From positions 1 to 53,348 of IMG/VR virus record IMGVR_UViG_3300029787_000068: a stretch of 53,348 nucleotides of DNA; one strand, given 5' to 3'. Origin of the DNA: a virus. Its lineage: Duplodnaviria > Caudoviricetes. The position numbers and the translations under genes are program-made. This document shows, piece by piece, positions 1 to 53,348 of the stretch (positions are counted from its first letter, which is position 1; each line of letters starts with the position of its first letter). The notes beneath the pieces are model-generated. The model saw only the letters and a list, made by a program, of their open reading frames with translations, did no database searches and was not told the origin of the DNA.

Positions 1-122
1 GCTGCACCTGCCGCAGTCGTCTGCCCAGAAAACCGCTTGACCGCAGCACCCGCTTTCTGAAGGTTCGCAATCAAACGACCTACATTCGCGGACACTCTTA
101 GTACAAGATCGTTCGCTGCCAT
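1..122 (-). CDS. Tape measure protein, N-terminal fragment (runs off window)
   Basis: ATG at 122, open to the window edge: MAANDLVLRVSANVGRLIANLQKAGAAVKRF...; directly follows the tail chaperone pair; Ala-rich helical start. Not in the ORF track. Confidence 0.7.
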   Translation of the reverse strand, partial: MAANDLVLRVSANVGRLIANLQKAGAAVKRFSGQTTAAGA

Positions 123-131
123 CCTTGACCT

Positions 132-503
132 TTATTTCGGTTTTTCGACATGAACAAATCCATCAGGTGTTCCTAATGATGGACTTGATCTTCCTTGTCT
201 TTGGTTGTCTTCTCTCGGTCGCAAGTTAGACAGAAAAGACTTGATATCTTTTTGCTGTCCGTGGTTTGCAACCCTGTGCATCCCTAACTCTAAATTGACA
301 GTGGTGTATAGTCTTTCGTGTTGCTCCTTTACTAGTTCCTGAATTTGGTACAAAGTAAGTGTCAAGACCTTTTGGGGAGTCCATCCGTACTCGCTTCCAA
401 ATCTGTCGAAGATTTTGATGAGGAAGCTTCCACCGGCGTCAGCAGGCTGTCCATTGCGCCTTTCGGAATCAGTTGAAAAAAAAGCTGGCGCAATTCCTCC
501 CAA
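132..503 (-). CDS. Tail assembly chaperone, frameshift extension (lambda gpT-like)
   Basis: In the -1 frame relative to 362..856 and overlapping a T8 slippery run; YGWTPQKVLTLTLYQ resembles chaperone C-terminal parts; immediately upstream of the tape measure. Confidence 0.65.
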   Translation of the reverse strand: MGGIAPAFFSTDSERRNGQPADAGGSFLIKIFDRFGSEYGWTPQKVLTLTLYQIQELVKEQHERLYTTVNLELGMHRVANHGQQKDIKSFLSNLRPREDNQRQGRSSPSLGTPDGFVHVEKPK

Positions 504-856
504 TCGTTGACTGTCTTAAAAGCAATCGCCCACTTTAGCCAATCCGAAGCACCCATGTCTGAAAAATCATCGGGCGTCTTGCGAGTGCTACCCGCTGCTA
601 CTTGCTTCAGGGCATGTAGCATAATTGGATTACCTAAGAGAATAGCCAAAGCACCCAGTCCGTCCTCGTCGGAGAGTGTACTGCTTTGTTCCTGAAAGAC
701 GATGAGAAGATCCTTGAGTTCTTTACTAAGTCCAAGAATATCTTCTAGACTTAACTCGTAAACTTTTACTTCATCGGGATGGAACTTTTTGAGGGCGAGC
801 GATATTCCTATGTTTGCCGCCCGTGATGTTTGGTCGATCATTTCGGTTTCGGTCAC
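362..856 (-). CDS. Tail assembly chaperone (lambda gpG-like)
   Basis: Between tail tube and tape measure; 164 aa acidic helical protein containing a slippery site. Confidence 0.65.
   Translation of the reverse strand: MTETEMIDQTSRAANIGISLALKKFHPDEVKVYELSLEDILGLSKELKDLLIVFQEQSSTLSDEDGLGALAILLGNPIMLHALKQVAAGSTRKTPDDFSDMGASDWLKWAIAFKTVNDWEELRQLFFQLIPKGAMDSLLTPVEASSSKSSTDLEASTDGLPKRS
476..483 (-). other. Programmed -1 ribosomal frameshift site
   Basis: Minus strand CGC CAG CTT TTT TTT CAA contains an X XXY YYZ heptamer (T TTT TTT); a -1 slip enters the 132..503 frame. Confidence 0.6.
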
Positions 857-1185
857 TTTTTCTTTCCTTTAGCTCGAAGGCTGTCATGTAACATGTCACG
901 CAGAGTCTCCTGCTGCTGACAATACTTCTTCGGTTCTACACTTGTATCACCGTTTGCGTAGTCAATTATCAACTTCGCAAGATCCCTCTCGTCCAGCGGA
1001 AGAGTGAACACAAAGAATATAGTGGTTCCACGTCCCGTCTTACCTTCCAAACGATCTAGCTTGGCACCATCCTGGCACCATATGAACGCCGCTTGGTCTA
1101 TATCTTTGGTCCGAAACTGAGAAGTTCCCTCAGTTATTTCGTCAACTAAATTCGCAGGGTCTGCGATATCTTGCGTCTTATCCAT
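853..1185 (-). CDS. Hypothetical protein, DUF5659-like
   Basis: FRTKDIDQAAFI...IFFVF pattern recalled from DUF5659 phage proteins; stop overlaps the next start. Confidence 0.45.
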   Translation of the reverse strand: MDKTQDIADPANLVDEITEGTSQFRTKDIDQAAFIWCQDGAKLDRLEGKTGRGTTIFFVFTLPLDERDLAKLIIDYANGDTSVEPKKYCQQQETLRDMLHDSLRAKGKKK

Positions 1186-1214
1186 ACTCTCTCAACCTTC
1201 CGTGTTGGGTTGGA

Positions 1215-1607
1215 TTACGTCACGTCTGCATACGGGATGTCAATCGCCGTACCACTGGTGTACGTTCCACTGACGGTTACGCCAGAGGTGCTGTTCAAGG
1301 TCACTTCGGCTTTCTTACCGGAGTAAGTGAACGTGAACTTGCTGAATCCACCACCCACGGGAGCGGCTCCACCAGCACTGTACTCGTCCGAACCTTTGAC
1401 ATCGGCATCAGCAACTTTGCCAGCAACCGAATCAAGCGCGGAACGATTTGCGGCAACCCATGTATCAATGGCTTTGCCCAGCACCGAACGAAGCAGTTTG
1501 GTGGTTGAGAGATGATTGCTGTCGTCAGTGACAACAAATCGAACAACAGTCGTACCAGGATTTGAGTAAGTTACAGTGAACTTACCAATGGGATATGTGT
1601 TACCCAT
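1215..1607 (-). CDS. Hypothetical virion-associated protein
   Basis: AGGAG RBS; Thr/Ser/Gly-rich beta-type composition; within the tail module. Confidence 0.55.
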   Translation of the reverse strand: MGNTYPIGKFTVTYSNPGTTVVRFVVTDDSNHLSTTKLLRSVLGKAIDTWVAANRSALDSVAGKVADADVKGSDEYSAGGAAPVGGGFSKFTFTYSGKKAEVTLNSTSGVTVSGTYTSGTAIDIPYADVT

Positions 1608-1655
1608 AACGAAAATCTCCTAAAAAAAAATTTACGTGCAGACATCTGCACCTGT

Positions 1656-1919
1656 TTACAATGCCCCTTCGCGGAGCAAACGCAGCGTGTCATGGCGAAT
1701 CCGCTTCCTCGATACCCACACAGGCACCTTGGGAGCAGCACTACTGAAAGTGTTCGCCACATTATCGTGGACCGTTTGAAAGTTGTTCACAGCCGTACCC
1801 GTCTTGTTACACGACTGACGACGAGGCAATGCACGAAACGTGGCAACCTCTGCCGCAGTGTTAATACTAAGAGAGTTCAACTCTGTGTCGATCTTCGATC
1901 CATAATAGGAACTAGCCAT
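1656..1919 (-). CDS. Hypothetical protein
   Basis: GGTGG RBS; co-oriented, directly after the tail tube gene. Confidence 0.55.
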   Translation of the reverse strand: MASSYYGSKIDTELNSLSINTAAEVATFRALPRRQSCNKTGTAVNNFQTVHDNVANTFSSAAPKVPVWVSRKRIRHDTLRLLREGAL

Positions 1920-1935
1920 CGACCACCCACCTTTC

Positions 1936-2445
1936 TTACGAGTCTACGATAGTACCAAAACGACCATTCTGACCAGCAACCTGGGTCTTCAGACACTCGA
2001 ACTCCACCTCGAAGGCAGTCTCTTCTTCACGGGTCATGTTGTACTCTTTTTCGTTAAGAGTCGTGACTCGCTCAAAAGTAAATGTTCGCGTTCCGCAACC
2101 AGGGCCAACGCCCGTCAGAACCATCTTGAACTCTTCGGTCCAACACGCATTGTTGTACCCAAGATACAGAGTGCTTGTGCCACTGCTATAGTTAGCAGCG
2201 GGCAACATAAACGCACGACGAAGTTGAACGAGGGTGACTTCCAGCATTGTCGTAGTCACGAACATCCGTTCTGATGTTCGAGCTTTCCGAACAACACCGA
2301 CAGCTTGATCAGCGTACACTTCTCGAACTTCCGGCTCGTATCGAACCGTAGTTCCACCAATTGTGTACCCGATGTCCACTGCACCACCACCGCCATCGAG
2401 AGAGATCGACGCCGATCCCACGATGATATTTGATGCATTTGGCAT
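1936..2445 (-). CDS. Major tail (tube) protein
   Basis: NIIVGSASI...DIGYTIGG...TTMLEVT...FEVEFECL siphovirus tube pattern; GGAG RBS; synteny. Confidence 0.75.
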   Translation of the reverse strand: MPNASNIIVGSASISLDGGGGAVDIGYTIGGTTVRYEPEVREVYADQAVGVVRKARTSERMFVTTTMLEVTLVQLRRAFMLPAANYSSGTSTLYLGYNNACWTEEFKMVLTGVGPGCGTRTFTFERVTTLNEKEYNMTREEETAFEVEFECLKTQVAGQNGRFGTIVDS

Positions 2446-2472
2446 TTTCAGGGTCTCCTAGAACTTTGGAAA

Positions 2473-2952
2473 TTACAACGCACAAGGTTGAGTTGACCAG
2501 ATACAGTCTGCCTCAACCACGATCTTCCATACTTCTGTTTTTCCATCAAAATCCGGTGCATTCCGTTCTCGGAGTCTATGGTCTAAGACTCTCACTTCTC
2601 CATGACTCGACCCTGAAAAATCGTAATAAGAATGAGCGGCCCCATCCTGATTATCCAGCAATTGCTCGATTCTATCTGCTACGTCAAAAGCGGTCAATTC
2701 ATTTCTGCTAATGGCACAGTAATGGATCCTTGCCTTTTGCAGCTGAGTAACCACGTTGTTTAAAGGTATTGAATTTGTAATCTCTACACCTAGATACGGA
2801 GTATGATCCTTTCGGGGTTGCATATATCTCCCAATTCGGATCCTATCATCTCTATGGTTGGTCAGCGTAATCAAGCTATCTGACGACCCGCTATCGGTCC
2901 GCAACTTGTCGATCAGCTGCTTCAACAGCTGCTTGTTCTTTGGCATTGCCAT
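2473..2952 (-). CDS. Tail terminator/completion protein
   Basis: Size, position before the tube gene, and P-Y / ADRIEQLL pattern. Confidence 0.55.
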   Translation of the reverse strand: MAMPKNKQLLKQLIDKLRTDSGSSDSLITLTNHRDDRIRIGRYMQPRKDHTPYLGVEITNSIPLNNVVTQLQKARIHYCAISRNELTAFDVADRIEQLLDNQDGAAHSYYDFSGSSHGEVRVLDHRLRERNAPDFDGKTEVWKIVVEADCIWSTQPCAL

Positions 2953-3500
2953 TACAGACCACCCCCCAGCATCTTGCGGTAGTGAAAAAATAAATGACGC
3001 ATAATCCTGCCCCGTGAACGCACTAAAAACTCCGGTCCGGCTGCGGCCAGTGCGGGCTTCATAAACGGGTGAGCTTTTACACCCTCCGTTTCAATTGTTT
3101 TAATTATGGCATGAGCAACTCGAACAGCGTCTGATCCGCTCAGTCCGTTCTTCTTAGATGCGTAGTCAATAATTTGACGCTTCTCTTGCTCGGATACAGC
3201 CCTCGGTTTGCCGCCCTCCTCGACCTCTTTCGCATACGCAACTCCCATCGCTCCGACGACGACACCTGGAACAGGGCCGGTCAGATCCTCTGTCTTAATA
3301 CGCTGGAACAATGCTCCTCGGAAGATCGACCCGTTATCTCGCAACTTAGTTCTGATCGCCGGAAGTAGCACTTGAATTGCAGTGGTGTGCAGAGACGCTC
3401 GGACAATCATATTTGACTCCCGTCCTAGCTGGGCGTACACCTCACCCGATCTTAGCTTCGTCGGTCCGGTCAATTTAAAGAGTAGAGTAGGTTGTGCCAT
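2952..3500 (-). CDS. HK97 gp10-like neck protein
   Basis: G.L...I, YAKEVEEG and AHPFMKPA motifs; synteny. Confidence 0.7.
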   Translation of the reverse strand: MAQPTLLFKLTGPTKLRSGEVYAQLGRESNMIVRASLHTTAIQVLLPAIRTKLRDNGSIFRGALFQRIKTEDLTGPVPGVVVGAMGVAYAKEVEEGGKPRAVSEQEKRQIIDYASKKNGLSGSDAVRVAHAIIKTIETEGVKAHPFMKPALAAAGPEFLVRSRGRIMRHLFFHYRKMLGGGL

Positions 3501-4231
3501 TACATCTCCAAGTCGTCGTCGACTTCTTCCTCTTCCATCATAAGGGCGGTATGGTGCATTGCTCCATGGATATCCACTGTATGGCGAACATGCTGAATCC
3601 GATACTCTTTAGTTGCCCCTGATTGATCAACGACTGAAAACGGATAGGTAGTTCCTCCTCCTGTGTGAAACGCAATCGTCGTCCAGTCCAGATTGAAAAT
3701 GTTCCAATGCTGCTCATACCCTTCAAACGTATGATTAACCGGAGCGACAGTATCTTTAAATTGCCAAGCGGAACCCGTCCACATAACGTGATAGTTTTTT
3801 GCTGGGTCGCCAGTGACGGAATGCTTGTTTGAATAGTACCCTGTTCCACCGAAGTCGTCGGTGTCCGCAGGAAACCAATACATAGTCTTGTTTCCATACG
3901 GTGTGGTGATCTCCACCTGTGGCGGCAATACCCCATCAATACCTCCGGCAACTTCGACATTAGGATAAGTCCCCCAGGGTACAGACACAAAATCATTTTT
4001 TTGAACTGCCCTGGATAACTCAAGAACTACTTTCCAGTGGGTGCCGCTGGCGACACCGTACACATCCTGTTCATCTTTGTCGTTCATGACCGTGATACGA
4101 CATCGACGATTGGAATAAATTGGAACCGTAGACGTTAAAGTAATACCACCGAAACCATCTACCTTTTCAATCTTGCGGATGATGTTTACTTCTTGACCTA
4201 ATCCGTAAAGTGGAAGTGTAGAGTTTTTCAT
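3500..4231 (-). CDS. Head closure/stopper protein with inserted domain
   Basis: N-terminal IIRK...DGFGG and C-terminal YRIQHV...HH typical of head-closure proteins; ~120 aa aromatic-rich insert. Confidence 0.55.
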   Translation of the reverse strand: MKNSTLPLYGLGQEVNIIRKIEKVDGFGGITLTSTVPIYSNRRCRITVMNDKDEQDVYGVASGTHWKVVLELSRAVQKNDFVSVPWGTYPNVEVAGGIDGVLPPQVEITTPYGNKTMYWFPADTDDFGGTGYYSNKHSVTGDPAKNYHVMWTGSAWQFKDTVAPVNHTFEGYEQHWNIFNLDWTTIAFHTGGGTTYPFSVVDQSGATKEYRIQHVRHTVDIHGAMHHTALMMEEEEVDDDLEM

Positions 4232-4935
4232 CCTTCGTACTTGTCCTCGTAATCTTCACGTTCCGTCGATGAAGTAAGAAACAGATCGACATCGTTGTAG
4301 TGTCTCATCAACATTCGATCAATCTCTACAAAACCTGTATTGTGTCCCCCAACCACGTTGCCGCCAGTTTTGAAAGTAATCTGAAAGTCATTCCAACCTG
4401 TCTGCATTATGTTGCTTGGAGTTTGCTGAGTGGACCCAGGCTTCAAGCTTTCCAACGTCAGCAGGATTGTGGCTCTCTTGATGTCGGCGGGGGTTGTCGC
4501 GTGTCCCCAGCTAGCAACTATCTGAATGTTGTTTTGACCCTTGGGCCAGACCCCGCCCGATCCAAACCTTCGACGAGGAGAATCCCCAGAGAACGATCTC
4601 GAAGTTTCTAGATAAAACGGATAAGCTTTGTAGTCGTCATTCGCTACAAAAGTATCCAGAACAGTACTGCCATCAAGATCCAATTCTTTGACTGACGTGA
4701 CTGATATGAGTCGAGTTTTTGTTTTTGGAAAGAAGAATATTTTTGTTCTTCCGTTCCCGTTAAAGTACAGCGTCTCTGTTTTGGCATGAAATATGTCCTC
4801 GCAGATCCCTTCAATTATTTCTTCAACAATTGCAATCTCGGCTGTAATTTCTGAACTAGTAAACTGAGAAAGATCTATGGTCTTCCCGTTTATCTTGTGA
4901 CCCGTGACATCGGCATTGACAGCGTAGTTCCCCAT
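4228..4935 (-). CDS. Head-tail adaptor/connector protein
   Basis: YAVNADV start; WPKGQNNIQI..SWG..TPADIKRA motif; synteny. Confidence 0.7.
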   Translation of the reverse strand: MGNYAVNADVTGHKINGKTIDLSQFTSSEITAEIAIVEEIIEGICEDIFHAKTETLYFNGNGRTKIFFFPKTKTRLISVTSVKELDLDGSTVLDTFVANDDYKAYPFYLETSRSFSGDSPRRRFGSGGVWPKGQNNIQIVASWGHATTPADIKRATILLTLESLKPGSTQQTPSNIMQTGWNDFQITFKTGGNVVGGHNTGFVEIDRMLMRHYNDVDLFLTSSTEREDYEDKYEG

Positions 4936-5621
4936 TATCTCTCTCCTCGATAAACTTCAGCGATGTGGCCGGTGGACTTTGGAGATACATCCGCAGTAAC
5001 TCCCTCAATAGCTGCCAACAGAGTGAGTATCGACTGGTCAAAGCAATGAGCTTTGATTTCGGGACACGGACCGATTGGCAAAAGGGCATCGGGATTACAA
5101 CACCATTCTAACCACTTAGTTACAAAATCTATTGACTGACTTCCTGCTCTCCATAAGTGATAACCCGCTAACAACATGGTAAGTCTGTAATACTCCTCGG
5201 TCTCTACTCCCATCGCTTGAAACGTACACGGATAGGTGCAATTCCAAGCTTGGTCCCCCCATTCGTGAAACAAAAATACGTCTCGGTCTTTACCTTGACG
5301 AGCGTCAAACTTTTGAAAAATTTGCAGGGGGGACTTATCGAATCGATGATCTGCATCCACATAGAAGATGATGTCTCCCTCGGATGCGACATTTTCCAAA
5401 ACGTGCTTGATCAGGTACGGCTTCCATAGCCACAACCCTGCACCGTTTTGGTATTCAAGAATGTTGGAGTTCGCGGACCGAAATTCATCGCTGATAACAG
5501 TCTCGTCAAACGTCAAGATGTGATCAAACCCTCCGACCTCTTGAGCAGTCTCTACTTGGATCTGCTGCCGTTGAATATACTTTTCGGCACCGGATGCATA
5601 GTTAATCAAATAGGTTGACAT
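4935..5621 (-). CDS. GT-A fold glycosyltransferase-like protein
   Basis: GAGLWLWKPYLI, DxD (YVDAD) and H..DQSIL motifs. Confidence 0.65.
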   Translation of the reverse strand: MSTYLINYASGAEKYIQRQQIQVETAQEVGGFDHILTFDETVISDEFRSANSNILEYQNGAGLWLWKPYLIKHVLENVASEGDIIFYVDADHRFDKSPLQIFQKFDARQGKDRDVFLFHEWGDQAWNCTYPCTFQAMGVETEEYYRLTMLLAGYHLWRAGSQSIDFVTKWLEWCCNPDALLPIGPCPEIKAHCFDQSILTLLAAIEGVTADVSPKSTGHIAEVYRGER

Positions 5622-6247
5622 CTGTCTTGTATCCTCTCAAACCAATCGTGTTTGTCGAACTGAACCCCGCCCGCACAATGTGCAATCACCGTATGATCTG
5701 GAGAAGGAGCAGGTCGAAGAGTTTCATATCCTATGTAGTTGTATTTGTCGGGCAGGAGTGCAACTGGAACATCTAAGTTATGCACCGCTTGGTTGAAATA
5801 AGACTGCTCATACACAAAAGTAGATTGATAGGGTGAATCGGAAACTAGTCGTCTTGCTTCTTTAAATACCTTCTCATGATGTGTACGGTTAAGAATCATG
5901 ATCCCAGTGTTGAAGTATCTTCCAGGTTTAATGCCAGGGCAGTTGACTAAGTGTTCCGCAAAGTACACCTCTGATAAAATATCAGACACTGCAATGATTG
6001 AAGGAAGATTCTTGTAAACTGATACGTCCCACTTCCGAAGCATCACAATGTCCGCATCAAAGAAGAAGACATTCTCTGCGTCCGTGTGATCCCAGATGTC
6101 CAACTTCAAAAAAGGTGCGGATGCCGGAACCACTGTGTTGTTTTTAATACATATCGAGTCGAGTCCTGTATATTTTTTAACATTGTCCATTGCTCTCCGT
6201 GCGAATTCTTCGTACTTACTTCCTGCGCCAACTGTTACTCCTATCAT
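5606..6247 (-). CDS. Glycosyltransferase, GT8-like
   Basis: FFDAD, YFNTGIMILN, EQSYFN, L..KYN and HCAG motifs. Confidence 0.75.
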   Translation of the reverse strand: MIGVTVGAGSKYEEFARRAMDNVKKYTGLDSICIKNNTVVPASAPFLKLDIWDHTDAENVFFFDADIVMLRKWDVSVYKNLPSIIAVSDILSEVYFAEHLVNCPGIKPGRYFNTGIMILNRTHHEKVFKEARRLVSDSPYQSTFVYEQSYFNQAVHNLDVPVALLPDKYNYIGYETLRPAPSPDHTVIAHCAGGVQFDKHDWFERIQDRCQPI

Positions 6248-7327
6248 TTAGTCTCCCAGTAAACCGCTCGCGTCTGCTAATCGACGAGCAGATTGTCTTG
6301 TTTGAAACACATCTGGTTGGGGAACAAACTCAAAAGCTCCGCAGTCAAAAGCTTCTTTCCTTCTTTGCTTCCTCAAATCGTAGTCAAATCCGAATGCTGG
6401 TTCCCCATCCGTCAAATGCCCTGCGTTAATAGCCTCAGATCCTTGTTTCAAAGTTAAAATATTAGAGGAAGCGTTTGTAAACAAATCGCTCGCGGATCTG
6501 TTTGCATAACTGCCCCCTGAAACACTAACAGGAAACTCTGATGTACTCGTATCACTTGCAAAGTTACCGTAATGTCCCTCGGTTATATTACTTGCATGAG
6601 CGGTTCGACTAGACGCCGAACTAAGTTCGTCATAGTCATCGGTACAATCCATAACTATGTTGTTGCTGATTCTAAAATTAATCGTAGGAGTGGAGGTGCT
6701 GCCCGCAAAAGTCCACGCAATACCGTCCCCACTCGAATCTTTCACAGTGTTGTTATACACCTCCCAAAATCGTCTAGTGATGCTGCCCGCACTTGCGCCC
6801 AGGACGATACCAATCCCCTGCCCACAATTTCTCACAATGTTGTTAAATACTTTACAACCAAAATTTCTTGCAAAGTTAAAAGAAGTCGCTAACCCCAGGC
6901 CGCAAGTAGCTTGTGTTCCAGCAGCCGGACCCACTACCAAACAACTTTCTGTAGTTCCTAAAACAGTACCAACACCCACTATTCCAAAAGTATTTGCACC
7001 CGCATCAACTGCGATTCCATCGATGTGCCAGTAATCGATATCACCACTGATCAATATACCGGCAGCAAACGCAGAAGATACAGCCGCATACGCTCCGGTA
7101 TTTGGAGTGACCCCGTCATGCCTATTGTTAGGGGCAGCGTAAATCTTCAGGGGTTCTGCTTCTGTAGTAGTAAACGATCCAGAAGTTGTGATGGACAACG
7201 GCCCAAGATCAGACCCTGAGTAACACATTGCTTGGGGGACATCGGTTCCTGACGACTTTGCCGCCCACCACGCTGCTAGAGTTGAATAGTCTTTTCCTGG
7301 GCCGACCGTGCTTGTAACAATTGCCAT
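6248..7327 (-). CDS. Parallel beta-helix protein with choice-of-anchor-Q-like C-terminus (possible virion fibre/decoration)
   Basis: Repeated VFNNIV / VYNNTV / ISNNIV; C-terminal LTLKQGSEAINAG...DL....R...DCGAFEF. Confidence 0.6.
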   Translation of the reverse strand: MAIVTSTVGPGKDYSTLAAWWAAKSSGTDVPQAMCYSGSDLGPLSITTSGSFTTTEAEPLKIYAAPNNRHDGVTPNTGAYAAVSSAFAAGILISGDIDYWHIDGIAVDAGANTFGIVGVGTVLGTTESCLVVGPAAGTQATCGLGLATSFNFARNFGCKVFNNIVRNCGQGIGIVLGASAGSITRRFWEVYNNTVKDSSGDGIAWTFAGSTSTPTINFRISNNIVMDCTDDYDELSSASSRTAHASNITEGHYGNFASDTSTSEFPVSVSGGSYANRSASDLFTNASSNILTLKQGSEAINAGHLTDGEPAFGFDYDLRKQRRKEAFDCGAFEFVPQPDVFQTRQSARRLADASGLLGD

Positions 7328-7708
7328 CTATCGATCCTTCAGTGAGCATTCGCTTTGGGTGAGCTTATTTACAGGAGTAGTCCGATCTCTAACTGTGATC
7401 TGCCGATCTTCGTGCAGACTTGAAATGTCAACGTGCTTGGTAGACACGGCTTTGACTACGGGTTCAGCATTGTTTGGAATTATTTCATAGTCTGCATACG
7501 GATAACTTAGTACTGGATGAACGATCCCATTAGCTTGTTTTTGCAAAAGCTTCGCTTCTATCTCGGGATCTTCTACTTCACAGACGGCATGCACACGCTT
7601 ATCTTCTACCCCCCACGGATGGTCCGGTAACGCAACAACAATCACATCACCGTCGAGGTAAATACCTTCGGATTCGTTTAAAGTACAGAATCGTAATGCT
7701 TCGATCAT
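7328..7708 (-). CDS. Hypothetical protein
   Basis: Abuts both neighbours; GGAGG RBS. Confidence 0.6.
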   Translation of the reverse strand: MIEALRFCTLNESEGIYLDGDVIVVALPDHPWGVEDKRVHAVCEVEDPEIEAKLLQKQANGIVHPVLSYPYADYEIIPNNAEPVVKAVSTKHVDISSLHEDRQITVRDRTTPVNKLTQSECSLKDR

Positions 7709-7996
7709 CTAACCCTCCGACCAAGTAATACCAACAACTCCGTAAATTACAGCAGCGGTGCCAGAATCGCCTTTAACAAATACCTCTTTGATTCCCATGT
7801 GATTCAAACGGAACACGTACTCTGTCCCTGGTTGAACAGTAAAAAACTCGCCAGAGTCGTGAAGACCTGGGATGTTTACAAGAGCATCGAAAGAGGAAGC
7901 GGCGGTAACAATGACTATGAAAGAAGTGCAACCGTTTGCATCCTCATAAACATTTTTACCTGTTGATGTGATATTTTCAGATCCAGCGGTCGCCAT
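7709..7996 (-). CDS. Hypothetical small beta-rich virion protein
   Basis: Abutting operon gene; GGAG RBS. Confidence 0.55.
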   Translation of the reverse strand: MATAGSENITSTGKNVYEDANGCTSFIVIVTAASSFDALVNIPGLHDSGEFFTVQPGTEYVFRLNHMGIKEVFVKGDSGTAAVIYGVVGITWSEG

Positions 7997-7997
7997 G

Positions 7998-8261
7998 TTA
8001 TTTATCTCCGTCTGATTTTTTTAGTTGATTAACAATCCATTTAACATCGTTCGAGATCTTTATCAAAAGATTCTCGTTATCGTTCACATCGGTCTCTACC
8101 TCTTTGACTGTTGTATTTAAGTCTTGAAGGTCATCTTCGTGTTTATCGAGTCGGTGCTGACTTATCCCATACGTTGCACTGATCGACGCCAAGACAATCA
8201 ACACAGTAAAAATAAATGCACATAGCTCGGGAGTAAAAAATTTCCATTCTTTAGCAGCCAT
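7998..8261 (-). CDS. Single-TM plus coiled-coil protein (holin/XhlA-like architecture)
   Basis: Hydrophobic segment LCAFIFTVLIVLASISATYGI followed by heptad repeats. Confidence 0.5.
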   Translation of the reverse strand: MAAKEWKFFTPELCAFIFTVLIVLASISATYGISQHRLDKHEDDLQDLNTTVKEVETDVNDNENLLIKISNDVKWIVNQLKKSDGDK

Positions 8262-8264
8262 GTC

Positions 8265-9446
8265 TCAATCCTTGTTTAGAACTTCCCGTATAGCCCTGCG
8301 AACATTCTCAGGGTGAACAATTGCCACCTGCACAGAAACCCCCGACTTTGCGATTAGGGTCGCTACCCAATCTTCATCACTTACAGTAATACCTACATCA
8401 AACGCCTCTCCATTATTTGGAAGCTCGTCAACTATCTCTACGTCATAGTGCTGGGCTAAAAAACTAGCTAATTCATCGGTGGCTACCGTATGACCCACTA
8501 TGCCGATAGTCAAACGAGTTGCGGGCTTTGTGTCTCTTTGCATGATTTCCTTTTCGATTATATCCAAACCACAAGCAGAAAGAACATCATTCGTTGTCAA
8601 GAAATTTGAACAATGTTGTGCAACAGGGTCGTCCGAATCTAAAGAACGAGTGGGAACAAGCCCAAGCTTGTCAAAACAATCGACTCCCTTGAGATCTGGA
8701 TACCGTATGATGACATCTTTTTCATGCGTAGCAAAAAATAAAATGCACCCTGGAATGTTCAAAATGCCTGCAATGTGTGCGAATCCCGAATCGTTCCCAA
8801 TTAAAAATGATCCGTGTTCGGCAAGGTGCTTGACCTGCCAAACAAAATCCTCATTCACATCACTCAACTTAGTGATGCCTGTGTCGTTGAATCCAAACTC
8901 ATCTTTCGTACCTAGCCAAAACACATGAATCTTTCGATCCCTAATCTCATAAGCTAGTTCTTTCCAGCTGCTGTCTTTCCATCGACGATTCGGATTACTA
9001 GCACCTGGATGAAGATAAATCGCGGACTGACCTTCGTACCTTGGAATAGGATTTCGATAAATGTTTGCAAAATTACCAAGTCCAATGGGAAAGCCAAACC
9101 ACTTCTCAACAAGATCGTAGTACGACCCATCTCGAATGTGGGCTTGAGTAGCTACGACTCCGGCAAAGTCTAGAAGAACATCAAAATTCTTCCTGTAAAG
9201 ATCAGCGTCTCTGCACGAGATAACGTGATCCACCCCTTCAAGCTCTTGGATTAGAGAGATCTGATGAGGTTTGACCGCGATAGTGACTTCGCAATCTACA
9301 GACTTTAAAGTCTTCAGACCGGCTGAAACAATTATGACATCGCCCAGTCCGGTATCACACAACAAACATATCTTCATCCCCTCCCAGTTACTCGGAAGAG
9401 AGTACACAGGCTCATGTCGTTCGTTGATGTTTTCAAATCCGTCCAT
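8265..9446 (-). CDS. Glycosyltransferase family 9 (heptosyltransferase-like)
   Basis: GLGDVI, HPGAS...RRW and IGNDSGFAHIA motifs. Confidence 0.85.
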   Translation of the reverse strand: MDGFENINERHEPVYSLPSNWEGMKICLLCDTGLGDVIIVSAGLKTLKSVDCEVTIAVKPHQISLIQELEGVDHVISCRDADLYRKNFDVLLDFAGVVATQAHIRDGSYYDLVEKWFGFPIGLGNFANIYRNPIPRYEGQSAIYLHPGASNPNRRWKDSSWKELAYEIRDRKIHVFWLGTKDEFGFNDTGITKLSDVNEDFVWQVKHLAEHGSFLIGNDSGFAHIAGILNIPGCILFFATHEKDVIIRYPDLKGVDCFDKLGLVPTRSLDSDDPVAQHCSNFLTTNDVLSACGLDIIEKEIMQRDTKPATRLTIGIVGHTVATDELASFLAQHYDVEIVDELPNNGEAFDVGITVSDEDWVATLIAKSGVSVQVAIVHPENVRRAIREVLNKD

Positions 9447-9448
9447 AA

Positions 9449-9484
9449 TAAAAAAGGACCGGACGGGCGAAATGCCCGCCCAGC
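9449..9484 (-). terminator. Intrinsic terminator after the capsid gene
   Basis: Minus strand CTGGGCGGGC-ATTTC-GCCCGTCCGG followed by TCCTTTTTT. Confidence 0.6.
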
Positions 9485-9519
9485 CCTTGTATCTTTAGCG
9501 AACGCGATACTTGCTGGAA

Positions 9520-10515
9520 TTAGCCAGTGTAATCGTTTCCGCTCATTGCAACGTCATTGGCAATCACGACAAGATCACTGTTCTCGATCTCGAAGTCCAC
9601 TCGGAAGTGAATCGTGATTTCCCATACATCCTGACGAGGCTGACGGTCGAACTCAATCGTGATGTCACGCTGGACAAAGTAGATCAAGTTGTTCAGTGGG
9701 GTACACCAGATCTGGGATCGGTCGCCCGAACCACCAGCACCGTCTTCCGGCATCAGGGGAACTTCCAACAGCGGAATTCCCCACGGGCCTGGGGCCAACC
9801 CGCTGCTGAGTGCAGCATCACCACCTGCGGTCTCGCGGTCACTCCAATCGAGCTTCCACTTGTCCGCTGGGCCTGACGGAACAATCCAGACATAGTCTGG
9901 CTTGGCGGCACGGTAACGGGAAGGAATCGCTCGCTTCATCTTGTAGTACAAGATTTTGGAAGGAGCTTTGTCGCCAGCATCAATCTGCTGTGCGGCAGGT
10001 ACACGATCCTTCAGGATCTGCGCCCATCCATCATTCACACCAAGAAGATTGTTCTCGGCAGTTTGTCCGTCACCCACAGCCTTGGTGTCGTCGCCTTCGA
10101 TGGCGGCAAGCTCGGTGTCGATGGCGATACGCTTCGAGAACATGCTCAAGAGCGTGTCACGAATTCCGGCCCGCTCAAGGTTGTCTTCCATGAAGTCAGT
10201 CTTGAGATCGAAAGCACTGCGATACTTCTCGCAGTCGTAAGTTACGACCGACTCGGTCGGGGTACGAGTCGAGGCTTTACTGGTTGTGTGCGCACCTTCG
10301 GTGACAATCGTTCCAAGATCCAACTTGTTGATTTCACCTTTGTTGCGGTTGACTCGCACCGTGCGAGCGCGTTGAAGAAGCACCGACTCGTTCACAACGA
10401 GATCGATGAAACGATTTGCCTGCTCTCGGTTCAGTACCGAATTCGGCAGGCTGGAGGAATCGATGGCACTCTTGCTCATCAACTCCTTCAACGGCAGCTT
10501 GATATTCGCTTCCAT
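9520..10515 (-). CDS. Major capsid protein (HK97 fold)
   Basis: LNREQANRFID, DTELAAIEGD, AIPSRYR and RVDFEIE pattern; follows the protease; strong terminator downstream. Confidence 0.9.
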   Translation of the reverse strand: MEANIKLPLKELMSKSAIDSSSLPNSVLNREQANRFIDLVVNESVLLQRARTVRVNRNKGEINKLDLGTIVTEGAHTTSKASTRTPTESVVTYDCEKYRSAFDLKTDFMEDNLERAGIRDTLLSMFSKRIAIDTELAAIEGDDTKAVGDGQTAENNLLGVNDGWAQILKDRVPAAQQIDAGDKAPSKILYYKMKRAIPSRYRAAKPDYVWIVPSGPADKWKLDWSDRETAGGDAALSSGLAPGPWGIPLLEVPLMPEDGAGGSGDRSQIWCTPLNNLIYFVQRDITIEFDRQPRQDVWEITIHFRVDFEIENSDLVVIANDVAMSGNDYTG

Positions 10516-10550
10516 GAAAAAAATTCCTTATTCAAACGGAAATTGAAAAA

Positions 10551-12140
10551 TTACTCGACGTTGCCAAGAAACGGGAAAGTCGAATCAAACACAGAGTTCA
10601 TGTCGGGACTCGCGTCTTTTTCGACATCAATCTTCTCGTCGCGGTTTACTCCTTCGGGCATGGCTTTGCCAATACCTTCGGCGGTCTTCGCAACTTCTAC
10701 TACCTGCTCCTGGGTCTGCTTGAGATTCGTGGCAAGTGCGTTGAGAACGCCCATCACCTGATCAAAATCTCCTGCGGACTTGGCAACTTCAGCTTCTTCG
10801 TTTTCCGTTTCCGTGTCTTCGGCGTCTTTCTTCTTCGCCATTTTCTTTTTGTAAGCACCCTGTTGTGCTTCCTCTTTCTCTTCATCTTCCTCATCGTCTT
10901 TCGCAGCAGCAGCACCGCCACCACCGGCTCCACCTTTACCACCAGCTTTGTATGCAGCTTTTTCAGCCAACTCGGTGATTCCAGTAGTAAACGATTGAGT
11001 CATTGTCTCGAACATGGGACCAAGTGCGGCAGCAACACCAGCGGCTGTCTTTTCAGCAACCGTTCCGGCAAACGCTTCCATCTGTTCTTGGCTTTGGCTC
11101 GCCACCTCTTGATCATCAACGATCTCGGCGGTGGCTGTTGCAGTGGCCTCGTCCTGAGCCTCCACTACATCTTCAACTTTTTTCTCGTCAGACATTTCAG
11201 TCTCCTCTGAAGTGTGGTCTAAGGTAGCGAGCTTCTCAGCTTCTTCACTACCAAGTGATTGAGTAACCCAAGCAAAAGATCCATCCTCGGATTCCGGCTT
11301 CAGCGGGCCTGCAATAATATGGACACCGTCTGCCATTTTTACTGTAACAAGTTGGTTGGCATCGAAGTCACTTTGCTTCCGTTGAAATCCATAGAAAGAA
11401 TCGTTTTCGTCTTTCACAGCATCGCACTGCAAACTGTGAGTCTTGAAATATGCTTCCGCAATTTCTTTCGACTCATACTTACTTTTTTCTAACCGCACAG
11501 CGTAAACGCTAAGTGGCAGTCTGCGATCTACTCCATCTGCTGATTTTACGACGACAGCTTGAGCCGATGTCTGATCCGGTATGTGGGTCAGGCTTACTTC
11601 GTAGAGATCAATGTCTCTCAAAATTCTTTCGGTTGTTCCTCTGTCGTTCACTCGATAATCCACAGAGACAAGTCCTCGCCATGAGAAGGTCGAGAGTTCT
11701 CCCGACTTCACCATCTTGGCGACATCATCAACTGTGACATCAGCAACCACAAACAACCCTCGATCTCCAGGCCGCAGTCGAGGGATTTGTGCTTTAGGAA
11801 AAGTGTTGACTTGTTCTTTTGATCCCAGGTCAATCACTCCCCACTCTTTGTCATCTCCAATGTCAGCGATCTTCACCGCATGCATCTCTGTAGGTCGTCC
11901 TACTGCAATTCCATTCCCGTGACGGTCAAGCCAGAATTTGTGATTGACCAACAAAGTTGGTGCAACCATAAACTTCTCAATGTCAAACTCATCGGGTGGG
12001 ACTACGTCACCGCTTCGGTCCGATTCAGAGTTCTCTACAGAAGCAAAACCCTTCACAACCGTAGTGGTTTCATCGCTGTCTTGCGGGGCAAGAGCGACTG
12101 GAGCAGTAAGATGTAACAGTTCCCGTCCTGGGCGAGGCAT
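10551..12140 (-). CDS. Prohead protease (HK97-type) fused to acidic scaffold region
   Basis: VKGFAS, DRSGDVV, LLVNH, GL.V, FS and LYEVSL...P motifs; acidic coiled-coil C-terminal half. Confidence 0.85.
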   Translation of the reverse strand: MPRPGRELLHLTAPVALAPQDSDETTTVVKGFASVENSESDRSGDVVPPDEFDIEKFMVAPTLLVNHKFWLDRHGNGIAVGRPTEMHAVKIADIGDDKEWGVIDLGSKEQVNTFPKAQIPRLRPGDRGLFVVADVTVDDVAKMVKSGELSTFSWRGLVSVDYRVNDRGTTERILRDIDLYEVSLTHIPDQTSAQAVVVKSADGVDRRLPLSVYAVRLEKSKYESKEIAEAYFKTHSLQCDAVKDENDSFYGFQRKQSDFDANQLVTVKMADGVHIIAGPLKPESEDGSFAWVTQSLGSEEAEKLATLDHTSEETEMSDEKKVEDVVEAQDEATATATAEIVDDQEVASQSQEQMEAFAGTVAEKTAAGVAAALGPMFETMTQSFTTGITELAEKAAYKAGGKGGAGGGGAAAAKDDEEDEEKEEAQQGAYKKKMAKKKDAEDTETENEEAEVAKSAGDFDQVMGVLNALATNLKQTQEQVVEVAKTAEGIGKAMPEGVNRDEKIDVEKDASPDMNSVFDSTFPFLGNVE

Positions 12141-12173
12141 GTAAGTATCTCCTGGTATGGAAATTTTGAGCTA

Positions 12174-12202
12174 ATTCTATGACGATATTGGATTTGCGTC
12201 AA
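12174..12202 (-). promoter_or_regulatory. Sigma70-type promoter upstream of protease/capsid genes
   Basis: TTGACG-17 nt-TAGAAT in an intergenic gap. Confidence 0.6.
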
Positions 12203-12268
12203 TTGGATCTTAAATGTTTCCGTAAACGGGGCAGGTGTATCTGTTTAGATGCACACGTCTGCACTCGC

Positions 12269-12538
12269 TTAGTTCTTCTGTCCTGGTATTGCAGAGGGTT
12301 CTGTGTCTTCAATCACGTCAAATTCAAACTGTTTGGCATGCTCATCTAAAAAACTCAAGGCTCTCTGATTGAGACTGTAAAAGTTCAGTTCGCTGATATT
12401 TCGTCCTTTCAAATATCCCTTGGCTGCTATCCATGCGTTCCAAGTGTCAACTAGCGGTTGGTAGGCTTCGGACTCGGTGGAGATCTTACCTTCGTCAATG
12501 ATGTACACGTTATCTGTTTTATCTTTTAATTTTATCAT
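12269..12538 (-). CDS. Small protein, candidate immunity partner of the MuF toxin
   Basis: ATGA overlap with the MuF stop; 89 aa. Function is inferred from position only. Confidence 0.45.
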   Translation of the reverse strand: MIKLKDKTDNVYIIDEGKISTESEAYQPLVDTWNAWIAAKGYLKGRNISELNFYSLNQRALSFLDEHAKQFEFDVIEDTEPSAIPGQKN

Positions 12539-14922
12539 AGTCCTGGTATCCCTGGAGCAGTTGCAAAATCATCATGAGCTAGCAACCAGTTTTGCCGCTC
12601 TTTTGGTAATAATCTGAACCACGTTTGTTGTTCCAACGGAACTCCGTTCATGCTTTCCATAATATACACGAATCCCTCGGGGTCTCTCTGCATCAATAGC
12701 ATGGGGTCACTGTACAATTTCTCTAGGTACATACTGTGTATCTCAGTGCCTTTAACAGTTCCATCTCCTGCAAGAAATTGACCGCTCACCCGTCTCGATG
12801 GGTCTAAATAAATGCGACCTTGATAGTAATGTATAAAATCATCGGGGTGATAAATTTCTCCGTTCTTAAATAAGACATCGACGTATTTGTTTACATTAGG
12901 TGATGCACGATGCTTGAAGTACGCCCTGGCTGATCGAGAGTGATAGGCATCTTCCAAAGCGTGACCTATCTCATGAATTACAGTGTCCACAGGACTGTTC
13001 TTGTGCAGCAAGATATAGTCAATCTCGGATTTACCCGACCCGCCTGCAACCTTCAAACTACTTTGGTGCGCCCTTACTGTTTTGTTTAACTGCAAGACAT
13101 TGACTTGTGTACCTACCTCTCCATCTATAATCTTCATGAGTTGCAGTTGCTCATCTTTAAGCATCTTTAAATACGCTGTGAAATCTCGTCTTTGTGCCGC
13201 GCTCCCCCCGCCACTACTAAGCGCGCCATCTACCTTTTGAATTGTGTCATTTACATCATCAAGTTTGGAGAAGGCTTTCCTTTTCATCTCTTCGGTTAGT
13301 AACCCCTCACCAGAAGAAATGTCGTCAATAAAAGCGACCGCATCATCTACCTTACTTTGTGTTGCTTTGGTCACATTTACCGAAGTAGTCTTTCCGTACT
13401 CGGCTGTGCGAATGTCTGACCCGCCTGTCTGGCTATTAGTAGAAACCCTGATACCTTTTCCCGAAGTCTTCAGTCGCGGTCTTATTTTTTTAGAGAGTTG
13501 TTGTGAGAGTCTTCTAGCTTCAACACCTGCTTCTTCTACTTGGCTCATTAGCTTTAGGACTTCGTTACGAATCGGTCCAAGCTCTTGCCTTAAAGCGATA
13601 GACTCTGCCGTATCTCGAAGTGTACCGTTGGCTCTTCTAAACTTGGCAAGCTTCTCCGCTATCTCGTTAGCTTGTTTGTAGGCAGCACTGTTCTCCAGGG
13701 CAGCATTTGCTGCGGCAACTTTTTCTTGAGCTTTAACATATGCTAGATACGTTTGATCTTTTTCAAGGTCTGCGAGAATCTCGGTCCGCAACTTTTCAAA
13801 ATCTTGTGCTTCTTTCGCAGCGGCTGCTTCTTGAGGTGCTGCCTTGGGCTTCTTCTTTGGTTTTCTCTTGGGACGAGGTTTGGGTGTGTGGGTTCCTCTA
13901 AGTGCGCGTCTCTCGGCTGGAGTAATTGTTCGAGGTACAAATCCAGTCGCGTCCGGCAATGCCGTGGGTGTTGATCCTGGCCCGCCTCTCCACGGATCCA
14001 GTTGTATATTTTTGTCGGACAGGTCGGGGGTGACAGCGCATCGACAATTGATTGCTTGCGCCCCGTCACCTGGATGCAGCTGACCGGATGGAAAAACTTC
14101 TCCAATCTTAACCGTCACCCCGTCATTCAAAGCGTGTGCGGGTCGTGTCCGGCGATCTCCGACAGCCCACCACTGATGTGTCTTGACTCCGCTTCTAACA
14201 TACTGATCGTGTGTTGCGGTGGAGTGTGCGACCTGGGCCTCGGTCCGTGCAATCTTCAGGCTCCTGGCCGGAGTTACCCCGTTCATCTTAGCGATGCGGT
14301 CCGCTGCGGCTTGGTATGAGTTGCCCTTGAGATATACCTCTTCGCGGATGATCGCCCTGGCATCTCGGATAGTCTGCTCTGTGATGCCCTGGCCGAACTG
14401 AATGCCACGGTTGTCAAGCATCCAGATGACCTCCTCGTCAGTTAACTCAAACACCAGATCCATCGGTGCCTTGCTAGTGGTATACCTTCGAGAAAAATCT
14501 TCCAAGCGACGAGACTGTGCCTTGATTCCAAAACTTCTCAATGCAGTCACCGCTCCCATGTCGTACATTAGCGGTGCATATTTTCTATAGATATTCGCAA
14601 GTCTGCGAACTTCATCACTGTACTTGAGATCTCGGAATGTGCCAGGGTTCAGAACAGAGTTCAACGTGTCAGAGATGGCGGGCCGTCTTTGTTTGTACGG
14701 AAGGCGAGCGATCAGGCTGGATTGTCGCTGCATCGTCCGAAGAATTCCTGTGGACAGCAGGCGGGCCGACACCGCTTGATCTAAACGAACAAGACCACGT
14801 TGCAATTCCCTAGAGAACTGCCTCTCGATTTTTATGCGGAGAGAATCGGATGCGACACGATTGACAAAGATTCTCTTCGACAGATCACTTATCTTGTTCA
14901 GCAGGTTCGGCATCTTCACCAC
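12535..14922 (-). CDS. MuF/SPP1 gp7 head morphogenesis protein with C-terminal HExxH metallopeptidase-like domain
   Basis: IARTE, RTRPAH and HPGD...INCRC MuF motifs; K/P-rich linker; HEIGH plus a downstream Glu. True start may be the ATG at 14913. Confidence 0.85.
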   Translation of the reverse strand: MVKMPNLLNKISDLSKRIFVNRVASDSLRIKIERQFSRELQRGLVRLDQAVSARLLSTGILRTMQRQSSLIARLPYKQRRPAISDTLNSVLNPGTFRDLKYSDEVRRLANIYRKYAPLMYDMGAVTALRSFGIKAQSRRLEDFSRRYTTSKAPMDLVFELTDEEVIWMLDNRGIQFGQGITEQTIRDARAIIREEVYLKGNSYQAAADRIAKMNGVTPARSLKIARTEAQVAHSTATHDQYVRSGVKTHQWWAVGDRRTRPAHALNDGVTVKIGEVFPSGQLHPGDGAQAINCRCAVTPDLSDKNIQLDPWRGGPGSTPTALPDATGFVPRTITPAERRALRGTHTPKPRPKRKPKKKPKAAPQEAAAAKEAQDFEKLRTEILADLEKDQTYLAYVKAQEKVAAANAALENSAAYKQANEIAEKLAKFRRANGTLRDTAESIALRQELGPIRNEVLKLMSQVEEAGVEARRLSQQLSKKIRPRLKTSGKGIRVSTNSQTGGSDIRTAEYGKTTSVNVTKATQSKVDDAVAFIDDISSGEGLLTEEMKRKAFSKLDDVNDTIQKVDGALSSGGGSAAQRRDFTAYLKMLKDEQLQLMKIIDGEVGTQVNVLQLNKTVRAHQSSLKVAGGSGKSEIDYILLHKNSPVDTVIHEIGHALEDAYHSRSARAYFKHRASPNVNKYVDVLFKNGEIYHPDDFIHYYQGRIYLDPSRRVSGQFLAGDGTVKGTEIHSMYLEKLYSDPMLLMQRDPEGFVYIMESMNGVPLEQQTWFRLLPKERQNWLLAHDDFATAPGIPGL

Positions 14923-16723
14923 TATCTTGTTCAGGCTCTGACGCTTCTGGTGTTTCTTTTTCAGACTGAGAACGTGCAGACATCTGCATCTTCATGTCCT
15001 CGACCTCATCTTCAAGTTTTTGCTTCTCTGCACCAGATGCTTCGGTCAACTCGTCAACAAAGATCGGACCTTGAGGTGTGTTGATAAAGTTTCGGTCTCC
15101 TCCCACCACGGGTGCAAGTCCCAAACGCTTGGCGACTTGGTTGATGGTCATCACTCCCTTTTCAAGATAGCTGATATACACATTCTTCTCGGCTTCTCGA
15201 TCCCGAATGTCCAAGGGGTTGAACTTCAATGCAACAAGGTTCACACCCAGTCCAAGCTTGAGCAGTCGGTTCAGGTGATGCTCCCACACTCTCTGTGACG
15301 GAGTCACGATTCGATCCTTGTAGATCTCGGCCTGGGATAATCCCTTGCCGGATCCAAGCTCGGAATGTTCCGCAATACCGATGATCGCGGGGGACACACC
15401 GTGGGCTGTCATGATTCCCTGCGAGTTGTTCTTCCTGGTTTCTTGGAACGATCCTTCTTGAGCATCCGCTGCGAGCTTCTCGAATCTGAGCTTCACTTCG
15501 CCCCGCATCGCCGGAACAGGAATGATCAGGGTCTTGTGAGCTTTGCCCTTCACATGCTGTCCGAAGTACTGCATGATCGCGTCCTTCACATCCTTGGCGA
15601 GCTTTGCACCTTCGATCACCACAGCGTATCGAGGGACCGTGTTATGCTCGAAGAATTGCAGCATGAAGTCGCGGATGTGGACATTGCCCAGGACATCCCC
15701 CAGGGCGGGAACCACGTCAGCGTATCCGTAGTAGATCGTGCTGGCGTGATGCTTCGGAATCCAGATCACCTCGTTTGCTGATCGGTTGAAGTTGCTTGTG
15801 GGGAGTCCTGTCTCTCTGTCGCACATGTTCCAACTAAGAGATCCAGGCTTCAACTCCCCGTGTTTCTTTGGATCGTAAGGTAAAGGCTCTCCGCTTACAG
15901 GACTCTTTTCTTGACTGACAATCTTTGAACCAAATGGTTGATAATAGATGTATTTGGAATCGGAAAGCACTTCAACAAATCCCTTCCACCCTCGAAGAGG
16001 ACGGATTCGGGTTGACGGAATGTGTGCAAGTTTTCGGATCTTCATGTCAGCGGACCGAATCACTTCGATAGCTGCCCAACCAATTGCTTCATAATCCATG
16101 CAAGCCCGAAACAGTACACCTTCAAAACCGATCAGTTCGTTTGAGTCGTTGATGAACTCTTTGATTGCATCCACTTCTTGCTCAACTTGAGACTGCGAAA
16201 CTTTCGGAGGAAAATGCGCAGAAGACTTTCCATTTCTTTGACGAGCAAAAGCAACCGCCTGATCGGCTTCTTCATCGGAGACGACATTCACAATTGGATC
16301 GAGTGAATACTCTCGACCGACCGCATCGACTGTCTTTGTCTTTACACAACGAAAGTGGGTAGAGTCCACCTCAAGAAATGCGGACAGCAGTTCCGGTGGA
16401 TAAGGAGGCTCGACGACCTTGGTGGCAGAGAGTGAGGACATCCCCCCTTCGGCCAGACCAAGCTCCTCGTCGGTCTGTGTAGATCCTTCGACACTCTTCA
16501 TAACATCTAAGAGTGCGGAGTTCTGGGCTTCCTTATGAATTCGGTCCGAATCAAAGCAAGCCATGCTTCCTCGAATCAACTCTTTTTGAAGATCTCCCGC
16601 AGAAGCAATCCGGTCGTCGCCCGTGATGAAAGCCTCCTCGATAATGTTCTCGCCGTCCTCGGATGGCGGGATTGCATTCTTTTCGAGGATCTCCGCAAGC
16701 TGGGCGTCTGTTATGTCCGGCAT
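14885..16723 (-). CDS. Portal protein (PBSX/HK97-like)
   Basis: VEPPY, G.A.IEVIR, YYG, FFEHNTVP and AHGVSPAIIG motifs; start taken at MPDIT. Confidence 0.9.
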   Translation of the reverse strand: MPDITDAQLAEILEKNAIPPSEDGENIIEEAFITGDDRIASAGDLQKELIRGSMACFDSDRIHKEAQNSALLDVMKSVEGSTQTDEELGLAEGGMSSLSATKVVEPPYPPELLSAFLEVDSTHFRCVKTKTVDAVGREYSLDPIVNVVSDEEADQAVAFARQRNGKSSAHFPPKVSQSQVEQEVDAIKEFINDSNELIGFEGVLFRACMDYEAIGWAAIEVIRSADMKIRKLAHIPSTRIRPLRGWKGFVEVLSDSKYIYYQPFGSKIVSQEKSPVSGEPLPYDPKKHGELKPGSLSWNMCDRETGLPTSNFNRSANEVIWIPKHHASTIYYGYADVVPALGDVLGNVHIRDFMLQFFEHNTVPRYAVVIEGAKLAKDVKDAIMQYFGQHVKGKAHKTLIIPVPAMRGEVKLRFEKLAADAQEGSFQETRKNNSQGIMTAHGVSPAIIGIAEHSELGSGKGLSQAEIYKDRIVTPSQRVWEHHLNRLLKLGLGVNLVALKFNPLDIRDREAEKNVYISYLEKGVMTINQVAKRLGLAPVVGGDRNFINTPQGPIFVDELTEASGAEKQKLEDEVEDMKMQMSARSQSEKETPEASEPEQDSGEDAEPAEQDK

Positions 16724-16733
16724 GACGTTCTTT

Positions 16734-17348
16734 CTATTTTTTTGATTTTTTTGGGTGACCTGCGGGAAGCAGATCATTATCTGTCGTGTACTTGGAATTC
16801 TTTGGGCTTCCGGTCCTCAGAAGATGTAGGAACGCATTGACTCTAGCGTTTGCCCATTGTCCTCGGGCCATGCCTGGACGGTGTGATGTAGAGAACGCTC
16901 CAGATCCTCGTCGATATACAGCCTTTAACTTTCCAAGAGTTGCTCGACTCCACGAAGGCTTGCCTGCTTTTTTCATTGACTCATTGTGAGTCTTGACCTT
17001 GTTGCGGAGAGTCTTCTCAGTTGCAGCAGATACAGAGACACCGCCGGACTGATTTTTGGCAGATCCTGGCTTGTTCCTTTTAGAACCTCGGACCTGATCT
17101 TTTTTTGGTGCAGGAGTAGATGCACCACCTGGGGCTTTAGACACAGAACCTTGTTCTCGGTTCGCCGTCGAGTTCGGCAATGAAGACGAATCTATTGCCG
17201 ACTTCATAACCTCAAAACCTTGTGCAGCTTTTTCTTTGTATTGCGCTTGTAACGATCCGCAGATTGCATTGGCTGCATCTTCAGACTTCCCTTTGCTTTT
17301 TTGGTCAGCTACACACGCCCTAAAGTTTTCATACCCTGCGAATGGCAT
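16734..17348 (-). CDS. Basic head-module protein with DUF5824-like C-terminus
   Basis: LKAVYRRG.GAF..SHRPG...QWA.ARVNAF motif; carries a copy of the capsid N-arm peptide. Confidence 0.6.
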   Translation of the reverse strand: MPFAGYENFRACVADQKSKGKSEDAANAICGSLQAQYKEKAAQGFEVMKSAIDSSSLPNSTANREQGSVSKAPGGASTPAPKKDQVRGSKRNKPGSAKNQSGGVSVSAATEKTLRNKVKTHNESMKKAGKPSWSRATLGKLKAVYRRGSGAFSTSHRPGMARGQWANARVNAFLHLLRTGSPKNSKYTTDNDLLPAGHPKKSKK

Positions 17349-17349
17349 T

Positions 17350-17523
17350 CTACTTCTCTATGTTTGGAATACTTTGCCACTTAGCACATACATAAGAAGG
17401 CTCTACCACTGCCTTCCAATATGAACACAAGTTTCCTGAATACATGAACACACAGTTTGCACAGTTTTCAGATGTCTGTGCGGGTCCGTAAGCTTTCGGC
17501 AAGTTAGGATGTTCTTCGGCCAT
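17350..17523 (-). CDS. 57-aa four-Cys protein, HiPIP-like
   Basis: Hand translation: MAEEHPNLPKAYGPAQTSENCANCVFMYSGNLCSYWKAVVEPSYVCAKWQSIPNIEK; TAATG-coupled to the upstream gene and fills the gap. Not in the ORF track. Confidence 0.7.
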   Translation of the reverse strand: MAEEHPNLPKAYGPAQTSENCANCVFMYSGNLCSYWKAVVEPSYVCAKWQSIPNIEK

Positions 17524-17843
17524 TACCATTTCACCTTGTCGGCCCAGTAGGCTGCGCTTAATTTTCCACGTTTAATGTTTTTTTTATGACGAGCTTTGAA
17601 GGATCTTCGTCTTGCTCGTTCCGCTGCCGTCTTTGGTTTCTTTCCCGCACCACTCACGCCTTGCTGTCCAAATCGGATGAGCTTAATAGTCCCGCCTTCT
17701 CTGGCAAGAACAGCATGTGACTTCTTTGGATGCTTTGGAGTTCTCTTTGGTTTGTTATAACCAGCAAAAGTCTCGCCACGATACGTGACAGACTTTGTGA
17801 TTATGTCTTTAAAATTTTGATACCCGTCAGACGCCTTGCTCAT
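17523..17843 (-). CDS. Small highly basic conserved phage protein
   Basis: YNKPKRTP.HPKKSHAVLA...IRFGQQG...RRRSFKARH...SAAYW..KVKW. Confidence 0.65.
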   Translation of the reverse strand: MSKASDGYQNFKDIITKSVTYRGETFAGYNKPKRTPKHPKKSHAVLAREGGTIKLIRFGQQGVSGAGKKPKTAAERARRRSFKARHKKNIKRGKLSAAYWADKVKW

Positions 17844-17845
17844 CT

Positions 17846-19528
17846 CTACCCTATAGCAATATCATCGATGGTCGTTTCGGTCATAATAAAACTAGCGAGC
17901 ATGTCGTAAGTATCGGTGTGTCGCTGGTGATCCTTCCCCTTGCTCCACTCGTACCGTTGATTCCCACCCGAATCTTCAACTAAAGATCGAATCGGCATAC
18001 ACATCTCGTCAGTATACGAACCCCCAAGTATAGCAGCATAGTTGGTGGGCAGTAAATTCTTTTTGAGACGGATCTGAGCGAAAGACCTGTCAAGGACTTC
18101 GGTCCGGTCTGCATTGATGATTCGATTGACTAAATCGTAAGTTCTTCGCTTGTCTGAACCTTCCTTGGCGTACCGGCACAGCCAAACTTCACAGCCATAC
18201 TGCATGGCACCCTCTTGGAAATCGGCTGCTAGAGTAATCTCCGGCATGGAATCCATGACACACTTCTCGACGTTGTACAACTGGATCAGGTCGTACAGAT
18301 CTTCTACTGATCTAACCTTGCCGACGAAGACTGCCTGACGCTCTCCTCTAGACCGAAGATAGCTGATACGAACATCGAGAGTCGCCCCGACATCCACACC
18401 CATACTGCACGGACCTGGATGACAATGGCCCTTGATGTGAGCAATGTCTGAGTGAACTGCAAACGTATACGCATCGTCGTTCTGGCCGATGCAATTGTCC
18501 AGCATCGTAGGAGTGACCTTGTTTCCAATAGCATCGAACGGAAGACCCAGGTCAGAGTTGAAGAATCGCTGCATCAGACCAGGATCGTTGATCGCCCTGG
18601 TGAACCGCTCCCACATCCCAGCGATAGGATTGATCATGTTGCACAGCATGGAAAGGTGGTAGCCCTCAATCTGTGAGTCGGGATTTTGGGCTATCCACTT
18701 TCCATCTGTACTAGTTCTATCTAAAGCTCCCCCGCATTCGGGGCAGATCATATTGATGTCACGTCTACAACCTACGGTCCAATCACTGTCTCGAAGTTTC
18801 CAATCGATCACATTGCCTTCGTGATCGACAATCTCCTCTACAACTGTCTTGAACCAGTCGGTCTCTTGGAACTCCCCGCACTCTGTACAAGGGACGAACC
18901 ATTCACGTTGATCACTACGAAGGAAGTATTCATGTATACCGCGATTTTTTATCCTGGGGTTTGCAAGATATCTTTTAAACTGGTACTTCGACGCTCGAAG
19001 ACGGTCAATGGCGTATTCGATATTGTCCAAGTTACATTCATCGACTTCTTCAACGACAATAACATCTGCGGGAAACTCCTTGAAGTCGGATACTACGTTA
19101 CTTCCAACGTACTTGATCACCCCCTTTCCAAAAGACTTGATTGCCATCGAGTCAAAAAACCCCGCTCCCATGATTCTTTTATACTCGTTCACGTTTTGTA
19201 CGCAACGATCAACACGGTTCTGGACGTAAGTGTTTCGCATTTCATACTTAGGAACTACGAAAAACACTGACAATCCTACATACGCACAGGCTAAGTGATC
19301 GATCACGATAAACTCACTCTTGAAACTTTGTACGCTTCCCATCAGCACCATCTCTCGGGCCGTCGAGTTATACAAAGAACGAACATGAGGAAAGTGATCA
19401 AAGTCCATCGGCTCGTCGTGCGTATTCCGATGAAAGTTCAGTGCAAAGTTTAGCCGTGCTTGCTTCAACTCCAACAGCTTCTGGAGTACTAGCAAGTCAC
19501 GGTCTTTGATGTCGTCAAGTTGGTTCAA
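17846..19528 (-). CDS. Terminase large subunit (lambda gpA-like)
   Basis: Walker A-like GSVQSFKSE, Walker B VIVVEEVD, SDQREWFVPCxxC...CxxC, FFNSDLGLPF and RNase H-like GVDVG...DH. Confidence 0.9.
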   Translation of the reverse strand: MNQLDDIKDRDLLVLQKLLELKQARLNFALNFHRNTHDEPMDFDHFPHVRSLYNSTAREMVLMGSVQSFKSEFIVIDHLACAYVGLSVFFVVPKYEMRNTYVQNRVDRCVQNVNEYKRIMGAGFFDSMAIKSFGKGVIKYVGSNVVSDFKEFPADVIVVEEVDECNLDNIEYAIDRLRASKYQFKRYLANPRIKNRGIHEYFLRSDQREWFVPCTECGEFQETDWFKTVVEEIVDHEGNVIDWKLRDSDWTVGCRRDINMICPECGGALDRTSTDGKWIAQNPDSQIEGYHLSMLCNMINPIAGMWERFTRAINDPGLMQRFFNSDLGLPFDAIGNKVTPTMLDNCIGQNDDAYTFAVHSDIAHIKGHCHPGPCSMGVDVGATLDVRISYLRSRGERQAVFVGKVRSVEDLYDLIQLYNVEKCVMDSMPEITLAADFQEGAMQYGCEVWLCRYAKEGSDKRRTYDLVNRIINADRTEVLDRSFAQIRLKKNLLPTNYAAILGGSYTDEMCMPIRSLVEDSGGNQRYEWSKGKDHQRHTDTYDMLASFIMTETTIDDIAIG

Positions 19529-20172
19529 AGTGACAAACCTTTTTTGATTAGCTTTTCAATTGCCTCTTCAATCTCTTCTCTCGTCTTGGTCTTACCTGGA
19601 TCTTCTTTCTCGGTCTTCGGCATCTCGTCCTGCATCTTGTGATAGATTCGGTCCGGCTCGACCGGCAGAACATTAGCTTTCTGGAGAATGTCGATCTTCA
19701 GCTTCCTGGCACTAAGTGCGGCCTGGAGCCACTTCACCCTCTCGGCCTGCGACCTGGGGTTTTGGTTTTGAGTTACCACGCCCGTGGCAGGGTCAATCGA
19801 AGTGTCGTCGTTCTGGCTGTTGTGGACTTCGTACAAACACACCCGCTCCATCTCACTTAGCCAAACCATCTGCTCGGCTATGTTGTCGGCACCGGACCGC
19901 TGTTCCATCTCTGTGCGGAATTCGGAGTACACATCCTGAAGCCACCGTCGAATGGTCTTATCGCTAACATCAAAGATCTTAGCTATGCCGGACACAGGAT
20001 GTCCCATCGTCGACCACTGAAAAGCTTGGGCTTTTTTATCCTCGGGAGTTAACGAATTCGCTTTAAATTTTGGATCATTCTCGTTGGCATCGTCACAGAC
20101 CTCCTCCGAATCTACGGGAGTAGAATCGAGATCTTCGAGTGCTTCAACGATTGATTTGTGCTTTTTAGCCAT
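19525..20172 (-). CDS. Terminase small subunit (HTH)
   Basis: IAKIFDVSDKTIRRW helix-turn-helix; overlaps the TerL start; GGAGG RBS. Confidence 0.65.
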   Translation of the reverse strand: MAKKHKSIVEALEDLDSTPVDSEEVCDDANENDPKFKANSLTPEDKKAQAFQWSTMGHPVSGIAKIFDVSDKTIRRWLQDVYSEFRTEMEQRSGADNIAEQMVWLSEMERVCLYEVHNSQNDDTSIDPATGVVTQNQNPRSQAERVKWLQAALSARKLKIDILQKANVLPVEPDRIYHKMQDEMPKTEKEDPGKTKTREEIEEAIEKLIKKGLSL

Positions 20173-20214
20173 GAGATTCCTCCGCACTACTATAGAAACA
20201 TTGTGGGAGGCGGG

Positions 20215-20943
20215 TCAAGATAATTTCTCCGCAATCGCCTCCTTTATAAAAGTAGCAGCATCCTGCCCGCTATCTTTCAGATGTGCGACCATATTTTCAA
20301 CAGTTTCCCAAGTATCGTCCTCGCACATAATAGCCATCTGAGTTTTACCTTTGACCGTAAAAAACAAATAGCTTTGATCTACAGTGACCGCCCCGTTTGC
20401 GTCTTTGAAAATGCCAGCAACGATACTCATCAATGACTCTGTGCCTTTGACCTCGGCCTTCGGCTCTTTCATGTCTTCGACAAACTTGTCGCCTTTTGCG
20501 GACTCCTTAATGAGATGCTTCTCCATCTCCTTCTTGTCCTCGAACCCCATCATCATCGGCATGTCAGCCATGTCCAGGCCGGAGTCCTGTGTGAGTTCGT
20601 TGACAAGATCCGTAAACTTGCGAGCGTTCAGATTGCCGGACAGGAGATTCCTTCGGACGGTCTTCAGCTTCTGCGTCTCAATATCCCAGTCGTCGTGGAT
20701 TACACACGGAACCTCTTCCATGCCTAGCAGCATCGCGGCGCGCCAACGATGTTCTCCTCCAATAATGGTGTAGTCTCCTTCCACTTCAGAGGAAGGTACG
20801 ACCACCAACGGATGCTCAAATCCGTCTTCTTCGATCTCCTTCATCAGCTGGTTGAAGATCTCTTCACTCTGCTCGTTCGGATTCCATTCGTTTGGAACAA
20901 GTCGATCAATGCCAACAAGAGTGGGGTCTTTGATTTCGGTCAT
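20215..20943 (-). CDS. ParB N-terminal (ParB/Srx) domain protein
   Basis: LVPNEWNPN, GF..PLVV and IIGGEHRWRAA motifs. Confidence 0.85.
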   Translation of the reverse strand: MTEIKDPTLVGIDRLVPNEWNPNEQSEEIFNQLMKEIEEDGFEHPLVVVPSSEVEGDYTIIGGEHRWRAAMLLGMEEVPCVIHDDWDIETQKLKTVRRNLLSGNLNARKFTDLVNELTQDSGLDMADMPMMMGFEDKKEMEKHLIKESAKGDKFVEDMKEPKAEVKGTESLMSIVAGIFKDANGAVTVDQSYLFFTVKGKTQMAIMCEDDTWETVENMVAHLKDSGQDAATFIKEAIAEKLS

Positions 20944-20951
20944 AGCTACTC

Positions 20952-21593
20952 CTACAAAACAATTAGGTTATTTTTCGGGCTTTCGCTGTCTGTCAAAATT
21001 CGAGAAACTTCTGCTTCAGCGGTGTCTGCCCCTGCCGCCTTTCGGTCCGGCATCGCCACATACAAGATCTCTAGGTCCGGCATCACACGCTTGTATGCCT
21101 CGACCGTAGGAAGTGTTGCAGCTTTAGATGTGCAGTACGCAATCTCTTCTTCGGGAAGATTACTAATTCGCTGGTCGAGAAGAAAAATACATCTGGCTCC
21201 TTTGTTGAAACGATAACCCTGATACAGGTACATCGTAAGAACAAGCGGGCCGATCAAGTTCACCTGAAACGCTTCTCTCATCTCATGAACGCTAATCAGC
21301 AGCGGGTCGTTTGGATCGTGGTGTGCAGCTGCATGCACAATCCCGTCAAGCATGACCTTGTTGCTGACCATCCAGTTTGCAACTTGAATAATGGGTTTGC
21401 CTTCTAAAAAATCGCACGGCACCCAGTGATCGGTTTCGATAACCGGACTAAAGGTTTCCGACAAGAACGCTTTTGCATGTCGTTGGATGTCATACACCGT
21501 GTGTCGAGAATTTCGTAGCTCGGCAACGACACCGGCTCCATACGATTTGCTGGCTCCCGTAACTGCATAAGTTCGTCGAATGGATTGGATCAT
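20952..21593 (-). CDS. Short-chain dehydrogenase/reductase-like protein
   Basis: AVTGASKSYG Rossmann motif, DGIVHAA, VN..GP and YxxxK (YCTSK). Confidence 0.75.
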   Translation of the reverse strand: MIQSIRRTYAVTGASKSYGAGVVAELRNSRHTVYDIQRHAKAFLSETFSPVIETDHWVPCDFLEGKPIIQVANWMVSNKVMLDGIVHAAAHHDPNDPLLISVHEMREAFQVNLIGPLVLTMYLYQGYRFNKGARCIFLLDQRISNLPEEEIAYCTSKAATLPTVEAYKRVMPDLEILYVAMPDRKAAGADTAEAEVSRILTDSESPKNNLIVL

Positions 21594-21958
21594 GCACCGG
21601 CTCCTCCTTTAGGTACAACAATCTTTGGCTGTCGATCTTGTTCGACACGTTTCTCTGCAATCTCTTTCAGATGCTCCACCTTCGCATCGATATCAACAGA
21701 AAAGATATCAAGCATCTGGTCGACCTGCTCATCGGGCAAGAACGCAAAGATTGCCTTGATCAATGACGTAGTGACTCCTAGCTGCTGCTGCAATTGCAAT
21801 TGAGATTCCTTCATTCCCATCAACACATTGATCAGGCTCTGCGGATGAACGCTGCCCTCTACCGTCATGCCCAGCTTGACGCTGCCCTCTACTTTTTTGA
21901 TCGCGTCCATCAAACGGTTTTGACCGTCGACGAACTTTTCTTGATCGAACAATTCCAT
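21590..21958 (-). CDS. Hypothetical coiled-coil protein
   Basis: AGGAG RBS; overlapping operon gene. Confidence 0.6.
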   Translation of the reverse strand: MELFDQEKFVDGQNRLMDAIKKVEGSVKLGMTVEGSVHPQSLINVLMGMKESQLQLQQQLGVTTSLIKAIFAFLPDEQVDQMLDIFSVDIDAKVEHLKEIAEKRVEQDRQPKIVVPKGGAGA

Positions 21959-22230
21959 TGCGTGGCTCCTTCCAGTGCATATGTATGCACTTTCTTAATT
22001 CGTGTCTGTTTGTAAATGCCTGCGTCCGCGAGTGCTGCCATCAGCTGCTTGTGGGTGGCAACGTCATATCCACTAACCTTGAACAACTCGGTGGAGGTTT
22101 TGCACAGAACTGCTTCGATAGTATCTAGACCCGCCCGCTCCAATGCATTTTGAGCGCGAGTCCCCAGGCCGGACTTCTCAAGATATGAGATAGGCTGCTT
22201 AATCAGAACTTCTAGACGACGAGCTATCAT
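21910..22230 (-). CDS. Stand-alone RNA polymerase alpha-CTD-like protein
   Basis: LGTRAQNALERAGLDTIEAVL resembles alpha-CTD LSVRSxNCLxxxxIxTIxDL. Confidence 0.65.
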   Translation of the reverse strand: MIARRLEVLIKQPISYLEKSGLGTRAQNALERAGLDTIEAVLCKTSTELFKVSGYDVATHKQLMAALADAGIYKQTRIKKVHTYALEGATQWNCSIKKSSSTVKTV

Positions 22231-22278
22231 GTGGCATCTCCATACGTCCACAAATTTATCGGTCGGGGTGTGAAGTGT

Positions 22279-22566
22279 TCAAGAGGGTGCGTGAATCTTT
22301 GGGGGATATTGGTTGAGCTTATCCCACAATTCGCTTCGATGAATCTTGATCAGTTCATGAGCTTGAAACGCCAAGCGGCCTCGGTCCTTGGTTTCACCCA
22401 AGTAAGTGACTTCAATGGTGCCTCCCAAAACTCCTTGAAGTTCATTGCAGATGTCCTCAATGTTCTGGCCGCAATGTGCTTTTTCGTAAGCAAATGCGAT
22501 CACCTCCCTGAGAAAATCCAAAGAGATCACCACTTTTTCTTCTGGCTTCCGTGACAGTACTAGCAT
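22279..22566 (-). CDS. csrA: CsrA/RsmA-like RNA-binding protein with internal insertion
   Basis: MLVLSRKPEEKVVI ... IEVTYL......RLAFQA...IKIHRSEL; AGGAG RBS. Confidence 0.75.
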   Translation of the reverse strand: MLVLSRKPEEKVVISLDFLREVIAFAYEKAHCGQNIEDICNELQGVLGGTIEVTYLGETKDRGRLAFQAHELIKIHRSELWDKLNQYPPKIHAPS

Positions 22567-22585
22567 CCTGCTACTCCTCTCAAAG

Positions 22586-22834
22586 TTAGTATTTCAACGC
22601 TTTTCTTTTTGGTAGTTTTCTACCGAAACAATGTGTGTAATCGTCGGGTCCGGCATTTGCTTGGCAATACTTCACGATCTCTCTCTTAACACCGACCACA
22701 TCACCGTCCCACCTAAATCCTCCGGTGGGCAGATTAACCTCCCACAATTCGCCAGGGCCAGCTTTAGTTGCTTCGCCCTCGCCCAGGTTAGTGTTGATGT
22801 AAAAGTGCCAAGTTGTGTTTTTATCGTATCCCAT
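22586..22834 (-). CDS. Hypothetical protein
   Basis: Start MGYDK in a TAATG overlap with the upstream micro-ORF. Confidence 0.55.
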   Translation of the reverse strand: MGYDKNTTWHFYINTNLGEGEATKAGPGELWEVNLPTGGFRWDGDVVGVKREIVKYCQANAGPDDYTHCFGRKLPKRKALKY

Positions 22835-22989
22835 TACTTCGTCCCCCTCTTTCTGGAATAGTACCAATCGAAGTATGCCTCATTACGAGGAACATAGATA
22901 AAAGAATCCTGTGAGTGGGATCCGTTCGGTTTCATCTCAGGCTCTTTGCCTTCTTTTTTAAGCTGTGCGAGTGTTTTTTGCTTTCCCAT
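22834..22989 (-). CDS. 51-aa hypothetical protein
   Basis: GGAGG RBS; MGKQKTLAQLKK...YYSRKRGTK; TAATG coupling. Not in the ORF track. Confidence 0.5.
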   Translation of the reverse strand: MGKQKTLAQLKKEGKEPEMKPNGSHSQDSFIYVPRNEAYFDWYYSRKRGTK

Positions 22990-23134
22990 CTGTTCCTCCA
23001 AACCACTTCTCAACTTCTCGAAGCAGCATCATAGTTCCAAAAATTAGTCCAGCCTCTAATGGGCATGCGAGCATCATACCAAACCAAATACAAAAAGGTA
23101 GGGCGATGATTGCAAATAAAAGATCCACTTTCAT
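22958..23134 (-). CDS. 58-aa membrane protein
   Basis: AGGAGG RBS; MKVDLLFAIIALPFCIWFGMMLACPLEAGLIFGTMMLLR... Not in the ORF track. Confidence 0.55.
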   Translation of the reverse strand: MKVDLLFAIIALPFCIWFGMMLACPLEAGLIFGTMMLLREVEKWFGGTDGKAKNTRTA

Positions 23135-23145
23135 AGTTGCCTCCT

Positions 23146-23202
23146 AAAAAAACCTGCAAGGGGTTCGTGGCGGGGCTAACTACCAATCCCCCCTCGCAAG
23201 TC
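23146..23202 (-). terminator. Intrinsic terminator
   Basis: ACTTGCGAGGGG...CCCCTTGCAGGT followed by a T run. Confidence 0.5.
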
Positions 23203-23220
23203 TTCAACAAGGATATTTCA

Positions 23221-23625
23221 TTAAACGAGTGTCGGCTCGACGTTTGCTTTGTAGATATCGCGGGCCATCCAATAACGATCTTCACGCTTGGTCTGCTCCC
23301 ACTTCCACGCTTGTCGCATCGTCATCTTAGCAAATCCCATCGGACACACAATCCACAGCGTGTCGTCCCGACCATCGTGTCGAACGTCGAACCGCTGCCC
23401 TTCGATGGAAACCCAAACGGTATCACCAACGCTCAGGGAGTAAAACTCATCTCCCCAGTACTTGCTGCCTTCAAGGTTGTTGCCCTGAAGCATGAACGTC
23501 TTCTCCAAGAGCATCTCGATGTTGTCCGCTGAAACCTCTTTCGCCATAGTGTGGTTGGAGGTGTTGTCCAGTCCGCTTTTGGGGTAGCAGGTCGCGAATA
23601 CAATTTGTACTTTTGCGGTAATCAT
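23221..23625 (-). CDS. Hypothetical protein
   Basis: GAGGA RBS; lies downstream of a CCGAT promoter. Confidence 0.6.
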   Translation of the reverse strand: MITAKVQIVFATCYPKSGLDNTSNHTMAKEVSADNIEMLLEKTFMLQGNNLEGSKYWGDEFYSLSVGDTVWVSIEGQRFDVRHDGRDDTLWIVCPMGFAKMTMRQAWKWEQTKREDRYWMARDIYKANVEPTLV

Positions 23626-23655
23626 AGTTTTGTTTCCTCGTTGAAAAGATTGTGA

Positions 23656-23802
23656 TTATTTGTTCAAAAGATTGTGAAGTGCGGTCAGGCTGTCAGCGGT
23701 GAAGAGGTCGGCTTCTTCGATGGTAACCTTCTCGACAAATGTTTCAGTGGCCTCGTCCCAGATCATGTCGCCCATTTCTGCTTCTCGGTGTGGATCGGAC
23801 AT
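23656..23802 (-). CDS. 48-aa acidic protein
   Basis: AAGGA RBS directly after a promoter; MSDPHREAEMGDMIWDEATETFVEK... Not in the ORF track. Confidence 0.55.
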   Translation of the reverse strand: MSDPHREAEMGDMIWDEATETFVEKVTIEEADLFTADSLTALHNLLNK

Positions 23803-23838
23803 TGTTTGTTTCCTTGTGTTGTTGTTTTGTATGTCTTA

Positions 23839-23866
23839 ATTATACATCCGTTATCGGCAACGTCAA
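23839..23866 (-). promoter_or_regulatory. CCGAT-spacer promoter
   Basis: TTGACG-TTGCCGATAACGGATG (16 nt)-TATAAT. Confidence 0.75.
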
Positions 23867-23875
23867 GCGGAATCT

Positions 23876-24103
23876 TTAGTTATTTTCGCGGGCCTCTTTT
23901 TCGCGGGCTTCGATCATCCACTTCGGGTATCCGTCCCTCGCATAAATTCGATCCAGCATCCGTTGTCCGGCTTCCATTTGTTCGTCTGTCAGCCCTTGCT
24001 CACCCGACTCTTCCCATGCTTCTTCGTGGGACTCGATGATGATCTTTCGTTCTTCGGCGGTCGCGTTCTTCGGTACTAAGGTGATTCGTTTTCCGTCTGA
24101 CAT
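23876..24103 (-). CDS. Hypothetical protein
   Basis: AAGGA RBS after a promoter; start MSDGKR. Confidence 0.6.
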   Translation of the reverse strand: MSDGKRITLVPKNATAEERKIIIESHEEAWEESGEQGLTDEQMEAGQRMLDRIYARDGYPKWMIEAREKEARENN

Positions 24104-24146
24104 TGTTTTGTTTCCTTGTTGAAGCGTTGTTGTTTTGTATGCCCTC

Positions 24147-24174
24147 ATTCTACTAACTTATATCGGCAATGCAA
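24147..24174 (-). promoter_or_regulatory. CCGAT-spacer promoter
   Basis: TTGCAT-TGCCGATATAAGTTAG (16 nt)-TAGAAT. Confidence 0.65.
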
Positions 24175-24240
24175 CCGCAAAAGGTTAATTATTTTACCCT
24201 ATAAAAATAGGGGTTTCCGAACAAATCGTGTTTTTTATTT

Positions 24241-25047
24241 TTACGGGACTAGTTTCAGACATCCTTCTGGGGCAGATCCCATCGATTGAAATATCTCACA
24301 CCGAAGATCTTGTCGGATCCTACCGAAGTGCTTCTTGTATAACTGAGTGATGTGACCTTGTTCTCCGAAGTCATCGTCCCAGAGTTTAGTCATGATCAGG
24401 TCGTCGGTAATCTCTCGGAGAAAATCGGTGCGGGCAATCCACAGACCAGAGTTCAAAAATCTCCAAGGGACACTTCCTTGTTGTGCAACTTCGATCAGCA
24501 TGTTCCAGTGTTCTTCCCAATCATCATAGAACTCTTTCAACGAGAACGGGAAGACAGTCGCACTGGAGTTGAACAACCAATCACATTCCATGTACTTGAA
24601 CCGCCGGACAACTTCGTTCGGATGTTCGGTGAAGAAAGTATCAACATCCCACCCGATCACATAGGTCGTTGTAATCGAGCGAAGATGTTGAACCAACAGA
24701 TGTGGCTTCATCGCCACTGGTTTTTCGTAGCGTGTCCAATCCCACCCTTCACAAAGATTGGTTCCTTCGATTCCCCACGATACGAGATTCGAGAGAAGCA
24801 ACTCTTTAGTCAAAACTCTGTCGCACATGATTTGATCCTGCATGACATACGTGTCAGGTGTGTCTTTCGGATCGAACCACATGTACAGAATAGTTACATC
24901 GTCAAGCGGTTGGGGTTTGCAGGTTGAATAGATGTTACGAAAAAAGTCAGGCGTGAACACATTCGTTGCGTCCTTGCAAGATTCCCAAGTTCCATTCAGG
25001 TGAAACCCGATAGGGTAGCCACCTGTCCAAGTGTTCAGTACTCGCAT
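24241..25047 (-). CDS. Glycosyltransferase-like protein (PLOD/LH3 N-terminal GT-like)
   Basis: WDVDTFF, RFLNSGLWI, D...EQ and D..CEIFQSM motifs; alternative GTG start at 25089. Confidence 0.6.
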   Translation of the reverse strand: MRVLNTWTGGYPIGFHLNGTWESCKDATNVFTPDFFRNIYSTCKPQPLDDVTILYMWFDPKDTPDTYVMQDQIMCDRVLTKELLLSNLVSWGIEGTNLCEGWDWTRYEKPVAMKPHLLVQHLRSITTTYVIGWDVDTFFTEHPNEVVRRFKYMECDWLFNSSATVFPFSLKEFYDDWEEHWNMLIEVAQQGSVPWRFLNSGLWIARTDFLREITDDLIMTKLWDDDFGEQGHITQLYKKHFGRIRQDLRCEIFQSMGSAPEGCLKLVP

Positions 25048-25172
25048 CCGTCCGATTCTTTTCAGGTTTGTGCAGACATCTGCACCCACTCAGAGGTTAG
25101 TTCGTTGTTTCTGATTATGGTATATCAACGACCCAAAGGGGTCTTCGATTATCCAAACCAACTAGCAAGTCG

Positions 25173-25640
25173 TCAAGGTAGCGCAGAGAAAATATCTACA
25201 AGTTGTGGAAACATTTTCTGTATGTCGATGTGTTGCTGCTTCAACACTTCGCTGTGAGTCTCCACAATACTCTCAACTTCCTTCTCGCACTTCTGAACTT
25301 TGTCTTGCAACTTCTGCCATCGAGTCATCAATCCTTTATCTTTTTTGAACAGTGCGTCGATCTTTTCCTGTATCGCAGCGACTTTCCGCTCATGGATCTC
25401 CAGCTGCGTCCTGAGTGCTTTCAGTTCGACCGTGGCTTCCTTGCCTGGGCGGGCCGCACTTTTGAGTAATGCTTTGGCTTTACTTAGCTCAAACAAGGTC
25501 AAACAGATCTGAGAAACTTCCATTTCTGCATCGGGGAACTCATGAATCGCAAGGTCTCCTTCAAGTCGGAGTTCCTTGTTTTTCATTTTCTCCATGCGGG
25601 TGCGAATTTCCTCGATGTCTTCGGGGAGTTTTTTTATCAT
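25173..25640 (-). CDS. Hypothetical coiled-coil protein
   Basis: ATGA overlap with the upstream gene; start MIKKLP. Confidence 0.6.
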   Translation of the reverse strand: MIKKLPEDIEEIRTRMEKMKNKELRLEGDLAIHEFPDAEMEVSQICLTLFELSKAKALLKSAARPGKEATVELKALRTQLEIHERKVAAIQEKIDALFKKDKGLMTRWQKLQDKVQKCEKEVESIVETHSEVLKQQHIDIQKMFPQLVDIFSALP

Positions 25641-26071
25641 GTAAGGGTCACCGTTTCGGGGGTGACCTGGACACAGTTCCGCTCCTCGCCCCACTTCACC
25701 CACACACGACCGTCTGGATGCTTTTCGAGATACTCCTGGGTAGGATCCTCCCAGGGCAGCGGGACCAGATTGTTGTAGTCCAGCTGAGTGATGTATCCGT
25801 AGCTCGTAAAGTTGCACCGATCCAACAGAGGAGTGTCGTCCTCTTCCTTGGGCTGGATTAACACCCCTTGGATATGTAGCTCGTCTCGATAGAAAAACAC
25901 GCCCAGGTCGTACAGGTAGCCTCGGCCCGCTTTAGCAATCTCTTCGTTGCGATCATACGGATCTCCAGGCAGTTCAAAGTCTCTTCGCAATACTTCGTCC
26001 AGAGGTCGGACCGAATAAAACCCTGCGGTCAGTACGCCCTTCAAAGTTGTCTTGGTTCTTGTATACGCCAT
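25637..26071 (-). CDS. Hypothetical protein
   Basis: AGGAG RBS; operon packing. Confidence 0.6.
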   Translation of the reverse strand: MAYTRTKTTLKGVLTAGFYSVRPLDEVLRRDFELPGDPYDRNEEIAKAGRGYLYDLGVFFYRDELHIQGVLIQPKEEDDTPLLDRCNFTSYGYITQLDYNNLVPLPWEDPTQEYLEKHPDGRVWVKWGEERNCVQVTPETVTLT

Positions 26072-26081
26072 TGCTTGTCTC

Positions 26082-26447
26082 CTAGAACATGTTAGGGAGT
26101 TCAGTAATTAGAGCGGTGCCACGTTCGTTGTGACGTACCACTCGCAACGCTGCGACCGACAGATTGTCGATACGCCCATCGTTTGAGTCGATCAAAATGT
26201 CTTGCGAATCCGGCATAATCAAAACCTTCAACGCTTTCTGTGTATCGATGCCGGTCAGATACCAACCCGTGCATTCCGAATCGATGAGTGCGTTCACATA
26301 CATCAGCATCTTCGGACAGGGGTCTCGGTCATTCCACTTTCGTTCTACGCACACGGGAACCGGATTTCCGTCCTTTGAAGAAAGTACACTTTGAGCTTGC
26401 GGTTTATTTTTTACAAGCCACTGGAATTTTTCAGTGCGGTCAGGCAT
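26082..26447 (-). CDS. Hypothetical protein
   Basis: Overlapping operon gene. Confidence 0.6.
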   Translation of the reverse strand: MPDRTEKFQWLVKNKPQAQSVLSSKDGNPVPVCVERKWNDRDPCPKMLMYVNALIDSECTGWYLTGIDTQKALKVLIMPDSQDILIDSNDGRIDNLSVAALRVVRHNERGTALITELPNMF

Positions 26448-26949
26448 GGGATTTTACTTCGACAGGTTCTTGGTGATAGTCGTTGTTGAATTTACTCTTC
26501 AACCTGTAACGGGTATCATTTAAAAAATACACGGATCTGGCACATTGCATCCATTGGAAGTCAGGGGCAAACGCATCTCCAACGGTGTCGCCCCCTTCTT
26601 TGCCAGAAGAAAACTTTTCCGCACACATAATCAATCCTTGTCGAATATCTGCTAGAGAATTATCGCCCTGAAATATGACTTTGTCTAGCTCTCGGATCTT
26701 ATCTTCGATATCCCAGAGTCGCTCGTTTATTTGTTTCAATTCTTTGTATGTTTCACTTTGAGTGATCTGCTTTGGATGGTGTCCGGCCTGCTGATGCTCG
26801 ATCAAAGCTTTCTCAAGACGGTAAGACTCTTCCCGAACTTGCAGCCTCTTGTCAGGGTCGGACAGACGCTCCATCTTAATTGCCAGAATGCTTAGTCTAT
26901 CCAGGGCTTCGCCAATACTAATCTCAATCTTCACTCCATTAAACGGCAT
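26440..26949 (-). CDS. DUF6165-like protein
   Basis: ISIGEALDRLSILAIK...INERLWDIEDKIR...ARSVY..ND.R...K...E.K pattern. Confidence 0.7.
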   Translation of the reverse strand: MPFNGVKIEISIGEALDRLSILAIKMERLSDPDKRLQVREESYRLEKALIEHQQAGHHPKQITQSETYKELKQINERLWDIEDKIRELDKVIFQGDNSLADIRQGLIMCAEKFSSGKEGGDTVGDAFAPDFQWMQCARSVYFLNDTRYRLKSKFNNDYHQEPVEVKSHA

Positions 26950-27523
26950 AGATCTGTACCTCCTCATCCTCTTCTTCTGAGTTGAACATGTGCTTGAGGA
27001 CTTGCAACGCAAGGTGTGCGTCAGCCATCGCTCGATGGTGTCCCTGGACGGTAATACCTAGCTCTTTACATACTGACGCTAATCCTAATCCCTTGGGATT
27101 CCATCCTCTAGTCGATCCCCACATGTATACCATACTAGCAATGTCAATCGGCATGTCGTTGTGGGGGTAGCCTAGCCGGACCGACGAGTAGGCATGTCTC
27201 AACTGGTGGATGTCGGTGCCGCCCCAAGAGAACAGACGGAATGATTTGTATCGAGTAAACTCTGCCCACGACTTCCACATCTCTTCAAAGGTGGGAGATT
27301 CTTCGAGCATCTCGGGACGCAGGCCACTGAGTTGACTAGTAAACTCCGTGACAAAGTCCATGCGTTCGGGACGGATCAGCTGGCTGTATTCATTTAGAAC
27401 TTGCCAGGATCTGTTCACTAGAATAGCCCCGATCTCGATTATCTCGGGGGTGCCTCCCAGTAAAGCACCGGCATGCGGATCGGTGGTCTCTACATCAAAG
27501 ATTACAAAGTTCGCGTCTATCAT
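26939..27523 (-). CDS. DEDDh 3'-5' exonuclease (ERI-1/KapD-like)
   Basis: IFDVETT, EIIEIGA, WG..D and HRAMADA motifs. Confidence 0.85.
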   Translation of the reverse strand: MIDANFVIFDVETTDPHAGALLGGTPEIIEIGAILVNRSWQVLNEYSQLIRPERMDFVTEFTSQLSGLRPEMLEESPTFEEMWKSWAEFTRYKSFRLFSWGGTDIHQLRHAYSSVRLGYPHNDMPIDIASMVYMWGSTRGWNPKGLGLASVCKELGITVQGHHRAMADAHLALQVLKHMFNSEEEDEEVQIYAV

Positions 27524-27603
27524 AATAAAATGCGGGGGGCCGGTCTTTCTATGGGGGAAAATAAAAAGACCCGCCACCCCGCTACCACAAGGGTATGCTT
27601 TCC

Positions 27604-27978
27604 CTAGCTAAACAATCCGCTTTCGGTCAAGCCTTTCAACTGCTTCCAGTTGATCAAGGTTTTCCCTATTTTCAAACCTTCGGATGTAAAGGTTGCCTCA
27701 CATCCCATCTGTGGGACAAAGCAACTTACCGAAAAAGGCATCTTCAAAGATGCAGGTTTATTCGCTCGCTTCACTGCGGGCTTTGCTGCGGGCTTCCGTG
27801 TTTGTGTTGTCGCATCCTTCGCGTCAGTGCCATTAAGTTTCTTTCGGATGTTGTAAAAGGTCGCATCCGAAACCTCAAACTTCTCCATGACTTCCTTCTT
27901 GGTTGCCTTCGGATTTTGTTTGAGATAGTCAGTTACGAGGCGAGTTCGCTCGCCTCGCTTCAGGGTTGTGGTAGTCAT
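27604..27978 (-). CDS. HTH DNA-binding protein
   Basis: NPKATKKEVMEKFEVSDATFYNIR; GGAGG RBS. Confidence 0.6.
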   Translation of the reverse strand: MTTTTLKRGERTRLVTDYLKQNPKATKKEVMEKFEVSDATFYNIRKKLNGTDAKDATTQTRKPAAKPAVKRANKPASLKMPFSVSCFVPQMGCEATFTSEGLKIGKTLINWKQLKGLTESGLFS

Positions 27979-28076
27979 ACCACCTCCATACAAAAGGTTC
28001 ACAAAAGTGACAGCTAGCACTGCCGTACATATCTATACTATTGGGTTGGCAATCAAAGAGTCAAGGGGTTAGTGAA

Positions 28077-28114
28077 TAAAAAAACCCGACCCGTGGAGGC
28101 GACACGGATCGGGC
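28077..28114 (-). terminator. Intrinsic terminator
   Basis: GCCCGATCCGTG-TCGCCTC-CACGGGTCGGGT followed by a T run. Confidence 0.7.
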
Positions 28115-28205
28115 AGGAGGATAGGAACCTGTGGCGAGGTTCCAGAAGAGCAATCGCTCATCAGATGTTTGTCTATTCTCGTAGAGTCCACATCCTTAGT
28201 CAACT

Positions 28206-28385
28206 CTATTTGTCGCCGTCTTTAGCGAACAACAATCCGATTGCAGCTGTGACCGCTGCGACCGTGGTTGTCCAGTCCGGCTGTTCGCCATTTACCAATG
28301 CGAGACCAGCATGTGCAATCGCTATCCCCGCAGTAATAAGACCCGCAACCGTAGTCTTGACGTTACTTTTTATATCCTTACCCAT
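28206..28385 (-). CDS. Small two-TM protein (holin-like)
   Basis: KTTVAGL...AIGLLFAKD; AAGGAG RBS. Confidence 0.55.
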   Translation of the reverse strand: MGKDIKSNVKTTVAGLITAGIAIAHAGLALVNGEQPDWTTTVAAVTAAIGLLFAKDGDK

Positions 28386-28445
28386 CAGTAGAATCTCCTT
28401 CGTGGAAAAAGCCACCGTCCAGCCCTGGACGGAACATGGTTATCG

Positions 28446-28778
28446 TCAGCCGAACTTTCGGCATTGAAACGTACCCGCTGACTTATCAGCGGTCTCCTTC
28501 TTCTTTTCTTCTTTCTTGGACTTGCCGGTGCCGTCACAAGTCTGGCACTTTACCATGACTGTGCCGTCACCGACTTTTCCTGTACCACCACAGTCCAGAC
28601 AAAGATCTCCAAGATCAGGCCCGACCGGATCAGCTTTACCGGATACGGCACCAGCGGTGGCTTCGATGATTCCTTGCCATTCACTCGCTGTCCATGCCTC
28701 CGCAGAACCAGATAGCAATACTAATAAGAGAAGCAGCGACAACGCCGAAGAACGCAAAATAATCAATCGGGTCCACAT
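28446..28778 (-). CDS. Secreted/membrane protein with DnaJ-type CxxCxGxG zinc finger
   Basis: Signal-like N-terminus; CLDCGGTG and CQTCDGTG. Confidence 0.6.
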   Translation of the reverse strand: MWTRLIILRSSALSLLLLLVLLSGSAEAWTASEWQGIIEATAGAVSGKADPVGPDLGDLCLDCGGTGKVGDGTVMVKCQTCDGTGKSKKEEKKKETADKSAGTFQCRKFG

Positions 28779-28787
28779 ACAGGTCTC

Positions 28788-28949
28788 CTATTTACAAGCT
28801 TTGCAGTGACTAAGCGGAATGATCTGCACAGTCTTAACTTTGAGACACGCACCGCCACGGCATCGACGATGGTGAACTCTCCAAGCTACACCGCCAAAAA
28901 TAAAACACGCAATCAGTAAACTAGCAACCGAACTCTTCGCAAAATTCAT
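28788..28949 (-). CDS. 53-aa membrane-anchored Cys-containing protein
   Basis: ATGA overlap with the peptidase stop; MNFAKSSVASLLIACFIFGGVAWRVHHRRCRGGAC...CKACK. Not in the ORF track. Confidence 0.45.
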   Translation of the reverse strand: MNFAKSSVASLLIACFIFGGVAWRVHHRRCRGGACLKVKTVQIIPLSHCKACK

Positions 28950-29971
28950 AATCTGCTCCAGTAGTCAGAACCCCAGTCGGGGAGTTTTTGCGGGGGCCAT
29001 CCTTCGGCACCCGACAACGCTATGAAGGACCGCCTCTTCGCATCTGACCAACGAGACCAGAAGGCACCCTTCGGAATTTCAGTGTTCGTTCCGATAATTT
29101 TTCGACCGCCGGAGTTCCATCCAGATCCCCAGGAGTTCAGGATACAAACGACTGGCTCACCCCAGGTGTCGTATGCAATCTGTCGGTCGTCTACAGCAAT
29201 GATTGCCATCGCATGACTCCAACTGCCGGACCGCTTAGAAAATCCATACACATCCTTGCGGCTGCTCCATCCTTCACCGCCACATGTAGAGATCCCATAT
29301 CCATTTGCAATCAGGTCGCGAACTTCCTCAAAAGAATCGCAACTGGTCGCTTGTTTGATAGCATGCTTCATCCCGAACTCTTTGACAGAGTTGGGGGGTG
29401 AAGTTCGTCCCCACTTCCCTGCGAGAGATGCACTGTATTTGGTCAGATCGAATCCGAAGTCGGGCCGGTAATCTTTACGAACCCACATGCCGGATTCATT
29501 CACAGCCACTCGACTTGCATGATGACAGCCCCATCCATCCCCGCCATGATCACGCCACCAGTAGATCGCTTCCGTGGAGAGGACGCCATTTCGCTCTGCT
29601 ACATCCGAAACAGCGGGCGGGCCTTCTATGATGCCTGTGTCTTCGTCCGGCTTACCTGCTACAATTTCACAGGCTAAAGTTAACAGCTGTGCATTCTTAG
29701 TTGAGTGGCTGACGCAATCGCCCCGTCTTTGTGCGGGTCCAGGCATAGCCTGCGGCCAGATCATCTCAATGCACTTGAATGGAATTGACAGCTTCCCCTT
29801 TCCCGTCTCGGCCAGTCCGAACGAGTGACACGCATCTGAAGCATGAGGGGAAGACATCGTGTCGTTGAACTTGTCCTCTTCTTGCGGATCTGCATACACG
29901 CCTTCAAAGCCATCTTCATACGCTTTGACTAGGCTGTTCACAGACCTTACGTTTCTGAGTCGTCTTCTCAT
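28946..29971 (-). CDS. Papain-like (C1-type) cysteine peptidase
   Basis: Q..GDCV (catalytic Cys), WSHAM (His) and ILNSWG (Asn). Confidence 0.8.
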   Translation of the reverse strand: MRRRLRNVRSVNSLVKAYEDGFEGVYADPQEEDKFNDTMSSPHASDACHSFGLAETGKGKLSIPFKCIEMIWPQAMPGPAQRRGDCVSHSTKNAQLLTLACEIVAGKPDEDTGIIEGPPAVSDVAERNGVLSTEAIYWWRDHGGDGWGCHHASRVAVNESGMWVRKDYRPDFGFDLTKYSASLAGKWGRTSPPNSVKEFGMKHAIKQATSCDSFEEVRDLIANGYGISTCGGEGWSSRKDVYGFSKRSGSWSHAMAIIAVDDRQIAYDTWGEPVVCILNSWGSGWNSGGRKIIGTNTEIPKGAFWSRWSDAKRRSFIALSGAEGWPPQKLPDWGSDYWSRL

Positions 29972-30438
29972 TGTCGTGTGGCCCATCCTAGTGATTTAAA
30001 TACATCCACAACCTGCGCTCGGTTTGCATCGTTCAGCGGGACGACCTCGTCTCCAATTTGCAGAGTGATGTATTTGTCCACCGCTACGTTGTAGCCAGGA
30101 ATGAACGGGATCTGTCCGGCCTGAACTGCTAAAGCTCCAGCTTGCTGGTGAGTGTTCCGAACGTCTTGGGTGTTCGTCAGGATCTTTCGATCCGACCCGA
30201 TGACTGTTTCCAGTCCGAAAAATAACTTTCCAAGCTCGGGCTTTGCCTCGGGATGTTTAGCCAACACCTCAATCACGGGGCCAAGCTCTTGCTGTTGTGC
30301 AGACGTAGGCACATAGGCAGGATCTGTGTCGGTCCCGTCCGGCAGGTTGGACAACAATGGAACCAGCTTAAAAATTAAATACATCACCAACGCAATTACT
30401 GGTGAGTATCGGACTGCTTTCTTACCGTCCAAACTCAT
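29968..30438 (-). CDS. Membrane-anchored hypothetical protein
   Basis: N-terminal TM segment; coupled to the peptidase gene. Confidence 0.6.
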   Translation of the reverse strand: MSLDGKKAVRYSPVIALVMYLIFKLVPLLSNLPDGTDTDPAYVPTSAQQQELGPVIEVLAKHPEAKPELGKLFFGLETVIGSDRKILTNTQDVRNTHQQAGALAVQAGQIPFIPGYNVAVDKYITLQIGDEVVPLNDANRAQVVDVFKSLGWATRQ

Positions 30439-30737
30439 TTGGATCTCCTTGTGGATCTTGTTTTTGGTTGAGGCTGCGACTTATGTGAAGAGGGTTGTCG
30501 CCAATGATCCGCAATCACATCACCAGCGGCAACCACTGCCGCATACTCCTCGGGACATCCTTCGCAAGCTCGCATCAACTCGTTGATCAAATCCATACGA
30601 AGTTGAAAGTCTCGGGGCGTGTGTATTTTTTTAGTATCTGGGCCAAGTAAGTACTTGATGATGGGCGTCCAAAATATCGAGATGATCGACATTATGACTA
30701 AGCCCACGACAACCCATACCTCAATGCCTATGTTCAC
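30435..30737 (-). CDS. Membrane-anchored hypothetical protein
   Basis: N-terminal TM segment; GGAGG RBS. Confidence 0.6.
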   Translation of the reverse strand: MNIGIEVWVVVGLVIMSIISIFWTPIIKYLLGPDTKKIHTPRDFQLRMDLINELMRACEGCPEEYAAVVAAGDVIADHWRQPSSHKSQPQPKTRSTRRSK

Positions 30738-30973
30738 GGTTCGTCCTCCATGCTCGGAAAAGTGGGAGTCTCCAGTCTCGGAGACTTAAACTTTTTCAAT
30801 TTCCTAAAATTTTCTTGATGCTCCTGCAAACAAGTATCACACAAATCTAGTTTGTCATCTTCTCGGATCGCCTCGGTTGAACGCTTAGACATGTCGGTCC
30901 ATTGCCAGTAAACCGTCAGGGCCGATGTCTTCGTCCCGCATGCACAGCAAAAGGTCGTGGTAATTTTCCCCAT
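30734..30973 (-). CDS. Small CxxC...CxxC zinc-finger protein
   Basis: FCCACG...DLCDTC; overlaps the upstream ORF by ~90 nt. Confidence 0.45.
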   Translation of the reverse strand: MGKITTTFCCACGTKTSALTVYWQWTDMSKRSTEAIREDDKLDLCDTCLQEHQENFRKLKKFKSPRLETPTFPSMEDEP

Positions 30974-31307
30974 GCGTCTTGGTCGTATCGACGACCTCCA
31001 AATAAATGCCTGCCCGCTGACAAATGATGACACTCCGAAGATAGTAGATTCTATCGAGAGGCTCATCCTTAGCCAACAGAATTATTCCAGGCTTTTTCTG
31101 GAGTAATGCAGAATAGAGTAAAGCCTGACCTGGGGCTTCTTTATACTTCTTCAGCCATTCGACTTCAAAAGCATATTCATCGGTGACTACGTCTGCACGC
31201 GCACCGCAAAACGATTTGACTTCGGCCAGACCGCTTTTTTGTTGAGCAATCCATTTGCTCCAAGTGGTCTCTCTATCCGTCGATTTCGGGCGGGGGATCT
31301 GGTGCAT
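30885..31307 (-). CDS. PD-(D/E)xK nuclease-fold-like protein
   Basis: RADVVT...AFEVE...EA.GQAL.Y pattern. Confidence 0.55.
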   Translation of the reverse strand: MHQIPRPKSTDRETTWSKWIAQQKSGLAEVKSFCGARADVVTDEYAFEVEWLKKYKEAPGQALLYSALLQKKPGIILLAKDEPLDRIYYLRSVIICQRAGIYLEVVDTTKTHGENYHDLLLCMRDEDIGPDGLLAMDRHV

Positions 31308-31695
31308 TCCAATCCTTTGGTAGCTGGCCGTTCCACTTCTCGAACATTTTGATTGCTAGCTCTTCCTCAAGCTTGGCGTAGTGTGCAATCTTTTGAAGGT
31401 CTTGAACTTTCTTCTTTAACGCGCTGAGTTGAGCAAGTCCTCGGGTCTCTGATCGAGAAGCATACTTGATGATGTTCCCCATATTGTATCCGATACCGTT
31501 TAGTGTGATGTACACCACCGGCTCAATTTCATAAGTCTTATAGTGATCGCCACCTACTTGGTATGTAAGGCTTTCCATATCTTTCGTAACACTTCCATAA
31601 GTTGAGACGCCAGATTCTTCACATGAATCCATGTTAGAGTTTTCCTTTTTTGTTTTCTTTTTTTTATTGGCATGAGTACGGTCTGATTTTCTCAT
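31273..31695 (-). CDS. DUF3310-like protein
   Basis: QVGGDHYK..IEP...GNIIKY..R...DL.K..HY. Confidence 0.75.
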   Translation of the reverse strand: MRKSDRTHANKKKKTKKENSNMDSCEESGVSTYGSVTKDMESLTYQVGGDHYKTYEIEPVVYITLNGIGYNMGNIIKYASRSETRGLAQLSALKKKVQDLQKIAHYAKLEEELAIKMFEKWNGQLPKDWNAPDPPPEIDG

Positions 31696-32281
31696 TGGTC
31701 AAGTATCGCAACCTTTCATTGCTTACATCCCAAATATCGGGCCGATCATACTCGTCCAAAGATACGATCTTGCCTTGTAAAATATCACTCGAAACTTTTT
31801 CCGTGTCATGATAGTCAAACACATAAAATATCTCACAATCGTCACACGGAGTGTATCCCCCCGCTTTTCGATGAATTAGCAGATCCTTGACTAAATTATG
31901 CACCGCAATATCAAAAGCATGTGAAAAGTTGTTGCTGTCGTTGTGCGTGATTACAGAAGAGAACCCCTCTGCATCTTGCAACATGTTGTGCAATCGTAAG
32001 TATGCCGGAGATAGTTCGTCTTGACAGTACGCAAGGTGTTCGTCAATAACCTTTGACCCTTGCGGAAACGATCTTGGATCGTGATAGATGTAGTTCCAAA
32101 TATGAAAGTTCTCGATCTCCCAGTAGTTCATCGAGCGACGAAAAGATCGACGGAGGTCCGCATCCTGCCCGCCGGTCAAGCACACCACAGTGATGTTTGA
32201 GTCGGTGGCAAACAGTGAACCTCCATACAAGACTTCGTCTCCAGGTCGAGCAACAATCATCAAATGTTCAGCTTCACTCAT
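31664..32281 (-). CDS. PIG-L/LmbE deacetylase-like protein, degenerate metal site
   Basis: IVARPGDE...GG (canonical AHPDDE), VVCLT and VITH. Confidence 0.5.
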   Translation of the reverse strand: MSEAEHLMIVARPGDEVLYGGSLFATDSNITVVCLTGGQDADLRRSFRRSMNYWEIENFHIWNYIYHDPRSFPQGSKVIDEHLAYCQDELSPAYLRLHNMLQDAEGFSSVITHNDSNNFSHAFDIAVHNLVKDLLIHRKAGGYTPCDDCEIFYVFDYHDTEKVSSDILQGKIVSLDEYDRPDIWDVSNERLRYLTNEKIRPYSCQ

Positions 32282-33155
32282 CGGGTTGGTTCCTAAATCT
32301 TTCGGGATCCCAAGCTCCTTTGACGGCACCCTGGGGATACATCATTCTTCGGAGGTACGTCAGGATATCTGAGTGTACCGGATCGGCATCACTTTCGGCT
32401 GCGGGTTTATTTACCCACGCAATAATCTGTTGAATATCCAATTCGTTTTGGTCGTTGTCCAGTCCGAAAATATCCGACAACGCTGTCTGTGTCGTTGCCC
32501 AGTTCCCAGCAGTTCCATAGTCTACATCTTTGCCCAGCAGATCGGAATAAGATGCCCGCTGTGAAACTAGCATCGGCTCGAACGAATAGAACGGCATCTG
32601 ACATTGAGCATGCCATAGCCCAAGAATTTCGTCCTGAACATAGTAGTCGATGTTCTTCAGGCATTCGCCAATCATCCACGCCCCGACCTTCGGACGGAAC
32701 ATGTAGCAATGCATTCCGGTAGCCCCCAGGCATTTTCCAATCTTTTCATTGATCATGATCGGACCGACCCTGTGAAAACATCCGGCATACGCCAGTCCGT
32801 AATCGCGGGGAAGCATTTGATAGTACTTCACAAAGTCATCGAGGAACGTGTCGGGATCCAGCGGAACCGCATCGTCCTCAAAGATTAGTACTTCGTCATG
32901 CCCAGCGTTCAGGGCTTCACGCATGACCGCACAGTGAGACAGCGAACAGGCAACTGAACCCTTGCTGTGTGTTTCGTCTTCTCGATACTGACCAGCTTCA
33001 AGCGGGATCCCATCTTCGGCATCCCATGCTTGAAAGCGGTCAATGTCTGTGTTTAGTAATTCAACCCACACCTCCTCAAACTGCGACCAGCGATCAGGAC
33101 GCCGGTCTAGGTTGATGCAATACACCGCATCGAATAGTTCGTTTAATACGTTCAT
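32274..33155 (-). CDS. Glycosyltransferase family 25
   Basis: YCINLDRRPDRW, ACSLSH and LIFEDDA. Confidence 0.85.
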   Translation of the reverse strand: MNVLNELFDAVYCINLDRRPDRWSQFEEVWVELLNTDIDRFQAWDAEDGIPLEAGQYREDETHSKGSVACSLSHCAVMREALNAGHDEVLIFEDDAVPLDPDTFLDDFVKYYQMLPRDYGLAYAGCFHRVGPIMINEKIGKCLGATGMHCYMFRPKVGAWMIGECLKNIDYYVQDEILGLWHAQCQMPFYSFEPMLVSQRASYSDLLGKDVDYGTAGNWATTQTALSDIFGLDNDQNELDIQQIIAWVNKPAAESDADPVHSDILTYLRRMMYPQGAVKGAWDPERFRNQPDE

Positions 33156-33181
33156 TCTGTTAGCATACTATAGTTTGGTCG

Positions 33182-33230
33182 AAAAAAAACCTCTCCTCTA
33201 CGGGCGAATATGAAGCCCTGAGAAAAAGGT
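33182..33230 (-). terminator. Intrinsic terminator
   Basis: ACCTTTTTCTCAGGGC...GCCCGTAGAGGAGAGGT followed by a T run. Confidence 0.55.
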
Positions 33231-33356
33231 CGGGTGTTTAGGCAGTCACGGACTCACCCGTGGAGGAACCGCTTGATGTGATCGCACCTCCAGTCCGACA
33301 GGGTAAATTATCCCGCCCCTGCGCCGGTTGTTTCGTTTATAAAGCCCCTGGTTGGG

Positions 33357-33602
33357 TCAGCACCCCCTTTCTACACGGGCTGAAAAATCTTTGTTAGCTT
33401 CGATACGAGAATCGAAGTAGTGACCGCATGCCCAGCTGGTGTCTCCCACACCAATCCAACCCGTTACAAATCGGGCTTGAGTGGGGTCAACGGGATGCAG
33501 GTCCACGAGAATAATATATCCGTCTCTCGTTCCCTCTTCAGCGGGGATCAGGCTTGAGGCGACGATCATTCCGTTGATCCTTGGTAGGCAGTCTTGTGAC
33601 AT
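33357..33602 (-). CDS. Hypothetical protein
   Basis: AAGGA RBS after a promoter; FVTGW...W..GHYF motif. Confidence 0.6.
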   Translation of the reverse strand: MSQDCLPRINGMIVASSLIPAEEGTRDGYIILVDLHPVDPTQARFVTGWIGVGDTSWACGHYFDSRIEANKDFSARVERGC

Positions 33603-33642
33603 TGTTTTTTCCTTTGTTGAAGTATCGTTGATTGATGCCCTG

Positions 33643-33670
33643 ATTATAATACCGTTATCGGCAATGTAAA
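33643..33670 (-). promoter_or_regulatory. CCGAT-spacer promoter
   Basis: TTTACA-TTGCCGATAACGGTAT (16 nt)-TATAAT. Confidence 0.7.
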
Positions 33671-33689
33671 CCCCAATTCCTTAAAAAAA

Positions 33690-35304
33690 ATAAAAAAAAA
33701 TCGAGTCCCCTAACTAGGAGGCAGTCCGACTCGGGTTTCCATTCGTGTACTACCCGCCTCGCAGGTGCGCGCCCGCGAGGTGCCACTTGGTACATCTTCA
33801 ACAGCGGGTGAATTCATGTCCGCTGCATCCAACTTCTGCCTCCTAGTTAAAGGACTCGATACGATACGAGGGTAGATCACCGAACACCTTTTTGCTTGCC
33901 TTTAATCCGATGTGGTTCCATCGCTTGCAATCGACGGCATCGGCTGATTCCCTAATGACCCTCGAAATAATCGGGTGGCCTTTACGGGTCGGGCGGGTCG
34001 ATACATCATTAGCTCCCGCCTCCGGCACCTACCACGGTATCCGGCGGTGTCCGGTGATCTAACCTCGATACGAGTGAGTTTTTACTTCTGAGCAGGGTGT
34101 GAGTAAATATGCCCAGAGATTGCGGCGGCGTTTGCTTTAGGGGCTACGTTCCACTCAGGATCAATGTCCACTTTTGTGCTGCATCAGGTGGGACCGTATT
34201 AAGTTCCCAGCTGAGAGGTTTTATTTCAACCCTTCCCCATGTTCGCTCTGCATACCCCCTTCCGAACCTCTTACGAACTTAGGATCAACTCCCACGTTGT
34301 CTTTACACAGTTAGCTTCGATCCGTCCCACAACTGGATTGCACTCTTAGTGCGTAATGCAAAAGCACTCCCGTCACAGGTTGGCCCACTAACTGGCTGAC
34401 ACGGCCCGCCAGATTCGCACTGGGGGTCAGCTTCAAAGATCCGTACTGGTTTATAGCAAGAACCCACTCGATTGAATGACTAAGATCTTGAACCGAAACG
34501 GGGCGATATTCGCTGATCAGGCTTATCAGGAGGTGGGTTCAGCTAATGCTTTCGGCCCTCCTGCGAGATGGTCACACGTTCGCGTTGTGTGAGTCCCGTC
34601 GAGACGATTGACACGGTTCAAGATCTTAGTCACTCGGAGAGTAACCTGGGAGAGGGCATCACCCTGTCGGGTAGTCGAGCGTTATTGGTCCCGTCACTTT
34701 TGATGCCGCCCACCGCAATCGTAGCTGATGAGGAGCGACCATCAAAAGCCAGTTTATTGCAGTGGGTTGGGTGGTTGCTGTCGGAGTGCTTAGTTACTCA
34801 AGGCTACATTAAAACGCCATGTCCCGACCTTAGTGTTGGCTACAACCGTTTCACCCTCCCAGGTTACTCTCAAGAGTGTATTGAAAGGCTGACTCGTAGG
34901 GGAGTTAAACCCCCCGACACTGCATCCGAAAGTGAAACGCTGTAAAACGCTTCGGACTGCGGTTGTTCAATATCGTCATATCGAACCCCGATTGGCCCTT
35001 TACTTTCAGAAGTTACATCAGTGCCGCTTACTCAAGCGAGCCTTTCAATACACTCCATCGAGTGTGAGAGTAGAAGGTTCAAAGATTCACTTCTCCGAAT
35101 GGAGTCACAGCCACTTACAATCGGTCATGGATTTTCAAGCCATTAACTTTTTTTGAATCCTTGAACTTTCTACTCTCGAAGTTTTGTCGTACTGCTTCGC
35201 AGCCGGTGGGTACTTCTCCTCGACTAATCGTCGTGACCCTGTGTGATGTCGTTTGGTTCATTCGCATGTAAGTGAGTCACACAACTCACACTCAACTCTC
35301 ATGT
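33690..35304 (-). ncRNA. Long structured non-coding transcript: leader plus seven stem-closed RNA modules
   Basis: No credible ORF; promoter at 35310-35337; seven abutting 16-25 bp inverted-repeat pairs with G-U bias on the - strand; ends in a U-tract. Confidence 0.8.
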
Positions 35305-35309
35305 TCTTA

Positions 35310-35337
35310 ATAGTACCATTATCGGAAACATTGTCAA
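35310..35337 (-). promoter_or_regulatory. CCGAT-spacer promoter upstream of the ncRNA array
   Basis: TTGACA-ATGTTTCCGATAATGG (16 nt)-TACTAT; nearly identical to 52985-53012. Confidence 0.7.
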
Positions 35338-35428
35338 GCACAATCCAGACAATCTGAGAAAATAGTTTGCCGATAGCGGTTTAACCCTATAAAACAAGGG
35401 AAAACTATTTCTATCTATTTTTAGAAAA

Positions 35429-35444
35429 GTGCAGATGTCTGCAC
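35429..35444. promoter_or_regulatory. 16-bp palindromic site (one of at least ten copies)
   Basis: GTGCAGATGTCTGCAC; other copies are listed in findings. Confidence 0.65.
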
Positions 35445-35483
35445 ATCCGTACAGGTAATCTTTCCGATTTCGGAAGATTGAAA

Positions 35484-36377
35484 TTAGGTTGACACTGTTT
35501 CTAGTTGCTGCAAAAGATTGCGAAGACCTTCGGCCCGCTGCGAACCTCTCAACAAATTGTGTTGATCGCCTTCATCGTTACCGCTTGGAAGTCTGCAAAT
35601 GTATCCGCACATATCCACTTCACCATAAAACTTTGAAGGATCTTGAACTGCGTTCTTACGAAGTTCTGGTTCCCAGTGATCCCACAATCCTAACAAGCCA
35701 AGTCGATAAAGAAGTTCAACCTTGTCGGCTTTGCCGTACATGCACTCTTCATTGAATCGCTTGTCGTGGTTTGGTGTGAACGCTAGTTGTAACTCTGTCA
35801 GTCCGATACTTCGTTGCGTTCCAAAATCATATATTGATTTCAGAACTGGTGGGTCCGTCAAAAATGTATCGAGGTTGTCAACTCTCCATGTGGGGAATGC
35901 AAAGTATCCGGCCTCGGAATGATCTTCGGCAAACATACGAAACTGCATAAACCCATCGTCCCGAAAAAACATTCCACCGTCTTCGGGGCAGCACACATCT
36001 ACACCCTGCTCGAAACTAATATCGAGGCAATGGTTGCGGGCCGGATTTACGTTGGTGATATATTTTAATTTTTCTTTGGCTGATGGAAGGTTGTTGAACT
36101 CGGAGGGGAAGAACGGAATGTGGTAGATGTTTTCTTTTTGAACATCGTAAGCATGTAACATGCTTACAATCTCAATGCATGTTTGATTGTCAGCTATGCG
36201 ATTCAACAACCATCTTTTGCGAACCATGCCGAACTGGGATTCATGCTTCAAAATATATTCTAAATTCTTCAGGGTCTGGCCCTTCGGGTGCCTCGGAGGT
36301 AAATCGTTTCCAAGAATTCTCCATAGATCAAACACCATAACTTTATAACTCCATGAACTGGGTGTGCTGACATTCAT
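35484..36377 (-). CDS. Hypothetical protein, possibly GT-A-like
   Basis: Last gene of the glycosyltransferase operon; N.ARN..L and EDGG; TAATG coupling. Confidence 0.5.
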   Translation of the reverse strand: MNVSTPSSWSYKVMVFDLWRILGNDLPPRHPKGQTLKNLEYILKHESQFGMVRKRWLLNRIADNQTCIEIVSMLHAYDVQKENIYHIPFFPSEFNNLPSAKEKLKYITNVNPARNHCLDISFEQGVDVCCPEDGGMFFRDDGFMQFRMFAEDHSEAGYFAFPTWRVDNLDTFLTDPPVLKSIYDFGTQRSIGLTELQLAFTPNHDKRFNEECMYGKADKVELLYRLGLLGLWDHWEPELRKNAVQDPSKFYGEVDMCGYICRLPSGNDEGDQHNLLRGSQRAEGLRNLLQQLETVST

Positions 36378-36982
36378 TATCGAAGTGCTTCTGTGCGTAA
36401 AGGAATATCGGACAGCACCGATTTTTCCCAAGGTAAAAACATCGAAGTGGTTTCGCAGTCGTCGGTCACATCTTGTTTAGTTTTAACATATCTGTCGTCT
36501 TCAAATTTCCACTTAATATTAAAGTAATCGTCCGAGGTGTCCCACGGATAGTCGTGAGTATGAAGATCGACCGGACAAATATGTGTACGGTATATTGCGA
36601 TGTCGGCATCTCGCAGTCTAAGAAACATGTCCCAGGCAGCGTCCGACTTTCGGATGATTCTTTCGTCGAATCTGCCTACTCTACAAAACAGATTCTGATG
36701 TAGACCGATCAGTCTATGATCCCCCATGTCTACAAATCCATACCCGAAATCTAACAGCGTAACTAGCTCATCCAGATGCTGTCGGCTAGGTCGTGACCAC
36801 TGATCACAAATAATTGTGTATTGACCCTGGCTCTCTGCAACGCACTCATTCCACATCGTGGCTTGAGACTCCCACGGACCGAATAGTCGCGTCCTGGGCC
36901 ATTGTGCGAGCTTGAGACAGGTGACAGCCTTGTCATCGTCTGGCACCAATTTAGTGACTATCGCCTGAGTCGCTTGAGACAT
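36377..36982 (-). CDS. Degenerate GT2-like protein
   Basis: WNECV...Y.II.D and VGRFDER......D.AWD...R. Confidence 0.5.
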   Translation of the reverse strand: MSQATQAIVTKLVPDDDKAVTCLKLAQWPRTRLFGPWESQATMWNECVAESQGQYTIICDQWSRPSRQHLDELVTLLDFGYGFVDMGDHRLIGLHQNLFCRVGRFDERIIRKSDAAWDMFLRLRDADIAIYRTHICPVDLHTHDYPWDTSDDYFNIKWKFEDDRYVKTKQDVTDDCETTSMFLPWEKSVLSDIPLRTEALR

Positions 36983-37607
36983 CTAGCACAGCCTTCCGTA
37001 GCTTATTTTCAATGGATCGAAACTCTGATCGAGTTGTAGATCCTATGGGGTCAAAATCATAGTGGTAGAGAACGCTATCAATTTTATAAAACTTTTCTAC
37101 TTTTGCAGCCATCTCCGTAGACCACTCGGAATCCTCTCCGAAATCCTGGTCAGGGAAAGAAGTCCCCTCGGTGAGCGAACGTCTCCACACGTTGGTATGT
37201 GACGCCTTAGATATGTGTGCATCTTCCGTGATATATCCGGCAGTCACCAGTCGAGGATCGTATGTGCAAAGTATATCACGTTCCAAACCTCCATGGTGAA
37301 GCATCAGATCGTACTGTATAACGTCCACCCCAGGATTTAAACCTATAGCTTGCAAAATGGCATCGACGTAGTCGGGCGAAATTCGGTCATCGTCGTCAAC
37401 GAACGTGAGGTATTCTCCGGTCGCCATTCCCATCAACAGGTTCCGCTTTGTGCCGACAGTATGCACTTGGTTATCCAGCAGTGCAAGGATCTCCACGTCA
37501 TCGCGGCCCGAAGTCTGATCTTGCAATTCTGCAACCATCTCGGGAAAGTGTTTTCCTAGCCGGTCGGGAATGGTCGTGATTAAGATCGAGAGTTTTCGGG
37601 TTCCCAT
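36951..37607 (-). CDS. Glycosyltransferase family 2
   Basis: LSILITT, GTKRN, GEYLTFVDDDD and GED. Confidence 0.85.
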   Translation of the reverse strand: MGTRKLSILITTIPDRLGKHFPEMVAELQDQTSGRDDVEILALLDNQVHTVGTKRNLLMGMATGEYLTFVDDDDRISPDYVDAILQAIGLNPGVDVIQYDLMLHHGGLERDILCTYDPRLVTAGYITEDAHISKASHTNVWRRSLTEGTSFPDQDFGEDSEWSTEMAAKVEKFYKIDSVLYHYDFDPIGSTTRSEFRSIENKLRKAVLDVSSDSGDSH

Positions 37608-38485
37608 ATCCCTGGGATCTTGCTTCGCCCCTGCAAGTGTCTGGTGAAGGTGCATGGATGCTCTTTCCAATTTTTAGGTGTAAACCAATTGTTATACTTT
37701 TGAGAGATGGGAGATCCGGCAAACCAATGGATTCCTATCTGACTCGGAGGAAGGTCGTGACTCCACTCCCATATTTGCTCGATGCCTCTCCAGTTCCAAG
37801 GGTAAACATCATCCCCAGGTGAAGGTGTAAAAAGACGATGATTGTACCTCTCCATGATCCGTTGAGCCATGAAGTGTCCAGGGGAATGAGGTCGTATCTT
37901 TAAAATCTGACACACTCGGTTGGTGCCAAAATCTTGATATTGAGAAGGCTCCCCACCATCTTTACAGCTGTTATACATAAGTTCAAAAAACTTTAGTCCT
38001 GGCTTGCAACCTAAGAATCCAATAGTAAAGTCTCCGCAAGGCAAAGGTGCAACAAGGTCAGAGGACGCACACTTGTGCATTAGGTCGTCCATCGAATGCA
38101 TGTACAAAATATCCATGTCACTGTACCACCCACCGTGTTCATGCAGCACTTTCCACTGGTACATGTCGCACTGATGCACAGGATCCAAGTTACTTGGGAG
38201 ATCAACCACCTGAACATTTATAGGAAGATTGTATGCATCATGCATCCAGTCCGGTCCGTCATATCCGCAGAAGTCTTGTTGCTCTTGTGAAGTCCACACT
38301 GGCTTTGACTCAGAATCTCTCGACACATACAAAGTTGTTTCCCAGCTTGGATTGTGAAGGCAAAAAGTTTGCAGCGTCAAATACCGCAGCCACGACATCT
38401 TCCCGCCCGCCCAAAAAAAACACATTTTCTTGGGTATAGTTGTAACTTTATTCGACACTACCACGGTCCTCCTGACGCTTCCCAC
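37580..38485 (-). CDS. DxD glycosyltransferase (GT32/OCH1-like)
   Basis: IPK...FFW, HNPSWE, D......L..HGGWYSDMD and IHW. Confidence 0.75.
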   Translation of the reverse strand: MGSVRRTVVVSNKVTTIPKKMCFFWAGGKMSWLRYLTLQTFCLHNPSWETTLYVSRDSESKPVWTSQEQQDFCGYDGPDWMHDAYNLPINVQVVDLPSNLDPVHQCDMYQWKVLHEHGGWYSDMDILYMHSMDDLMHKCASSDLVAPLPCGDFTIGFLGCKPGLKFFELMYNSCKDGGEPSQYQDFGTNRVCQILKIRPHSPGHFMAQRIMERYNHRLFTPSPGDDVYPWNWRGIEQIWEWSHDLPPSQIGIHWFAGSPISQKYNNWFTPKNWKEHPCTFTRHLQGRSKIPGIWEPENSRS

Positions 38486-39198
38486 TTAATCTCTCCCGCC
38501 TCGGCCTGAGCTTTCTTTCGTTCATACAACTCTTTCGAGGGTATTACTAAACTACTCAGCCCTTGGGGTCGATGGTGATTCTGGTGGTAGCCTACAATTT
38601 GAGATGTAAAGACTGGTTTTAATCCCAGCCCATGGATTAAACAATCACCGAACCAATCGTCATCGTATCCTGGTTCGGTGAACTCTTCGTCATTGCCCCC
38701 AACAGCATACAGATCATTCTTCCACAACGCCCCCAAAAAAAAGAAAGGTCGTCTGTAGCTAGGGCTAGTGTATTCCATCAAAACTTGAAACTCTGGGGGA
38801 ACCCCTTCGATGTTGAACACAGTTGCAATGACAAATTCTTTAGGGTTCAGGGCGTAGCACAAATCTTGAATTGCGTTTCCTCGGTGTATTACGTCATCGG
38901 ACTGGGCAATAATAATCTCACCCTTTGCATGTCGGTACGCATGATTGCGAGCAACCGAAGGGTTTCGATATCGAGAATTTTCTAATCGGTGAAGTTTAAA
39001 GTTCGCATATCTTTCCCACTGCTTACACATCCACCAAGTCTCATCGTCAGATCCGTCATCTACAACAATCACCTCGAACTGTGGCGAATCATTTATCTGA
39101 GCATAGATAGATTCAAGAACTCGTTTAAGGTATTCTTCTTTGTTCTTAGTTGCAATGCATATCGATGCAGTTACACTTCCACAGGTTCGACAACTCAT
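38458..39198 (-). CDS. Glycosyltransferase family 2
   Basis: SICIATKN, EVIVVDDGSDD, ARN, SDD and GG.DEEF..PGYDD. Confidence 0.85.
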   Translation of the reverse strand: MSCRTCGSVTASICIATKNKEEYLKRVLESIYAQINDSPQFEVIVVDDGSDDETWWMCKQWERYANFKLHRLENSRYRNPSVARNHAYRHAKGEIIIAQSDDVIHRGNAIQDLCYALNPKEFVIATVFNIEGVPPEFQVLMEYTSPSYRRPFFFLGALWKNDLYAVGGNDEEFTEPGYDDDWFGDCLIHGLGLKPVFTSQIVGYHQNHHRPQGLSSLVIPSKELYERKKAQAEAGEIKWEASGGPW

Positions 39199-39222
39199 TG
39201 ATCGAGAATCTCCTCGTCCAGT

Positions 39223-40329
39223 TTATACAAAATCGACGTGTCGTGGTTTGGGTTCCAGAGCATACAGAATAGTTCGATTCTTATTGTTAAACATACACCT
39301 CGGACAGCCTCGGGCATCAAACTCATTGAAGTTGTGCTTCTTCATGTCGGATTCCCAGAGAGACTTGAAAGTCTGATCTTTTATCGACCCGATTATGCCC
39401 TTCTCGTTGTAAGCTAAAACACAGCATCGGTACACGTTCAGGTCGCCACCGATGTAAGTGTTAAACTCTTGATATCCACAGTATGAATACTCGGGGTTCT
39501 TCAGTTCCAGATCCTCGGTCCGGTCTCCAAAGTTGTTGAAGACTTTGAAACTTTCGTCGGACAGGCTCGACGCTTCTCTAATGATCGCCTTTGCTTCGTC
39601 ATAGAATCCATCGAAGTAGCTGATACCCTCGTCCTGAAAGATCGCAGATATTCGTACATTGTCCACGCCTGCTTCTTTTGCTCGGACAGTGCAGTCAAGT
39701 ATCTCTTTCCAGTTTTCCTTGGTGACTACAAAACCAATTCCAATGATCAGGTCGGAGTTGGGTGTTTCTTTTTTAGCCGCACACAAGTCGTCGATGTTTT
39801 TCCAGGTACGATGAAAGTGTGTCTTTGCAACTCGTCGAATGCCGGAGTAGGTGTCTTCGTTTCCGGCATCGATAGAAAACCGAACCCACTGACCTCGAAG
39901 GTATGACTCGATCAATCCCTTTCTAAACACCGCCCCGTTGCTAACAACCCCAAGACCCATACCTCGGTCCGATACTGCATTGAAGATCTCGATGTGATCG
40001 GGGTGTACAGTCGGCTCACCTCCACCAGTTACTTGGATCGCACCGACTCCCATCTCGTAGCAATCGTCAAGGATCTCCATAACTTTTGGAGTCTCGATCA
40101 TCCGCTTCGGATTATTAGTCCCAACCTGGGCGAGTTCGGAGTCGCCAGCAAAAAGTTGGTTCGAGGTATAACCCGACATCCTGTATGCACAGAACGAACA
40201 GTCTTGATTGCACAAGTCCGAAATAATTAGCTGGACTTGAGTTGGAACAATTTGTTTTCCTGATCTGATACTATCTATCCGCTCTCGGTGATGTATCACT
40301 TTCAACGGGCTATATGGTGATCCTTCCAT
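39223..40329 (-). CDS. Radical SAM enzyme with SPASM/twitch domain
   Basis: CNQDCSFC, TGGGEP and C-terminal C...G..YRCC...IG......W...CxxC. Confidence 0.9.
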   Translation of the reverse strand: MEGSPYSPLKVIHHRERIDSIRSGKQIVPTQVQLIISDLCNQDCSFCAYRMSGYTSNQLFAGDSELAQVGTNNPKRMIETPKVMEILDDCYEMGVGAIQVTGGGEPTVHPDHIEIFNAVSDRGMGLGVVSNGAVFRKGLIESYLRGQWVRFSIDAGNEDTYSGIRRVAKTHFHRTWKNIDDLCAAKKETPNSDLIIGIGFVVTKENWKEILDCTVRAKEAGVDNVRISAIFQDEGISYFDGFYDEAKAIIREASSLSDESFKVFNNFGDRTEDLELKNPEYSYCGYQEFNTYIGGDLNVYRCCVLAYNEKGIIGSIKDQTFKSLWESDMKKHNFNEFDARGCPRCMFNNKNRTILYALEPKPRHVDFV

Positions 40330-40364
40330 AATCGACTTCCATTTCGTTCATAGTTTTGGGATAA

Positions 40365-40739
40365 TTGCCACATCTCAACCCAGGTCACGGAGGCACCGCT
40401 TTGGGAACTAAAGAACGGATTATACAGGTTGCTTGGAAAAAATGGAGGCTTATTTTTGACAAGAACCTCCCTCGCGACACAGACGGCTATACCGAATCCC
40501 CTAATAAAAAACGTAAATCCATACGGATCAAGGATAATTTAGTAGGCCAGGACTTCTTGGAATGCTACCTACATGAGACTCATCATGCTGGGAACGACTC
40601 GATATGTGAAGATTATGTCGAGCAGATAGCCCATGATCAAGCCGCTTCGTTTTGCCATAAAGATTGCCTTGAGAGGTTTCTCTCATGCCCTCGGATCGTT
40701 TCAATGATCGAGGAGATTTTGGACGGTCGCAAAAAATAA
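40365..40739 (+). CDS. Small HExxH metalloprotein-like hypothetical protein
   Basis: LHETHHA and a downstream Glu; exact start uncertain. Confidence 0.55.
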   Translation: MPHLNPGHGGTALGTKERIIQVAWKKWRLIFDKNLPRDTDGYTESPNKKRKSIRIKDNLVGQDFLECYLHETHHAGNDSICEDYVEQIAHDQAASFCHKDCLERFLSCPRIVSMIEEILDGRKK

Positions 40740-40780
40740 TGCTGTGGGTGGAACCTACTAGCTAACTCGTAAGGAGACAA

Positions 40781-41827
40781 TTGATGGCTAATCATACACC
40801 AGGATTTCGGTGGACCGAGGAGAAAGAGAAGTATATTAAAAAGAGATTGAAGGAGGATCCAGATACTTCTCTTTTAACTTTTGCAAAGTATTTTGGAATC
40901 TCTGCAAACGCTGTTCGTAAAAAAATCAAAAAGATGGGGTTCACTCTTCGAGGTCTTCGCAGAGGAGAATTCCACATCGAGTCGGAGACTGAGACAGAGA
41001 AAATAGATACAGCAGATGTGTGGGCAGCATACGAAAAACAAAACGAGAAGAAGATCGCCAAGCATAAAAACGATGGCAGATACATCGCAGAGTTTCCTGA
41101 AGAAGTTATCGCGGTGTCATTTATTAGCGATCAACACATTGCGGGCAATAACATCGTGGCTCTCAAGCGAATGCGTGAAGATGCGGAATTGATTGCAAAC
41201 ACTCCTGGTCTGTTCGCTTGTCTGGGCGGTGACTCTATCGACAACCATATCAAACACAGAGCAGCCATTCTCGCGGCCCGAACTACTCCAGGCGATCAGT
41301 ACGAACTATTCGATTACTACTTGAGTCTTTTCTCTGACAAGATCCTTGGAGTGATTACAGGCAACCACGACGACTGGACTCCCCAGGTCGCAGGTGTGGA
41401 CGTGATCGCACAGATTTGTGCAAAGCATGGGATCTCGTTTAGCAGCGACGAGGCTCGCATCCAGGCATATGTAGGCGATACAGAATACCGACTTGCATGG
41501 AGACACAAATATCGCTTTGGTAGCCAGCTGAACCAAACACACAGCCCGAAACAATGGTATCGGTTCGGACCAGAACCCTTCGACATCGGAGTTGTGTGCC
41601 ACCACCATGAGACTGCAATCGAGGCTTGCATGATGCACGGCAAGCAGACCTGGGTCTGTCGACCAGGATCCTATCAGATCAATTCAGCCTACGGTCGCCA
41701 GGGCGGGTTCAACGATTCCATCCCCGCCTGTCCGACATTCTTGCTGTACCCGAATCACAGACGCATCATCGGATTCCCCGATGTTCGTGATGCAGTGATC
41801 ACGCTGAATGCGGAGCGGGGTCAGTAA
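40781..41827 (+). CDS. Calcineurin-like metallophosphoesterase with N-terminal HTH
   Basis: SDQH, GGD..DN, GNHD, RH and HHH motifs; WTEEKE...FGISANAVRKK HTH; AAGGAG RBS. Confidence 0.85.
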   Translation: MMANHTPGFRWTEEKEKYIKKRLKEDPDTSLLTFAKYFGISANAVRKKIKKMGFTLRGLRRGEFHIESETETEKIDTADVWAAYEKQNEKKIAKHKNDGRYIAEFPEEVIAVSFISDQHIAGNNIVALKRMREDAELIANTPGLFACLGGDSIDNHIKHRAAILAARTTPGDQYELFDYYLSLFSDKILGVITGNHDDWTPQVAGVDVIAQICAKHGISFSSDEARIQAYVGDTEYRLAWRHKYRFGSQLNQTHSPKQWYRFGPEPFDIGVVCHHHETAIEACMMHGKQTWVCRPGSYQINSAYGRQGGFNDSIPACPTFLLYPNHRRIIGFPDVRDAVITLNAERGQ

Positions 41828-42050
41828 TCACTTGGTGCTTAGTTTCGACCCAGCATCGTGCGCCACATGAAAGCGGATCGTCGGGCCGGTACACGACCCG
41901 TGCGATCTCGTTGCCTTCTTTGTCCACGATCACTGCTTGATGAGCGTATCGATTCTCTTTGTAATCCTTCACGGTCAACACAGGATCGGTCCCACCATTT
42001 TTCTGGTTGGCCTTCACCTTGTGTTGATTTACGTGAATGATTGTTTTCAT
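41799..42050 (-). CDS. Conserved phage hypothetical protein
   Basis: MKTIIHVNQH...PVLTVK...VVY.PD.PLSCGAR.W.ET. Confidence 0.65.
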   Translation of the reverse strand: MKTIIHVNQHKVKANQKNGGTDPVLTVKDYKENRYAHQAVIVDKEGNEIARVVYRPDDPLSCGARCWVETKHQVITDPAPHSA

Positions 42051-42092
42051 CTTGTCCCAAGATGGAAAGGGAATCTGGTGCATACGTCTGCA

Positions 42093-42452
42093 CTACTTTG
42101 CAAAGACTTCTGTCATCCAGGTCGTTGTCACTTTGATAACTGCGAAGTCTCCTTCCGCTTGCAAATGGTTAGCCACCGCACACGCATCGTGATAAGTGTC
42201 TCGAAAGATTGTTCCAATAATCTCCTGAGTAACCACGTTAAGCTGTCCGTTTATCTCCGTAAGTAGGACACCTCTTTCCCGCAGACCATCAACATCCTTC
42301 GGGTCCACCGGCCAGTAAGTGTTCTCGCCATCGGTCCATGTAGCGTCTTGGTACATGTCAAAGATTTTGTCTTTAACTTCTAGGAGTTGATAACCTTCCG
42401 TGGTTTTATTGAGAACCCTATACACAAACCGCACTTCATACTCTTCTGCCAT
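42093..42452 (-). CDS. Hypothetical protein
   Basis: GAGG RBS; start MAEEY. Confidence 0.55.
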   Translation of the reverse strand: MAEEYEVRFVYRVLNKTTEGYQLLEVKDKIFDMYQDATWTDGENTYWPVDPKDVDGLRERGVLLTEINGQLNVVTQEIIGTIFRDTYHDACAVANHLQAEGDFAVIKVTTTWMTEVFAK

Positions 42453-42459
42453 ACCGTCC

Positions 42460-42729
42460 TCACTTCTTTTTTGATCCATAGGGGCGACCAAGCTTTGGCT
42501 TGTTTGGTTTGAACTCGATGATCTCGTCACGCTTAATCAACCAAGTTCGGATCCCATACTTCTCGCCATAGAATCCTTTGGATGCAAGATTCCGTGCTTG
42601 CCGGACCGAAACATTCAAGTAACGAGCAACCACTTCCATCGGGATATGATCGCTGGTCGGAAAACCTAATTCCTTACACAGTCGATCAATGTGGTTGCTT
42701 TCCTTCTTTTTGTCTATCGCTGTCGTCAT
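42460..42729 (-). CDS. Excisionase-like HTH DNA-binding protein
   Basis: VARYLNVSVRQARNLA...G..WLI and C-terminal GRP. Confidence 0.7.
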   Translation of the reverse strand: MTTAIDKKKESNHIDRLCKELGFPTSDHIPMEVVARYLNVSVRQARNLASKGFYGEKYGIRTWLIKRDEIIEFKPNKPKLGRPYGSKKK

Positions 42730-42787
42730 CTGTATACCTCACAAAAGGGTTAATAAAAAAAAACATAACTGTTATCGGATCATTCTG

Positions 42788-43417
42788 TCAAGTGCGGTGA
42801 TCAAGCTGCCCGTCAAGTGCGGTGACCATCCCCCACTTAAACCCGCACTCAGGGCAGGTGTGTTCATACCGTGCTGCCGATACTTTTCTCGGATCTTTGG
42901 GGGAAAGCGGATATTCTAGGTCTTCATATTTTGGCTGCTCATGCATGGGGGAATAGCTGGCCGCACACGGAGGAAATAGACAGGAGGTCGGACTTCTGAA
43001 CTTACTCACCATCGCTCGGGACTGACCGACTCCGGCATATCGAAAATGAAAATAATAATTCTTTGTTTTTGGTTCGTATGGATCGTTGAACATCTCCCAG
43101 ACGTTATCTCTCAGGAACACGCCGGAGTCCTCCCACCAAGTAAATAACTCATTCGATGCATGAGACGCAAGCCAAGTGATATCGTAGTCCTGTGTCGGCC
43201 AATGTATTATTCCTTTGACGAGACTGGTGGTCGAACTGACAGATAGCCCTTCGACGTTTTTTATATACCACTTCATCAAGAACTTCAGGCTACACGTTCC
43301 ATAAAAGAATTCGTTCCGTTTGACGCCCTCCGAATACATATCATCAAATGATCCGACCGACTCTGCTATTGCATGGGCAGTGATCATCCTCTCTTCAGCG
43401 ATTTCAATTGGAATCAT
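42788..43417 (-). CDS. Hypothetical protein
   Basis: ATGA overlap; 209 aa. Confidence 0.55.
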   Translation of the reverse strand: MIPIEIAEERMITAHAIAESVGSFDDMYSEGVKRNEFFYGTCSLKFLMKWYIKNVEGLSVSSTTSLVKGIIHWPTQDYDITWLASHASNELFTWWEDSGVFLRDNVWEMFNDPYEPKTKNYYFHFRYAGVGQSRAMVSKFRSPTSCLFPPCAASYSPMHEQPKYEDLEYPLSPKDPRKVSAARYEHTCPECGFKWGMVTALDGQLDHRT

Positions 43418-43596
43418 TCGTACCCCCAGACTACATCTTCGTCTCTCGGTCTGGCGAAGAACTCTTCCCGCTCCCGTCGATCTCGGTGTTGGCAGTTAGA
43501 GCATCCTGCCGGTCTCCAGCACTTGTGGAGTTCGATCCAGCACTGGTGCAAAGCTGATCCGCATCTCAAACATTGGTATTCTTTGTCTTCGTCCAT
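43414..43596 (-). CDS. Small Cys-rich hypothetical protein
   Basis: CxxC...CxxC; coupled on both sides. Confidence 0.5.
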   Translation of the reverse strand: MDEDKEYQCLRCGSALHQCWIELHKCWRPAGCSNCQHRDRREREEFFARPRDEDVVWGYE

Positions 43597-43772
43597 TATT
43601 TTGAAATTACTCTCGACTCATAGGTTTTGTTGTTGTACTCAAAGGTCACGACATCTTCGCCGTGGATGTTAGATCGTATGTTCAGTGTTTTCATGCGGGC
43701 CTCATTCCAGCGGACCTGCTCTCCGTCGATAATCACATAAGTGCGAAACGATTTTCCTGGGTGGATATTCAT
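43596..43772 (-). CDS. Hypothetical protein
   Basis: ATGA overlap; start MNIHP. Confidence 0.5.
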   Translation of the reverse strand: MNIHPGKSFRTYVIIDGEQVRWNEARMKTLNIRSNIHGEDVVTFEYNNKTYESRVISK

Positions 43773-44002
43773 TTGTACATACTCCAGTATCGGTTCGATG
43801 ACTCTTCCACTTTGCGAGCATGCTCCTTGATCATCTTCACAGCGTAGTGGATCTGATCGAGGTAATGCTTCTCGTTCGGATGGTTCGGGTAATCTTTCAG
43901 CGTCTGCCGACAATCGTCTCGGATGTAAAAAAGTTGGAGGATGTTAGCGTCAGCGTAGATCTCTCGGAACTTCTCTTCGGTGATTGGTTTGGATGTAATC
44001 AT
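43769..44002 (-). CDS. Hypothetical protein
   Basis: ATGA overlap; start MITSK. Confidence 0.5.
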   Translation of the reverse strand: MITSKPITEEKFREIYADANILQLFYIRDDCRQTLKDYPNHPNEKHYLDQIHYAVKMIKEHARKVEESSNRYWSMYK

Positions 44003-44184
44003 TTCCCCAGGAATTCCTTTCGTGCTGCTGTTTCTTCTCGGATGACCTTCTTGACGATTGCGATGCGATGCACATCGCCTTCCTCTTCTGCGTTCGCCAA
44101 GAACGCTTCCATCTCTCGTTCCGTTGCACCGTGCAACAGGTTCTCGATGTTTCGTGTCAAAGTTTTCCAAATTCCGTGATGCAT
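43999..44184 (-). CDS. Hypothetical protein
   Basis: AAGGA RBS after a promoter. Confidence 0.55.
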   Translation of the reverse strand: MHHGIWKTLTRNIENLLHGATEREMEAFLANAEEEGDVHRIAIVKKVIREETAARKEFLGK

Positions 44185-44221
44185 GTCTTGGGTTCCTTGT
44201 TGCGTTGTTTGTTATGTCCTA

Positions 44222-44249
44222 AGTATACCATCCTATATCGGCATTGCAA
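44222..44249 (-). promoter_or_regulatory. CCGAT-spacer promoter
   Basis: TTGCAA-TGCCGATATAGGATGG (16 nt)-TATACT. Confidence 0.7.
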
Positions 44250-44303
44250 CCCTAAAAGGCTACTTTTTTTAGAAATTTTTTTACCCCTATTTTTATAGGG
44301 GTT

Positions 44304-44738
44304 TTAGTTCATCTCGGGATCGCCTGGGGGATGGACTTCATCATCTGAATCAAGATTGTTCAGATCTTCCCAGTTGAAATTCCCAGACTTGGAAGCGTCT
44401 GTGAACGCTGCTTCGAGTTTGAAAACATAGCTGGCCGCATCGGTCAGAAGGATGCTCCACTTCTCATCACACTCATCTTGAAACTCGCGGGCCGATCTCA
44501 AAGCACCTTCGACAGAACACGCTCGACTAATAACTTCCGAAACAGTTTCCTCTTCATCTTCGTCCTCTTCGTCGACAGCGTATTCGTCGGTTGCAACTTC
44601 AGCGATCACCGCCCAGGGTAAATCCATTCCGCAATTGCAATCTTCATGTTCACATACTGACTCGTCACCTAAGAAGTCAACAACTAACAGCTGGATGTTC
44701 TCGACGTTGCCGCTGAACTCTTCTATTTGTCTCTCCAT
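44304..44738 (-). CDS. Highly acidic hypothetical protein
   Basis: GGAGG RBS; D/E-rich. Confidence 0.6.
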   Translation of the reverse strand: MERQIEEFSGNVENIQLLVVDFLGDESVCEHEDCNCGMDLPWAVIAEVATDEYAVDEEDEDEEETVSEVISRACSVEGALRSAREFQDECDEKWSILLTDAASYVFKLEAAFTDASKSGNFNWEDLNNLDSDDEVHPPGDPEMN

Positions 44739-45583
44739 CGCACAGCCTCCGTGATCTGTTCGCGTCTATCGTGTTGAATTTGTTTGTAGTCTTCATTCAA
44801 CTCGATACCAATCCATTTGCGATCAAGTAACTCGGCAACAACTCCAGTTGTGCCGCTTCCATAAAACGGATCCAATACTGTACCACCTTTCGGACAGCCA
44901 GCAAGGATGCATAATTTTACCAGATCAGGTGGGTAGGTTGCAAAGTGAGATCCTGTGAATGCCTTAGTCGTGATCTCCCAAACAGATCTGCGATTCTTTT
45001 TCTCACCGACTGTGTATTCAAAGTCTCGTCTGGTTTGAAAATCTCCGGTCCTTCCCTGGCCGGATTTACTGTTTGCATACTTTCCACGTTTGACGTTTAT
45101 CTTCATCCCTGGATGCAACGAGTCTTCAGCGATTGCGGCCTGATCATAATAGTATTTTTTTTGTTTCGAGAACATGAATATATATTCGTGAGATCGAGTG
45201 CATCTATCTGCACAATTCTCGGGTGACGGATTCGGCTTACTCCAGACGATGTCCTGGCGAAGGATCCAGCCATCGGCCTGCAATGCGAAGGCTAACTTCC
45301 ACGGGATGCCTGCGAGGTTCTTGCTGGTGCGTCCAGGTCGCTCCATGATGTACGAATCCCCGATGACTATCCACAGAGTCCCGTTATCTTTGAGGGCTTT
45401 GCGGGCCGACCTGAAGACTCTCACAAGCTCTACCAAGTACTGCCCCGTGGTCTTCTCTAGGCCGATCTGCGCAGGATCCCCGTAATCCCGTAGCTGAAAG
45501 TACGGAGGAGATGTCACGATAGAACTTACCGATCCGGCTGATAGCTTTTGGAGTTCTTTGCGAGCGTCACCAAATATGATCAT
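44723..45583 (-). CDS. DNA amino-methyltransferase, beta class (N4-C or N6-A)
   Basis: TSPPY precedes VLDPFYGSGTT; also LRQDIVWSKPNP and HFATYP. Confidence 0.9.
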   Translation of the reverse strand: MIIFGDARKELQKLSAGSVSSIVTSPPYFQLRDYGDPAQIGLEKTTGQYLVELVRVFRSARKALKDNGTLWIVIGDSYIMERPGRTSKNLAGIPWKLAFALQADGWILRQDIVWSKPNPSPENCADRCTRSHEYIFMFSKQKKYYYDQAAIAEDSLHPGMKINVKRGKYANSKSGQGRTGDFQTRRDFEYTVGEKKNRRSVWEITTKAFTGSHFATYPPDLVKLCILAGCPKGGTVLDPFYGSGTTGVVAELLDRKWIGIELNEDYKQIQHDRREQITEAVRWRDK

Positions 45584-45731
45584 ATTTCAAAAATTTTAAC
45601 GAAATTTTTTACCGAAAAATGTAGACGATTCCGGCTGCATTTTACAAATTTTTCAGGGAAGCTTGGAAACAAATCGGGGAAGTTTTCGTTCTACTTGGTA
45701 GAGGGCGGGCAGAAGTCGGGAGTTGTGGACC

Positions 45732-46193
45732 CTAACGGATAGAGTCGGGCGGGTCATTCGCATTGACGAAGCCGAAGCGGTTCGTGTGCGGCATCATTCG
45801 AGTGATTATCGTCTTCACAGTTCCAGGGGCATTTGGGCATTGTTCAATCGGGCATCCAGGTGCCAGTAATTCATGAGTCATAGGAGGGAAATCTTGGTAT
45901 GAGCGTCTTGTCAAATTATCAAACAGAACGGGCATCTTCCACAGTGCGATCCAGCCTTCAAAGTTGCACATCTTGCAGTGTTCTTCGAGGCTACGTCCTT
46001 CAAGTATTGCATCGCGGTCCTCGTCGGAGAGTCGTGCGATATGCGTCTCGATGCAAAGTTGGTAGACGAGTTCAGGGAAGTGCAGCACACCTTGCCCCAT
46101 GTAGATCGAAGAAGCATAAATCATCTTAGCGGACAGGGATTCAAAGCCAACACCGGCTTCACCTCTTTGTTGAGCTAGTAAATCTGGAAACAT
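45732..46193 (-). CDS. Hypothetical protein
   Basis: GGAGG RBS. Confidence 0.55.
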   Translation of the reverse strand: MFPDLLAQQRGEAGVGFESLSAKMIYASSIYMGQGVLHFPELVYQLCIETHIARLSDEDRDAILEGRSLEEHCKMCNFEGWIALWKMPVLFDNLTRRSYQDFPPMTHELLAPGCPIEQCPNAPGTVKTIITRMMPHTNRFGFVNANDPPDSIR

Positions 46194-46271
46194 AGGCTTA
46201 CACCTCCACAGGATTATCAGGAATGCATAACTGGACGACCTTGCGTTCTTAGAGACATCTAGTTTTTCAGT

Positions 46272-46613
46272 TTAGCTTACAAGGAGGCGATCCTTGGCTA
46301 TACGGATCTTCAAGATAGCATCGATGCCCCCATTGTGCCACAGTTTTTCTTGTGCAGCATTGTCAGGAACAGTACCTGGAATCAGGACAAGTTCGTCACC
46401 GTCTGTATCGTAGACCCAGCCATTCATCACCGAACAGATACTCTTGTCATCGCAATGCCAACTGTGTCCCTTGTATTTCACGAACTGATACGTTGAAAAC
46501 AAAGCGTCTTCAAACTCAGTGATCTCAGTCGATGGTCTCCACTTCTCGTTCGGCAGCATCATCATGTACATCCTTGCACTCCGTAACAAAGTCAGGGTTC
46601 CTTTCCCCCTCAT
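46272..46613 (-). CDS. Hypothetical protein
   Basis: 113-aa ORF co-oriented with neighbours. Confidence 0.5.
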   Translation of the reverse strand: MRGKGTLTLLRSARMYMMMLPNEKWRPSTEITEFEDALFSTYQFVKYKGHSWHCDDKSICSVMNGWVYDTDGDELVLIPGTVPDNAAQEKLWHNGGIDAILKIRIAKDRLLVS

Positions 46614-46789
46614 TGTGCAAACCTATCCCCGCCTTGCAACCCCGCATCATGTCATCCCCCAGAGGCAACGATACCCCGCCCGCTAAACTAAAAAATAAAA
46701 TTAAAAATCATACACGTTCGTAGTTTTTGCAACATAGTATGAGAACCGGACACAGCCCTTTTGATTTCGCGTCTTCAAGAAATTCGATG

Positions 46790-47470
46790 CACTATATATT
46801 GTATGCGTGTATGTACCCTATGTATGTGTGTGTAATGCTATGCAATTGTTTGCTTGATGCTACGCTGTATGTGCTATGTATTGTGTGTGTGGCACCCCCC
46901 ACCCCCTATGTGTAAATTTATTTATTCATTGTGTGTGTCCCCCCTATGTGTCATGTGTGTAAATTATTTGTGTGATGATGTTCATGTGATGTGTGTATGT
47001 GTATGCCTACTATGTGTATGTATATGTATGTGATGTATGCTATGTGTATGTGCTATGTGTTAGCTATGTGTATGTGTATGTATGTGTATTGATTAGCTAT
47101 GTATGTATGTACTATGTATGTATTATGTTATATGTATGTGTATGTACCCCCCCTCTCTCCCCCTCAGCCCACCACGTATGTATGTACCCCCCTCCGGTAT
47201 TAAAATTGAGATGTGTATCCTACCCCCCTCGGGCTACCTCTTTTGTGCAGCTGTATGCACCACCACCCCTACCCCCCTCGGGATGTCCTCGGGATATTGA
47301 AAGAGATCCGCTGTTCGTTCGGGTTAGTTAACTGAAAGATCTTAACCTTTAAGAGATATGTAGATATCTTTGTAGATCTTGATAATAATAAGAGGCACCC
47401 CTACCCCCACCCCCCTACGCGCGATGTACTATGCGTGCGCGCGCGTTATATACCCCCTATAGTCCCCCTT
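46790..47470. repeat. Low-complexity TATG/TGTG tract followed by repeated TACCCCCC boxes
   Basis: Degenerate (TATG/TG)n at 46790-47145; C-tracts near 47143, 47183, 47221, 47270, 47402 and 47451. Confidence 0.8.
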
Positions 47471-47605
47471 TTGGGCGTTTCGCTGCGCTCTGTTTCCAGC
47501 AAGCTATAGTATCGGGGATTATTTTTGTGCCGCTACCGGCTAAATAAGAGCCTCTCAGACCTACCCAGGGAGGAGTAAAATCTGAGAGACTCGACTCGCG
47601 AATTC

Positions 47606-47917
47606 TCAGGCTCCTTTCTTGATTACCAGATCGAAAGATCCGCAGCAGTTCGAGACGTGGAAGCCTTGGTAGGTGTCGTTGTCGATGCGGGTGAAGTAGT
47701 CTCGGCTACCCTTTACGAACCATGCTCCGGCCACTCCGCAGTGGTTGTCGAAGCCATCGCTCGGCAGAGCGACATCGTAGGTGTCTTCGACCGGCATCGT
47801 GCAATCGTACATCCCGTCGAACTTCGACTCCAGCTTGATCAAGAGACCTTTGCCCAGGTTCTTGCGGATGAAAGATTTGACGGTTGCGAGCGTTGCTTTT
47901 TTTTCGGTCTTGATCAT
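47606..47917 (-). CDS. Hypothetical cassette protein
   Basis: GAGGA RBS; ATVKSFIRKN...GAWFV.GSRDYF...SNCCG. Confidence 0.65.
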   Translation of the reverse strand: MIKTEKKATLATVKSFIRKNLGKGLLIKLESKFDGMYDCTMPVEDTYDVALPSDGFDNHCGVAGAWFVKGSRDYFTRIDNDTYQGFHVSNCCGSFDLVIKKGA

Positions 47918-47960
47918 TTTCTTGTCCTCGTTGTTGATTGTTTCTCTCTTGTATGCTCTT

Positions 47961-47988
47961 ATTATAACCCTTATCGGCTAGGTTGCAA
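47961..47988 (-). promoter_or_regulatory. CCGAT-spacer promoter
   Basis: TTGCAA-CCTAGCCGATAAGGGT (16 nt)-TATAAT. Confidence 0.7.
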
Positions 47989-48028
47989 GCCTAATTTTAG
48001 CTTTTTTTCCTTTTTTTTGGATCTTTTT

Positions 48029-48322
48029 TTAGCAGTTGATCGTCGCCCACTTGCCGTCTTCTTTGTACTGGCAGTCGGTCAAGCCGTAGCTGTTCTCCAG
48101 GTCGTCGAATGCCTCCAGGCAGCTGTCTTCGCGGCTGTAACCCTCAAACAGTACCACGCCGTCAGCATCGAGGAGACGGAACTTGTGCGGGTACGTTTCC
48201 GCTTCGCTCTTGCGTCCCAGCTGCTTATCGACCAGGGATGGTCCCGCCAGCTTGCGAGTACTAACGAGGATGGGGGCCGGTCCGTTCCAGTCGAGCTTGC
48301 TGGTAATGATGTAGTGTTTCAT
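48029..48322 (-). CDS. Hypothetical cassette protein
   Basis: GGAG RBS; FRLLDADG...FEG motif. Confidence 0.65.
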   Translation of the reverse strand: MKHYIITSKLDWNGPAPILVSTRKLAGPSLVDKQLGRKSEAETYPHKFRLLDADGVVLFEGYSREDSCLEAFDDLENSYGLTDCQYKEDGKWATINC

Positions 48323-48323
48323 C

Positions 48324-48527
48324 TTAGATCTTTACTCCGTTGAGGATTTGATTGTGGGTTCCCTGCTTGCTGACGATGCTTCGCAGGCTGCTGGTGTGAA
48401 CTTTGCGGCAACCGCCCAGGCTGCTGGTGACCACTGCCTGATTGCCTTTGACGATCAGCACCTGAACGATTCCCTTGCCAGAGACCAGGGCGATGGCGTG
48501 GTTCGGATTGAAGGTTGTGGTTTTCAT
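48324..48527 (-). CDS. Hypothetical cassette protein
   Basis: AAGGGA RBS; in-frame upstream ATG at 48560. Confidence 0.55.
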   Translation of the reverse strand: MKTTTFNPNHAIALVSGKGIVQVLIVKGNQAVVTSSLGGCRKVHTSSLRSIVSKQGTHNQILNGVKI

Positions 48528-48566
48528 CTCGCTTCCCTTGTTGTTGATTGTGTTTGACATGTCCTG

Positions 48567-48594
48567 ATTATACATCCTATATCGGCAGTGTAAA
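48567..48594 (-). promoter_or_regulatory. CCGAT-spacer promoter
   Basis: TTTACA-CTGCCGATATAGGATG (16 nt)-TATAAT. Confidence 0.7.
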
Positions 48595-48810
48595 GAGGAA
48601 CCTGAAGAAAATTCGGCTTTTTTAGGAAGTTTTTTTTTGCCTGCCGATTCGGTGATTTTCCGGCGACATCGAGATATTAATATAGCCGCTAGGGGGTCTA
48701 TTTGGGGCTATGCGGGCCGCAAAGGTGGGCCAGAAAGCTATAGCTTGCGAGCGCGCTAGGGAGCGAAATAGGAGGTCAGAGGGATTTCCCCTCTGCCTCC
48801 CTCCCGTCTG

Positions 48811-49089
48811 CTAGCACTCGCAGAGGCCAAGGCTCTCAGCGACTCCCTCGGGGTCGCTGGCGACCTCTGCCTCGATGAGGCTTTGGATCTCAGCCATCTC
48901 CTCAGCGGAGAACTCCTGGCCGTCAGTCACGACTACCTTGCCCTCGACCCATGCCTCGGCGTCAGCGGCCCAGGCCGGATCCGACGAATGGTTGGCCTCT
49001 TCCAGTCCGACCTCACACTCAAGGTCAACGTGAACGATCTTGCGGCCAGAGGAAAGGACGGTATCTTGAAGAAGTGTTGCGAATGTCAT
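48811..49089 (-). CDS. Acidic hypothetical cassette protein
   Basis: GGGAG RBS; in-frame upstream ATG at 49131. Confidence 0.6.
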   Translation of the reverse strand: MTFATLLQDTVLSSGRKIVHVDLECEVGLEEANHSSDPAWAADAEAWVEGKVVVTDGQEFSAEEMAEIQSLIEAEVASDPEGVAESLGLCEC

Positions 49090-49137
49090 GGTCTCGACTC
49101 CCTTGCTGTTGTTGTTGTTTCCGTTTGTCATGCCCTG

Positions 49138-49165
49138 ATTATACTTCCTTTATCGGCAACCGCAA
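49138..49165 (-). promoter_or_regulatory. CCGAT-spacer promoter
   Basis: TTGCGG-TTGCCGATAAAGGAAG (16 nt)-TATAAT. Confidence 0.65.
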
Positions 49166-49576
49166 CCCCAGTCTGAACTTTATTTTGCTTTTTTCGGATC
49201 TTTTTTTTTGGCGTCAATTGGCGACTATTTTCGCCATCCGGCGAAAATGCCCGCTAAGTGGTAGGGGTTCCTAGCCTACTATAGTATTCTGGATTTTATT
49301 TTGGCCGTTAGGGGCTGAATTTCGACCTCGGAGGTAGCAAAGCTCGGGACTTTGCGATTTTGCGATTTTGCCCGTATCGTCTGAAGTCGATATATCGACC
49401 GGCCCGATCCTGTGCGATTTTAGGGGTATTCTGGGCGATATCGAAAAAACCCCCCATTGTCCCCATTGTGATGGACCAACCGTGTCCACCCCCTAGCCGA
49501 TAATGAGGGGGGATCCAAATATTTTGGGGATTGTCCAAATATTTTTGGGATCCGGCCAGTGCAGTCGTCTGCACAT

Positions 49577-49612
49577 AAAAAAACCCCCGCCCGCTGAACA
49601 GCGGACGAGGGA
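49577..49612 (-). terminator. Intrinsic terminator
   Basis: CCCTCGTCCGCTG-TT-CAGCGGGCGGGGG followed by T7. Confidence 0.7.
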
Positions 49613-49641
49613 TCAACAAGGAGAATTCCCTGCCCGATCTT

Positions 49642-50079
49642 TTAGATCTCAAAGATCGGTTTGATTGCCTCATAGCATGCATTCAATATTTGATATTGAA
49701 TGTCGATGAACGTCGACCAGATCAGGAAGACCCCATTGGTCAACGCTTCCAGCGTTTGCAACACACCGACCGAGTTAGCCGATACCAGTATGCCGATGAT
49801 CACACCGAACGCAAACACCGACCCGACCACAAACGCACCCCAACCGATTTGATGCCAGAACAATCGTTCTGCATCGAGTTCGGTCAGATCAAAATCGTAA
49901 TCGTCCTCATCGACCAACTCGACATCGTCGAGGTCGTCAAGGTCGATGGCTTCGGCAGCGGGCCGAGTTGCAACCGCTTGCAATTCTACTGGCTCACCAC
50001 CGATGGTATCGACCTGACTCCAGACCGATCCCTGTCCGTTTCGACGGACTGCATCTTGTAGCGTGAAACGCTCTTGCAT
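49642..50079 (-). CDS. Membrane protein with acidic N-terminal region
   Basis: AAGGAG RBS; D/E tract then a TM helix (GWGAFVVGSVFAFGVIIGILV). Confidence 0.6.
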   Translation of the reverse strand: MQERFTLQDAVRRNGQGSVWSQVDTIGGEPVELQAVATRPAAEAIDLDDLDDVELVDEDDYDFDLTELDAERLFWHQIGWGAFVVGSVFAFGVIIGILVSANSVGVLQTLEALTNGVFLIWSTFIDIQYQILNACYEAIKPIFEI

Positions 50080-50140
50080 AAGTTTTCTCTCCTTGAAAAA
50101 ACCGACTGGGCGGGGGGACGATGTGTCCCCCCTCTTGACC

Positions 50141-50227
50141 CTATCGACGTTTGCGGTCGCCTGGCCGCGTGATGTACAAACAACACGCAACCGAGACGAG
50201 AACGCAAAGCAAACTGAAACTCGTCAC
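50141..50227 (-). CDS. 28-aa hydrophobic peptide
   Basis: AAGGAGG RBS, GTG start: MTSFSLLCVLVSVACCLYITRPGDRKRR. Confidence 0.5.
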   Translation of the reverse strand: MTSFSLLCVLVSVACCLYITRPGDRKRR

Positions 50228-50275
50228 TTGTTGTCCTCCTTGTTAAGGGGAAGTGGACGGGAAACGCTGGCGTGG

Positions 50276-50365
50276 TCAAACCATCTTGACCGCTATAACC
50301 AGCAACGAAGCGGAAACGGCGACCATCGCCATTGCCGAAGCGGAAACTAAAACTAAACTCTTCAT
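50276..50365 (-). CDS. 29-aa hydrophobic peptide
   Basis: AAGGAG RBS: MKSLVLVSASAMAMVAVSASLLVIAVKMV. Confidence 0.5.
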   Translation of the reverse strand: MKSLVLVSASAMAMVAVSASLLVIAVKMV

Positions 50366-50408
50366 GATCGAACTCCTTGTTGAAGGGAAGCGTAAATGTC
50401 ATATGAGT

Positions 50409-50437
50409 ATGTTAGCTGTTATCGGTTACCTTGTCAA
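50409..50437 (-). promoter_or_regulatory. CCGAT-spacer promoter
   Basis: TTGACA-17 nt containing CCGATAA-TAACAT. Confidence 0.55.
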
Positions 50438-50528
50438 GTAAAATCCACCTTTTTCGGAAAGTTTTTTTTGCCTTATTTTATAGGGGTTTCCGACCGAATA
50501 ATTTTTTATTTTTATTGGCCGATATCGG

Positions 50529-50557
50529 TTGACATGCCGATACTAATAGTGTCTAAT
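50529..50557 (+). promoter_or_regulatory. CCGAT-spacer promoter (divergent)
   Basis: TTGACA-TGCCGATACTAATAGTG (17 nt)-TCTAAT. Confidence 0.6.
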
Positions 50558-50734
50558 AGCTTACATGAGAGTTGGGATTGGTTATCCCTTACATGCGTTT
50601 GAACCAAGTGACAAACCAACGGCAAAGATGCAGTAATGCAAGTTGAGCCGTGAGCCGGTTGCCGGTGTCGAATCAATAAGTTAGTTATCAAAAAACAATT
50701 TGTGTTTCTTTTCTCTTTTCAACAAGGAGCGATT

Positions 50735-51553
50735 ATGCCAATCACTTTGAAACTAGCAGGCGATTTGTGTAAAGCGAACGGGTTTGGATCCCTACTAACT
50801 TTGCCGAATCACAATGCCAAGCTTGCCAAGAGCAAGGGCTTCTACAATTGTGGAATTTCTTTTGTTCCTGGCAACCTTTCAGGCCATGAAGTTTGTCCTG
50901 GTCGTGGCAACTGTTTCACCTTTGAGGGTGAATCGGTTTGCCTTGCGACCAAGGGACAAGCGGAGGGCTTGTCATCTATCAACGAGGCTAGGAAAGCACG
51001 AACCGTGTTTCGGTTCGCGGATCCTGAGCGGTTCGACGATGTGCTACGTGCAGAAATGCACAAAGCGGATCGGGCCGCTAGTCGGGCAGATGTGCCGGTT
51101 GCGTTTCGACCGAACATCTTTTCTGACTTGCCTTGGCATAGGTCGCATCCTTGGATGTTCACCGAATTTGCTCATTGGAGCTTCTACGGTTACACCAAGG
51201 TGCGTGGGTTCTATCGGGAATATCTCGGTGGCAAGCTTCCCGCGAATTATCATCTGACTTATTCCTACTCGGAACGGGTCGACGATGATTATTGTCGGGA
51301 CATCCTCGGGCAGGGTGGTACGATGGCCGTTGTCTTCAAAGGCAAGACGGCTGCGGATCTCCCGAAACGGTTTCTCGGTCACGATGTGATCGATGCCGTT
51401 TCATCCGATCTTCGTTTTCAGGATCGGCCAGGGGTTGTTTGCGGGCTGGCCGTTAAGACGCCAAAACGTAAAGCGGATGCAATCCGCTTTCGCGGGCTGG
51501 TGACTCGGTCAGGCTTTGTGGTGGATCCGGCAACCGACAGCCGGTGCGAATAG
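50735..51553 (+). CDS. Gene-product-88 (GP88)-like Cys-motif protein
   Basis: VCP....C.......CL, R.N..SD, FYGYTK, PANYHLTYS.SE and SDLRF.D; AAGGAG RBS. Confidence 0.7.
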   Translation: MPITLKLAGDLCKANGFGSLLTLPNHNAKLAKSKGFYNCGISFVPGNLSGHEVCPGRGNCFTFEGESVCLATKGQAEGLSSINEARKARTVFRFADPERFDDVLRAEMHKADRAASRADVPVAFRPNIFSDLPWHRSHPWMFTEFAHWSFYGYTKVRGFYREYLGGKLPANYHLTYSYSERVDDDYCRDILGQGGTMAVVFKGKTAADLPKRFLGHDVIDAVSSDLRFQDRPGVVCGLAVKTPKRKADAIRFRGLVTRSGFVVDPATDSRCE

Positions 51554-51565
51554 CCTGCGGAATTT

Positions 51566-51602
51566 ACCCCCTTGGATCTTCGGATCTGAGGGGGTTTTTT
51601 TT
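51566..51602 (+). terminator. Intrinsic terminator
   Basis: ACCCCCTTGGATC-TTCG-GATCTGAGGGGGT followed by a T run. Confidence 0.8.
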
Positions 51603-51937
51603 TGGTTTTTTTTTGATAATTGTGCCGATAGGGGTTGATTTATTAAAGTTGATTTGTTACTCTGAAGGGAGTGGTGGGCGGGGTCTAGGCCCGCCGTGCG
51701 GATCGACCCGATAAAATTAAGGGTCCACCCTCCCTCCCACCCTGTTAAGGTAACCGATATCGGCACACTTCACAACCCCCCATGTGGCTAAATCTTTAGA
51801 GAAAACGGAAATAATTGTAGCCGCTATCGGCTCCATATTCGACGCCTAACGGCATCGAGAGGGGGGTCAAAGCTATAGTATTCGAGCGCGCTTTCATAGC
51901 TAAAAAACGAGCCTTTCGGCTCGCCTCTCCCTGGTGA

Positions 51938-52120
51938 TCAGCTGATCATTTCAGGGAACGTGATGAGGATCTCGTCCGCACCGTATACCGCACGCTCACC
52001 GCACGCTTCACAAGCGTACTTCCTAGCGTCCGGTTCTACCATGCCGGATTCCTCATGACAGCTAACGCAGAACCCAGTGGATTCGTAGCTAGCCGCCTCA
52101 ATCTGCTCAAGAGAAAACAT
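51938..52120 (-). CDS. Small zinc-ribbon protein
   Basis: GFCVSC...VEPDA..YACEACG..AVYGA; AAGGAGG RBS. Confidence 0.65.
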   Translation of the reverse strand: MFSLEQIEAASYESTGFCVSCHEESGMVEPDARKYACEACGERAVYGADEILITFPEMIS

Positions 52121-52188
52121 TGTTTTCTCCTCCTTGCTGAAGGAAAGCATACGATCCACTCGCGGGGGGATCGCGTCCCCGTTGTCTC

Positions 52189-52299
52189 TCATCCTTGTCG
52201 GATGGCTTGGGCAACCATTGCCCTCCATCGGGCGGGGCTGATTCCCTCGGGTCGACTGCCACCGAATCGGACGATCATTTGTACTCGGGTGACTGTCAT
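52189..52299 (-). CDS. 36-aa basic peptide
   Basis: AAGGA RBS after a promoter: MTVTRVQMIVRFGGSRPEGISPARWRAMVAQAIRQG. Confidence 0.45.
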   Translation of the reverse strand: MTVTRVQMIVRFGGSRPEGISPARWRAMVAQAIRQG

Positions 52300-52339
52300 G
52301 ATTGTTTTCCTTGCTTGCGTTGTTGTTTTGTATGCTCTT

Positions 52340-52367
52340 ATTATAACCTTTATCGGATGCATTGCAA
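52340..52367 (-). promoter_or_regulatory. CCGAT-spacer promoter
   Basis: TTGCAA-TGCATCCGATAAAGGT (16 nt)-TATAAT. Confidence 0.7.
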
Positions 52368-52618
52368 GGGCATCTGGAGAAAAAGAGAAGTTTTTTTGGA
52401 AGTTTTTTTATCGGGCTGGGGACCAACCGTGTCCAATGTTAAGATGGGTTAGTGCATACGTCTGCACAGGGGCTGTATTTTAGCCTGTAACGGAAGATTA
52501 TTTGGCCCGCAAGCTATAGTATTCGAGCGCGCTACTCAGAAAGAAGAAGCGAATCCCAGTGACAAGCCTGTCGGATTCGCCTCGGTCCCCAGTGTCAAGC
52601 CTGACGGGACCACTCGCC

Positions 52619-52774
52619 TCAGTCGTCAGCTTCGACGACCTCAAACCCCGAAGGGACAAACCATCGGGACATGATGTCCCGACCGTGGGCTTCAGCTTCG
52701 GCAACGGTATCAAACCGCTTCCCGTTGTAGCTGAATCCCGATTCCCCTGGGATGATAAATGCAACCTTGTACAT
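52619..52774 (-). CDS. 51-aa hypothetical protein
   Basis: GGGAG RBS: MYKVAFIIPGESGFSYNGKRFDTVAEAEAHGRDIMSRWFVPSGFEVVEADD. Not in the ORF track. Confidence 0.6.
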   Translation of the reverse strand: MYKVAFIIPGESGFSYNGKRFDTVAEAEAHGRDIMSRWFVPSGFEVVEADD

Positions 52775-52984
52775 TTATATCTCCCTGTTGAAGGAAAGGT
52801 TTCTTGGTCAACTCTCGGGGTGACCGTCTTATTCCCCGTTGAGGATTTTCTACGGTTCCTGCCAACCGCTTCGGAAGCAATCTTTTAAGAGGATCCGAAG
52901 TTCCTCTCTGGATGTTCTACGGTTCCAGCAACCGCTTGAGTTTCAGTCTTTAAAGAGCAAACTCAAGTAACTCTCATGTAATCA

Positions 52985-53012
52985 ATATTACCATAATCGG
53001 ATACATTGTCAA
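52985..53012 (-). promoter_or_regulatory. CCGAT-spacer promoter
   Basis: TTGACA-ATGTATCCGATTATGG (16 nt)-TAATAT. Confidence 0.7.
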
Positions 53013-53348
53013 GTAAAATCCAGAAAAATAACCGGATTATTTTATTTTCTCGGAAATATATTTTGAGTTTTTTTATGGGGGGTGGACCAACCGTGTCCAT
53101 TGGTAAACTGGGTAAGTGCCTACGCCTGCACAGAGGCTCTTATTTAGCCGCTAACGGAAGATCTTTTGGCATGCAAGCTATAGTATGCCCGCCCGCCCTA
53201 AAATTACCGCCAGCGGCACCCACTACATCTTGGGGGTCACTCGATATCGACGCACAAGATGTAGTACCCCATATGTTGATTCCATCGCCTGGGGTCTGAG
53301 ATAATCAGGCCGAACCCGAATTGGAAAATTTCTCAGATAGACGTGGGT

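What the first reader, a model, noticed from the sequence alone, without database searches (positions are those of the whole stretch)
33690..35337. Polycistronic array of seven different structured RNAs, each closed by a long stem
Seen: ~1.6 kb with no credible ORF, a promoter at 35310-35337 and a U-tract at the end. It is tiled by seven non-nested inverted-repeat pairs (+ coordinates): 35066-35089/35154-35177 (24 bp), 34874-34890/35039-35055 (17), 34637-34654/34854-34871 (18), 34474-34495/34614-34635 (22), 34071-34086/34455-34470 (16), 33867-33888/34046-34067 (22) and 33700-33724/33836-33860 (25). Linkers are only 1-10 nt. Of 11 non-Watson-Crick positions in the stems, 8 are G-U on the - strand and only 2 would be on +, matching the promoter direction. 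The enclosed 64-368 nt cargos are unrelated to each other but contain their own hairpins. Inference: either a phage small-RNA operon whose closing stems insulate folding or act as dsRNA processing sites (RNase III-type, as in pre-rRNA or T7 early mRNA), releasing separate RNAs such as decoys, sponges or mimics, or one giant multi-domain RNA. I do not recognise it as a described class.
Basis: partly seen in the sequence, partly recalled or inferred. Interest (0 to 1): 0.92.

Follow-up and report, generated by a model that had tools for sequence, protein, structure and literature searches.

The report
Modular structured-RNA operon in marine phage
An uncultured marine phage carries a 1.6-kb non-coding transcription unit made of seven unrelated folded RNA domains, most of them shut by a long helix, which close relatives carry in a different number or not at all; no described RNA family matches it and its function is unknown.

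Summary
Between a sigma-70-type promoter (35337-35310) and a U-run (33699-33683) on the minus strand lie a 126-nt leader and seven unrelated domains. Six are closed by near-perfect 17-25 bp helices: 6 such stems against a mean of 0.15 in 300 shuffles. The seventh closure (M5) is weak and competes with two nested long-range helices. The strand is the minus strand. Stem mismatches are 8 G-U against 2 A-C, and changes in the one diverged relative keep pairing, often through G-U.

The relative G001 lacks M3, M6 and M7 as whole units and has a replaced M1 cargo. More distant relatives have no array. Rfam, tRNA, repeat-array, RT, RNase III and ORF-family searches found nothing. One metatranscriptome contig lies inside M5.

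Best reading (0.5): a phage accessory operon of separate stable RNAs, whose closing helices insulate folding and are cut by host RNase III. Processing and function are inferred, not shown. Main rival (0.3): one giant multi-domain RNA. Only two array variants exist, so covariation evidence is thin.

The parts
35310..35337 (-). Sigma-70-type promoter (TTGACA, 16-nt spacer with TG, TACTAT). It belongs to a promoter class with a conserved spacer motif.
   Evidence: Pattern scan, 10 of 12 matches. The spacer motif occurs at 5 sites against 0.31 expected. Alignment of the five promoters. Conserved in G001.
35367..35381 (+). Inverted copy of the promoter-spacer motif, just upstream of the promoter. 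Possible operator.
   Evidence: (I10). The operator function is inferred.
35178..35303 (-). Leader of about 126 nt, not closed by a long stem. It contains small hairpins, one with a compensatory change.
   Evidence: The transcription start is inferred from the -10 position. 92% identical to G001. One hairpin changes on both sides and keeps pairing. z = -0.7.
35066..35177 (-). M1: 112 nt with a 24-bp closing helix. The cargo is replaced or hypervariable in the relative.
   Evidence: z -5.9; p 0.95. In G001 the stem keeps pairing through 4 two-sided and 1 one-sided change, while the cargo cannot be aligned.
35056..35065 (-). 10-nt M1-M2 'linker' that looks like an orphan 3' arm. Eight of its bases pair with the M4-M5 junction (34472-34465).
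   Evidence: I11; I13; pair probabilities 0.91-1.00.
34874..35055 (-). M2: 182 nt with a 17-bp perfect closing helix (24 bp with G-U and one mismatch).
   Evidence: z -8.6; p 1.00. 92% identical to G001, with compensatory changes in the closing stem and an inner hairpin.
34637..34871 (-). M3: 235 nt with an 18-bp closing helix. Absent as a unit from G001/L007.
   Evidence: z -5.9; p 0.97. Unit-wise absence.
34474..34635 (-). M4: 162 nt with a 22-bp closing helix. A GAAA loop is kept while its flanks change.
   Evidence: z -6.1; p 1.00. In G001, two A-U pairs become G-U on the minus strand.
34071..34470 (-). M5: 400 nt, present in both array variants. Its 16-bp closure is weak and competes with nested helices.
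   Evidence: z -1.4; closure p 0.00. The only part covered by a contig of an RNA library.
34087..34296 (-). M5 inner core, the most conserved part of the array.
   Evidence: 98.1% identical to G001 (4 mismatches in 210 nt), in the top 0.8% of 8559 windows of 210 nt across the two genomes.
33867..34067 (-). M6: 201 nt with a 22-bp closing helix. Absent from G001.
   Evidence: z -5.9; p 0.95.
33700..33860 (-). M7: 161 nt with a 25-bp closing helix that abuts the U-run. Absent from G001.
   Evidence: z -7.5; p 0.96.
33683..33699 (-). U-run (9 U, A, 8 U) directly after the last closing helix. Putative intrinsic terminator.
   Evidence: In G001 the same U-run directly follows the 3' arm of M5.
35420..35449 (-). 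Terminator-like hairpin of the upstream 315-aa gene. It would insulate the array from read-through.

Best explanation
The stretch is a self-contained, lineage-specific accessory operon for non-coding RNA in an uncultured marine tailed phage.

Host RNA polymerase starts at a sigma-70-type promoter of a class the phage uses several times. It makes an RNA of about 1.6 kb from the minus strand and stops at a U-run that directly follows the last closing helix. The RNA folds into a leader and seven unrelated domains. Six are shut by a helix of 17-25 near-perfect base pairs formed by the domain's own two ends.

I take these helices to do two jobs:
1. They keep each domain from mispairing with its neighbours.
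2. Being about two turns of regular double-stranded RNA, they are cut by the host's RNase III, or the short A/U-rich linkers are cut by RNase E. Each domain is then released as a separate, exonuclease-resistant RNA with base-paired ends.

The domains then act in trans and independently of each other, most likely as protein-binding decoys or regulators during host takeover or counter-defence. M5 is the conserved core. M1, M3, M6 and M7 are exchangeable cassettes.

Shown here: strand, promoter and terminator motifs, helices beyond chance, pairing kept through substitutions, unit-wise presence or absence, and no known family.

Inferred: transcription extent, cleavage, release, and trans action as decoys.
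For: - Helices far beyond chance: 6 stems against a mean of 0.15 (maximum 2) in 300 shuffles. All 6 pairs with at least 91% complementarity, of 22 in the window, lie here. No comparable stems occur elsewhere in the 53-kb window or the 79-kb G001, nor in G002 or G003.
- Closing stems dominate the ensemble of the full transcript, with p 0.95-1.00 for 6 of 7. Module z-scores are -5.9 to -8.6 for those six.
- Minus-strand RNA: MFE is -639 against -592 kcal/mol for the plus strand. Stem mismatches are 8 G-U against 2 A-C in the window and 6 against 2 in G001.
- Changes in closing stems between the window and G001. M1: 4 two-sided changes and 1 one-sided change, all keeping pairing. M2: 1 two-sided change kept and 1 pair broken to A-C. 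M4: 2 A-U pairs become G-U.
- Over the MFE pairs of alignable parts, 326 pairs give 271 unchanged, 12 one-sided kept, 12 two-sided kept, 28 broken and 3 gapped. The M1 cargo alignment in that count is unreliable.
- Own promoter and terminator. The promoter belongs to a 5-member class. The upstream gene has its own terminator.
- Independence of the units. G001/L007 and L021 carry leader+M1+M2+M4+M5 only, with M3 (237 nt) and M6+M7 (372 nt) missing at helix boundaries. L020 has all seven at 99.75% identity.
- Relatives with a 58% identical flanking protein have the two flanking genes 41 nt apart and no array.
- The modules diverge no faster than genes: 88-92% against a genome mean of 87%. The M5 core is 98.1% identical, in the top 0.8%.
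- Weak hint of accumulation: the one contig of an RNA library that lays on the 2.5-kb stretch lies inside M5 (34082-34343). The flanking genes are uncovered.
- That RNase III cuts regular dsRNA of about 20 bp and releases 16S and 23S rRNA from long-range stems is textbook knowledge. I recalled it and did not test it here.
Against: - Only two diverged array variants exist (the window type and the G001 type), so covariation rests on few events. 28 of 326 MFE pairs are broken in the relative.
- No RNA ends were mapped. The RNA evidence is one 264-nt contig in one library, and that library could contain DNA.
- The full-length ensemble does not form the M5 closure (p 0.00). Instead it ties the leader to the 3' part of M5, and the M1-M2 linker to the M4-M5 junction, in both variants. 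That looks more like one large RNA.
- No phage RNase III gene was found in the held parts of the genomes, and the host is unknown. Cleavage therefore rests on the general presence of RNase III in bacteria.
- Linkers of 1-3 nt leave little room for single-strand nucleases.
- Nothing bears on the proposed decoy role.
Confidence: 0.5

Rival explanations
1. The array is one giant multi-domain RNA, functionally comparable to GOLLD or ROOL. The leader, M1, M2, M4 and M5 would form a single folded particle of about 1 kb, held together by nested long-range helices. M3, M6 and M7 would be optional peripheral domains. The closing helices are then structural arms, not processing sites.
For: - The partition function of the full transcript gives a leader:M5-3' helix (35298-35284 with 34104-34090; 13 of 15 positions at p>=0.69). 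It also gives an 8-bp helix between the M1-M2 linker and the M4-M5 junction (p 0.91-1.00). The M5 closure is not formed, and this holds in both variants.
- The common core (leader, M1 stem, M2, M4, M5) is present in both variants.
- A GAAA loop in M4 is kept while its flanks change.
- Six of the 8 differences between two 99.75% identical copies lie in or beside M5 hairpin loops, as expected for contact loops.
- Phage-borne giant RNAs with a conserved and a variable half are known. I recalled this; of PMC12286853 I saw only the listing and the start of the abstract.
Against: - Three of seven domains can be absent, and the M1 cargo can be replaced. A particle with a fixed architecture would be expected to tolerate this poorly.
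- The two nested helices are invariant in both variants, so no covariation supports them.
- They share the GAG/CUC stem-base motif, so they can arise as cross-pairing of that motif.
- In G001 the 3' arm of M5 differs so as to pair better with the unchanged 5' arm (G-U to G-C, C-A to C-G). This supports the M5 closure.
- No Rfam match to GOLLD, ROOL or any large RNA, and no tRNA genes nearby.
Confidence: 0.3
2. The inverted repeats are DNA-level elements: a pile-up of MITE-like insertions, or cruciform or recombination sites in a hyperplastic region. Any RNA would be incidental.
For: - The units are flanked by inverted repeats and are present or absent as units at short CTC microhomologies.
- The surrounding region is variable. 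An extra small ORF is present in G001, and the 81-aa gene and the array are both absent in L023.
- All arms begin with GAG and end with CUC.
Against: - Each unit is single-copy in the 53-kb window and the 79-kb G001. No further copies were found by BLAST or nhmmer.
- No target-site duplications are seen at the M3 boundaries.
- The arms share only 3-5 terminal bases, too few for one transposase.
- Strand-asymmetric G-U (8:2 and 6:2) and A-to-G changes that keep pairing only on the minus strand point to selection on RNA.
- The cargos are conserved at gene-like or higher levels.
- A dedicated promoter and terminator bracket the array.
- There is no GC-skew turn at the locus.
Confidence: 0.05
3. 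The array is a cis-acting element: a long structured untranslated region, or a decay or transcription insulator serving the neighbouring genes, rather than trans-acting RNAs.
For: It sits between two gene blocks on the same strand. It is followed within about 30 nt by the promoter of the 81-aa gene.
Against: - It has its own promoter and a strong U-run terminator, and the downstream gene has its own promoter.
- 1.6 kb of seven different conserved folds is far more than insulation needs.
- Relatives manage with the flanking genes 41 nt apart.
Confidence: 0.05
4. The region hides small protein genes, and the helices regulate their translation.
For: - Several ORFs of 40-125 aa exist on both strands.
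- A 57-aa plus-strand ORF inside the M5 core stays open in G001.
Against: - 8 of 8 ORFs have no family above threshold in Pfam or PHROGs.
- The 125-aa ORF is destroyed by the M3 absence, and the leader ORF by 1-nt indels.
- The 57-aa ORF lies antisense to the promoter. Its survival is trivial at 98% DNA identity, and 2 of 57 residues differ with no synonymous change seen.
Confidence: 0.02

Closest known systems
Bacterial rRNA operons with RNase III processing stems (recalled textbook knowledge)
   Same: One promoter-to-terminator transcript carries several structured RNAs. Each is looped out by a long-range helix of about two turns, formed by its own flanks.
   Different: The cargos are not rRNA or any Rfam family. 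There are seven domains of 112-400 nt, with helices only 1-10 nt apart. The domain number varies between near relatives. Cleavage was not tested.
GOLLD and ROOL giant phage-associated RNAs (PMC12286853: listing and start of abstract only; other details recalled)
   Same: Large non-coding RNA carried by phages, multi-domain, with a conserved part and a variable part, and of unknown function.
   Different: No covariance-model match. No adjacent tRNA genes. It is longer, at 1.6 kb. The domains are individually closed by long helices and are lost as units.
Phage tRNA / stable-RNA clusters, such as the T4 tRNA region with its two extra stable RNAs (recalled)
   Same: A polycistronic cluster of stable structured RNAs in a lytic phage, processed by host nucleases. 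The terminal helix of each RNA is formed by its 5' and 3' ends.
   Different: ARAGORN finds no tRNA or tmRNA in the window or in G001-G003. The closing helices are 17-25 bp rather than 7 bp.
Repeat-based RNA arrays: CRISPR, TIGR (PMC12045711, start of abstract only), ToxI, RNA anti-CRISPRs (PMC10651486, start of abstract only)
   Same: Tandem units in one transcript that are cut into separate small RNAs. They are found in phages and vary in unit number.
   Different: The units here share no repeat beyond a 3-5 nt stem-base motif. No Nop-domain (Tas-like) protein or reverse transcriptase is present in the held genome parts.
Terminal-stem-closed viral or bacterial decoy RNAs: adenovirus VA RNA, EBERs, Y RNAs (recalled; analogy only)
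   Same: RNAs of 100-200 nt whose two ends form a long terminal helix enclosing a structured central domain. They act by binding host proteins.
   Different: No sequence or model match. Y RNA families in Rfam gave no hit. No Ro-type partner was looked for. Here seven different ones are chained together.
MITEs such as Correia elements (recalled)
   Same: Short units bounded by inverted repeats, present or absent between strains. When transcribed, the repeats form RNase III substrates.
   Different: Single-copy. No target duplication. The arms are not alike. G-U is strand-asymmetric and the cargos are conserved.

Membership tests
Any Rfam 15 family (including GOLLD, ROOL, OLE, tmRNA, Y RNA, 6S, RNase P, IMES, ribozymes, riboswitches) | Match to the family's covariance model | tested here: not met
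   0 matches at gathering score in the whole window. At E<=10 on 33400-35600, the only match is a chance mir-191 hit outside the array. 0 matches on M5 alone.
GOLLD / ROOL type giant phage RNA | Neighbouring tRNA genes or a prophage setting (recalled as typical, not strictly defining) | tested here: not met
   No tRNA in the window or in G001, G002, G003.
rRNA-operon-type processing stems | A long-range helix of about two turns formed by the flanks of each mature RNA | tested here: met
   Six helices of 17-25 bp with p 0.95-1.00. The M5 closure is ambiguous.
rRNA-operon-type processing stems | Staggered cleavage of the helix by RNase III | not testable with these tools
   No end-mapped RNA data. 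The single RNA contig cannot show ends.
Phage tRNA array | Cloverleaf tRNA genes | tested here: not met
   ARAGORN finds 0 genes.
CRISPR / TIGR / ToxI-type repeat array | Repeated units of like sequence | tested here: not met
   Tandem Repeats Finder reports only four short repeats of about two copies, two rows of which describe the U-run. All-against-all comparison of the modules gives matches of 12 nt or less.
CRISPR / TIGR / ToxI-type repeat array | Associated effector gene (a Nop-domain Tas was tested) | tested here: not met
   PF01798 is absent from G000 and G001. These records are 46% and 63% complete, so absence is not proven.
Retron non-coding RNA | Adjacent reverse transcriptase | tested here: not met
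   PF00078 is absent from G000 and G001.
MITE / Correia-like element | Multiple dispersed copies with like terminal repeats and target-site duplication | tested here: not met
   No further copies in the window, G001-G003, L022 or L023. No duplication at the M3 boundaries. The host genome is unknown, so copies there could not be tested.
Intrinsic terminator | A G+C-rich helix directly followed by a U-run | tested here: met
   (site at 33720-33707 plus the U-run). In both variants the 3' arm of the last closing helix abuts the U-run. Termination itself was not tested.
Sigma-70 promoter | -35 and -10 hexamers at 16-18 nt spacing | tested here: met
   10 of 12 matches with an extended TG. Four more promoters of the same build are in the window. 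Activity was not tested.

The most novel reading that the evidence does not exclude
The locus is an RNA cassette array, a counterpart in RNA of phage anti-defence gene islands.

- Unrelated structured RNAs are each packaged in a standard two-turn helix 'adaptor' with a conserved GAG/CUC base.
- They are swapped in and out between phage strains like integron cassettes.
- They are cut apart by a host double-strand RNase.
- Each then neutralises a different host factor or immune sensor as a decoy, or as a sponge for a protein or a signalling nucleotide.
- M5, whose hairpin loops vary between otherwise identical phages while its core is nearly frozen, would be the arms-race interface.
Probability: 0.15. 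Interest if true: 0.95.

Novelty: new variant of a known kind. Interest (0 to 1): 0.75.

Why it matters
Phage non-coding RNAs are far less explored than phage proteins, and the few large ones known (GOLLD, ROOL) are still without a function. This locus offers seven new structured RNA folds in one transcription unit.

It also comes with a natural experiment already in hand: relatives with seven, four or no domains, and one domain whose cargo was replaced while its helix was kept by compensatory change.

If the helices are processing sites, this is a compact natural design for expressing many stable RNAs from one promoter, which is useful for RNA engineering. If the domains are decoys, it would open RNA-based counter-defence beyond CRISPR mimics. 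If it is one particle, it is among the largest phage RNAs and a target for cryo-EM. The phage is widespread in marine metagenomes: 20 rows from 13 studies hold part of the stretch.

Tried and rejected
**Known RNA families.** Rfam at gathering score on the window found nothing. Rfam at E<=10 on the locus and on M5 alone gave only one chance miRNA hit, outside the array. ARAGORN found none.

**DNA similarity.** blastn against 50,697 phage records gave no match.

**Exact-probe scans.**
- Viral contigs with an M5 probe found only G001.
- Viral contigs with M3 and M7 probes found none.
- Genome contigs with an M5 probe found none.
- The leader probe returned 0 although G001 holds it. Exact scans can therefore miss, and these negatives are weak.

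**Relatives.**
- The 315-aa and GT25 proteins found only G001 in viral contigs.
- TerL found G001 plus two fragments, G002 and G003. Both span the syntenic interval but have no GT25 and no cluster of long stems.
- The metagenome scan gave L020-L023.
- A TerL alignment against genome contigs found no relative, so the host stays unknown.
- nhmmer of all modules against G002, G003, L022, L023 and the rest of the window and G001 gave only a weak leader hit (E 0.019).

**Genes that would point to a known system.** RNase III, reverse transcriptase and Nop/Tas are absent from G000 and G001. Both records are incomplete.

**Neighbouring orphan proteins.**
- The 81-aa protein has 2 homologues, both in its own lineage. 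The Atlas gave only unnamed viral clusters.
- The 315-aa and 201-aa proteins have no Pfam or PHROGs family.

**ORFs in the array.** No family was found.

**Reads.** Of the 30 bins laid, run X20 (RNA) covers 4, and the rest have no cover. Parts without cover are no evidence of absence. The DNA runs X4, X6 and X11 gave only short pieces at 99% identity or more, and no joints.

**Literature.** Five searches and passages of PMC10690425 showed nothing like a chain of unrelated stem-closed RNAs in a phage.

**Other.**
- I considered and dropped a replication origin, because GC skew shows no turn.
- I considered a tetraloop-receptor reading of M5, but the motif is imperfect.
- I did not apply E. coli RNase III box rules, because the host is unknown.
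Full report
**Setting.** The window is an IMG/VR virus record of 53,348 bases, judged 46% complete. It encodes a terminase large subunit, a portal and head proteins of a tailed phage, almost all on the minus strand. Public runs that hold the stretch are marine metagenomes: 20 rows from 13 studies. The array lies in an accessory block of glycosyltransferases, a radical-SAM protein and a nucleotide-kinase-like protein.

**The observation.**
- Reading the minus strand and the repeat finder confirm six of the seven inverted-repeat pairs at the stated coordinates.
- The seventh pair (M5) has no exact seed, but pairs at 15 of 16 positions if G-U is allowed.
- All six pairs with at least 91% complementarity, among 22 listed for the whole window, lie in this 1.5 kb.
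- A G-U-tolerant stem scan finds 6 stems of at least 16 bp here, against a mean of 0.15 and a maximum of 2 in 300 dinucleotide shuffles.
- Nothing comparable occurs elsewhere in the window, in the 79-kb relative G001, or in G002 and G003.
- Folded alone, the six modules have z-scores of -5.9 to -8.6. M5 has -1.4 and the leader -0.7.
- A promoter with 10 of 12 consensus positions and an extended -10 sits at 35337-35310. A helix plus U-run closes the unit.
- The promoter is one of five in the window built alike, with a conserved spacer motif (5 sites against 0.31 expected).

**Not coding.**
- Eight ORFs of 50-125 aa on both strands have no family in Pfam or PHROGs.
- In the relative, the largest ORF is destroyed by the absence of M3.
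- The leader has three 1-nt indels, and the 5' half of M5 has 1- and 2-nt indels.
- A 57-aa antisense ORF in the M5 core survives. At 98% DNA identity that says nothing.

**Relatives.** Searches with the two flanking proteins, with TerL and with probes gave the following.
- G001/L007 is a colinear phage at 84-92% nucleotide identity.
- L021 is of the same type.
- L020 is the window type, at 99.75% identity.
- L022 and L023 are more distant, with a 58% identical flanking protein.
- G002 and G003 have TerL at 85% identity.

G001 and L021 carry the leader, M1, M2, M4 and M5, followed at once by the same U-run. M3 (237 nt) and M6+M7 (372 nt) are missing exactly at helix boundaries, with a CTC microhomology at the M3 site. 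In L023 the two flanking genes are 41 nt apart. Neither the array nor the 81-aa gene that follows it is present. G002 and G003 span the syntenic interval without a cluster of stems. The array is therefore a recent, lineage-specific insert whose domains come and go as units. The direction, gain or loss, cannot be told.

**Pairing is under selection, on the minus strand.**
- M1: the stem differs from its G001 counterpart at five pairs. Four changed on both sides and one on one side, and all still pair. An A-C mismatch is kept. The cargo between the arms cannot be aligned.
- M2: one closing pair flips from A-U to U-A and one becomes A-C. An inner hairpin changes from U-A to C-G.
- M4: two closing pairs and one inner pair go from A-U to G-U. 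That is neutral only for the minus-strand RNA.
- Leader: one hairpin changes a C-G pair to G-C, together with its loop.
- Over all MFE pairs of the alignable parts, 24 changed pairs are kept and 28 are broken, of 326. The M1 cargo contributes 11 of the broken pairs through a poor alignment.
- With two variants this is suggestive, not statistical proof.

**Conservation.**
- Modules are 88-92% identical, against a genome mean of 87%. The 315-aa neighbour is 74% identical.
- The M5 inner core (34087-34296) is 98.1% identical, in the top 0.8% of windows. It is one of five such regions in the two genomes.
- Six of the eight differences between the window and L020 over 3,170 nt fall in M5, in or beside three hairpin loops. 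One site has three states across the three variants.

**Architecture of the whole transcript.**
- In the partition function, six closing helices have probabilities of 0.95-1.00. The M5 closure has 0.00.
- Instead, the 10-nt M1-M2 'linker' pairs with the M4-M5 junction (8 bp, p 0.91-1.00) and encloses M2-M4. The leader pairs with the 3' part of M5. The same holds in G001.
- Both alternative helices are invariant, so they cannot be tested by covariation. They also use the GAG/CUC motif that all stem bases share.
- In G001 the 3' arm of M5 differs so as to pair better with its 5' arm, where it also has to serve as the terminator helix.
- I therefore count six robust closures and one open question.

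**Expression.** Of four runs laid, the one RNA library gave a single 264-nt contig at 34082-34343, inside M5, with four differences. Nothing lay on the flanking genes. Contigs cannot show ends or strand, and DNA may be present in the library, so this is only a hint.

**What it is not.**
- No Rfam family and no tRNA or tmRNA.
- No repeat units.
- No reverse transcriptase, RNase III or Nop-domain gene in the held genome parts.
- No further copies of any module.
- No GC-skew turn.
- Five literature searches and passages of one paper showed no description of such a chain. That paper's supplements could not be read.

**Mechanism.** I commit to an accessory operon of separate stable RNAs (0.5).
- The helices insulate folding. 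This is supported by their dominance in the ensemble.
- Being regular dsRNA of about two turns, they are cut by host RNase III, as in rRNA operons. This is recalled knowledge and was not tested.
- Unit-wise loss argues that the domains work independently.
- The setting is a variable accessory region, with one hypervariable cargo and loop-focused variation in M5. This fits host takeover or counter-defence, but that step is pure inference.
- The main rival is one giant RNA (0.3). DNA-level elements, a cis element and hidden ORFs are unlikely.

**Novelty and score.** The design, long-range helices looping out structured RNAs in one transcript, is that of rRNA operons. Phage-borne large RNAs are also known. 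The cargos, the chaining of seven unrelated folds, the shared stem base and the cassette-like variation are not described in anything I could search. I rate it a new variant of a known kind, with interest 0.75. The main weakness is that only two variants and no end-mapped RNA data exist.

Noticed in passing
window 23846-23860, 33650-33664, 35314-35328, 49145-49159, 52969-53013 (all minus); inverted copy at 35367-35381: A promoter class with a -35 TTGACA-like box, a conserved near-palindromic spacer motif (CCGATAAYGG) and a -10 box. The motif may be an operator for a phage regulator. There are 5 sites against 0.31 expected.
   Followed up: partly
window 32274-33155 and 36951-40329 (minus): The array sits in a cluster of four glycosyltransferase-like genes (GT25, DXD-type, GtrB-like), a radical-SAM gene and a nucleotide-kinase-like gene. 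These may serve DNA or surface-glycan modification.
   Followed up: partly
window 33357-33602 (minus); L023:5563-5605: The 81-aa orphan gene right after the array has its own promoter of the same class. It is absent together with the array in the distant relative. Its only homologues are in its own lineage.
   Followed up: partly
L007:8156-8390: G001 has an extra small ORF and a strong terminator hairpin between the array and the 81-aa gene. The window lacks both. This marks the region as hyperplastic.
   Followed up: no
window 34130-34132, 34220-34225, 34340-34345 (M5): Six of the 8 differences between two 99.75% identical copies (window and L020) cluster in or beside three M5 hairpin loops. 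One site has three states across the three variants.
   Followed up: partly
all seven closing helices, e.g. window 35175-35177/35066-35068: Every closing helix starts with GAG and ends with CUC, often CGAG...CUCG, although the arms are otherwise unlike. The cause is unexplained. It could be a nuclease recognition site, stacking, or a recombination microhomology.
   Followed up: partly
The DNA search, scope viral contigs: An exact 25-nt probe that is present in G001 returned no match, although an earlier probe had found the same contig. Negative results of these scans should be read with care.
   Followed up: yes
window 44723-45583 (minus) and 50702-51553 (plus): An N6/N4 DNA methylase (PF01555, E 9e-50) and a GP88-domain protein.
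   Followed up: no

Follow-up and report, generated by a model that had tools for sequence, protein, structure and literature searches.

Seven helix-closed RNA modules with a common GAG/CUC base in a non-coding locus of an uncultured marine phage

The precursors of clustered animal microRNAs are differing hairpins in which short motifs at the stem base direct a single enzyme, Microprocessor. The attC sites of integrons are imperfect inverted repeats that differ in sequence and retain a short conserved core at the base. Non-coding RNAs of more than 1 kb are rare in phages, and we know of none with an assigned function. GOLLD and ROOL (Rfam; cryo-EM study PMC12286853) are very large, highly structured, multi-domain phage non-coding RNAs. 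In the bacterial 16S/23S rRNA operons and at the RNase III sites of phage T7, several structured RNAs share one transcript, each enclosed by a helix that its two flanks form with one another. The idealised E. coli RNase III substrate laid out in PMC3867540 is a helix of 22 bp with distal boxes at the helix ends, ~11 bp from the cut; the same description gives the distal box no conserved sequence, and yet substitutions in it lower reactivity.

The locus described here, a gene-free promoter-to-terminator unit of ~1.6 kb (35337-33683, - strand) in the DNA of an uncultured marine phage, has something in common with each of these. ("The window" is the whole 53,348-nucleotide stretch of DNA that was analysed.) Like the rRNA operons and the T7 sites, it places several structured RNAs on one transcript, each within its own flank pairing; six of its seven closing helices, at 19-25 bp, come near to two turns (22 bp in the idealised substrate of PMC3867540), and the conserved mid-helix mismatch of module M1 is a further likeness. 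It differs from them in carrying seven unrelated RNAs instead of rRNAs or mRNAs, in having one helix (that of M5) of only 15 bp, and in having a base triplet common to its helices, which is not known as a feature of RNase III substrates. With GOLLD and ROOL it shares size and elaborate structure, but in place of one integrated fold the array has modules strung in a linear row, each closed separately and gained or lost as a unit. The likeness to microRNA clusters is one of logic only: those are eukaryotic, consist of simple hairpins and are served by a different enzyme. As in integron cassette arrays, units come and go whole, but the phage array has no integrase in the 72 window ORFs scanned, no ORFs in its units and no attC core consensus; its inverted repeats enclose each unit, while attC follows the unit; and selection acts on the transcribed RNA strand. 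Full-text literature searches returned no description of such an array; supplements, for instance that of the 2023 viral structured-RNA catalogue (PMC10690425), might list it.

The transcript unit and its modules

The locus is best explained as a single non-coding RNA gene with its own predicted promoter and terminator, consisting of a leader and seven abutting, separately closed modules (Table 1). The predicted promoter is kept in G003, the record that represents a second, four-module haplotype, and has a near-identical second copy in the window at 52985-53012 (0 expected by chance). The 10-mer CAUGAGAGUU follows each of three promoter-like sites of the window (at 35303 and 52978 on the - strand and at 50564 on the + strand), and transcription of the array probably starts there. 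At the other end, the closing helix of M7 doubles as the terminator hairpin. The U-tract behind it aligns with the U-run after M5 in G003, into which the 3' strand of M5 passes straight; in both haplotypes the last module's closing helix is the terminator hairpin.

Table 1. Coordinates of the promoter, leader, modules and terminator (positions in the window)
Feature	Position	Strand	Description
Promoter	35310..35337	-	predicted sigma-70-type, TTGACA-16-(TG)TACTAT; 10/12 hexamer matches plus TG extension
Start-of-transcript motif	35294..35303	-	CAUGAGAGUU, probable +1 region; identical 10-mer after three promoter-like sites
Leader L0	35178..35303	-	three small hairpins; 5-bp closing helix GAGUU..AACUU
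M1	35066..35177	-	GAGAGU..ACUCUC; 23 pairs over 24 positions; central A.C mismatch; variable head
M1-M2 linker	35057..35065	-	ACACUCGAU; repeats the CACUC(G) motif
M2	34873..35056	-	(G)GAGUGU..ACACUC(U); 23 pairs over 24
M3	34637..34871	-	GAGAGU..ACUCUC; 19 pairs over 20; absent whole from the four-module haplotype
M4	34474..34635	-	GAGUGA..UCAUUC; 23 pairs over 24; third pair G.U
M5	34071..34470	-	400 nt; CGAGUG..CACUCG; 15 pairs over 16
M6	33867..34067	-	CGAGGU..CCCUCG; 21 pairs over 22; sixth position U.C mismatch; missing in the four-module haplotype
M7	33700..33860	-	AUCGAGUC..GACUCGAU; perfect 25/25 helix; missing in the four-module haplotype
Terminator U-tract	33683..33699	-	U8-A-U8; immediately adjoins the last paired U (33700)

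Open reading frames inside the array have no Pfam match at or above the curated cutoff; family matches at that level are likewise lacking for two + strand frames of 125 and 74 aa and for the small - strand frames. Coding potential is accordingly rejected; the 125-aa frame also spans M3, a module missing from G003. A single contig from an RNA library, 264 nt long, lies inside M5 (34082-34343). Ends cannot be read from such a contig, some of the library may be DNA, and its lack of cover over the other modules carries no weight. (The four sequencing runs at the locus are all represented by assembled contigs, which are free of joints and end pile-ups and equally cannot show ends.)

The closing helices were located by an inverted-repeat scan that is blind to sequence content. 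Every module has its own closing helix of 15-25 bp; the lengths cluster at 22 bp, two A-helical turns, and M5 has the weakest closure of the seven. Only 0-9 nt separate one module from the next. The modules close independently of one another, and the seven closed domains recur in both the minimum-free-energy and the centroid folds, with folding z-scores of -12.4 for M1-M4 and -5.5 for M5-M7 (0/20 shuffles as stable in either). The fold belongs to the - strand: its energy is -292 kcal/mol versus -274 kcal/mol for the + strand, and the helices of M2, M3, M6 and M7 are longer on - than on +. Some pairing across modules is also available. Leader positions 35296-35285 can pair with the M1-M2 linker over 12 bp (helix 35296/35057); this linker is complementary to GAGUGUGAG in the leader as well as to AUCGAGUG, where M5 begins, and it pairs with the start of M5 in the centroid fold. 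The M6-M7 linker contains a tandem UAUCG-UAUCG.

The GAG/CUC signature

The sequence-only reading from which this work set out had pointed to a GAG..CUC base in all seven closing stems, to AAUCGAG or UAUCGAG at the last three junctions, and to stems that otherwise differ. All of this holds up: the strings read as stated on the - strand, with the qualification that M4 ends in UUC; the junction before M5 reads AAUCGAG and those before M6 and M7 read UAUCGAG; and the modules have no other sequence in common and no detected similarity in their interiors. When the modules are compared with each other, two 9-nt matches (E 0.48-0.8) are all that appears and only the 3-6 nt base motif recurs; comparison of module interiors detects no paralogy.

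The signature is non-random. GAG occurs 33 times in 1604 nt, which corresponds to ~0.08 per helix base by chance; by an arithmetic estimate corrected for the 64 possible triplets, the chance of seven GAG bases in seven helices is ~1e-6. It is also a property of the closing helices rather than of helices at large. Among the 75 helices of at least 3 bp in a fold of the whole transcript, GAG..YUY at offset 0-1 is found in six, namely five closing stems and one leader helix, and in no other internal helix; in that run the M7 motif lies at offset 3 and M5 is refolded. On both strands of the 53-kb window, helices that have at least 19 pairs and a span of 60-460 nt are confined to the array (rows in the TG/TA repeat at 46900-47500 having been removed beforehand), and everything else reaches at most 17 pairs. 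(A scan for helices anchored on GAG is too permissive at a threshold of at least 11 bp, yielding many chance matches of 11-13 bp.)

The two sides of the base behave differently. Across the two haplotypes, the 5' GAG is present in all 13 closing or leader helices, whereas its 3' partner is CUC in nine and UUC or CUU in four. To judge by these helices, it is sequence that is conserved on the 5' side, and not pairing alone; an invariant 5' GAG whose 3' partner drifts from C to U speaks for a 5' junction that is read by its sequence. The flank is also biased: the base preceding GAG is C in five of the seven modules (in M1 and M4 this C is unpaired), and the base before that is U in six of the seven. 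The junction code is best explained as ...CUC-N(0-9)-(U)C-GAG..., a clamp base with a preferred 5' flank.

Two haplotypes and the search for relatives

The array has been found in two haplotypes, the seven-module type (the window and one further locus, L037) and the four-module type (G003/L007, L035 and L036), both from marine metagenomes of several studies and narrow in distribution; ~13 studies contain the locus. Their shared segments are 84-90% identical by blastn. The sequence-only reading would have been undermined by homologous arrays lacking the signature; the only homologous array found keeps it, with the 5' GAG in 4/4 shared modules, CUC or UUC on the 3' side in three and CUU in the terminal module.

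The haplotypes differ by M3 and by M6+M7, each of which is either there or missing in its entirety, and the breakpoints fall within the CUC/GAG junctions. At M3 the window reads ACACUC/UU-GAGAG...CUCUC/CGAGUG where G003 reads ACACUC/CGAGUG, an exact join at the repeated CUC; the M6+M7 difference shows no clean join at a repeat. These presences and absences suit the earlier suggestion that the signature is the scar of a mechanism that inserts modules, to the extent that whole modules do come and go at the junctions; in a comparison of two haplotypes, insertion and deletion look the same. At 34132/34130, one metagenome contig with the seven-module array has the allele of the other haplotype, which suggests exchange between the two.

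Within the shared modules, 276 consensus pairs have undergone eight compensatory and 11 wobble-compatible changes and no breaks (the consensus structure was derived from the same two sequences, and the absence of breaks is thus partly built in); 127 of the 461 unpaired columns differ. In M1 the upper stem has undergone four compensatory changes and one wobble change, the basal 8 bp and the A.C mismatch are unchanged, and identity over the whole module is only 52%, most of the differences lying in the head; that the helix was kept through four double changes marks it as the selected part. M2 has three compensatory and three wobble changes with no breaks in 67 pairs, M4 three wobble-compatible changes with no breaks in 45 pairs, and the leader one compensatory change with no breaks; the core of M5 is identical over ~180 nt. 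As read from these sequence changes, RNA structure is under selection, closing helices included. The closing stems keep their pairing through compensatory changes and their basal pairs stay fixed, although with only two haplotypes at 84-90% identity such invariance is weak evidence when taken alone (~2 changes would be expected in the 24 basal positions, an arithmetic estimate). The unit of selection is directly visible here: an autonomous helix-closed module, a short code at each junction, and gain and loss of modules whole.

How far does the array extend beyond these two types? A 28-mer from M5 matches only G003 in IMG/VR, and a 20-mer from M5 matches three contigs in JGI metagenomes: two have the G003 sequence, and the third shows 99.7% identity to the window. 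The M5 20-mer and the promoter-plus-start pattern have no match in prokaryote genomes, patterns from M3, M6 and M7 (a 20-25-mer each) have none in IMG/VR, and a distant-mode nucleotide search of a phage database with the array returned nothing. More distant arrays may exist, since exact patterns miss diverged relatives. The protein family encoded upstream (284/315 aa) has 48 relatives and 12 loci in IMG/VR; among the eight loci with full-length matches, an ORF-free stretch lies downstream in G003 only. Four other related records (G001, G002, G004 and G005, taken whole) have no cluster of long-range helices, and G004 and G005 have no ORF-free stretch of at least 450 nt away from a contig end (counting ORFs of at least 80 aa). 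G001 has one giant open frame of ~5 kb.

A number of known identities were considered and set aside: 1) ARAGORN detects no tRNA or tmRNA gene in the window or in G001 and G002, and the modules do not form a tRNA-like array. 2) The whole window has no Rfam 15 match at gathering score; when the limit is relaxed to E 10, positions 33300-35600 give a single chance match (mir-191, E 7.2), which lies on the + strand beyond the array, and no covariance-model match to GOLLD, ROOL, OLE, HEARO or any other Rfam 15 family. 3) Punctuation by self-cleaving ribozymes is not seen: there is no hammerhead, twister, pistol, hatchet or HDV-like Rfam match (E up to 10), and the linkers leave 0-9 nt. 4) A CRISPR, TIGR or other repeat-spacer array would require a repeated unit, and nothing recurs beyond the 3-6 nt base motif. 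5) For an integron cassette array, no integrase domain is found in the 72 window ORFs scanned, and the ORFs within the array have no Pfam match at or above the curated cutoff. 6) MITE- or IS-derived elements should recur, and a self-search of the window returns only the array and the promoter copy, with no extra copies in G003.

Readings of the junction code

Why should seven RNAs that otherwise differ stand on the same three base pairs? We lean, tentatively, towards GAG/CUC as a shared handle by which RNase III-like two-turn stalks would be recognised or processed. A predicted helix of some two turns holds each module shut, GAG/CUC being the conserved base of this clamp, and one trans-acting factor would thereby treat seven differing modules alike. 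That factor would most likely be a host nuclease of the RNase III type, specific for double strands, or a protein that binds helix ends, and it would release or mark the modules from one precursor, much as rRNAs are freed from the stalks of the rRNA operon. Processing itself, the identity of the factor and the role of GAG/CUC at the helix end are thus proposals. By analogy, GAG/CUC, standing where the helix ends, would occupy the position of the distal box in E. coli RNase III substrates, and the helices are long enough for RNase III stalks (~22 bp, with a minimum of ~11 bp from distal box to cut, in PMC3867540), M5 being short. Among the considerations that weigh against a handle, the RNase III rules as given in PMC3867540 predict no conserved distal-box sequence, and the 15-bp helix of M5 is short for that enzyme. 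The exact pairs are also not indispensable, as CUU in place of CUC in the terminal module of the four-module haplotype implies. If the code is indeed a mark for processing or binding, one promoter delivers seven structured RNAs, possible decoys, scaffolds or regulators; and should similar codes hold in other stem-clamped phage arrays, a new class of RNA locus in phages would be defined. The code offers an experimental handle, being mutable, with RNA ends that can be mapped.

The best-surviving rival, which we consider unlikely, places the signature in recombination and gives it no role in RNA: CUC...GAG would be microhomology for deletion, duplication and exchange of modules between phages, and would persist because modules that bear it move in and out without harming their neighbours. 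It is true that both indels break inside the junction motif, that of M3 with an exact join, and that, with eight junctions over 1.5 kb, the chance of four breakpoints all lying no more than 3 nt from a junction is ~2e-6 (an arithmetic estimate); yet indels that break modules are purged by selection, so that breakpoints at junctions are expected under every model. The tandem repeat in the M6-M7 linker and the contig with the other haplotype's allele fit recombination as well, but M6+M7 lack a clean join at a repeat, and no copy of M3, M6 or M7 turns up elsewhere (20-25-mers in IMG/VR, the rest of G003, the phage database). A homology of 3-6 bases is too short to need conserving, illegitimate recombination taking whatever is present, and microhomology leaves the invariance of the 5' GAG alongside 3' drift unexplained.

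An account by descent is rather improbable. The modules would derive from stand-alone small-RNA genes, or from tandem duplicates, each with (CAU)GAGAGUU as its first bases and a 3' end paired back as a terminator stem, and fusion would have left the GAG/CUC bases behind; transcript starts would then be expected at CAUGAGAG. The occurrence of CAUGAGAGUU after three promoter-like sites in the window lends this some appeal, as do the GAGAGUA with which M1 and M3 begin and the GAGAGUU of the leader, and a module with a U-run is a working stand-alone design, the terminal closing helix being the terminator in both haplotypes. Module interiors have no detected similarity to one another; however, paralogy could vanish quickly, to go by the head of M1, which has diverged beyond alignment between neighbours that are ~90% identical. 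Less easily accommodated are linkers of 0-9 nt with no remnant of promoter or U-run between modules, and the fact that M2 and M4-M7 share only GAG with the start motif (GAGUG in M2, M4 and M5). The account depends on a transcription start that is itself deduced, deals with conservation on the 5' side only, and would explain where the motif came from but not why it stays unchanged.

Of comparably low probability is a pure folding device, in which GAG/CUC is a stable purine-first clamp, arrived at by convergence and read by no factor, that insulates modules or stacks their helices. Linkers of 0-9 nt would let adjacent helices stack, the clamps have purine-rich 5' strands, and G accepts both C and U as partners. 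But many GC-rich triplets would be equally good for stability; seven identical triplets out of seven, with a preferred unpaired UC flank, are not what convergence on stability leads one to expect; and the ~69 remaining internal helices of the 75 do without the motif.

One can also imagine, as a long shot, an "RNA cassette rack" in which unrelated structured RNAs stand side by side, all tagged alike by CUC/(U)C-GAG where a two-turn helix has its foot; this universal junction code would serve both as release or recognition mark and as joint for exchanging cassettes between phages. If true, the rack would be the RNA-level counterpart of integron gene cassettes. Finally, it is highly improbable that the array consists of DNA-level inverted repeats with no RNA feature (transposon-like terminal repeats, attC-like sites, an origin or a packaging signal), even though a row of units bounded by inverted repeats with conserved outermost bases may recall MITEs or attC in outline: neither genome has another copy of a module, the 72 ORFs scanned include no integrase and no transposase match at or above the curated cutoff, the units have no ORFs, the array is bracketed by promoter and terminator, G.U pairs favour the - strand fold with its longer helices, and differences between the haplotypes include A-to-G changes that yield G.U on the - strand.

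To return to the processing handle, the 72 window ORFs scanned yield no domain of RNase III, of a Cas6-like protein or of any other RNA endonuclease, a further point against it. Two enzymes of the window had been put forward as candidates for end maturation, and neither is supported. The ERI-1/KapD-like (DEDDh) exonuclease (26939-27577) is present in all five related phage records, four of which have no array in the available DNA, and it matches a PHROG annotated as DNA polymerase exonuclease subunit. The phosphoesterase (40781-41827) is present in three of the five, two of these having no array, and matches a PHROG annotated as DNA repair exonuclease.

The closing helices and their common foot

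A sigma-70-type promoter and a U-tract enclose about 1.6 kb of the minus strand in a 53,348-base phage record from IMG/VR (estimated completeness 46%), with genes for head, portal and terminase and for many glycosyltransferases. None of the frames within 33603-35483 matches a family at its curated cutoff or better; ARAGORN finds no tRNA; Rfam 15 has no match at gathering score in the entire window, and its sole match at E up to 10 is a chance microRNA on the plus strand, outside the array. A 126-nt leader with a closure of its own (GAGUU..AACUU) precedes seven modules (M1-M7), each closed by a helix and separated from the next by 0-9 nt.

Promoter, closing helices and U-tract of the array
Feature	Position	Strand	Pairs
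Sigma-70-type promoter, TTGACA-16-(TG)TACTAT	35337-35310	minus	
M1 closing helix	35177-35066	minus	23
M2 closing helix	35056-34873	minus	23
M3 closing helix	34871-34637	minus	19
M4 closing helix	34635-34474	minus	23
M5 closing helix	34470-34071	minus	15
M6 closing helix	34067-33867	minus	21
M7 closing helix	33860-33700	minus	25
U8-A-U8 tract, directly after the last helix	33699-33683	minus	

The helices were placed by an inverted-repeat scan blind to sequence content, and the seven closed domains recur in minimum-free-energy and centroid folds (z-score -12.4 over M1-M4, where none of 20 shuffles is as stable, and -5.5 over M5-M7, again with none of 20). Outside the array the longest helix has 17 pairs (span 60-460 nt, both strands, whole window minus the TG/TA repeat at 46900-47500). 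M1-M4 fold at -292 kcal/mol on the minus strand versus -274 on the plus, where several closing helices are shorter because G.U pairs turn into A.C mismatches. The closure of M5 is the least certain of the seven, since the full-transcript fold refolds this module into a long-range alternative.

The sequence-only reading had proposed that all seven closing stems share GAG...CUC at the base. The seven strings that it quoted are all present, and the signature is confirmed as not due to chance: GAG lies within the first four 5'-strand positions of every closing helix, paired with CUC, or with UUC in M4. In the full-transcript fold GAG..YUY at offset 0-1 marks 6 of 75 helices of at least 3 bp (five closing stems and one leader helix) and is absent from all other internal helices; M7, with its motif at offset 3, escapes this count. 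With 33 GAGs in 1604 nt, seven out of seven has a chance probability of about 1e-6 by our own arithmetic, the best of 64 triplets being allowed for. The modules share no other sequence beyond two 9-nt matches (E 0.5-0.8). The base preceding GAG is C in five of seven modules (unpaired in M1 and M4), and the base before that is U in six.

Two observations concern the surroundings. The array lies at the end of a minus-strand cluster (36377-40329) in which a radical SAM/SPASM enzyme is encoded together with three or four glycosyltransferases and a conserved, uncharacterised family of 284-aa proteins whose R, H, D, N and E residues do not vary. A 112-aa frame overlaps a degenerate tandem repeat rich in TG/TA (46992-47145; periods 4, 6, 15 and 54), after which a GC-alternating run occurs near 47440.

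Two forms of the array

Only one other form was found. A related phage (G003, the same as L007; flanking protein 78% and terminase 96% identical to the window's) and two metagenome contigs identical to it carry the leader, M1, M2, M4 and M5 only. M3 is missing exactly (window ACACUC-UU-[GAGAG...CUCUC]-CGAGUG, G003 ACACUC-CGAGUG), its flanks being joined at a repeated CUC. M6 and M7 are missing as one block, so that the 3' strand of the M5 closing helix leads directly into the terminator U-run, and in both forms, therefore, the clamp of the last module serves as terminator hairpin. Might GAG/CUC simply be microhomology for cassette gain and loss? The M3 join would fit this; as an account of the triplet itself we consider it unlikely.

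A third metagenome contig matches the window at 99.7% identity, and its six differences all fall in M5, with the four-module allele at two of them (34130 and 34132), possibly by exchange between haplotypes. In M7, contigs from one marine DNA run are 34 letters longer, or continue differently, at 33746-33752, the loop of an internal hairpin, which indicates natural microdiversity in the module head. In the four-module phage an extra small ORF and terminator, with a duplicated ribosome-binding region, lie between the array terminator and an 81-aa gene (L007 8157-8390).

The locus is present in marine metagenomes from about 13 studies. Exact-pattern scans of IMG/VR for M3, M6 and M7, and of prokaryote genomes for M5, gave no match. 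Four further related phages (identity of the upstream protein 36-50%) carry ordinary genes at the equivalent position, with no cluster of long helices in the DNA examined; one of them, G001, has one uninterrupted frame, over 3,617 codons long, that runs off the contig end (L030 9148-19998).

Promoters and the probable transcript start

The array promoter has a near-identical copy at 53012-52985 (minus), and there is a third promoter-like site near 50564 on the plus strand (about 50520-50573). An extended consensus is common to the three, which probably form a class of promoters specific to the phage in which the first transcribed bases are conserved. Identical CATGAGAGTT follows all three (35310-35337 minus, 52985-53012 minus, about 50520-50573 plus), so that transcripts of the phage probably begin (CAU)GAGAGUU. 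The same letters open M1 and M3. That GAG/CUC was inherited throughout from this start is quite improbable in our estimate.

The array leader has an alternative pairing, of GUUGAGUGUGAG with the M1-M2 linker CUCACACUCGAU (12 bp). Behind the 52985-53012 promoter a 220-nt leader, upstream of a small ORF starting at 52773, contains a 9-bp hairpin (CUUGAGUUU/AAACUCAAG, 52960-52935, minus) whose loop GCUCUUUAAAGA has 10 letters identical to the rRNA-operon boxA antitermination motif, and two direct copies of a ~27-nt element, GCGGUUG-N4-GAACCGUAGAA-N-AUCC (about 52934-52909 and 52869-52843, minus).

Pairing and a possible common handle

Between the two forms, 127 of 461 unpaired columns and 27 of 552 paired ones differ over the leader, M1, M2, M4 and M5. 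The paired differences consist of 8 compensatory pairs and 11 wobble-compatible changes and break no pair, a zero that is partly built in, since the consensus structure comes from these two sequences themselves. The clearest example is M1, only 52% identical over the whole module, with the differences mainly in the head: its helix is kept through four double changes and one wobble change, its basal eight pairs and central A.C mismatch unchanged. Counting leader and modules of both forms, 5' GAG is found in 13 of 13 helices, and its partner is CUC in 9, with U replacing a C in 4 (M4 and the leader in both forms, M5 of G003 being counted within the four). Thus the conserved element is the 5'-strand sequence plus pairing, not particular base pairs; a pure folding clamp is a distinctly doubtful explanation of it.

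The idealised E. coli RNase III substrate has two-turn length, 22 pairs; its two ends hold the distal boxes, some 11 bp away from the cut, which lack a consensus yet affect reactivity (PMC3867540). The closing helices cluster around 22 pairs, and the array shares its architecture with rRNA operon stalks: several different RNAs per transcript, each enclosed by its own flank pairing. It is this combination that leads us to favour, tentatively, a common handle: the GAG/CUC foot and UC flank of each clamp would be read by a single factor, either a nuclease acting on double strands or a protein that binds helix ends, and every module would be released or marked by it in the same way. The handle and its three rivals (microhomology, inheritance from the transcript start, a pure folding clamp) are not mutually exclusive. 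Expression is hinted at only by one metatranscriptome library, in which a 264-nt contig falls inside M5.

The candidates put forward earlier for end maturation are not supported: the DEDDh exonuclease occurs in five of five related records and the SbcD-like phosphoesterase in three of five, records without the array included, and the phage families that they match carry DNA replication or repair annotations. Among the 72 ORFs scanned there is neither an RNase III nor a reverse transcriptase, a Cas6-like protein or an integrase. Measured against all Rfam families, tRNA arrays, repeat-spacer arrays, integron cassettes, MITEs and ribozyme-punctuated transcripts, the array qualifies as none of them, and a search of the main texts of the literature returned no description of such a locus. 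The present analysis adds the junction code and its statistics, the 5'-strand asymmetry, the module indels mapped onto the code, and the link to the transcript-start motif. The array works most like RNase III processing stalks, with cleavage putative, but it has a shared basal triplet, which is not a described feature of those stalks.
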